Source: Campylobacterales bacterium (GTDB taxonomy: Bacteria > Campylobacterota > Campylobacteria > Campylobacterales > QNZT01). From it: a DNA stretch of 32,890 nucleotides. Below, piece after piece: positions 1 through 32,890 of the stretch. A program made the translations under genes and the position numbers. The notes beneath the pieces were generated by a model that did no database searches, was not told where the DNA came from, and was given only the letters and a program-made list of their open reading frames with translations. Position 1 is the stretch's first letter. Every line of letters begins with the position of its first letter. Where the stretch lies: NCBI GenBank assembly GCA_027056215.1, contig JALULO010000143.1, positions 1 to 32,890 of the forward strand. Reading direction: 5' to 3'.

Positions 1-367
1 TTTTGCGATGGCAAGCATTGTTCATGTCAGTTTACTTGTCAAATATAGCCATGAAATACTTTGGATGTATCTGGTTACTACCGTCATACGAGCTGTTATC
101 ATGGGTGCTTTTGCCCTACTTTCAAATAGACAAAAGAGTATGACAGATATCTCTTTTCGATGGTGGAGTGTGTTACTTTTTGCAGGAATAAAAGGAGGTC
201 TTTCTATCGTTATGTTACAGATGTTACCAGAAAACTTTATACACAGAGAACTCTTTGAAGCAATCGTTACAGGTGTAATCTTACTCTCCACGATTACCTA
301 TGCCCTGACACTGGTTTTTATCATAAGTTTTAACAAAAAAGCATTTGAACAAGAATATATTCACTAA
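1..367 (+). CDS. Na+/H+ antiporter (CPA1 family), C-terminal part; 5' end lies outside the window
   Basis: Frame is open from the window start. Hydrophobic helices with 'LLFAGIKGGLSIVM' (CPA1 G.RGa.s-type motif) and 'VTGVILLSTITYALT'. Confidence 0.8.
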   Translation, partial: FAMASIVHVSLLVKYSHEILWMYLVTTVIRAVIMGAFALLSNRQKSMTDISFRWWSVLLFAGIKGGLSIVMLQMLPENFIHRELFEAIVTGVILLSTITYALTLVFIISFNKKAFEQEYIH

Positions 368-379
368 AAAGGAATCCTC

Positions 380-1201
380 ATGGTTATCAAACGCGTTATA
401 CTTCCACTAGCATTGTTTATCTATATTGCCATAGAAACATATTTAAAACTACATCAAAGTTCACTTTGTGACCAAACTGGATGTAAACTTGCCGGAGAAT
501 TATTGCGATTTAAGCCCATATATCTAAACTATTTAGGTCTTTTTGCTACATCTATACTGATACTTACGGGGTGGCTTTCTAAAAAATCACACTTAGCCGA
601 TAGACTTTTTTGGATCACGCTCATGGGTGCACTTGCATTTGAAGCGACTATGATCGGTTATCAATACTTTGCAAATCCAGCACTGTGTCTATTTTGTCTA
701 GGTGTTTTTAGCGGACTGCTTTTGATTACGCTCTTTAATGCACCGAAAAAAATATTATTTGCCATTGTACCGATAGTGGCTATCTTTACGGCACTTTCAA
801 CACTTTCCATCGCAAAAAACCAAAGTTTCATAACAAAAGATGGGAACTATCTTATCTATTCAGCAACGTGTCCACATTGTCAAAAAGTTAAAAAGTTCCT
901 TGCCTCAGAAGATATCAACTACACACCTCTTCCCATCACCGAACCCTCAACCCAAAAAGCAATCAAATATCTAGGCATTAGCAAAATACCGATTTGGATA
1001 CAAAAGCATGGTGTAAACAGAGTTATTTTCGTTGGTGATAAAGCGATCATCACACATCTAAAAACTAAGCCCAAGGATACGGCACAAGAGACATCTCAAA
1101 AAGATGAAAATCCTGCTTCAACACAAAGCGTTTTTAATCTCAATACCGATACAGGTTGTAGTGCATCGGTAATCGAAGAAGTTAAATGTAAAGATGAGTG
1201 A
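380..1201 (+). CDS. VKOR-like membrane domain fused to a thioredoxin/glutaredoxin-like domain
   Basis: TM1, loop Cys pair 'LCDQTGC', further TMs, 'YQYFANPALCLFCLG' (VKOR-type CxxC), then soluble 'YSATCPHCQKVK'. RBS AAGGA upstream. Confidence 0.7.
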   Translation: MVIKRVILPLALFIYIAIETYLKLHQSSLCDQTGCKLAGELLRFKPIYLNYLGLFATSILILTGWLSKKSHLADRLFWITLMGALAFEATMIGYQYFANPALCLFCLGVFSGLLLITLFNAPKKILFAIVPIVAIFTALSTLSIAKNQSFITKDGNYLIYSATCPHCQKVKKFLASEDINYTPLPITEPSTQKAIKYLGISKIPIWIQKHGVNRVIFVGDKAIITHLKTKPKDTAQETSQKDENPASTQSVFNLNTDTGCSASVIEEVKCKDE

Positions 1202-1229
1202 CAACTATATAAATTTTTTCTTTTCATAC

Positions 1230-1256
1230 TTCAGGCATTTTTTAAAATGCCGATAT
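1230..1256 (+). promoter_or_regulatory. Candidate sigma28 (FliA) promoter for the kinase-Hpt-EAL operon
   Basis: TTCAG-N14-GCCGATAT, with the -10 at 1249-1256, about 35 nt before the ATG. It overlaps the inverted repeat GGCATTTT-TT-AAAATGCC. Confidence 0.5.
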
Positions 1257-1291
1257 GTAGCACATAATAAGAAAACTATTCGAACAGGGTT

Positions 1292-3187
1292 ATGATGAAA
1301 AAACAACAAGAAAATGAAATATATAATAATTTAAAATCACTTTTTCGTCTGTTCCTTGCTAGCCTCATTATCATTGGCGGACTCAATTATATATTTAGTA
1401 AAATGATTAATGATCTTAATCAACAAACTAAAAATCTTGAAACAAAAAAATTGATTGAAAGTAAAATTGCGACTACTTTAACAAGTATGCGCGAAGATAT
1501 TTCTGATATCTTTATTTTAAAACCAAGTGAACAACATAAACATTATTTTAAATATAAAATTTATGAGAAACTAAGCCGTGTTAAATTGGATCTTCACATT
1601 CTAAAATCTGGGGCAGTATTTAAAATAGGAGATGATCTCCAAACCAGGATATATAGACCAAAAACATATGGTCAACAATATGAAAATTTTAATAATTTAG
1701 CACTTTCAGATATGGAACAATCTATAAAATTATTTTTTCTTGCACTTCAAGATTTTAAAGAAAAACTTCTTATCGATAAAAATGCATATATATCTGACCT
1801 AAATTATCTCCTCAAAGAGATGCAAAAGAACAATAATACACTTTTAAAACAAACTAATTACCATATTAAGAAAGTCAACGATGATATCAACAGAAAAACA
1901 CAACAATATATAGGATATGAACTCCTTGCCATAATCTTTGTCATAGCTTCACTCTTTTATCTTAGCAATATTATCAGTAAGCAAATCATCAATAATAGTA
2001 AAAAACTAGAATCAGCAAAAAAAGAAGCGCAAAAAATGGCACTTAAAGCTAAACAAGCCAGTTTAGCAAAGTCTGAATTTTTAGCAAATATGTCCCATGA
2101 GATACGAACACCCCTAAATGCCATACTTGGCTTTATCGATCTTTTAAAAGAGAAAGAAAGAGATGAGGAAAAATTAAAATACATTAAAACTGTACAAAAT
2201 TCATCAAATTCTCTTTTAGGTATTATCAATGATATTCTTGATTTTAGTAAGATTGAAAGTGGCAATCTGCAAATAGAAGAAATCAATTTTAACACTTTAG
2301 ATGAATTTGATACCCTAGCAGATCTTTTTCGTGCAAAAGCATCTGAAAAAAGTATTTCACTCACAATGCATATGGATCAAAATATGCCAAGTGCTTTGGT
2401 CAGTGACCCATTGAGAATCAAACAAGTTATAGCAAACCTTCTTTCCAATGCGATCAAATTTACACCACGAAACGGTCGTGTCATATTACATATATCTTAT
2501 AGTAATGCACATTTAAACGTCAGTGTTCAAGATACGGGTATTGGTATAGCAGAAGAGAAACAAGAAAAAATCTTTCAAGCATTCTCTCAGGCTGAAAGTT
2601 CAACAACCAGACAATTTGGTGGTACAGGATTGGGTCTCTCTATCTCATCAAGATTGATCACTATGCTCGGTGGTAAATTAAAGCTACAAAGTAAGCCCAA
2701 AGAAGGTAGCAAATTTTATTTTTCTATTCCTGTAAAAGCTGGAACTTTTACACACCATAATGTAAAACATGATTTAGACGATTTATCCCTTGAAGGAAGG
2801 CATGTTCTGGTTGTAGAAGACAATAAAGCCAACCAAATGTACATGAGTTTATTGCTGAAAAAATTTCATATCACATTTGACATCGCAAATGACGGTGTCG
2901 AGGCGATATTGGCTTTTGAGCACAAAAAATTTGATTTAATTTTGATGGATGAAAATATGCCTAATCTTAACGGTATAGAAGCTACCAAAAGAATTTTAGC
3001 GATAGAAAAGAAGAAAAACCTTATCCATACTCCCGTTATTGCTTTAACGGCAAATGCATTAAGTGGGGATCGTGAACGTTTTATAGAAGCAGGGATGGAT
3101 GAGTATTTAACAAAACCTATAAATAAAGAGAAACTATTAACTGTTTTTAAAGAATTTATGAGTAACAAGGAGAGTACCGTATGTTAG
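1292..3187 (+). CDS. Hybrid sensor histidine kinase (2 TM, periplasmic domain, HisKA, HATPase, REC)
   Basis: H-box 'EFLANMSHEIRTPLNAI', N-box 'NLLSNAIKFT', G1 'DTGIGI', G2 'GGTGLGL', receiver 'VVEDN...LILMDENMP...KP'. Confidence 0.95.
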   Translation: MMKKQQENEIYNNLKSLFRLFLASLIIIGGLNYIFSKMINDLNQQTKNLETKKLIESKIATTLTSMREDISDIFILKPSEQHKHYFKYKIYEKLSRVKLDLHILKSGAVFKIGDDLQTRIYRPKTYGQQYENFNNLALSDMEQSIKLFFLALQDFKEKLLIDKNAYISDLNYLLKEMQKNNNTLLKQTNYHIKKVNDDINRKTQQYIGYELLAIIFVIASLFYLSNIISKQIINNSKKLESAKKEAQKMALKAKQASLAKSEFLANMSHEIRTPLNAILGFIDLLKEKERDEEKLKYIKTVQNSSNSLLGIINDILDFSKIESGNLQIEEINFNTLDEFDTLADLFRAKASEKSISLTMHMDQNMPSALVSDPLRIKQVIANLLSNAIKFTPRNGRVILHISYSNAHLNVSVQDTGIGIAEEKQEKIFQAFSQAESSTTRQFGGTGLGLSISSRLITMLGGKLKLQSKPKEGSKFYFSIPVKAGTFTHHNVKHDLDDLSLEGRHVLVVEDNKANQMYMSLLLKKFHITFDIANDGVEAILAFEHKKFDLILMDENMPNLNGIEATKRILAIEKKKNLIHTPVIALTANALSGDRERFIEAGMDEYLTKPINKEKLLTVFKEFMSNKESTVC

Positions 3188-3501
3188 ACATATCAAAAAT
3201 TTCACAAGAACTTGGATTTGAGCGTGAGGAAGTCTTGATGCTTTTAGAAATGTTTATGGAATCAGCTATGCAAAGTATGCAAGAACTCAAAATAGCTTTA
3301 GAAAATGCAGATTATATCGGCATAAAAGAACACGCCCATGCTATCAAAGGAAGCTCTGCAAATCTCATGTTAGATGAGATTTATAACTTATCTAAAGAGA
3401 TAGAAGAAGCAGCCATATTTAAAACAAAACTTGATTATGGTGACAAGTTTACAAGACTCTATCATGCTTTAAAAAATTTACAGAAAATGGAAACAGCATA
3501 A
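3181..3501 (+). CDS. Stand-alone Hpt phosphotransfer protein
   Basis: 'HAHAIKGSSANL' Hpt motif. Overlaps the kinase stop; RBS AAGGAG. Confidence 0.92.
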   Translation: MLDISKISQELGFEREEVLMLLEMFMESAMQSMQELKIALENADYIGIKEHAHAIKGSSANLMLDEIYNLSKEIEEAAIFKTKLDYGDKFTRLYHALKNLQKMETA

Positions 3502-5159
3502 TGGCAAAGATACTTATAGTAGATGATATTGCAGTCAATCGCATGACAATCAAACTCTCTTTAAAAGAGCAAGGATATCACTTTTTTGAAGCGTCAAATG
3601 GTCTTGAAGCAATAGAAATAGCAAAAGCACAGAATCCAGATATCATACTCATCGATGCGATGATGCCAGTTATGGATGGTTTTGAAGCAACAAAAGTTAT
3701 ACGTAAGATTGAGGAGATACAGCGTATTCCAATCTTGATGATTACCTCGTTGGAAAGCAAAGATGATAAAATCAAAGCCCTTAATTGTGGTGTTAATGAC
3801 TTTATCAGTAAAGCATTTGACAAATCAGAACTAAAAGCGAGATGCCATGCCTATATAGAATTGGCAAATTTAAATAAAAACTATATTTTAGCGACAAAAA
3901 ATGTAGTTTCCAACTTGCCAAATAAAGTGAAATTACTCAAAGATATACAACATACTAAAAATGAAAAATCACTATTTTTAATCGATATGGACAATTATAC
4001 TGAAAATGAAAATTTTTATGGTCTGAGTATTGCTGAAAATCTAGAAAAAATTTTTATCCAATATTTGATCCAACAGTGTCTAATTTTACACGATCACTAT
4101 CAACTTTATCATATAGCAAGTGGGAAATATGCTGTTCTTTTTGATGATACTTTTGATCAAAGTGACGATAATGCTGAAACATTCTGTGCAAATCTCATTT
4201 CAGCCATCAAACATCATCATTTTCAATACCAAGACTATAACTTTGATATAAATATCACTATGGGCTATATGTATGGAAATGAGCATCTTTATGAAGATGC
4301 CAATACGATGCTTGCTCTCGCACAAAAAGAAAAATATGAGTTCATGGTAAATACTAAAAGGATTACTACTTTAAAAGAAAACATCAAACAAAATCTTTTT
4401 ACATTGCAAAGTATTAAATATGCATTACAAGAAGATAAAATAGAGCCATTTTTTCAACCTATATATAACAATCATACAGACAAAATCAAACGATATGAAG
4501 CCCTTATAAGGATGCATGATCATAAAAACACTCTTATTTATCCTTATCCTGTATTTTTAGATGTTGCAAAACAGGGAAAACTCTATCCTTATATTACAAA
4601 AGTTTTGATTGAAAAAGTTATGGATAAACTTAGAGAAGAAGATTGTGAAATATCTATCAATATCTCATCGCTAGATATTGAAGATAAAATCATGCAAGCC
4701 TTTATACTTGATGCTTTTGAGAAAAATAAAGATATAACACATAAACTCATCATTGAACTTTTAGAAGATAAAGAAACAAATTCTTACGATGAAGTCAATA
4801 AGTTTATCAAAACAGTTAGAAAATATGGTATACAAATAGCCATAGATGACTTTGGAAGCGGTTATTCAAACTTTATACGTATTATCGAGTTTGCTCCAGA
4901 TATCATCAAAATAGATGGATCACTTATTTGCGACATTGCGACATCAGCAGCATCAAGACAAACAGTTGAAACAATCAAACTTTTTGCTGATAAGATCAAT
5001 GCTAAAATAGTAGCAGAATATGTTGAGAATGAAGAAATATTCAATATCATCAAATCACTTGGAATAGACTATGCACAAGGTTTTTATATCGGTAAAGCAG
5101 AACTCAAACTCAGAAAAACACCTCTCTTTGAAGAAGCTTTAGCAACAGTGGCTCACTAA
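3501..5159 (+). CDS. Response regulator: REC, degenerate GGDEF, EAL c-di-GMP phosphodiesterase
   Basis: REC 'ILIVDD...IILIDAMMP'. GGDEF position reads 'IASGKY'. EAL motifs 'YEALIR', 'IAIDDFGSGYSNF', 'IKIDGSL', 'VAEYVE', 'AQGFY' are intact. TAATG coupling to Hpt. Confidence 0.92.
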   Translation: MAKILIVDDIAVNRMTIKLSLKEQGYHFFEASNGLEAIEIAKAQNPDIILIDAMMPVMDGFEATKVIRKIEEIQRIPILMITSLESKDDKIKALNCGVNDFISKAFDKSELKARCHAYIELANLNKNYILATKNVVSNLPNKVKLLKDIQHTKNEKSLFLIDMDNYTENENFYGLSIAENLEKIFIQYLIQQCLILHDHYQLYHIASGKYAVLFDDTFDQSDDNAETFCANLISAIKHHHFQYQDYNFDINITMGYMYGNEHLYEDANTMLALAQKEKYEFMVNTKRITTLKENIKQNLFTLQSIKYALQEDKIEPFFQPIYNNHTDKIKRYEALIRMHDHKNTLIYPYPVFLDVAKQGKLYPYITKVLIEKVMDKLREEDCEISINISSLDIEDKIMQAFILDAFEKNKDITHKLIIELLEDKETNSYDEVNKFIKTVRKYGIQIAIDDFGSGYSNFIRIIEFAPDIIKIDGSLICDIATSAASRQTVETIKLFADKINAKIVAEYVENEEIFNIIKSLGIDYAQGFYIGKAELKLRKTPLFEEALATVAH

Positions 5160-5942
5160 ATCCTTCATCTGTGTACAAAAGTGAATCACTGTTTCATTGT
5201 GATGCTTTTGTGCCCCTTTGGTTAAGATAGTGAGCTTATTTTCCATCATTTTACATACTTCTCTATCTGGAAGATGTTTTTGCAATGCTTGTAAACGAAA
5301 CTGATCCATCGCTTGATAAGAAAATGAAAGTTGTTCATGATCACCTGCATATTTTGTCGTAAGTGCTTCATCAACAAATCCTACAGGATACTTTTTTAAA
5401 ATCCTAAGCCACATATCATAATCTTCACAAACAATCAACTTCTCATCGAAAAGTCCAATATCATCCACTATCTTTTTATGAAACATGACCGTTGAAGGAG
5501 CAATCTTACAAAAATCAAGATTTTCATAAAAACAAAAGCCTTGCGGTTTTTGATGTTTACGTTTTTGTTTAACCATCTTATCATCACGCATCCAGACTTC
5601 TGCGGTATGAGAAAAAAGAATCTGGGGATTTTGTTTGTGATATGCCACTTGAAGTTGGAGTTTATCTTCTCTCCAAACATCATCAGAGTCCAAAAAGGCA
5701 ATCCACTTGTTTGATGCATGAACAATACCCATATTCCTTGCAGCCGAAACGCCTTTATTTGGCTGAGAGATGATTTTAACTTCAGGAAAATGGCTCTGTA
5801 CCATCTGGCATGTATCGTCTGTTGAACCATCATCCACAACAATGATTTCATCAGCCCTGTAAGTCTGACTTAAAACAGACTCCACCGCCCTTGGTAAAAG
5901 CGCAACACGGTTATACGTGGGAATGACAACGGTAATTTTCAC
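5139..5942 (-). CDS. Glycosyltransferase family 2
   Basis: 'VVIPTYNR', 'VVDDGSTD', 'NKGVSAARN', 'AFLDSDD', 'CEDYDMWLR'. GTG start abuts the DedA stop. Confidence 0.93.
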   Translation of the reverse strand: MKITVVIPTYNRVALLPRAVESVLSQTYRADEIIVVDDGSTDDTCQMVQSHFPEVKIISQPNKGVSAARNMGIVHASNKWIAFLDSDDVWREDKLQLQVAYHKQNPQILFSHTAEVWMRDDKMVKQKRKHQKPQGFCFYENLDFCKIAPSTVMFHKKIVDDIGLFDEKLIVCEDYDMWLRILKKYPVGFVDEALTTKYAGDHEQLSFSYQAMDQFRLQALQKHLPDREVCKMMENKLTILTKGAQKHHNETVIHFCTQMKDLVSHCC

Positions 5943-6500
5943 TTATTTTTTAGTAACTTTTGAAAAATACAACCACAACAAGGCGATTAGTGTTACCAGT
6001 ATCAGCGGTAAGATCCATGGATTTTCTTTAATCTTTCCAAAGAGATCAACAATTTGCTGTCCTCCTTTATAACTCAACAATCCAAAAAAGAGTGAAAAAA
6101 GAAGTGAAGCTGGTGCATTTAAAATCCCAAATTTGAGAAAACTATATTTAGATAATCCCATCGCAATAGGTACTAAAGTTTTAACACCATAGATAAACTT
6201 TTGTACAAACATGACTAAATCACCATATTTTCTGATCAAAAGAGATGAAAGTGCAAATTTTCGTCTGTGATTTTTCATGTAAGGCTCTACCATCTGTTTG
6301 TTATAACGTGCCATATAAAATAAAACCATATCACCAATATAGTTTGCAACCGTTGCCACAGCGATAGAAACAGTGATATCCATCTTACCAAGATAGGATA
6401 ATGCTCCAGCAGCTACAAGTCCGAAAAAACCACCCCCAAGGGAGTATATAAATAGGGCTATATAACCATACGTAGACAATTGTGTTAAAAGTTCTTGCAT
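5943..6500 (-). CDS. DedA family membrane protein
   Basis: 'ANYIGDMVLFYMAR' and 'FVQKFIYGVKTLVPIAMG' DedA/SNARE_assoc motifs. Confidence 0.9.
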   Translation of the reverse strand: MQELLTQLSTYGYIALFIYSLGGGFFGLVAAGALSYLGKMDITVSIAVATVANYIGDMVLFYMARYNKQMVEPYMKNHRRKFALSSLLIRKYGDLVMFVQKFIYGVKTLVPIAMGLSKYSFLKFGILNAPASLLFSLFFGLLSYKGGQQIVDLFGKIKENPWILPLILVTLIALLWLYFSKVTKK

Positions 6501-8281
6501 TAATCCTCTTTCTTGTTTGAAAATGTTGTAGCGAAATGTCCTTCATTTGCCATCAAAGTGCCAAGTGTACCTTCTTGAATAATATGTCCATGTTCGAGAA
6601 CATAGATATAATCGGCCATCTTGATTGTACTTAATCTGTGTGCGATTATTATAGTAGTTCTTTCTTTTAAAAAGGATTCTATCGCATCAAAAAGGATATC
6701 TTCTGTGGTAACATCAAGGGCAGATGTCGATTCATCCAAAATCACAACATTTGGATCAGCGATAATCATGCGAGCGATGGAGATACGTTGTCGCTGACCA
6801 CCTGAGAGTTTGATACCGTTTTTCCCAACAAGCGTTTGTAATCCATCATCAAGCGTTGCTAAAAAATCTCCAAGCTGTGCAACTTCAAGTGCTTTTTGAA
6901 TCTTCTCATCACTCACTTCTTTACCAAAAGTGAGATTAAAGTGAATCGTGTCATTGAAAAGCATAGGATTTTGCAATACCAGATAGACATGATCTCGTAT
7001 CACATCAAGTCCTATATCTTTAAAAGAGACTTTGTCATACATGATATCTCCGTGATCGGGCTGATAAAAACCAACTATCAGTTGTGCAAGTGTCGTTTTT
7101 CCACTCCCACTTGCCCCAACAATCGCCACTTTACTTTTTTGTGGAATATGTAAAGAGATCATATCTAAAATATTTTTACCTTTTTGATACGCAAAAGAGA
7201 CATCTTTGAGGTCGATCTCATTGGTACACGTTTGGCTAAAAGGATTTTTCAGATGTTTGTAAGAAGGTTCTTTTTCAAGATCAAAAATCGCATTGATACG
7301 TTTGAGTGCTGCATCGGCATTGTGGTAAGCATACTGCATATTGATAATCTCATTGATTGGCTGCATAATAACCCACAAATAACCAAAGATAGCAAGCATC
7401 AAACCAATAGATAAATCAGAATATGCAACCATCAAAATACCAGCGGCTCGAAATATTTCAAACCCTGTTAAAAAAATCATATAAGAAGCTTTTGACGCAA
7501 CTTCTGCCTTGTATTCAAACGCGATACCACGCTCTTTAATCTCTTTTGCTAGCACTACTAACTTCGTAAAAAAATGTACCTCACTGTTTGACGAACGTAC
7601 TTGCCAAAACAGATCGAGTGTCTCACTTAATGCTTCTTGAAACGAGGCGATAATAGCATTTTCTTTCTTTTTCAGTTTTGAAACTTTTCGTGCCATTTTA
7701 CCCGTTAAAAAAACAATAAAAGGATTAAAAAAGAGAATGAAAAGTGCCAATTTCCAATGAATCCATAAAAGAATAACAGCAACTGCAATCACCATCAATA
7801 CAGAGATAACAAGCTTACTTACAGAACTAGAGATAAAGGCATCAATCGTATTAACATCTACAATACTTAAAGAAGCAAGTTTTCCACTACCAAAATTTTC
7901 AAACTCTTTTAAACGTACTTTTTCAATATGTTTAAGTAAATCTTCACGAATTTTATACGTTATATTCTTAGAGATGATCGTAAAGAACCAACTTTGAATG
8001 ACACTAAATATAAAAAACAGCGCACGCAAGAGAAGTGTTATAATTAGAACCACTACAACGTAAAACCAAGCAGCGTGTTGTGAACCACCAAAAAGTGTAT
8101 CGATTATATGGACAAGATGCGAAGGTTTATGCAAAAGCACTTCATCCACTAAAAGAGGCATCAAAAGCGGGGCTAAGGCACTAGCTGTAGCGGCAAATAT
8201 TGCAATAATATTTGCGATAAAAAGCTCTTTTTTATATTTTCTGATATCTTTAAAAATATCAGAAAAAGTATATTTTTGCAT
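6500..8281 (-). CDS. ABC exporter, fused permease and ATP-binding domains
   Basis: N-terminal TMD, Walker A 'GASGSGKTT', signature 'LSGGQRQR', Walker B 'VILDESTSALD', 'IAHRLST'. Confidence 0.95.
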   Translation of the reverse strand: MQKYTFSDIFKDIRKYKKELFIANIIAIFAATASALAPLLMPLLVDEVLLHKPSHLVHIIDTLFGGSQHAAWFYVVVVLIITLLLRALFFIFSVIQSWFFTIISKNITYKIREDLLKHIEKVRLKEFENFGSGKLASLSIVDVNTIDAFISSSVSKLVISVLMVIAVAVILLWIHWKLALFILFFNPFIVFLTGKMARKVSKLKKKENAIIASFQEALSETLDLFWQVRSSNSEVHFFTKLVVLAKEIKERGIAFEYKAEVASKASYMIFLTGFEIFRAAGILMVAYSDLSIGLMLAIFGYLWVIMQPINEIINMQYAYHNADAALKRINAIFDLEKEPSYKHLKNPFSQTCTNEIDLKDVSFAYQKGKNILDMISLHIPQKSKVAIVGASGSGKTTLAQLIVGFYQPDHGDIMYDKVSFKDIGLDVIRDHVYLVLQNPMLFNDTIHFNLTFGKEVSDEKIQKALEVAQLGDFLATLDDGLQTLVGKNGIKLSGGQRQRISIARMIIADPNVVILDESTSALDVTTEDILFDAIESFLKERTTIIIAHRLSTIKMADYIYVLEHGHIIQEGTLGTLMANEGHFATTFSNKKED

Positions 8282-8294
8282 AATCTAAACTAAG

Positions 8295-9863
8295 TTATCT
8301 GGCGTAATCTACAGCACGCGACTCTCTGATAACATTGACTTTGATATCTCCTGGATACTGTACTTTACTCTCAATCTCTTTAGCAATCTCTTTGGAAAGA
8401 AGCACCGCTTCATCATCATTGATAAGCTTTGCATTAGCAATAACACGGATTTCACGACCAGCATTGATTGCATATGCTTGTCGTACACCTTTTTTACTGG
8501 TTGCAATATTTTCGATATCTTCTACACGTTTTAAAAAGGCTTCCAAAACTTCACGTCTAGCCCCTGGACGGGCAGCTGAAAGCGTATCAGCAGCACAAAC
8601 CGCAGCAGATTCAATCGAATTTGCATCTTCGTGTCCATGGTGTGCATAAATCGCATTGATGACTACTTCGTGTTCATTGTAACGTTTACAGATGTCCGCT
8701 CCAAGATCTACATGACTTCCTGCAAAATCATGGGTTAATGCTTTACCGATATCATGCAGTATTCCCGCACGACGGGCAAGTTTCTCATCACCACCACATT
8801 CAGCAGCGATAATCCCTGCAAGATTGGCAACTTCTAAAGAGTGCCCAAGTGCATTTTGTCCATATGAAGCACGAAATTTTAACTTACCGATAAGTTTAAT
8901 AATTTCTGGATGCATACCTGTGATACCAAAATCAAGTAAGATATTTTCACCCTCTTCATAAATATTTTGCTCAAACTCTTCGGTTACTTTTTTATAGATA
9001 TCTTCAATTCGTGCTGGTTGAATACGACCATCTTCTATCAACTCTTCTATCACTTTTGTAGCAATAGCACGACGATAAAGATTAAAACTGCTGAGTATAA
9101 TCACATTTGGCGTATCATCTATGATCACATCAACCCCTAATTTCATCTCTAAGGCTTTGATATTTCGTCCCTCTTTTCCGATGATTCGTCCTTTGATATC
9201 ATCGCTTGGGAGGTTGACCGTATTGATCAGTCTTTCAGCTGCAAAATCACCGGCAAAGCGTGTTGTAGCCTGTGCAAGGATATAATTTGCATTCTTTTTA
9301 CCTTTATCTTTTGCCTCTTGTTCATATTTTCGGATGATATGTGCAATCTGTGCACGCGCATGATCTTCTGCCCGTTTAAGTACGATATCTTGTGCTTCAG
9401 ACTTTGTCATACCTGCTGATCTTTCAATCAACATATCTGCATCTTCCAACTTGATTTTTAGTTCAGTTTCAAGTGTTTTTATCTCTTCTTCAAAACTTTT
9501 TAATTCATTTTTATGTTTTTTAATTTCATCTTTCTCAAAAGTGATATTTTTCAACTCTTCTTTAAAAAGTTCATTTAACTCTTGGTCTTTTTTCTCAAGC
9601 GTAGCAAGCTTCTGTGAATGTTCTTCAAAAAGCTTTTGCTTTTTCGTATCAAAAGCCTGTTTTGCTTCAAGTTCTAGATCTTTGGCTTTGATTTTCGCCT
9701 CATTTAGCAACTTTTCTGCTTCATGCTCGATCGTACTAGCTTTTGCTTTTGCCTGTTCTAAAAAACCGCTTAGTTTTGCATTATGTAATCTATTTGCACT
9801 AAATGCGGCGATACTACCACCTAGAAGTGCTCCTCCAGCTGCAATGATTATTTCTGTTATCAT
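8295..9863 (-). CDS. rny: Ribonuclease Y
   Basis: N-terminal TM, coiled coil, KH 'KGRIIGKEGRNI', HD 'GILHDIGKA', C-terminal 'YPGDIKVNVIRE'. Confidence 0.97.
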   Translation of the reverse strand: MITEIIIAAGGALLGGSIAAFSANRLHNAKLSGFLEQAKAKASTIEHEAEKLLNEAKIKAKDLELEAKQAFDTKKQKLFEEHSQKLATLEKKDQELNELFKEELKNITFEKDEIKKHKNELKSFEEEIKTLETELKIKLEDADMLIERSAGMTKSEAQDIVLKRAEDHARAQIAHIIRKYEQEAKDKGKKNANYILAQATTRFAGDFAAERLINTVNLPSDDIKGRIIGKEGRNIKALEMKLGVDVIIDDTPNVIILSSFNLYRRAIATKVIEELIEDGRIQPARIEDIYKKVTEEFEQNIYEEGENILLDFGITGMHPEIIKLIGKLKFRASYGQNALGHSLEVANLAGIIAAECGGDEKLARRAGILHDIGKALTHDFAGSHVDLGADICKRYNEHEVVINAIYAHHGHEDANSIESAAVCAADTLSAARPGARREVLEAFLKRVEDIENIATSKKGVRQAYAINAGREIRVIANAKLINDDEAVLLSKEIAKEIESKVQYPGDIKVNVIRESRAVDYAR

Positions 9864-10413
9864 ATTTTCTACCTCTAAATATAGTCTCTTTAGGGGTTAT
9901 GTAAAAATCTGCTTCTATATCGTAACTATCCGTAACAATATCTTTTGTAACACATTTTTTTCGTTGTACAAAAACAACTGTTGGCTTTTTTATCAGTTTT
10001 TCGAAAAATCTATCATACATCCCTTTGCCAAAACCAACTCTTTTACAATCCCCGTCAACCCCTACAACAGGTACTATAATCATATCTACATCTTTTATCT
10101 TCATGTGGCTTTTGGGCGATTCATATATACCATACATGTTACGCGTTAAAGGTAATCTGTATTTTATCATTTTAAAACTTTCTTTCACTATAAAAGGAAC
10201 AAATATCTTACATTTAGATCTATAATCATTCATCATGTTTTTTAAATCAACTTCTATCTTCATCGGTAAATATACCAATATCGATTTAGGCTTTTTCTCT
10301 TTTACCAAACATTCAATAGATCTGGCAATAAGTTTGTCTTCAATATAAAATTTTTTATGTGAAATACGCTTTAAATCACCTAAACAACTTTTTCTAAAAC
10401 TTTTTTTATCCAA
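9814..10413 (-). CDS. 5-formyltetrahydrofolate cyclo-ligase
   Basis: 'MDKKSFRK' start (TTG), 'YGIYES', 'DMIIVPVVGVD...RVGFGKGMYDRFF'. Confidence 0.92.
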   Translation of the reverse strand: MDKKSFRKSCLGDLKRISHKKFYIEDKLIARSIECLVKEKKPKSILVYLPMKIEVDLKNMMNDYRSKCKIFVPFIVKESFKMIKYRLPLTRNMYGIYESPKSHMKIKDVDMIIVPVVGVDGDCKRVGFGKGMYDRFFEKLIKKPTVVFVQRKKCVTKDIVTDSYDIEADFYITPKETIFRGRKYDNRNNHCSWRSTSRW

Positions 10414-10468
10414 AATATAAGCCCCACTCTACTATAATCTTTTTTATTATTTTATCATAAGGATATAT

Positions 10469-11035
10469 ATGTTTACAAAAATAACAATTTTCTTTTTCAT
10501 TTCTATGCTTCTTTTAACTGGATGCGAAAGAAAACATAAAGAAGCACCGGCGAAAGAGCAAGCACCAAAAGTGGAAAAGCAACAAAGCAAAGCACCAAGT
10601 ACGATTACACTACATACAACATCTGGTAAAAATATTTTGCTTACAGCAACACCAAAAGGTATTTTATTTGGAGGTTATGAAGGTAAAGTTGTTATGCTTG
10701 ACTTTTTTGCGACGTGGTGTCCCCCTTGTCGTGCAGAGATACCACACTTAGCAGACATACAAAATGCGTTTAAAGACAAAGTTCAAATCATCGGTATATT
10801 GATGGAAGAGAATAAAGAAGATATCGATATACAAAAATTCGAAAGTGATCTAGGCATCAATTTTCCAGTGGCTAATTCACCAGCTAACTTTTCTCTTTCA
10901 GACGCACTAGGAGGTATCAAAAGTTTACCAACTATGGTTATGTATGATAAAGATGGTAACTATTTTACACACTATGTAGGTGCAGCACCTCAGGAAATGA
11001 TTGAAGCTGACTTAAACAGAGCTATAGCGAAATAA
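10469..11035 (+). CDS. TlpA/ResA-family thiol-disulfide oxidoreductase lipoprotein
   Basis: Lipobox 'LLTGC', 'DFFATWCPPCRAEIP', cis-Pro 'SLPT'. Confidence 0.92.
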   Translation: MFTKITIFFFISMLLLTGCERKHKEAPAKEQAPKVEKQQSKAPSTITLHTTSGKNILLTATPKGILFGGYEGKVVMLDFFATWCPPCRAEIPHLADIQNAFKDKVQIIGILMEENKEDIDIQKFESDLGINFPVANSPANFSLSDALGGIKSLPTMVMYDKDGNYFTHYVGAAPQEMIEADLNRAIAK

Positions 11036-11895
11036 TGTTCAACTTTTTTAAAAAAACTGCACAATCTATAAGAAATATTACACCAGCAAAACAGCAAAAA
11101 ATCTCAAAAGAGCAACTGGAAGAGATTTTACTCGAAGCTGATGTAACCTATGAACTTGTAGAAGAGATTATTTATTATCTGCCGCCCTCTGAAAATGTTT
11201 CAAAAGAAGCACTGCGTAAAGTGCTTTTGAGTTATTTTATAGAACCGATTAAAAGTCAGGAAATTACAGATAAACCATTTGTCGAACTTGTTTTTGGGGT
11301 TAATGGGGCAGGTAAAACAACAACCATCGCCAAACTTGCTTTTAGATACAAAACAAATGGTGAAAGTGTACTTCTTGGAGCAGCTGATACCTTTAGAGCG
11401 GCTGCTATTGCACAACTTCAAACATGGGCCAAAAAGCTAGATATCCCAATCGTAGCAACCAAACAGGGACACGATCCATCTGCTGTTGCTTATGATACCA
11501 TCAGTTCTGCTATTGCAAAAGATATTGACAGAGTCATCATCGATACAGCAGGTCGTCTGCATACACAATCGAATCTTGCAAAAGAGTTACAAAAAATTGT
11601 GCGAATTTGTGATAAAGCAAAAAGCGGTGCTCCACATAGAAAGATTCTTATCCTTGATGGTACACAGGGTAACTCTGCTATCAATCAAGCCCATGCATTT
11701 CATAAGATGATCGGTATCGATGCACTTATCATCACCAAACTTGATGGGACTGCAAAAGGTGGTGCACTTTTTTCTATCGCAAAAGAGATTCAAAAACCTA
11801 TCCTTTTTGTGGGCATAGGAGAAGGTAAGGCAAATCTTATCCCTTTTGTTAAAGAAAATTTTGTAGACTCTTTATTGGATGAAATCTACGCCTAA
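11035..11895 (+). CDS. ftsY: Signal recognition particle receptor FtsY
   Basis: 'GVNGAGKTTTIAKLA', 'DTFRAAA', 'DTAGRL', 'TKLDGTAKGG'. Confidence 0.97.
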   Translation: MFNFFKKTAQSIRNITPAKQQKISKEQLEEILLEADVTYELVEEIIYYLPPSENVSKEALRKVLLSYFIEPIKSQEITDKPFVELVFGVNGAGKTTTIAKLAFRYKTNGESVLLGAADTFRAAAIAQLQTWAKKLDIPIVATKQGHDPSAVAYDTISSAIAKDIDRVIIDTAGRLHTQSNLAKELQKIVRICDKAKSGAPHRKILILDGTQGNSAINQAHAFHKMIGIDALIITKLDGTAKGGALFSIAKEIQKPILFVGIGEGKANLIPFVKENFVDSLLDEIYA

Positions 11896-13244
11896 TGGCA
11901 AAGAAAAAATCACTCTTTGAGTGTCAAGCGTGTGGCTACCAAAGTGGCAAGTGGATGGGAAAATGTCCAAATTGCGGTGCATGGGATGAGTTTTTAGAAT
12001 TAAACGAAAACCAACAAGAAGTCCTTAAAGCCACATCTGTCAAAGTTACATCTAAACAAAAAGCTATCCCTATTACAGATATCAAAGAAGAGAGTTTTAG
12101 TAGATTCTCTTCCAATGACAGTGAACTTGATCTGGTTTTAGGTGGTGGCATTGTACCTGGTTCTTTGACGCTTATCGGAGGAAGTCCAGGGGTTGGAAAA
12201 TCAACATTACTTCTAAAAATAGGTGGAAATTTAGCAAAAAGTGATAAAAAAGTACTCTATGTTAGCGGTGAAGAGTCTTTAGGGCAGATCAAAATACGTG
12301 CCAATCGCCTTGATGCCAATCACCAAAAGCTTTATCTACTCTCCGAAATCAAACTTGAAGATGTTTTCAATGAACTTTATAAAGAAGATTTTGAAGTACT
12401 TATCATCGACTCTATCCAAACGCTCTACTCTGAAAAACTGAGCTCTGCTCCCGGAAGTGTTTCACAAGTACGTGAAATTACGTTTAATCTGATGCGTTAT
12501 GGAAAAGATCAAGATGTTGCTATTTTTATCATCGGGCATATCACCAAAGAGGGATCGATAGCGGGTCCTAGGGTATTGGAACATATGGTTGATACGGTTT
12601 TATACTTTGAAGGTGATGCCAATAGAGAACTGCGAATATTGCGTGGTATCAAAAACCGTTTTGGTTCAACCAGTGAAGTGGCGATATTTGAGATGCGTAA
12701 AGAGGGATTGATCAGTGCAAAAGATATCTCTAAAAAATTTTTTAGTCGTGGTGAAGCCGGAATCGGATCTGCAATCACAGTTGTCATGGAAGGTTCACGT
12801 CCTATTGTGTTAGAGGTACAAGCACTTGTTGCACAAAGCGGCTACCCAAACCCCAAACGAAGTGCCACAGGATATGAACTCAATCGTTTAACCATGTTAC
12901 TAGCACTACTGGAGAGAAAGCTTGATTTACCCTTTAATGAATATGATGTTTTTGTCAACATCGCCGGTGGTATTAAAATAGGTGAAACAGCTGCGGATCT
13001 TGCTATCATCGCTGCGATTATCAGTAGTTTTAGAAATCGTGCTGTAAGCAAAGATACGATTTTTGTCGGAGAGGTATCTCTTATAGGGGATATCAGAGAT
13101 ATTTATAATCTTGACATTCGATTAAGAGAGGCAAAAACTCAGGGATTCAAAAGGGCAATTGTGCCAAAATTACCTATAGAAAATATAAAAGATATCAAAT
13201 GTTTTGAAGCAACAGAAGTTTCAAAACTCATTGATTGGATGTAA
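11895..13244 (+). CDS. radA: DNA repair protein RadA/Sms
   Basis: Zn finger 'CQACG...CPNCGAW', Walker A 'GSPGVGKST', 'KNRFG', Lon-like C-terminus. Confidence 0.97.
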   Translation: MAKKKSLFECQACGYQSGKWMGKCPNCGAWDEFLELNENQQEVLKATSVKVTSKQKAIPITDIKEESFSRFSSNDSELDLVLGGGIVPGSLTLIGGSPGVGKSTLLLKIGGNLAKSDKKVLYVSGEESLGQIKIRANRLDANHQKLYLLSEIKLEDVFNELYKEDFEVLIIDSIQTLYSEKLSSAPGSVSQVREITFNLMRYGKDQDVAIFIIGHITKEGSIAGPRVLEHMVDTVLYFEGDANRELRILRGIKNRFGSTSEVAIFEMRKEGLISAKDISKKFFSRGEAGIGSAITVVMEGSRPIVLEVQALVAQSGYPNPKRSATGYELNRLTMLLALLERKLDLPFNEYDVFVNIAGGIKIGETAADLAIIAAIISSFRNRAVSKDTIFVGEVSLIGDIRDIYNLDIRLREAKTQGFKRAIVPKLPIENIKDIKCFEATEVSKLIDWM

Positions 13245-13253
13245 AGGAAAAAG

Positions 13254-13535
13254 ATGTCAAAAAATGCTTGTATCAAAGCTTATCACGAAATGGAAGAGAG
13301 ATATTCAAAACTCATACTCGAATACCATGATTTAGAACAAAAAGAAAACATTTTTAATGCTGCAAATGATATGATTAAAAAATATAATATTTATCCCACT
13401 AAAATCATCACACCTAAAGGAGAATTCCAAGGTGATTTTTGTTTAGAATTTCACGATGATTACGATAGAGACTCTTTAGCTTTTTTTGAAGACTTAATCA
13501 GAACACTCAATGTTGATCATTGTGAATTAGGCTAA
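13254..13535 (+). CDS. Small hypothetical protein
   Basis: Good RBS (AAGGA) right after the radA stop; 93 aa, acidic, 3 Cys. Function not recognised. Confidence 0.75.
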   Translation: MSKNACIKAYHEMEERYSKLILEYHDLEQKENIFNAANDMIKKYNIYPTKIITPKGEFQGDFCLEFHDDYDRDSLAFFEDLIRTLNVDHCELG

Positions 13536-13552
13536 TATGAGTACACGATAAC

Positions 13553-14275
13553 GTGAAAAGAGGTCTTTTAGATTTAACACTTTTGTATTGTGGGTGTTAC
13601 TGGTTTGTGACATTCACAGTGACTGTATTACTCACTTGGGTAATCGGTCTTGTGATGCATGCATCAATTCTATCTATAACTTTGTTTATGATAGGTGTAA
13701 TTGCTTTTATCTGGGTAAGTTGGCTTTACTTTGTCAAGCTTGGTGCAGAATATCGTAAAGACTTTTTCAAACTTCTTGAGAAAAAAGGTGTTAAAGATGC
13801 GAAACTAGAGTGTCCGGAAATCAAAGCTTTTCAAGTTCCAAAAGTCACCCAAAAATGTCCACGTCAACGCAAAAAAGATGCACCTATGGCATACACAATC
13901 TCTTTCTTCTATCTGTGTAAAGAGTCAATCACTATCTATACAAAATGTGCACATTTCCATATCTTTAAAGTAGAAAAAGCAAAAGTTCCAGGTTCTATAT
14001 TTATCCCAAAATATAAAAACAAAGAAGCTTGTGGCGATATTTTAGAGTATTATTATTACTATATTCAGCGTGTGGAATTTGCAAATAATGAGATTGTTTT
14101 TTATTTTGCAGATGGATCATCAAAATCATTTCCTGTGGCGAAGAAACAAGCCACACCTATCATCAAAGAGATACGAAGTCACTTACGCGCAACGGCGCAA
14201 CGTAAGATGCTACACGGTTATAGAGAACCCCTCGATGTCAGGGTACATGGTCGTGTCAAACATACTAAGGAATGA
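13553..14275 (+). CDS. Hypothetical membrane protein (2 N-terminal TMs, basic soluble domain); start uncertain
   Basis: 240-codon ORF filling the gap before a terminator-like hairpin. The GTG start lacks a clear RBS. Confidence 0.65.
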   Translation: MKRGLLDLTLLYCGCYWFVTFTVTVLLTWVIGLVMHASILSITLFMIGVIAFIWVSWLYFVKLGAEYRKDFFKLLEKKGVKDAKLECPEIKAFQVPKVTQKCPRQRKKDAPMAYTISFFYLCKESITIYTKCAHFHIFKVEKAKVPGSIFIPKYKNKEACGDILEYYYYYIQRVEFANNEIVFYFADGSSKSFPVAKKQATPIIKEIRSHLRATAQRKMLHGYREPLDVRVHGRVKHTKE

Positions 14276-14293
14276 TACTTTTACATCATTCCT
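14268..14293. terminator. Hairpin between convergent genes, possibly a bidirectional terminator
   Basis: AGGAATGAT-acttttac-ATCATTCCT, a perfect 9-bp stem; no strong U-tract. Confidence 0.5.
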
Positions 14294-14301
14294 CGGTACA
14301 C

Positions 14302-15510
14302 TTAATGTAATTCTTCGTTAAGTTTCACTTCTCTCGTACTTCTAAACCCTTTGATTTCACCGGTGATACTATCTTGTCTGAAATGAATCCCATTTAGTCC
14401 AGCCAATGTAGCACCTTTAAAAATATCTGTATCCGCACCATCCCATTGAGGATTTGCTTCTTTTATTTTGTTATATTCATCCGTATCGATTAAAACTTTT
14501 GTACCTGCCAATATAGCAACTCCTGCATCTACGATACAACCATCACCCAAAGGAATACCCGTAACCGAGTTTGCTCCTAGAAGCGTATTTTGACCGATAG
14601 AGATAGGATTGCCATCAGTTCCACTTAAAACACCAAGGATACTTGCTCCACCACCAACGTCACTACCGCTTCCAACGATTGCAGAAGAGCTGATACGCCC
14701 TTCTACCATAACAGGACCTGTTGTACCTGCATTGAAGTTGATATAACTAGCACCTGGCATAACCGTTGTTCCAGGGGCTAGCTGTGCACCCATACGAACT
14801 TTACTAGCATCAAGGATTCTGGTATTGTCAGCTGGTATGATATGTTGTAAAAATCTAGGAAATTTATCAACAGAGTCGATCTGAGGATACATCCCATCTA
14901 CCTTTAATGAGATCTCATTTTCTCTAAGCCATGAGAGTTCAATCGGCATATTGCCACTCCATGCGACATTTTCAAGTATACCAAATGCACCATTGAGATT
15001 GATTTTACGTAAAGCTGCTTTACCTGTTGAAAGAGCATAAAGCTTAAGATAAACACTCTCAACAGATTTTGGTGCATCATCTTCAAAAACAAATACTACT
15101 TTAAAAGATTGTGCATCATCTACAACATTGGATTCAAACAAATCAGCGATTGCTTTAATAAGCTGTACATTTTTATGTGCATCACCTGTCGCTTCAGCTA
15201 TATATGGAGCAAAAAGCGCCATTGCATTATGCACAAATTCTTTAGAAATATTTGCAATAAATTCACTTCCACTACTATCAATTTCTATACCACTCTCTTG
15301 TAGTGCTGCCATAAAGACAGCAGCAGAACCATAGTTTTCATTCCAGTTTATAACAGGATATGTAGCCTGCAATATTTTTTCAGAATTTAACTGTCCTCTA
15401 TCTACTCTTGCGATACCAAATCCAATAGGATCCCTATAAGTGTCATTTTTTTTATAATCCTCAACAAACTGCGCAAACGCTTCTGTCGAATCAAGTGCTT
15501 TTATTGCCAT
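14302..15510 (-). CDS. dapD: Tetrahydrodipicolinate N-succinyltransferase (long Campylobacterota type)
   Basis: 'VDKFPRFLQHIIP', 'VRMGAQLAPGTTVMPGASYINFNAGT', 'VEGRISSSA', hexapeptide repeats, C-terminal 'LNEELH'. Confidence 0.95.
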   Translation of the reverse strand: MAIKALDSTEAFAQFVEDYKKNDTYRDPIGFGIARVDRGQLNSEKILQATYPVINWNENYGSAAVFMAALQESGIEIDSSGSEFIANISKEFVHNAMALFAPYIAEATGDAHKNVQLIKAIADLFESNVVDDAQSFKVVFVFEDDAPKSVESVYLKLYALSTGKAALRKINLNGAFGILENVAWSGNMPIELSWLRENEISLKVDGMYPQIDSVDKFPRFLQHIIPADNTRILDASKVRMGAQLAPGTTVMPGASYINFNAGTTGPVMVEGRISSSAIVGSGSDVGGGASILGVLSGTDGNPISIGQNTLLGANSVTGIPLGDGCIVDAGVAILAGTKVLIDTDEYNKIKEANPQWDGADTDIFKGATLAGLNGIHFRQDSITGEIKGFRSTREVKLNEELH

Positions 15511-15513
15511 ACA

Positions 15514-16968
15514 TTATCTCCTTTTGTTATGATTTCGATTTCTATCACCGCCACGACTATCACCATCACGTCTACGTTTATTATGACCTCTATTGTTGTA
15601 ACCACGATTACGACTTTTGCCTCTTTTTTTGCCATCATCATTTTTAAATCGTTCAAAAAGACGTTCTACCTCAGCACTGTTCATGCCTATCTTATCGGAT
15701 CCAGCAATGTCGTTTGCGCTATACATTAAAGAAGCTAGTTTAAGTGCTATATCTTCATCAACAAACTCTTTTTTCAAATCATCTACAAAATCTCTAGCAA
15801 GATCACTGATCTCTTGTTTAGCTACTTTATCCAGCATCGAACTTTTTTGACGCATTTGAACATCTGCAATATTAGGAATCACTTTTGATTCAAGCTGACT
15901 TCCAACATTTTTTTGAATCTTTTTCAAAGAGTTAAATTCATGCGGTGTTACAATCGAGATTGCAAGTCCATCTTTACCCGCACGTCCGGTTCTACCGATA
16001 CGATGAACATAACTTTCAGAGTCAAATGGTATATGATAGTTAAAAACATGGGTAACATTTTGAACATCTAAACCACGCGCTGCCACATCTGTTGCAATCA
16101 AAATCTCAAGATCATTACGTTTAAATGCACGGATTACCTCTTCTCTTTGACGCTGTTCCATATCTCCGTGTAAACCTTTGGCAGAATACCCTTTTGAAGA
16201 AAGAAATGTACTCAAACGATCTACCTCTCTTTTGGTACGACAAAAGACGATTGATTTATCAGGATTTTTAAAATCCATCAAACGAATCAAAGCATCATCT
16301 CTCTCACTTTCTTTAACAACATAATAATTTTGCTTGATATTAACATTGGTTACCTCATTTTTGGTGATGGTTACAAACTCTGGTCGGTAAAGAATCGTTT
16401 TAGAAAGTTCTCTGATAGCAGGAGGCATAGTCGCTGAGAACATAAGTGTTTGGCGTGGTGCATCAAAATAGGTAAAAATCTCTTTGATATCATCTAAAAA
16501 TCCCATATCCAGCATCTCATCAGCTTCATCTAAAACAACAAATTTTGGTTCGATGTTGATTTGACCATTGCTCAAAAGATCTAAAAAACGCCCTGGTGTT
16601 GCAACAACTACCGCTGCATTTTTAACATGTTTGATCTGTCTTGTGTAAGAACTTCCACCATATACTGTGGCAGTATTGATTCCAAGATACTTACCAAAAC
16701 GAAAAATTTCATCACTTACTTGTGTCGCTAACTCTCTAGTTGGCACAATTACAACTGCTTCGACACCGCCATCCAGTGAAAGCATATTTAAAATCGGTAA
16801 ACCAAACGCTGCTGTTTTACCCGTTCCTGTATGCGCTTGTGCTACGATATCTTTTCCCTCTAAAACGATAGGCATCGCTTCTTTCTGTACAGGACTAGGC
16901 TCTTTAAAGCCAGCATCATCAATCGCCTTTTGCAATTGATCTTTAAAGTTAAATTCTTTAAATGTCAT
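15514..16968 (-). CDS. DEAD-box ATP-dependent RNA helicase
   Basis: Q-motif, 'AHTGTGKT', 'PTRELA', 'TPGR', 'DEAD', 'SAT', 'ARGLD', 'HRIGRTGRAG', Arg/Gly-rich tail. Confidence 0.96.
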   Translation of the reverse strand: MTFKEFNFKDQLQKAIDDAGFKEPSPVQKEAMPIVLEGKDIVAQAHTGTGKTAAFGLPILNMLSLDGGVEAVVIVPTRELATQVSDEIFRFGKYLGINTATVYGGSSYTRQIKHVKNAAVVVATPGRFLDLLSNGQINIEPKFVVLDEADEMLDMGFLDDIKEIFTYFDAPRQTLMFSATMPPAIRELSKTILYRPEFVTITKNEVTNVNIKQNYYVVKESERDDALIRLMDFKNPDKSIVFCRTKREVDRLSTFLSSKGYSAKGLHGDMEQRQREEVIRAFKRNDLEILIATDVAARGLDVQNVTHVFNYHIPFDSESYVHRIGRTGRAGKDGLAISIVTPHEFNSLKKIQKNVGSQLESKVIPNIADVQMRQKSSMLDKVAKQEISDLARDFVDDLKKEFVDEDIALKLASLMYSANDIAGSDKIGMNSAEVERLFERFKNDDGKKRGKSRNRGYNNRGHNKRRRDGDSRGGDRNRNHNKRR

Positions 16969-17162
16969 TCATTCTCATTTCATGTTTGATACTGTGATAA
17001 ATCATATTATTTTACAATTGTTAACGTGTTTTATCGCTTTTGCATACACAAATATTTTGCTCTATAGTTCGTATCAAGTTTATATTTTTAATCTCATCTA
17101 AAACACTTAAGTATCCCAGATAGTTAAAAAAGAACCTAGGAAATGTATGCTGTATCTTAGAA

Positions 17163-17180
17163 GGTGCGCGATTATATCTA
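17163..17180 (-). promoter_or_regulatory. Sigma70 -10 box with GC-rich discriminator for the DEAD-box helicase
   Basis: Minus strand reads TAGA-TATAAT-CGCGCACC (TATAAT at 17176-17171), implying a leader of about 195 nt. Confidence 0.6.
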
Positions 17181-17225
17181 AATTTTTATGAAATTCATAC
17201 TAATTTAATCTTAATTTTTAAATTA

Positions 17226-18689
17226 TTATTTTTGAAAGACTTTTTTAAATGAAAACCTATTTTTACTTCGTAATAACGCCAGCTTCTCTTTACACTCTAA
17301 ATAGTATTGACCATTAGGGAAATGGTACAAATACGATTCATAGGCTGCGATTGTATTATGTTCACAAGCTTCATACCATACTTTATTATCATGCACTTTT
17401 ACATGTTGTTCACGAATGATAGTATCTATCATTTTGATCGCTTCTTGTTGAAATAGACCACTAGGATAGCTACTAAGATAATTTTCAAAAGATTCTTTGG
17501 TATGCTGCATTTTAGCTTTCATCCAAAACATAGTCTCTTTTTCAATAGCTTGTCGTACAGTGAGTATACCTTTGTAAGAGGGATCATCTAAATTGTGTAA
17601 ATATGATAGCGAATCGGGTACGGAGGTCAGATTGTTTTTATCAATCAGTAAGACTTTTAAGGTATGCATATTTCCTATGCTCTCTGGTAAACTTATGAGC
17701 TTATTGTTACCCACGTCTAACTTAACCAAATGTTGCAATTGGCTGATATTTTGAGGCAATGTTGAGAGTCGATTCCATCGAGCCACTAATAATTCAAGAT
17801 TTTCAAACTCTTCGATCCATGAAGGTAACTGCGTCAACGAATTTCCCAAAAGTGTCAATCTTTTAAGAGATTTCAATCCTCTTAGTGACTCAGGCAAATG
17901 ATCAAAAGCATTATAGCTGATATTTAAACTCTCCAACTGTGTTAAATTTCCTATAGAATCAGGTAATTGACTCAAAGCATTATTGTCTATTGTCAACTCT
18001 TTAAGATCAGATAGGTTTCCAATCCATTCAGGTAATTTTTTCAATGGATTATTGCTAATTTTTAACTTCTTTATAGAGGTAAGATTCTGCATCCACATAG
18101 GTAAAGTATCAAGATTGTTGTTACTAATATATAATGCATCTAGGTTTTTGAGATTTTCTATCGTCGAGGGGAAAAATATCAATCTATTATTACTGATATA
18201 AAACTCTTTTAAATTTATAAGTTTACTCATCGATTGGGGTATATTTCTTAATTTATTGGAGCCAAGATCAAGCTTTGTCAATTTCTCTAAATCACCAATC
18301 CACTCAGGTAACTGTGACAATGTGTTCTTATAAAGACTAAGTTCTTCTAAGTTTTCTAAGTTTTGAATCCATGTAGGTACAACTTCTAGCATATTTGAAC
18401 CCAAATCAAGAGAAATCAGGTTTTTTAACTCCCCTAAGACTTCCGGCAAATAAGTTAATTCACAATTAGATAAATCTAACTTTTTAAGCGTTCCGAGTGC
18501 ATATAAATCCCTTGGTAAACGTCTCTCTGCTATATGATGTTTATCTGCCCAGATCATTAACTGTTTGATATTATTAGAAATTGTGGCAGGTGTTGATTTA
18601 TGAGAAAGTACCTTTTGAATATTATCAAGATATACATCATAATTGTCAAACCTTTCTAATAACTGAATATATGTTTTTTCAATTGTCAT
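17226..18689 (-). CDS. Leucine-rich repeat protein (13 x 23-aa LRR) with two C-terminal helical 'YL..YP.G' repeats
   Basis: LxxLxxLxLxxNxLxxLPxxIxx repeats at residues 65-363, N-cap 'WADKHHIAERRLPRD', C-terminal 49-aa duplication. No signal peptide. Confidence 0.93.
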   Translation of the reverse strand: MTIEKTYIQLLERFDNYDVYLDNIQKVLSHKSTPATISNNIKQLMIWADKHHIAERRLPRDLYALGTLKKLDLSNCELTYLPEVLGELKNLISLDLGSNMLEVVPTWIQNLENLEELSLYKNTLSQLPEWIGDLEKLTKLDLGSNKLRNIPQSMSKLINLKEFYISNNRLIFFPSTIENLKNLDALYISNNNLDTLPMWMQNLTSIKKLKISNNPLKKLPEWIGNLSDLKELTIDNNALSQLPDSIGNLTQLESLNISYNAFDHLPESLRGLKSLKRLTLLGNSLTQLPSWIEEFENLELLVARWNRLSTLPQNISQLQHLVKLDVGNNKLISLPESIGNMHTLKVLLIDKNNLTSVPDSLSYLHNLDDPSYKGILTVRQAIEKETMFWMKAKMQHTKESFENYLSSYPSGLFQQEAIKMIDTIIREQHVKVHDNKVWYEACEHNTIAAYESYLYHFPNGQYYLECKEKLALLRSKNRFSFKKVFQK

Positions 18690-19481
18690 TTACACATCCT
18701 CTGTCATAGGTTCTTTTAATGCAATCTTCTCAGATTGGTATTGCATCTTTTTTGTTAAATCTTTGACTATGCTCTCTTTATTGTCATTAACATATTCAAA
18801 ACGATACTGGCGAGTACTCTCATAAAAAGAAAATAATGTTTCAGAGAAAATAGCTTCTGTTTTTCTAAATCGTATGGCTGGAAATCTATGCATAAAATAT
18901 TGTACTACATTAGGTTGTGTTTCGATCATCTCCTCTGATGCAAAAACAATTGTATAAAACCCCGCATCATAAGCAGCATCAAAAAACTCTTTCATTCTTT
19001 TTGTCAAAGAGCTATCTTCCGGAAAATGATCCAGATGTATAAGCAGTAAATCGTATGGCTCTTTTTGCTCTGTATTTTGATTGTATTGACTGAGGGTTTT
19101 TTGATCCGAAGATAAAAGATCATGATAACGATGTAAAAGTGTTTTTTCAAGCTTGTTAAAATCCAAAATCGCATCTTCTAACGTCAAAGAGATATGATAC
19201 ACATCGTGCTCTTTAAATTCTGAAAGATAGGCAAAACGTTTTTTATAACTAAAATCAAATACATGCATATTTAATCCTGTATCAGAGGTGACTTCGCATA
19301 ATTTCAAAGCAACATTTTCTATAAAATTATTTGCATCAGACTCACTTTGTTCATCAAAGATTACACTAAATCCGCCTTTATTTGCCGATAATAGTAATGG
19401 TAATGCTATATGATCATCTAATAAATCACCAATATAAATACCCCATGGGAATGCATACTTCTTTTCTGCCATCTTAACCAA
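18690..19481 (-). CDS. Hypothetical protein resembling the degenerate N-terminal ATPase-like domain of FtsK/SpoIIIE (EssC-like) proteins
   Basis: 'NMHVFDFS', 'HRYHDLL...TLSQYNQNTEQKEPYDLLLIHLDHFPED...KRMKEFFDAAYDAGFYTIVF'; no Walker A. RBS AAGGAG; the start may be ATG 19472. Confidence 0.6.
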   Translation of the reverse strand: MVKMAEKKYAFPWGIYIGDLLDDHIALPLLLSANKGGFSVIFDEQSESDANNFIENVALKLCEVTSDTGLNMHVFDFSYKKRFAYLSEFKEHDVYHISLTLEDAILDFNKLEKTLLHRYHDLLSSDQKTLSQYNQNTEQKEPYDLLLIHLDHFPEDSSLTKRMKEFFDAAYDAGFYTIVFASEEMIETQPNVVQYFMHRFPAIRFRKTEAIFSETLFSFYESTRQYRFEYVNDNKESIVKDLTKKMQYQSEKIALKEPMTEDV

Positions 19482-19515
19482 TTCTCCTTGCCTATAAAAA
19501 TAGAATAGTACGTTT

Positions 19516-19540
19516 AAATCGGCATTTCAGAAAAATTTTA
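19516..19540 (-). promoter_or_regulatory. Candidate sigma28 (FliA) promoter for the FtsK-like/LRR pair
   Basis: Minus strand TAAA-atttttctgaaatgc-CGATTT (TAAA-N15-CGAT), about 35 nt upstream of the start. Confidence 0.55.
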
Positions 19541-19554
19541 AATAGCTAAAATAT

Positions 19555-20442
19555 CTAATGGGTTAAAAGATCTTTAAGACTTTGTTGTACATCTTTTCCT
19601 TCTAAGATAAGATAAATTTCTTGTGCGATTGGTGTATATATCTTCTCTTTTTGGACAATATTGTAAACAGCTTTAGTGGTATACACACCCTCTGCTACTT
19701 CACCAAGCTCTTCTAAGATTGTATCGAGATCTTTATGCGCCGCCAAACCAAGTCCAACTCTGTAGTTTCTTGACAGTACACTTGTTGCTGTCAAAAAAAG
19801 ATCACCTGCACCACTTAAACCCAAAAAAGTATCTTTTTTTGCACCAAAATGTGCACCAAAACGTGTCATCTCAACCAAGCCTCTGGCAATAAGCGAAGCT
19901 CTGGCATTGTTTCCAAGTTGCAAGCCATCACAAATACCACTGGCTATGGCTATAATATTTTTGTAGGCACCACTGATCTCCGCACCTACGGTATCAGAAG
20001 AAACGTAACTTTTTATAAAAGAGGGAAAAAAAGTTGCATATTGGTCTGCAAGTGTCTTATTTCCAGAACTAACCACTATAGCTGTTGGCAAAGATTGTAT
20101 CACCTCGGCAGCAAAAGAAGGGCCTGAAACAAACGCAAGATTTTCACGGGGGATAAACTCTTCAAAAACTTCATTTAAAAATTTTCCTGTAGCAATCTCT
20201 ATACCTTTTGATGCGATCAAAAACTTTTGCCCTGTAAATTGCAGTTGCTGTTCCAACCAAACTCTGGCATTTTGTGCTGATATCGCAAATACCAGATACT
20301 CAAGCTTTTGAATCTCCTCCATAGAAATAAAATTTGGCAATGCTTTTGTATGTCGTGAACTATAATAAACTTCATGATTTTGGCTAAATGCAAAGCCCAA
20401 AGCTTGCCCCCATTTTCCTGCACCGATTATACCTATCTTCAT
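19555..20442 (-). CDS. gpsA: NAD(P)H-dependent glycerol-3-phosphate dehydrogenase
   Basis: 'IIGAGKWG', 'SKGIE', 'SGPSFAAEV', 'KNIIAIASG', 'GAGDLFLT', 'SRNY', 'AEG'. Confidence 0.97.
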   Translation of the reverse strand: MKIGIIGAGKWGQALGFAFSQNHEVYYSSRHTKALPNFISMEEIQKLEYLVFAISAQNARVWLEQQLQFTGQKFLIASKGIEIATGKFLNEVFEEFIPRENLAFVSGPSFAAEVIQSLPTAIVVSSGNKTLADQYATFFPSFIKSYVSSDTVGAEISGAYKNIIAIASGICDGLQLGNNARASLIARGLVEMTRFGAHFGAKKDTFLGLSGAGDLFLTATSVLSRNYRVGLGLAAHKDLDTILEELGEVAEGVYTTKAVYNIVQKEKIYTPIAQEIYLILEGKDVQQSLKDLLTH

Positions 20443-21131
20443 GTGTATAGATCCTTTTTAAATTTTTCTATATTTTTTTCTTCTCCAATGATAACTAAAA
20501 TATCTCCTGCCTGAATTTTTCGACGTATCTTATAAGTATGAAATCTAAAACGAGATGTTCTTTTAGCACCTTGGATTCCCAATACCATCAAATCATAATT
20601 GGCTTCGATATGCGCATTAAACAGTGGAACGTTGATTAAAGAAGAGTTTTCAGGAATACTGAGTTCCACAATCTTAATCTGATTTTTTTGAAAAAGCATT
20701 TCATCTAAAATCCTATACACAACAGGCTTTTTTATCAATCTATATATTCGGTTTGCCCCTACGGTATAAGGATTGATATTTTTATTTGCTCCTGCAAGTA
20801 ACATCTTCTGCTCTTCTGCTTCATCAGCTGCTAAAGAGAGGATAAAGAGGGAAGCATCAAGTGCTCTTGCACTCAATGTTACAAAAAGATTTCTATTAGC
20901 ATCCTCGCTCACACAAAATAGTGCTTTTGTTCCTTTTGTGATACCATACTTGATCAACTCATCATCATTGTTATAATTGATATAATAGGCATCATATCCA
21001 TCTGCAATAGCGACATCTGTCATCTCTTGTTTTGTTGTTAATATGACAAATGGTTTATCATTTTTCTGTAACAAACAAGCAATCTCTTTTGCACTTTTAG
21101 AGTATCCAAATAGTATTATTTCATGCATCAT
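20439..21131 (-). CDS. Soluble RCK (TrkA-N + TrkA-C) potassium transport regulatory protein
   Basis: Rossmann-like start 'IILFGYS', 'NLFVTLSARAL', 'AGANKNINPY', TrkA-C 'AGDILVIIG'. No TM segments. Confidence 0.85.
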   Translation of the reverse strand: MMHEIILFGYSKSAKEIACLLQKNDKPFVILTTKQEMTDVAIADGYDAYYINYNNDDELIKYGITKGTKALFCVSEDANRNLFVTLSARALDASLFILSLAADEAEEQKMLLAGANKNINPYTVGANRIYRLIKKPVVYRILDEMLFQKNQIKIVELSIPENSSLINVPLFNAHIEANYDLMVLGIQGAKRTSRFRFHTYKIRRKIQAGDILVIIGEEKNIEKFKKDLYT

Positions 21132-22681
21132 TAGCCTTCATGCAGATGTAATTTAAATGCTGAGATATCCTCAATAGCACCAATCAGTAATAATATATCT
21201 TCACTCATGATAGTAAAATTATCTTTTCGAGGATGGAAATAAAACTTATTTTTCTCACTCTGACGTACAACACCCAGTAACTTAAGTCGATATTTTTTGA
21301 TACCAATACGTTTTAATGTTGCTCCATCAATATCCATCTCTCTGGTGATCTCAACTTCTTCGATAAGAGGTTCTATATATTCATGGAGTATTTCATCTAT
21401 CGCACTAAACGCAACAGGCTGACCTAGATGTTCATATGCAGCGATAGCTGCTGATTCATAAGGGAAGACAACATCTTTTGCACCTGCAATATGTAATTTT
21501 TCTCTAGCATTAATCTCAACAGCTCGTGAAAAAATCGTAATTTCAGGATATGTAGTTTTAACAGATAAGATGATCGAAAGATTGGTAGCATCATTATTAG
21601 TTAAAGCAACGATATAGTTAACCCTGTTTTCCATACGAAGCGACTTTAACAATCCTAAATCACTAGCATCGGCATGTAAAGCTAAAAAACCTTTTTGCTG
21701 TGCCTCAAAACATTCATCTTTATTTTGATCAATCAGTACAACATTTTCACCACTAAGTTGCAATTCAGCACTTAATACTTTCCCCATCTTTCCATATCCA
21801 CAAACCACGATAAATGATTTAAGTTTACCGATTTCATTAAATATCTGATTTGTTTTAATAATCTCCATTTTTTCAGTCATCGAGGTAGTAATAATAGAAG
21901 TCATAAAAGAGATAGAAGTAATACCTCCTATAATCAAAAAAATCGTTACAAAACGACCCTCAACAGTAACCGGAGATATATCACCAAAGCCAACTGTAGT
22001 GATTGTCACAACAGCCCAGTAAATAGCATCATAAAAACTATTAATATTGGGATTTGCCCCTGTTCCTTCAAAGATATAAATAACAGTAGAAGCAAAAAAT
22101 ACCATAAATGCAAAAAGGATGATCAAGCTAAAAAACTCAAAACGTTTTTCAACAAAAACTCTCAGCAGATCATTGATATTTTCAGTATAGCGAAATACTT
22201 TAAAAAGCCTGAACAATAATAAAAATCGTAAAAAACGTAAAAATCTAAAAGATGGTAAAATTGCCAGTAAATCGATAATAGACATAGGAGAAATAATAAA
22301 TTTAAACTTATGTAAGAATGCAGATTTACATAATTGCCATACATTTAAATTTATCTTTTTATATTCAGCATTTTCTTGTGTCTGAATGATATCTAAATGT
22401 GCATCACTAACCACCCATAAACGTGCCAACCACTCCAATGCAAATACTAAAACAGCAAATGCTTCATAAATATAGACCCATAAAGGTAATGTGTTTTTAA
22501 TCTCTAAAATCAAGATCATAATACTGCTCAAAACCAAAAAAATCATTGTATAATCAAAGTATTTTTTTTCTATGGCACTGCTGTCATTTAAAACTGTATT
22601 AACTCTTTTTTTCAGATATTTATACTTTTTTGAGGCTGCCAACTTATAAGCATATGCCAGTAGCCTCTCTTTTAGTATCAT
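21131..22681 (-). CDS. Six-TM potassium channel with voltage-sensor-like S4 and C-terminal RCK domains
   Basis: S4 'FRFLRFLRFLLLFRLFKVFRY', filter 'TITTVGFGD', RCK 'VVCGYGKMG'. Confidence 0.93.
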   Translation of the reverse strand: MILKERLLAYAYKLAASKKYKYLKKRVNTVLNDSSAIEKKYFDYTMIFLVLSSIMILILEIKNTLPLWVYIYEAFAVLVFALEWLARLWVVSDAHLDIIQTQENAEYKKINLNVWQLCKSAFLHKFKFIISPMSIIDLLAILPSFRFLRFLRFLLLFRLFKVFRYTENINDLLRVFVEKRFEFFSLIILFAFMVFFASTVIYIFEGTGANPNINSFYDAIYWAVVTITTVGFGDISPVTVEGRFVTIFLIIGGITSISFMTSIITTSMTEKMEIIKTNQIFNEIGKLKSFIVVCGYGKMGKVLSAELQLSGENVVLIDQNKDECFEAQQKGFLALHADASDLGLLKSLRMENRVNYIVALTNNDATNLSIILSVKTTYPEITIFSRAVEINAREKLHIAGAKDVVFPYESAAIAAYEHLGQPVAFSAIDEILHEYIEPLIEEVEITREMDIDGATLKRIGIKKYRLKLLGVVRQSEKNKFYFHPRKDNFTIMSEDILLLIGAIEDISAFKLHLHEG

Positions 22682-22682
22682 G

Positions 22683-24110
22683 TTAGCTAGATAACTTCTC
22701 TTTTATAAGTTTATTGACTAATCCTGGATTTGCAGTTCCTTTACTGGCTTTCATCACTTGTCCAACAAAAAATCCAAATAATTTATCTTTTCCACTTCTG
22801 TATTGCTCTACTTTATCTTCATTGGCATTTAAGATTTCATCAATCATACTCAGTAAAGCACCTTCATCACTAACTTGTTTAAGACCAAGCTCTTCAATCA
22901 CGACATCGACTTCTTTATCGTGTTCCATCAGATAATCTAGCACTTCTTTGGCTGCTTTACCACTAATACTATTATCTTCAATACGTTTTACAACAGTTGC
23001 AAGTTTCACAGCATCAACCGGAGAAGTTGTAATTGTCATACCACCTTTTAAACGTCCTTGTAACTCAACTGTAAGCCATGATACAGCATTTTTAGCACTA
23101 GCTCCCTCACTAATCATCGCTTCAAAATAGTGCGCCATATCAGCAGAAGAAGTAATGACTGCTGCATCATAAGATTTAATCCCATGTTTTTCTATCAATC
23201 TTGCCTTTTTCTCATCAGGTAGTTCAGGAATCTTTTTCCCCTCTTCCATCATTGTATCGGTTAAGATTACAGGAAGCAAATCAGGATCTGGGAAGTAACG
23301 ATACTCTGCACTATCTTCTTTACCACGCATACTTTTGGTTTCACCTGTGAGAGTATTAAAAAGTCTTGTTTCCTGATAAACTTCATCATCATAGATATCA
23401 TCTTCCCAAGCATCACACTGTCTCTCAAATTCATACTCTATCGCCTTTTGGATAAAACGAAATGAGTTCATGTTCTTGATCTCGACTCTGGTATAAAGTT
23501 TCTCATCGCCTTTTGGACGGATAGAAATATTAACATCACATCTAAAAGATCCCTCCTGCATATTGGCATCACTGATATCAAGATAACGTACGATTGCGTG
23601 TAACTTTTTAAGATATAAAATTGCCTCTTGTGCACTACGCATATCAGGTTCACTGACAATCTCAAGTAGTGGTGTTCCTGCACGATTTAAATCAACATGA
23701 CTCACATCTCCATGATGAATACTTTTACCAGCATCCTCTTCAAGATGCGCTCTTGTAATACCTATCTTTTTTGATGAACCATCTTCAAAATCGATATATA
23801 ACTCCCCACCTTCAACGATAGGAATCTCAAATTGACTGATTTGATACCCTTTTGGTAGATCAGGATAAAAATAATTTTTACGATTAAAAATAGACTTTTT
23901 ATGTACCATAGCGTTGACAGAATTACCAAAGAAAATCGCTTTTTTAACAGCTTCCACATTTAAAACAGGAAGTGCTCCGGGAAGCGCTAGGCAAACTGGA
24001 CAAACATTGGTATTGGGTGCTTCGCCAAAAGAGGTTGCACAAGAACAGAAAATTTTTGTTTTTGTATTGAGTTGGATGTGTACTTCTAATCCAATCACCA
24101 TTTCAAACAT
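22683..24110 (-). CDS. gatB: Asp/Glu-tRNA amidotransferase subunit B
   Basis: 'IGLEVHIQL', '[17 protein letters not shown]', 'HLEEDAGK', 'YRYFPDPDL', 'GFFVGQVMK'. Confidence 0.98.
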
Positions 24111-24185
24111 AGATAACCTTTTATAGTAAATATAGTTCTATTTTACAATGTATTGGCTTAATGGATTATATTTATCTGAATCAGT

Positions 24186-25451
24186 TTAGCGTACACTCAC
24201 AACACAATTTTTACCACTATCTTTTGCCTCATACAACTTCGTATCAACACTATGCATAAATGTTTCAATGCTCTGATGTTTTTTATACTCAGAAATTCCA
24301 AAGCTACATGTAAATTTTGGTGCTCCACTTATTTCAAGTGCTTCTATTTTAGCACGCAGTTTTTGAGCGATTTTAACACCTGTAACTAGTTTTGTATGTG
24401 GCAATATGACAACAAATTCTTCACCTCCCCAACGTGCAATCGTATCACTCTTACGAATATTATTTTGTACACATGATGCCAACTCTTTCAAAACAAGATC
24501 ACCAACAATATGACCATAAACATCATTGACTTTTTTAAAATTATCTACATCAAACATGATAAGACAAAAGTTATTTTTATAACGATTTGAAAGATCAATC
24601 TGCTTTTCAAGAATCGTTTCAAATTTTAAACGATTGGCAACTTGTGTCAATGGATCTGTTGTTGCTTCACTGACCAGTGTTCTTCGTTCATGTTCCATGT
24701 CGCTAACATCTGAAAAAGTTATAACAACACGATAAATACCATGCAATGTTGTTAGTTTCGCATCAACGATAAAAATATAATCTTCATCATTTTTAGTTAT
24801 TTTAACCTTATGCGTATGTAAAGGATTCCTTTGTACATACGTTACCCAACTAACATTATCTACCATTTGTCCTAAATAATTTTCTTGCTCATCTTGTTCA
24901 AAAAATTCACTGATACACCCATGTTGAACTTTGAAAGCATCTAAAGAATCTACATTAAAAAATTCTAAAAAAGCGCGATTTACTTTTAAAAGTTCATCGT
25001 GAGAACGCGTTATAATCATATTGCTCTGAGCATCGATGATAGTCTGTAACTGTTGTTCATTGAAGATAATTTTCTCTATCAATGGATTAACCAGATTTGC
25101 CAAATTACTAAATTCGTGAAAACGAAATTCTGAGGGATCCATCATCTGACGTTTTTGCAAAGCTTCCATAAAACGAAGATGAAATCTCTTAAAACTACGT
25201 TTTAATTGTACAGAGATAAATTTTGCTAAAACACCAATCATAAAAAAGCCAAAAACAACTAATATAAGCATCTGCGGTGCAGGTAAATATTTTAAATAAT
25301 TATAAAATGATATTTCATGAGATAACCCCAATGATTTATACTCAATAAAATATTGCAATAACCACAAAGTAGTCAGCATAACAGTGAAAAATACAGCTGT
25401 CATTGAAAGTGAAATCATGACAGTACCAAATAACGTTCTTTTTTCTTTCAT
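24186..25451 (-). CDS. Membrane-anchored diguanylate cyclase (2 TM, PAS-like, GGDEF)
   Basis: 'TDPLTQVANR', 'DVDNFKKVNDVYGH..GD', I-site 'RKSD' and active site 'RWGGEEF'. Confidence 0.93.
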   Translation of the reverse strand: MKEKRTLFGTVMISLSMTAVFFTVMLTTLWLLQYFIEYKSLGLSHEISFYNYLKYLPAPQMLILVVFGFFMIGVLAKFISVQLKRSFKRFHLRFMEALQKRQMMDPSEFRFHEFSNLANLVNPLIEKIIFNEQQLQTIIDAQSNMIITRSHDELLKVNRAFLEFFNVDSLDAFKVQHGCISEFFEQDEQENYLGQMVDNVSWVTYVQRNPLHTHKVKITKNDEDYIFIVDAKLTTLHGIYRVVITFSDVSDMEHERRTLVSEATTDPLTQVANRLKFETILEKQIDLSNRYKNNFCLIMFDVDNFKKVNDVYGHIVGDLVLKELASCVQNNIRKSDTIARWGGEEFVVILPHTKLVTGVKIAQKLRAKIEALEISGAPKFTCSFGISEYKKHQSIETFMHSVDTKLYEAKDSGKNCVVSVR

Positions 25452-25462
25452 GGGGAAACCTA

Positions 25463-25508
25463 ATTTAATATATTAAATATATTATATCAGAAATTTAATA
25501 TATTTAAT
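25463..25508 (-). promoter_or_regulatory. Extended -10 promoter of the diguanylate cyclase, flanked by two palindromic boxes
   Basis: TGATATAAT on the minus strand (25489-25481). ATTTAATATATTAAAT at 25463-25478 and ATTTAATATATTTAAT at 25493-25508. Confidence 0.55.
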
Positions 25509-25514
25509 TAATAA

Positions 25515-26066
25515 TTAGTAAATAAAATAACGAATAGATGCATAACCGTATACTTCGGTCTCTTTGACGTATTCAATGTGTGCAGTAGATATGATACCGC
25601 CAAGTGCAAAAACTCTTATTGATGTAGATTGTACAACCTCTTTCAAAAAGCCTATACCTTTTGGTTTACCCTTGTTCGGAGAAGCGAAAATGGGACTTAT
25701 GGTAACAGCATCAGCTCCCAATATCTGTGCCTTTGCAACTTCTTCAAGAGTATGTGTGCTTATAATCACAAAAAGATTTTTTCTTTTAGCTTTGCCAATC
25801 AAATCCATTTGATCAGAAGTGAGATGGATTCCATCAAAACCCAAGTTTTGGGCTATAGCTATTTCTTTGTTTATTAAAATACAAGAAATTTTATATCTTT
25901 TTGCATAATCCAAAAAGATTTTGGCATATGAAGCACTATCCATAGAAACTTTATCTCGAAAACATGCGTAATCTATTGTATTTTTCGAAAATACGTTTTG
26001 AAGATAAATTTTAAAGGTTTCTATATCATGATAATAGGAAGGATCAGATATAAAATAAGCCTTCAT
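25515..26066 (-). CDS. Thiamine-phosphate synthase / TenI-like protein
   Basis: 'FRDK', 'DGIHLTS', 'ISTHTLEE', 'SPIFASPNK', 'FALGGI'. Confidence 0.85.
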   Translation of the reverse strand: MKAYFISDPSYYHDIETFKIYLQNVFSKNTIDYACFRDKVSMDSASYAKIFLDYAKRYKISCILINKEIAIAQNLGFDGIHLTSDQMDLIGKAKRKNLFVIISTHTLEEVAKAQILGADAVTISPIFASPNKGKPKGIGFLKEVVQSTSIRVFALGGIISTAHIEYVKETEVYGYASIRYFIY

Positions 26067-26083
26067 ACTTAATTCTTTAGATT

Positions 26084-26389
26084 TTAATGTGTTGAAGAAT
26101 GATTATCCCGATCAGATTGATGTTTGTGACTATTTTGTATGGCTGATAGCATTTTTTGTAAAAGAATTGTTTGCTTCTGCTTTTCGCGATAAACTTCCAA
26201 CTTTAAACTAGCCATTTCAAAAAATATAACCATAAACAAGCCAATACTCGCGCCAAAAAAAGCACCAATTAATGCCATAATCAACCCAAAAGGATAAAAA
26301 AGCGTAAAGAAAAGATACGCTCCTATGATAACGGCAGCCCAAGAGGCTCCCTGCATAAAACTAAGTATTTTAACGTAGTTCTTATTCAT
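26084..26389 (-). CDS. Small two-TM hypothetical membrane protein
   Basis: Two hydrophobic helices then a coiled segment; starts 3 nt after the atpB stop. Confidence 0.75.
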   Translation of the reverse strand: MNKNYVKILSFMQGASWAAVIIGAYLFFTLFYPFGLIMALIGAFFGASIGLFMVIFFEMASLKLEVYREKQKQTILLQKMLSAIQNSHKHQSDRDNHSSTH

Positions 26390-26392
26390 ATA

Positions 26393-27073
26393 TTAAAGTG
26401 TTTCATCACTTAACGTAACTGCACCAGCCAAATATACATACGTTAAAATCATAAAAATAAATGCTTGAAGCAATGCTGAAAATGTAAGTAGTGCAAATGG
26501 CGCTAATGGTGCGATAAAAGGCGCTAACATAAGGATAACAGCTAAAAACAGATCATCACCTTTGATATTTCCAAAAAGTCTGAACGAAAGTGAAATAATT
26601 CTAGATAAATGAGAAACGATTTCAATAGGAAACATTAATGGTGCCAATAGCTTTTCAGGCCCCATAAAATGTGCAAAATAGTGAATAACACCATTTTTTC
26701 TGATTCCCTCAAAGTTATAGTATACAAACACAATCAATGCCAACGCCAATGTAAAGTTGATATTACTTGTTGGAGATTCAAAACCAGGAATAATTCCAAT
26801 CAAGTTAGCAACCAATACAACAAGACCGATTGTTGCTACCAAAGGAAGGTATTTTCTGGCTAAATCTTCGCCAATAACATCTTTTCCCATTGTAATAACA
26901 CCACCAAGATAACTCTCGGCAACATTTTGTGCGCCTTGTGGAACAATTTGCATCGCACTGATAGCAGACTTTGCGAACCAAAGTACTAACGCAGCAACAA
27001 AAAGTGTATGTATCACAATCAAAAAAGTGTGATTTTCCCAAAGTAAACCAAAAAAAGTAAAAACTTCATTCAC
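26393..27073 (-). CDS. atpB: F0F1 ATP synthase subunit a
   Basis: 'PTSNINFT', '[22 protein letters not shown]', '[14 protein letters not shown]'. GTG start with RBS AAGGA. Confidence 0.97.
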
Positions 27074-27121
27074 GGACAGATCCTTTTAAAGCATATAATT
27101 TGATGGGATTTTACTCAAATT

Positions 27122-27883
27122 TCATTTAAGTGTAGCTAAAATCTTCTCTTGACCAATACGATAAAGTGCAAAATCATACTTAACAGGATCATCAACATCA
27201 AACTGTTTTAACGTTTGTGTAAGTAAAATAACTGCTTTAAGGTCATAACTTTTACGTTTCAATAGACCAAGTTTTTGTGCTACTTTAAACGTATGTGTAT
27301 CTAAAGGGATCAAAAGATCTTTTTTCTCTACACTATGCCAAAGTCCCATATCTAAGCTATCTTTACGAACCATCCAACGTAAAAACATATTCCAACGTTT
27401 GTACGTTGATGTCGTATTGTGTACGGGTGGTCTTCCAATCAAAAAATGATATCCTCTACTTTTATAATCATATAAATTTTCAAGCCATGATATCAGTGCA
27501 TACAAGCCATCCAAAATAGAATTTTCAAGCCTATAACCTTGAGAAAAAATATTTTCTAAACTATCTTCTGATTTTGCTCTTCTTAACATGATAAAAAGTC
27601 CAATAACATCACGAGAATTTTGAAAACGATAATAATGCTTCTGAAATTTTCTTTTAATCTCTTCTTCACTCTTTGTTAACAAAGAAAAGTCTAAACTCTG
27701 CAAAAATTTTACAATCAATCTAGCATTTCCATAAGCAAACAGTGCACAAATCAAAGCAATGTATTCATCTCTATACTCCCGTGCTACCAAGAGTGGATCA
27801 GGTTTAGCTATGCTAAGTTCACTGACAACATCTCGTTTCACTACTTCACACTCAAGAAGTTTAAAAACTTCTGATTCTCTCAA
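27122..27883 (-). CDS. TIGR02757/DUF2400 family protein
   Basis: 'ALFAYGN', 'KRWNMFLRWMVRKD..DMGLW', 'IPLDTHT', 'DPVKYDFALY'. Confidence 0.9.
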   Translation of the reverse strand: MRESEVFKLLECEVVKRDVVSELSIAKPDPLLVAREYRDEYIALICALFAYGNARLIVKFLQSLDFSLLTKSEEEIKRKFQKHYYRFQNSRDVIGLFIMLRRAKSEDSLENIFSQGYRLENSILDGLYALISWLENLYDYKSRGYHFLIGRPPVHNTTSTYKRWNMFLRWMVRKDSLDMGLWHSVEKKDLLIPLDTHTFKVAQKLGLLKRKSYDLKAVILLTQTLKQFDVDDPVKYDFALYRIGQEKILATLK

Positions 27884-28687
27884 CTATAAAACCTTCTCTT
27901 TTTCATTTGTTTTACTTTGCAAATAATCTGAAATATTGACCAACGAGTAAATCACCAAAAATATCATCAAACCAGGAAAGAAACTAAGCCACCAAGCAAT
28001 ATCTACAACCCCTTTACCCTCACTTAAAATACTACCCCAGCTAATCTGTGGAGGCATAATACCTATGCCCAAAAAGCTCAAACCACTTTCCGCCAAAATC
28101 GCACCGCCAACACCAAAGGTAAACGAGATAAAAAAGATTGGTGCTAAAAGTGGTGTAAAATATTTAAGGATGATTTTTAGACGACTCACACCTGAAGCTT
28201 TTAAAACTTTGATATAGGGCTTGGAAGAGATAGCAAAACTCTCACTACGAATCAACCTCGCCATCCCCATCCAGCCAGTTACCGAGATAATCAAGATCAA
28301 AACCCAAACAGATGCATTCATATAACTGATAAGAGCCAATAAAAGGAAAAAAGTTGGAAAAGTTAAAAATAGATCAATCATGATCACAATCAACTTGTCT
28401 GTCGTACCTTTGAAAAATCCCGAACTAACACCTATCACCAAACCTAAAAAACTAGCAATCAATGCTGAACCTACACCTATACTTAAAGAGATCTTTCCAC
28501 CCTCGATAATACGTGCTAAAAGATCCCTTCCCAACCTATCCGTACCAAAAATATGTTCAGAGGAAGGAGGCAAAAGGATAGCCGTTTTATCAAGCAAATA
28601 AGGAGAATGACTATAAACCAATTCTCCAAAAAAAGAGATGAGTATTATCAATACTAAAATAACAATACTATTATATGGCACACGCAT
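27884..28687 (-). CDS. Peptide/nickel ABC transporter permease (DppC/OppC family)
   Basis: 'HIFGTDRLGRDLLAR', 'ILAESGLSFLGIG..PP..SWG', 'WWLSFFPG'. Start moved to ATG 28687 because of the TGATG overlap with the dgkA stop. Confidence 0.92.
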   Translation of the reverse strand: MRVPYNSIVILVLIILISFFGELVYSHSPYLLDKTAILLPPSSEHIFGTDRLGRDLLARIIEGGKISLSIGVGSALIASFLGLVIGVSSGFFKGTTDKLIVIMIDLFLTFPTFFLLLALISYMNASVWVLILIISVTGWMGMARLIRSESFAISSKPYIKVLKASGVSRLKIILKYFTPLLAPIFFISFTFGVGGAILAESGLSFLGIGIMPPQISWGSILSEGKGVVDIAWWLSFFPGLMIFLVIYSLVNISDYLQSKTNEKEKVL

Positions 28688-29049
28688 CACAACAACTCTT
28701 TGTAAACAATAATACACCAACAAGTAAGATGCAATAAAACCGTAAATAACACAGCAGCAGAACCCATATCTTTGGCATATTTTGCCAAGGGATGTATCTC
28801 ATGCGTCACAAGATCAACTACATTTTCGATAGCAGAATTTAATAACTCAGTTACAATAATGATGATAGCCGTAACAAATAAGATCAACTTACTGCTTAAT
28901 GTAAGCGGCAAAAGTATAACAGCAAGTAGGATGAAAAAACCAAAAAAGAGTTCTAACTTAAAAGATGTCTCTGTTTTTACTGCTATCAAAATACCTTCTA
29001 TAGCATACATAGCATTTTTAAATAGAGAATACTTTGGTTTATTTTGCAT
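28687..29049 (-). CDS. dgkA: Diacylglycerol kinase
   Basis: 'ETSFKLE', 'ELLNSAIENVVDLV', 'AKDMGSAAV'. Confidence 0.95.
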   Translation of the reverse strand: MQNKPKYSLFKNAMYAIEGILIAVKTETSFKLELFFGFFILLAVILLPLTLSSKLILFVTAIIIIVTELLNSAIENVVDLVTHEIHPLAKYAKDMGSAAVLFTVLLHLTCWCIIVYKELL

Positions 29050-29117
29050 ATATATTCCTAAATATTTTTACAAATCATAGCTAAAAATTCTATCTATTTA
29101 CATAAGAATTACAAAAA

Positions 29118-29180
29118 ATGGTATAATAAATGTCTTTATTTGGATCAATTAAGACAATATTTATCTTAATTTGTTATAAT
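29118..29180 (+). promoter_or_regulatory. tpx promoter region: tandem extended -10 boxes and an inverted repeat
   Basis: TGGTATAAT (29118-29126), TGTTATAAT (29172-29180), AATTAAGA-N9-TCTTAATT (29147-29171). Confidence 0.55.
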
Positions 29181-29221
29181 TCTGGTTCAATTAAAAAAAA
29201 TTATAATTTAAAGGATATTTA

Positions 29222-29737
29222 ATGGCAACTGTAACATTAAAAGGCGATACTGTATGTAACCTAAGCGGAACTGAAATCAACGTAGGTGACGATGCACCTC
29301 AAATCACCGTAGTAAACTCTGCTGGTTTAGCTGACAAAGTAGTCGGTGGTGCACAAGATAACGTACAACTGATCGTTGTAGTACCTTCACTTGATACTGC
29401 GGTATGTGCTGCTGAAACAAGAAAGTTTAATGAAAAAGCAGCTGACATCGAAGGTGTTGATACAACTGTTGTTTCTATGGACTTACCATTTGCTGCTGGT
29501 AGATTTTGTACAGCTGAGGGAATCGAAAACTTGACTGTCGCTTCAGACTTTAGAAACAAAGATTTTGCTAACGCTTACGGTGTACTTTTAGCGGATGGAC
29601 CTTTAGCAGGTGTTACTGCAAGAGCGATCTTTGTAGTTGGTAAAGATGGAAAAGTTACGTACAAAGAACTTGTTCCTGAAATCACTGCTGAACCTGAGTA
29701 TGACAAAGCACTAGAAGCTGCAAAAGCAGCTGTATAA
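29222..29737 (+). CDS. tpx: Thiol peroxidase (atypical 2-Cys peroxiredoxin)
   Basis: 'VPSLDTAVCAAETRKFN', 'VSMDLPFAAGRFC', 'ARAIFVV', 'EPEYD'. Confidence 0.96.
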   Translation: MATVTLKGDTVCNLSGTEINVGDDAPQITVVNSAGLADKVVGGAQDNVQLIVVVPSLDTAVCAAETRKFNEKAADIEGVDTTVVSMDLPFAAGRFCTAEGIENLTVASDFRNKDFANAYGVLLADGPLAGVTARAIFVVGKDGKVTYKELVPEITAEPEYDKALEAAKAAV

Positions 29738-29744
29738 GTTTTAA

Positions 29745-29779
29745 GGTAAAAAGTGGGATATCCACTTTTTACCCTTTTT
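29745..29779 (+). terminator. Rho-independent terminator of tpx
   Basis: GGTAAAAAGTGG-gatat-CCACTTTTTACC, a 12-bp stem followed by CTTTTT. Confidence 0.85.
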
Positions 29780-29795
29780 GTACTACAATCTCTTT

Positions 29796-30377
29796 ATGAG
29801 ATTTATCGTTATAGCACTTCATGCGGAAGCAAACCCGATCATAAAAGCTTTAAAGCTAGAGCTAACCCACAAAAAACCTTTTTCTCTTTATGAAAACAAA
29901 TCAATCAAACTTATCATCAGTGGCATTGGCAATATCAACGCTTCATCTGCAACAACCTATCTATTAACAAAATATCATAGCAGTGATAAAGATATCATCA
30001 TCAATATCGGTATATGCAGTACATACCATGAAGATGAACCTATCGGTACACTTTATGAGATAGATAAGATTATTCATGCAAATACACACAAAGTTTATCA
30101 TCTAAGTAAAAAAAGTCATCTCACACAAACAGCATTACTAACATCTTTTGCAACACCACAAAGTAAAAAACATCCAAAGTACCATCTCGCCGACATGGAG
30201 AGTATCGGGTTTTATCTTGCCTCAAAAAAGTTTATGAAATATGAAAATATATATCTTTTTAAAATCGTTTCAGATCATCTAAATGATGAGATTTTAAAAC
30301 ATCAAGAAGTTGAAACAATGATAGAAAAACATCTACCACTGTTTCATAAACTGCTAAATACTAAGAACGAGGCGTAA
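29796..30377 (+). CDS. Nucleoside phosphorylase/MTA-SAH nucleosidase-fold protein (PNP_UDP_1-like)
   Basis: 'IVIALHAEA', 'ISGIGNINA', 'INIGICS', 'DMES', 'KIVSD'. ATG 29796 preferred because TTG 29778 lies in the tpx terminator. Confidence 0.8.
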   Translation: MRFIVIALHAEANPIIKALKLELTHKKPFSLYENKSIKLIISGIGNINASSATTYLLTKYHSSDKDIIINIGICSTYHEDEPIGTLYEIDKIIHANTHKVYHLSKKSHLTQTALLTSFATPQSKKHPKYHLADMESIGFYLASKKFMKYENIYLFKIVSDHLNDEILKHQEVETMIEKHLPLFHKLLNTKNEA

Positions 30378-30470
30378 GGAAAAGAAAATAAGTATTTCAT
30401 CCTTAGAATAATTTTTGACGGCTTACTTTTTCGTATGTCTCTTTACTGCAACAGATGCGTTACCTTTAAT

Positions 30471-31763
30471 TTACTTCACTACTTTAGCTCTATATACCTC
30501 TTCCATCATAGCTTTCCAATCTGCATCCAGACTATAAGCCAAACCATCATCTGCATGAATAGCAGGGTCATTTAGCCAGTCAAGCGAAATACGCCCTCCT
30601 TTATTGTCAGAGGAAGAAGCAGAATAGAAAATAACATATTTATCACTCTTATCCAGTGCACGTTCCAAGGTTGTTTTCATATCCATAAGACCTACCTTAT
30701 CTGTAGTATCAAACTCAGGATATGTGGCACTTGCTAAAGGTTCATTTGAAACCATAAAGTCCACATATATCTCTTTAGCCCATGAAGCACGTTCCTCTTG
30801 TGGCACGACCCAATGCTGCGTGGCATCTACGACATTGTTAGTAGTATTTAAGGCGATGGTATGTTTACGCCAAGTATAAGCATCATCAAACTGCTTCTGT
30901 GTACGAAGTCTGTAGTCTTCACCCATATCATGCAATGTCGCCTGATGCGATAGTCCTTTTTTTAATCCCGTAAACATAGCACCTGCCCATTCATGCTGAC
31001 GCTCCAGTCCGACATCGACGACAACAGGATGTCCATCGATGCCACGATTGGCTTCTATATGTCCCTCCACAGGAGAATGATAATAGAGTACATCTATAGC
31101 GGAATACGCACGCACCATAGCGTCCATGATTTGCTTAAAACGTGCAGTAATCTTGGCTGAATGCTCCGTAAAAGTATGGTTAGGATTTTTATATGCTTTA
31201 GCATCATACCATGCATCACCATGCTTATAGTTAATCATTTTAAGGCTCTCATCATCATAAGCTTCATCGTCATAGACAATCCCTCTAAAGCCTAAATTTT
31301 TAGCTACTTTAGCTAGAGTTTTAAAGTTTGCTATCACATTGTTCCATACCCCATCATCCCAAAAGTCACCAGGGTAATGCATATTTACGATTAAAAAGTT
31401 TGATTTTGTCGGGTATAAATCCTTTACAGCTTTCACTTCATTCCAAATAGAGTCATAAGTTAGTAAGGACGTATTGGACTCCATCACTGTATTGGTATAG
31501 GAGTTACCTACCATAGTAAACCCCGAAAAAGGCAAAGTATTGATGTATGCAGCCCTTGCAGCAAAATTATCTGCCATTTCAGGAAGCCAGTGTCCTTTTT
31601 GGTAAAGAATCAACTCTTTTTTACTATGTAACTGTGTCACATCATCAGTATGATTGTCAGAGCCAATAGTATCTTTGGATAGTGGTTTAGCAGTACTGTT
31701 TCCGCATCCTAAAAAAGATACAAGAGCAAACACAGAGAAAGAGATAATAAGAATTTTTAGCAC
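30471..31763 (-). CDS. Uncharacterised lipoprotein, possibly a TIM-barrel glycoside hydrolase
   Basis: Lipobox 'SFLGC'; 'DFWDDGVW...AKVAKNLGFRGIVYDDEAY' resembles D-x-E catalytic strands; rich in Trp, Tyr and Asp. GTG start with RBS AAGGT. Confidence 0.6.
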   Translation of the reverse strand: MLKILIISFSVFALVSFLGCGNSTAKPLSKDTIGSDNHTDDVTQLHSKKELILYQKGHWLPEMADNFAARAAYINTLPFSGFTMVGNSYTNTVMESNTSLLTYDSIWNEVKAVKDLYPTKSNFLIVNMHYPGDFWDDGVWNNVIANFKTLAKVAKNLGFRGIVYDDEAYDDESLKMINYKHGDAWYDAKAYKNPNHTFTEHSAKITARFKQIMDAMVRAYSAIDVLYYHSPVEGHIEANRGIDGHPVVVDVGLERQHEWAGAMFTGLKKGLSHQATLHDMGEDYRLRTQKQFDDAYTWRKHTIALNTTNNVVDATQHWVVPQEERASWAKEIYVDFMVSNEPLASATYPEFDTTDKVGLMDMKTTLERALDKSDKYVIFYSASSSDNKGGRISLDWLNDPAIHADDGLAYSLDADWKAMMEEVYRAKVVK

Positions 31764-31927
31764 AGTTCACACCTTTGATATGATCATGATATCAAAATTT
31801 TTTATAAATTGCATCAGTAATTGAATAGTTTGCAGATTCTTCAAAACTTTATTTTTATCTGGAATGGTATTTGGGATAATATGACAGAAAAAACATCCTT
31901 CAAACAAAATTCTGCTAAAATTTTCTT

Positions 31928-32890
31928 ATGAAAAAGTTTACTTTACTATTCTCTTTTATCCTTCTTATGACACTGCCAGTTTCAGCAAAGTCACGGCAAG
32001 AAAATTTTTCTTTGGTAATCAGCGGCGGTATTAGTCTAGGAGCGTATGAGGCGGGATATAACTGGGGACTTTTAAAATACTTGACATATCTGAAATACTA
32101 CTCCCCACGGACAAATATCAGTATGAAGTCGATTGCAGGGGCTTCGGCGGGAGCGATCAATACATTGATGTCCACACTTGCTTGGTGCCGCAGCAAAGAG
32201 GCGTTGGATCTGAACAATACGATCGATGACAATCTTTTTTACCATATGTGGACAGAGGTTGATTTTGAGGATTTGCTGATTGAGAAAAATGGCGTACAAG
32301 ATCCAAACAATAACACTTCACTTTTTAGCCGTCAAAAGATTGAGAAACAGGCACAGAAGATTGTGCATGAGATGCACCGCCCACTTTATGACAGGGAGTG
32401 TCGTGTGCCATTTGGCTTTGCTGTAACTAGAGTAGAACCCAAACGGGTGACGATTAGTGGTATTTCACTGGATAATAAACTTTTCCACATTCCGTTGCGG
32501 TTTAAAGCAGATATTGAAGGTCGTGGTGAGGTGTATGATGACAGAAGATTGCAGCAGAGTAATATTATCCATCTTTCTGAAACGGGCAAGGTCAATGACG
32601 ATGTACTGAAAAAGGCTATGTTTGCCTCCAGTGCATTTCCCATCGCTTTTGAGCAGGTGAATTTGGCATACTGGTACAAAGGTGTTTTGGAAAAGGCACT
32701 TTTTCTCGACGGCGGTGTTTTTGACAATGTTCCGCTTGATCTTGCAATTCGACTAGCGGGAAGCAAAAATGGTGATTATATCTTCATGGATCCCAAAAAT
32801 ATACGTCGAAAATATCAACCACTAGGTGCCCGTAAGATGCAACAGTCGCAAAGTAGCCCTGTAAATACAGCCATTGAACTGCTGTTTGAT
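31928..32890 (+). CDS. Secreted patatin-like phospholipase; 3' end lies outside the window (absent from the ORF track)
   Basis: Own translation: MKKFTLLFSFILLMTLPVSA signal peptide, 'LVISGGISLGAYEAG', 'GASAG' nucleophile elbow, 'ASSAFP', 'FLDGGVFDNVP'. Frame is open to the window end. Confidence 0.92.
   Translation, partial: MKKFTLLFSFILLMTLPVSAKSRQENFSLVISGGISLGAYEAGYNWGLLKYLTYLKYYSPRTNISMKSIAGASAGAINTLMSTLAWCRSKEALDLNNTIDDNLFYHMWTEVDFEDLLIEKNGVQDPNNNTSLFSRQKIEKQAQKIVHEMHRPLYDRECRVPFGFAVTRVEPKRVTISGISLDNKLFHIPLRFKADIEGRGEVYDDRRLQQSNIIHLSETGKVNDDVLKKAMFASSAFPIAFEQVNLAYWYKGVLEKALFLDGGVFDNVPLDLAIRLAGSKNGDYIFMDPKNIRRKYQPLGARKMQQSQSSPVNTAIELLFD

Follow-up and report, generated by a model that had tools for sequence, protein, structure and literature searches.

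ATPases of the FtsK/EssC type that carry dead domains are motors of protein and DNA transport. To our knowledge, how such dead domains select their clients is clear in just a few type VII secretion systems (T7SS), all of them Gram-positive. Sets of FtsK and solo-WXG proteins in beta-, epsilon- and gamma-proteobacteria are termed 'mobile versions of T7SS' in the sections of Zhang et al. (2012, PMC3482391) that treat them, where the ATPase is described as YueA-like, with three FtsK domains of which the middle one alone is active. HP0062/HP0066 of H. pylori, together with an HNH nuclease, are given as an example of a mobile T7SS in the corresponding section of PMC4978471. In the descriptions that concern them, Kaur et al. 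(2020, PMC7159879; 2021, PMC8195603) also count inactive and active FtsK domains among the effector modules found in ternary NTP-dependent conflict systems.

We analyzed a 32,890-nt stretch of DNA from a Campylobacterales bacterium (contig JALULO010000143.1 of assembly GCA_027056215.1), referred to below as the window, in which a module of two genes had been predicted from the sequence: a stand-alone, inactive FtsK/EssC-like domain (Nd) and a leucine-rich repeat (LRR) protein. The window retains only this inactive domain and its LRR partner from what is elsewhere a four-gene system; the motor and the hairpin genes are gone. The features of the locus are collected in Table 1.

Table 1. Features of the Nd-LRR pair and its flanks, in window coordinates.
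Feature	Coordinates	Strand	Basis
Gene 1 (Nd), inactive FtsK/EssC-fold domain	18690..19481	-	ORF, AF2 model, Foldseek
FPWGIYIG motif, Nd residues 11-18, most conserved stretch of the family	19428..19451	-	Alignments, complex prediction
Degenerate Walker A position, Nd residues 36-47, GGFSVIFDEQSE	19341..19376	-	hhalign and alignment
Degenerate Walker B position, Nd residues 146-152, LLLIHLD	19026..19046	-	hhalign
Gene 2, 487-aa LRR partner protein	17226..18689	-	ORF and Pfam
Predicted N-terminal docking helix, LRR protein residues 6-29, Y17 and Y20 conserved	18603..18674	-	Motif, complex prediction
13 leucine-rich repeats of 23 residues each, residues 68-366	17592..18488	-	Pfam, regular expression, DNA periodicity
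C-terminal non-LRR region, two 'YL..(Y/F)P.G' two-helix units, ~residues 385-470	17280..17537	-	Orthologue alignment
Basic amphipathic C-terminal tail, NRFSFKKVFQK	17229..17261	-	Sequence
Spacer of 73 nt with AAGGAG (19489-19484), part of the inserted segment	19482..19554	-	Sequence reading
gpsA, flank on the upstream side of the insertion	19555..20442	-	Pfam NAD_Gly3P_dh_C 2.2e-50
DEAD-box helicase, flank	15514..16968	-	Pfam DEAD 9.8e-49, Helicase_C 4.4e-35
Helicase leader/promoter region, outside the insertion; TATAAT 17176-17171	16969..17225	-	Alignment with congeners

The original prediction described the locus accurately in most respects. Pfam confirms both gpsA and the helicase as flanks, and the two ORFs abut as claimed, with the TAA of Nd at 18692-18690 and the ATG of the LRR gene at 18689-18687. 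Ribosome-binding sites had been proposed and are present, AAGGAG before Nd and GAGGA (18701-18697) 7 nt upstream of the LRR ATG. As an ORF, Nd comprises 263 aa from TTG 19481. The ATG at 19472, which would give 260 aa, is the likelier start, because AAGGAG lies 11 nt upstream of it and only 2 nt upstream of the TTG, and because the database copy of the protein (P0001) has 260 aa. Both proteins had been read as lacking a signal peptide, and no transmembrane (TM) or signal-like segment was found in either (maximal Kyte-Doolittle 19-residue means of 1.21 and 1.06). The promoter-like motif claimed for the pair is no better than chance: positions 16900-19700 contain 22 promoter-like hexamers, compared with 16.3 ± 3.9 in shuffled sequences, and none of them falls in the spacer between gpsA and Nd. 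A scan of the locus found no terminator-like sites, and an Rfam search of 16900-19700 gave zero matches.

The AF2 model of Nd (pLDDT 86, pTM 0.86) adopts the RecA-like fold of FtsK motor domains (FtsK/SpoIIIE-HerA superfamily). Its top Foldseek matches are EssC (5fv0, 3.6e-9), the D2-D3 domains of EssC (4lya), EccCb1-D2 (9jv8, 4.2e-8) and FtsK (2ius, 3.4e-7), with TM scores of ~0.6 on the query. Searches by sequence are far less informative for Nd: nothing was found against Pfam PF01580 at E ≤ 1, there was no usable match in Pfam, NCBIfam or PADLOC, and phmmer against PDB sequences returned chance matches only (E ~0.5). No relatives were found in plasmid or phage collections (tblastn) or in IMG/VR. 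Walker A and Walker B motifs are both missing, as are TM segments and an active ATPase domain; all of these except Walker B had been noted originally. The segment GGFSVIFDEQSE is collinear with the G-x-x-G-S-G-K-T loop in the active second domain of full-length relatives, and LLLIHLD aligns with the hhhhDE strand of that domain (hhalign). Since these are the residues that occupy the Walker positions, Nd appears to be a pseudo-ATPase whose catalytic motifs have been replaced. Within the FPWGIYIG motif, F11, P12, W13, G14, Y16, I17 and G18 are invariant across 32 family sequences.

Nd is homologous to the N-terminal half of soluble proteins of ~575 aa that consist of an inactive followed by an active FtsK domain. 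PF01580 is found C-terminally in 59 of 60 longer Nd matches (E 9e-72 to 2e-31), and in full-length relatives the match is limited to the second domain (2.6e-23 in P0029). The N- and C-domains of these proteins are themselves collinear over 205 columns (hhalign), with Walker A and B replaced in the N-domain. A profile built from motor-less forms recovered 294 cluster representatives at E ≤ 1e-3; among the matches listed, most are 560-650 aa long and their second domain was matched as well. The longer FtsK/SpoIIIE relatives come from epsilon- and gamma-proteobacteria. Active-domain (full-length) genes occupy 38 of the 72 loci collected, where near-duplicates (L009/L040, L023/L068, L016/L052, L045/L049 and L027/L082) cause locus counts to overstate the number of independent cases. 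Nd does not belong to a family of stand-alone proteins: most relatives carry an active ATPase domain, and the window gene is therefore a derived, motor-less form. Nor are the homologues always full-length, since 16 complete motor-less loci exist. Nd had been likened to the degenerate first ATPase domain of the EssC-like proteins that accompany WXG100-type proteins in Gram-negative bacteria. The fold and the homology support this; the companions are hairpins of WXG100-like shape, for which Pfam at E ≤ 0.1 and PDB sequence profiles gave no match to WXG100 or Esx proteins.

In its full form, the system comprises (1) the soluble ~575-aa protein with an inactive and then an active FtsK-like domain; (2) a coupled partner whose N-terminal helix is conserved and whose repeat domains, in most cases LRR, are interchangeable; (3) a ~180-aa protein with a variable N-terminus; and (4) a ~100-aa protein. 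Genes 1 and 2 overlap or abut at their junctions, and the partner gene is probably translationally coupled to the ATPase gene. A toxin-antitoxin-like cassette is often wedged between genes 2 and 3; of these cassettes AbiEii alone was confirmed by Pfam, the others being named by eye, and they may be mere hitch-hikers. Proteins 3 and 4 both form helical hairpins and are paralogues of each other (hhalign 93.7%, E 2e-7). The hairpin pair (S182/S100) occurs in 17 of the 38 full-length loci and is absent from the window. One hairpin protein (L055) has an HNH-like N-terminus. PADLOC models gave no match to the partner proteins of L016 and L023 or to the 182-aa hairpin protein, and one weak match at E ≤ 0.1 to the 101-aa hairpin protein (a type II methyltransferase model, E 0.0079), for which the ESM Atlas held no usable match.

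Conserved pairing with LRR genes, which the original prediction had left to a neighborhood survey, is evident. A gene matching the window LRR protein adjoins the ATPase gene in 26 of 38 full-length loci and Nd in 7 of 16 complete motor-less loci, and Nd-LRR fusions are found twice among the loci (L038, L080) and once more in P0062. LRR Pfam families were detected in 23 of 38 partners; the repeat types seen are LRR, Sel1 and WG. The motif of the predicted docking helix occurs close to the N-terminus (within 45 residues) in 26 of 40 partners, compared with 4 of 342 other ORFs, and Y20 is the sole invariant column over 38 partners.

The 487-aa partner in the window matches LRR_14 (4.6e-40), LRR_8 (1.5e-36) and also LRR_4. 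A regular expression fits 11 of its 13 repeat units, and the DNA of the LRR region has a 69-nt periodicity. It also scores against NCBIfam models of LRR type III effectors (XopL, XopAC, XopAE and SspH2), always below the curated cut-offs (168.5/450, 167.9/600, 143.1/500 and 49.5/1243); as these scores are so far below, they reflect LRR similarity only. The C-terminal non-LRR region has no match in Pfam, and its 'YL..(Y/F)P.G' motif recurs after the docking helix in many partners from full systems. Tails resembling the amphipathic C-terminus are present in L036, L037, L066 and L023, while a TM segment takes the place of the tail in 5 of 29 complete partners. The tail may bind the membrane.

The suggestion that Nd contacts its partner as an adaptor is supported by structure prediction. 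The Nd-LRR complex was predicted with an ipSAE of 0.82 in each of three runs (best control, 0.01). Among solved complexes, 58 of 80 attain this value, as do 2 of 110 mismatched pairs, counts that hold only roughly here because our own alignments were used. Contacts agreed by at least 61% between the runs, with a partner pLDDT of at least 70. The predicted interface involves residues 12-14, 16 and 27-34 of Nd and residues 6-29 of the LRR protein, where conservation is highest in each protein. In the model, the conserved helix at the N-terminus of the LRR protein docks on the invariant FPWG surface of Nd.

Taken as a whole, the pair is probably a reduced, motor-less derivative of a rare accessory system. 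In the full systems, the dead domain would serve as the receptor linking repeat protein and motor, its FPWG strand surface clamping the N-terminal helix of the partner as in the model. In the window, the two proteins would form a constitutive pseudo-ATPase/LRR complex, which selection may have preserved as a self-sufficient scaffold for binding or sensing, possibly at the inner membrane face via the amphipathic tail. Neither window protein has a recognizable effector domain, and a 'sensor' is therefore left without an output. For the parent system, conflict (in defense or between bacteria) is a likelier role than housekeeping.

A more general reading, which we put forward only tentatively, is that the FPWG pseudo-ATPase and the partner helix form a portable plug and socket, connecting an FtsK-class motor to swappable LRR, Sel1 or WG sensors in a split, NLR-like immunity based on an FtsK instead of a STAND NTPase, with hairpin-tagged outputs and motor-less forms that repeatedly became autonomous. 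The outputs would then be the polymorphic hairpin-tagged proteins, one of them HNH-like, and the autonomous pairs would act at the membrane, as scaffolds or as sensors of ligands, or else as decoys, tuning related systems or blocking them.

The description of the pair as inserted among core genes agrees with the comparison of related genomes. In all five congeners examined, gpsA is followed directly by the helicase gene, and the gpsA-helicase spacers of these genomes align with the window from the LRR stop codon onward, which sets the downstream edge of the insertion. The inserted segment is ~2.33 kb long. No convincing flanking repeats or target-site duplication were found around it. A 12-nt perfect inverted pair is present at 17153-17164 and 19598-19609, probably by chance. 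The Nd domain was detected in 6 of the 32 family genomes and in 5 of 201 genomes sampled from the order; the system is rare, chromosomal and accessory. Orthologous Nd-LRR pairs occupy two different chromosomal sites in three genomes (G010, G012 and G016). The nearest pairs are either ~50% or ~100% identical. The AU test rejects one common origin for the eight motor-less LRR pairs (p-AU 0.0003, for a group defined after the tree was seen). One clade for the six pairs nearest the window is compatible with the data (p 0.625). Motor-less LRR pairs have thus arisen more than once, at least twice.

This history bears on whether the pair is a non-functional remnant, in which a deletion took the motor domain and the downstream genes and the rest is drifting to loss. 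Decay is indeed common among the loci: four full-length genes are split by frame (with L026 in addition), several loci are short N-terminal stubs, and deletion scars are seen, for example at C183, L062 and L083. The window pair lacks every enzymatic part. However, neither ORF is interrupted, the stop of the first is coupled to the start of the second, and F11, P12, W13, G14 and G18 remain invariant in 19 motor-less sequences, which we counted in favor of selection on the pair. Three more species-level genomes from the genus have full-length LRR orthologues of 487-491 aa, located at two sites (phmmer 1e-121 and 7e-134 for the two congeners in which they measure 490-491 aa). The repeated origin of motor-less LRR pairs and the fusion of Nd with LRR also argue against mere drift, and we consider this explanation unlikely. 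As most relatives have a motor, the pair without one could still be a slowly decaying leftover despite its conservation.

Somewhat more doubtful is the proposal that the genome encodes a type VII-like secretion machine at another place, to which the pseudo-ATPase, as adaptor or chaperone, would bring the LRR protein as cargo. The best structural matches of Nd are T7SS ATPases, including EccC with a signal peptide (4n1a), and the related FtsK and solo-WXG sets bear the name of mobile T7SS in the relevant section of PMC3482391. Some partners (those 5 of 29) have TM segments. The full systems carry paralogous hairpins, of which a model superposes on H. pylori HP0062 with Z 10.2 and rmsd 2.4 over 84/84 residues, and on EsxA/EsxB with Z 9.4, although these superpositions are tied with those on unrelated hairpins (top Z 10.5). 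The hairpins gave no match to Pfam WXG100 at E ≤ 0.1, and PDB sequence-profile searches with two hairpin alignments returned designed repeats and coiled coils, and no Esx proteins. With the 182-aa hairpin model, whose N-terminal 88 residues are of low confidence, Foldseek found nothing at E ≤ 0.001; an ESAT-6 homologue ranked 34th (E 1.7).

The host genome is 82% complete, so that 'absent' is to be read as 'not found' in what follows. The search for full-length EssC-like and WXG100 genes, which had been proposed as a check, detected neither. PF01580 and P0029 identified only a housekeeping FtsK (in a 783-aa frame) and the window gene, with no two-domain or EssC-like ATPase; the best match to PF06013 (WXG100) scored 16.6 bits against a cut-off of 27.3; there was no intact hairpin gene, and a second copy of the system is represented only by a deletion scar, on contig C183. 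The full-length ATPases have neither TM nor FHA parts, no channel gene recurs in the neighborhoods of relatives, and no T7SS membrane core components are apparent among the listed neighbors of these loci. The hosts are diderm, and the system offers no route across the outer membrane. The pair had also been considered a flagellum-co-expressed effector with its chaperone; a scan of the 23 other large ORFs in the window showed no flagellar gene, nor any secretion gene near the pair. An LRR-based conflict or defense sensor had been suggested too; neither protein matches any PADLOC family at E ≤ 1.

A role for the LRR protein as a eukaryote-like factor by which a vent symbiont or epibiont interacts with its host, with the dead domain as its private chaperone and an unrelated export route, is very unlikely: the partner repeats (LRR, Sel1, WG) are of kinds enriched in symbionts, the window DNA is found in hydrothermal-vent metagenomes (where the best-matching sample may be the source sample) and models of T3SS LRR effectors give the LRR region some score (XopAC, 168 bits), but the effector scores are far under the cut-offs (168 against 450, 143 against 500), signal peptide and nearby secretion genes are lacking, and the active motor, hairpin pair and toxin-antitoxin cassettes of the full systems are left unexplained.

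The relatives of the pair reveal a compact, soluble, two-domain member of the FtsK/EssC group in Gram-negative vent bacteria, as part of a four-gene system that has barely been described. According to a high-confidence prediction, the dead domain clamps a short, conserved N-terminal helix of a swappable repeat protein, and this predicted contact has been kept, or replaced by fusion, in several lineages after the motor was lost. Nd and the LRR protein therefore constitute a directly testable pair of receptor and tag, and the motor-less form is a natural experiment on a pseudo-ATPase without its engine. The parent system is a candidate for an uncatalogued conflict system, being sporadic, site-hopping, scar-leaving and laced with toxin-antitoxin cassettes. 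Should the pair be only a remnant, it would still document how such systems decay.

In the open-access literature searched, we found no account of a pairing between an FtsK-like gene and an LRR partner. Among catalogued defense systems, PADLOC SspH and mad8 resemble the full form in their FtsK-like domain, which matches the active domain of P0029 (1.4e-27 and 5.1e-25); only this generic ATPase domain matches, however, and the window proteins match nothing. The pair may function in the manner of NLR/STAND receptors, as an oligomerizing P-loop NTPase module linked, via the docking helix or by fusion, with an LRR array. The LRR sensor is present here, on a separate polypeptide except in the fusions L038, L080 and P0062, whereas the NTPase is of the FtsK/HerA class rather than STAND (NACHT scores 19.4 bits on P0029 against a cut-off of 26.7, nSTAND is also below cut-off, and window Nd matches neither), the window module lacks motifs for NTP hydrolysis, and there is no effector domain. 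The ternary conflict systems, in the descriptions available in PMC7159879 and PMC8195603, likewise have predicted-inactive FtsK domains in sporadic conflict loci with repeat proteins. They differ in their STAND, vWA-MoxR and effector-associated domains, none of which was seen here; this separation follows text descriptions, and the two groups may overlap.

The mobile T7SS are compared here on the basis of the sections devoted to them in PMC3482391 and PMC4978471. Both types of system occur in epsilon- and gamma-proteobacteria and place inactive and active FtsK-like copies beside small helical-hairpin proteins; the superposition of the full-system hairpin on HP0062, tied as it is with unrelated hairpins, and the HNH-like part of the L055 hairpin are further likenesses. 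However, the mobile T7SS ATPase has three domains, the full-length relatives of Nd two and the window protein one, and the hairpins are recognized as WXG100 neither by Pfam (E ≤ 0.1) nor by PDB profiles. Those sections make no mention of a repeat partner with a docking helix, of an embedded toxin-antitoxin cassette or of forms without a motor. The EssC/EccC ATPases of T7SS are the best structural matches of Nd, share its RecA-like FtsK fold and carry FtsK-like domains in tandem, of which some are degenerate. The window protein differs in having one domain, without Walker motifs or a PF01580 match, and its full-length relatives are soluble two-domain proteins without FHA and TM parts. The predicted ligand of Nd is the N-terminal helix of a repeat protein rather than the tail of a WXG100 dimer. 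Even so, ATPases 2-3 of EccC have been solved with a signal-sequence peptide, according to the title of entry 4n1a, which parallels the putative role of the dead domain as a receptor.

The gene pair between gpsA and the DEAD-box helicase gene (Pfam; dapD lies farther out) is most likely what remains of a four-gene FtsK-like system after loss of the motor, namely its core of predicted receptor and partner. In its full form this system consists of a ~575-aa two-domain ATPase, a repeat-containing partner, and two helical-hairpin proteins of ~180 and ~100 aa. In the window, the first gene breaks off at the linker between the domains, with the LRR gene directly next; motor domain, toxin-antitoxin-like cassette, and hairpin genes are all missing.

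The two abutting open reading frames, each with its own ribosome-binding site, are as originally described. The AAGGAG spacing favors the ATG at 19472, and the database copy of the first protein (P0001) has 260 residues, making a 260-aa product likelier. A GAGGA lies 7 nt upstream of the LRR start codon. The promoter-like motif noted earlier fared less well: such sites are no more frequent than expected by chance (22 vs. 16.3 ± 3.9 in shuffled sequences), and the 73-nt spacer contains none. Nor was a terminator-like site detected around the pair. Of 25 large window ORFs scanned with Pfam, the 23 outside the pair are unremarkable or lack an assignment; they include TrkA-like proteins, a K+ channel, gatB, a GGDEF protein, thiE, atpB, radA, an SRP-type GTPase, and RNase Y, while two have no Pfam match. 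No flagellar gene was seen among these 23, which leaves the suggested co-expression with the flagellum unsupported.

Positions of the features discussed (forward-strand coordinates of the window unless a contig or locus is named)
Feature	Position	Strand	Details
First ORF (dead FtsK/EssC-like domain)	18690–19481	minus	263 aa from TTG 19481; stop TAA 18692–18690
AAGGAG of first ORF	19489–19484		2 nt from TTG 19481; 11 nt from ATG 19472
LRR ORF	17226–18689	minus	487 aa; ATG 18689–18687, next base after the TAA of the first ORF
Basic amphipathic tail NRFSFKKVFQK	17229–17261		end of LRR protein
Helicase leader	16969–17225	minus	
TATAAT of helicase leader	17176–17171		
ORF without Pfam match (E ≤ 1e-4)	13553–14275	plus	240 aa; N-terminal region hydrophobic
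ORF without Pfam match (E ≤ 1e-4)	30471–31763	minus	430 aa
62-aa ORF, contig C183 of the window's genome (G000)	C183: 5205–5390 (locus L002: 1507–1695)		
Hairpin protein with HNH-like Cys/His pattern	locus L055: 2877–3515		by eye

The first protein has no match in Pfam, NCBIfam, or PADLOC. Its AlphaFold2 model, built on an alignment of 32 relatives, is confident (pLDDT 86, pTM 0.86) and gives 87 matches among solved structures at E ≤ 0.001. The nearest are the EssC cytoplasmic domain (3.6e-9), EssC ATPases 2–3, EccCb1-D2, the FtsK motor, and the TcpA coupling protein, so that the FtsK/EssC likeness put forward in the original prediction is true at the level of the fold. As judged from the sequence, the catalytic motifs are gone: the protein reads GGFSVIFDEQSE where the active second domain of its relatives has a G-x-x-G-S-G-K-T loop, and LLLIHLD occupies the place of their hhhhDE strand. 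The lack of a Walker A motif had been noted correctly. Neither protein of the pair has a hydrophobic segment (maximal 19-residue Kyte-Doolittle means of 1.21 and 1.06).

The domain does stand alone in the window, as proposed, but not as a family. Sixty relatives were found among longer proteins (E 9e-72 to 2e-31); 59 of them, 493–607 aa long, carry PF01580 C-terminal to the matched part, and the sole exception (P0062, 825 aa) has LRR families in its place. The ~575-aa relatives are soluble, with an inactive domain (~1–250), an active FtsK domain (~250–520), and a short tail. The two domains are collinear over 205 columns (hhalign E 0.0025, at a probability of only 12%), and a profile made from the motor-less forms alone matches two stretches in most full-length proteins, the second domain included; both observations would fit an internal duplication. 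At E ≤ 1e-3, an exhaustive search with this profile returned 294 cluster representatives; 60 of them reach ≤ 1e-30, roughly a dozen of which are 230–315 aa long.

The genomic neighborhood was compared across 72 loci (20 from species genomes, 48 from metagenomes, and 4 from relatives of the window's genome), with ORFs classed by phmmer. The full-length two-domain gene is intact in 34 loci and frame-split in 4, while 16 encode the dead domain alone in a complete ORF and 2 a fusion of this domain with the LRR protein. The domain is cut by a contig end in 6 loci, is a stub of less than 200 aa in 5, and has no called ORF in 5. These counts exceed the number of independent cases, owing to near-duplicates (L009/L040, L023/L068, L016/L052, L045/L049, L027/L082). 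The proposed pairing with an LRR gene is conserved, the directly following gene product matching the window's LRR protein in 26 of 38 full-length loci; ATPase and partner genes mostly overlap by 4 or 8 bases. In L011, the LRR-like partner lies 3′ of the two small genes. Six full-length loci (L014, L015, L020, L022, L053, L055) have an unmatched downstream gene, most of which share the N-terminal motif by eye, and five (L013, L043, L044, L056, L065) have no ORF downstream before the contig or locus sequence ends.

The ~180-aa and ~100-aa genes also lie downstream in 17 of the 38. Their products are paralogous, since the last 95 residues of the longer protein align with the shorter one (hhalign 93.7%, E 2e-7), and the longer is modeled as a long helical hairpin (residues 89–181, pLDDT ~80–89). 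At least three unrelated N-termini precede this conserved C-terminal hairpin, one with an HNH-like pattern. The interval from partner to hairpin genes nearly always contains a toxin-antitoxin-like two-gene cassette, whose type changes by locus: AbiEii (confirmed by Pfam) or, by eye, PIN-like, HEPN/MNT-like, and Fic-like. It lies directly 3′ of the partner gene in L014, L015, L016, L019, L020, L023, L024, L041, L045, L048, L049, L053, L054, L061, L063, and L064, and precedes the hairpin genes wherever the contig extends that far.

Decay is clearly common in the family. Full-length genes are broken by frame shifts in L021, L024, L026, and L039, and by a ~1.3 kb insert with an opposite-strand ORF in L025. 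A tree was built from 49 non-identical dead domains, leaving out exact duplicates and rows with fewer than 200 matched query residues; it requires at least six architecture changes on well-supported branches. Those six motor-less LRR pairs that lie closest to the window could form a single clade (p-AU 0.625); enlarging it by L058 and L066 is rejected (log-likelihood lower by 157, p-AU 0.0003), a weaker test in that this group was picked after the tree had been seen. Family-invariant residues are retained in motor-less forms. Since the motor was lost repeatedly while the dead domain and LRR protein were kept or fused, the sequences argue that the pair is a functional unit by itself, rather than a product of pure decay.

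The predicted insertion between gpsA and the helicase gene was borne out. The helicase gene directly follows gpsA in each of the five other genomes of the genus that were examined, and the spacers (125–330 nt) match the window from the LRR stop codon on, including the conserved TATAAT. Thus, the pair with its 73-nt leader is a ~2.33 kb insertion. The helicase leader itself is strongly conserved in six genomes of the genus, with long invariant blocks downstream of the TATAAT; it has no match in Rfam and may serve as a regulatory 5′ UTR for the helicase gene. In one metagenome contig (L048), a full-length system lies immediately downstream of a related DEAD-box helicase gene, a second association that could point to a favored region of insertion.

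The same motor-less pair lies 3′ of gpsA in another genome (G010) and one metagenome contig (L009, L040), and beside cbpA/hspR-like genes in two genomes (G016 and G012; L036, L037), whose LRR orthologues have 491 and 490 aa (7e-134 and 1e-121). In G008 (L038), both proteins are fused in one 785-aa frame. The distribution of the domain is sporadic: it was detected in 6 of 32 family genomes and in 5 of 201 genomes sampled across the order (the window's genome counted in both). No relative was found in the plasmids, phages, and viral contigs searched. The window's own genome, which is 82% complete, yielded only the housekeeping FtsK, no WXG100 protein over the cut-off, and no ~180-aa hairpin gene, giving no support to the suggested type VII-like machine encoded elsewhere. 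It does contain a 62-aa ORF whose first 30 residues match the start of the dead domain (profile E 4.3e-9) and whose end matches that of the ~100-aa hairpin protein (profile positions 64–95, E 3.9e-7), directly followed by an MNT/HEPN-like gene pair. We read this ORF as a probable in-frame scar of a deleted second system.

The window's partner protein starts with its N-terminal helix, followed by a W-A-D-x-x-x-I linker of short length, 13 LRRs (23 residues per repeat), two ‘YL..(Y/F)P.G’ two-helix units, and the basic amphipathic tail. Repeat families among 38 partners include LRR (23), WG repeats (3), Sel1 (1), and Lcl_C (1). Residues ~1–25 are less variable than the repeats and carry an aromatic-x-x-hydrophobic-hydrophobic ... 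Y-x-x-Y motif; this motif lies within residues 1–45 in 26 of 40 partners, compared to 4 of 342 other ORFs from the same loci. The sole invariant column in the full alignment of the 38 partners corresponds to Y20. Similar tails are found in orthologues (L036, L037, L066) and in the partner of L023, while 5 of 29 complete partners (L014, L053, L054, L055, L061) have a transmembrane segment instead (19-residue mean > 2.3), which suggests that the partner may be membrane-associated. As a lead, the amphipathic tails presumably resemble the helices that target MinD or FtsA to the membrane.

Prediction of the complex between the full-length dead domain (32-row alignment) and LRR residues 1–110 (12-row alignment) supports their binding, as originally anticipated. 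It scored 0.82 in each of three runs, versus 0.01 for the best of three controls, with at least 61% of contacts in agreement and a partner pLDDT of at least 70. In calibration, 58 of 80 solved complexes and 2 of 110 mismatched pairs reached the score mark, counts that hold only approximately here as our own alignments were used. No solved complex of this type is known to us that the predictor could have memorized. The predicted interface (dead-domain residues 7, 12–14, 16, 25, 27–30, 32–34, 60, 63–64, and 218–223; LRR residues 6–29) pairs the region of the invariant FPWG strand with the conserved partner helix. The specific claim at stake is that the FPWG surface would bind the N-terminal helix of the LRR protein.

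The parent system is somewhat likelier to serve in conflict than in secretion. Its sporadic, site-hopping spread, deletion scars, embedded toxin-antitoxin-like cassettes, polymorphic N-termini of one hairpin protein, and swappable repeat ‘sensor’ are all conflict-like. Searches with the active domain of one full-length relative also match FtsK-like parts of SspH and mad8. Aravind's group counts FtsK domains, active as well as inactive, among the modules of conflict systems (PMC7159879, PMC8195603). A type VII-like secretion system competes with this reading, as the FtsK fold, the combination of dead and active FtsK domains, and the helical-hairpin pair all recall type VII secretion. Superposition of the hairpin model gives Z 10.2 on HP0062 (rmsd 2.4, 84/84 residues) and Z 9.4 on EsxA/EsxB; however, unrelated hairpins superpose equally well (Z up to 10.5), sequence methods gave no link between the hairpins and WXG100 proteins, the ATPase has no membrane part, and no recurrent channel gene lies nearby. 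An orphan adaptor awaiting a machine encoded elsewhere is not supported in this 82% complete genome; the pair more probably derives from the four-gene system by loss of the motor.

In the literature passages searched, we found no description of the partner protein, the docking helix, or the motor-less and fused forms. The ~180-aa hairpin protein resembles a polymorphic toxin in layout, but its variable part is N-terminal. ‘Mobile versions of T7SS’ in β-, ε-, and γ-proteobacteria combine solo WXG genes with a three-domain ATPase, as noted by Zhang et al. 2012 (PMC3482391), whereas the ATPase of the parent system has two domains; H. pylori carries a set of this type, HP0062/HP0066, with an HNH nuclease nearby (PMC4978471). 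The known kind to which the system belongs is that of FtsK/EssC-type ATPases with helical-hairpin companions.
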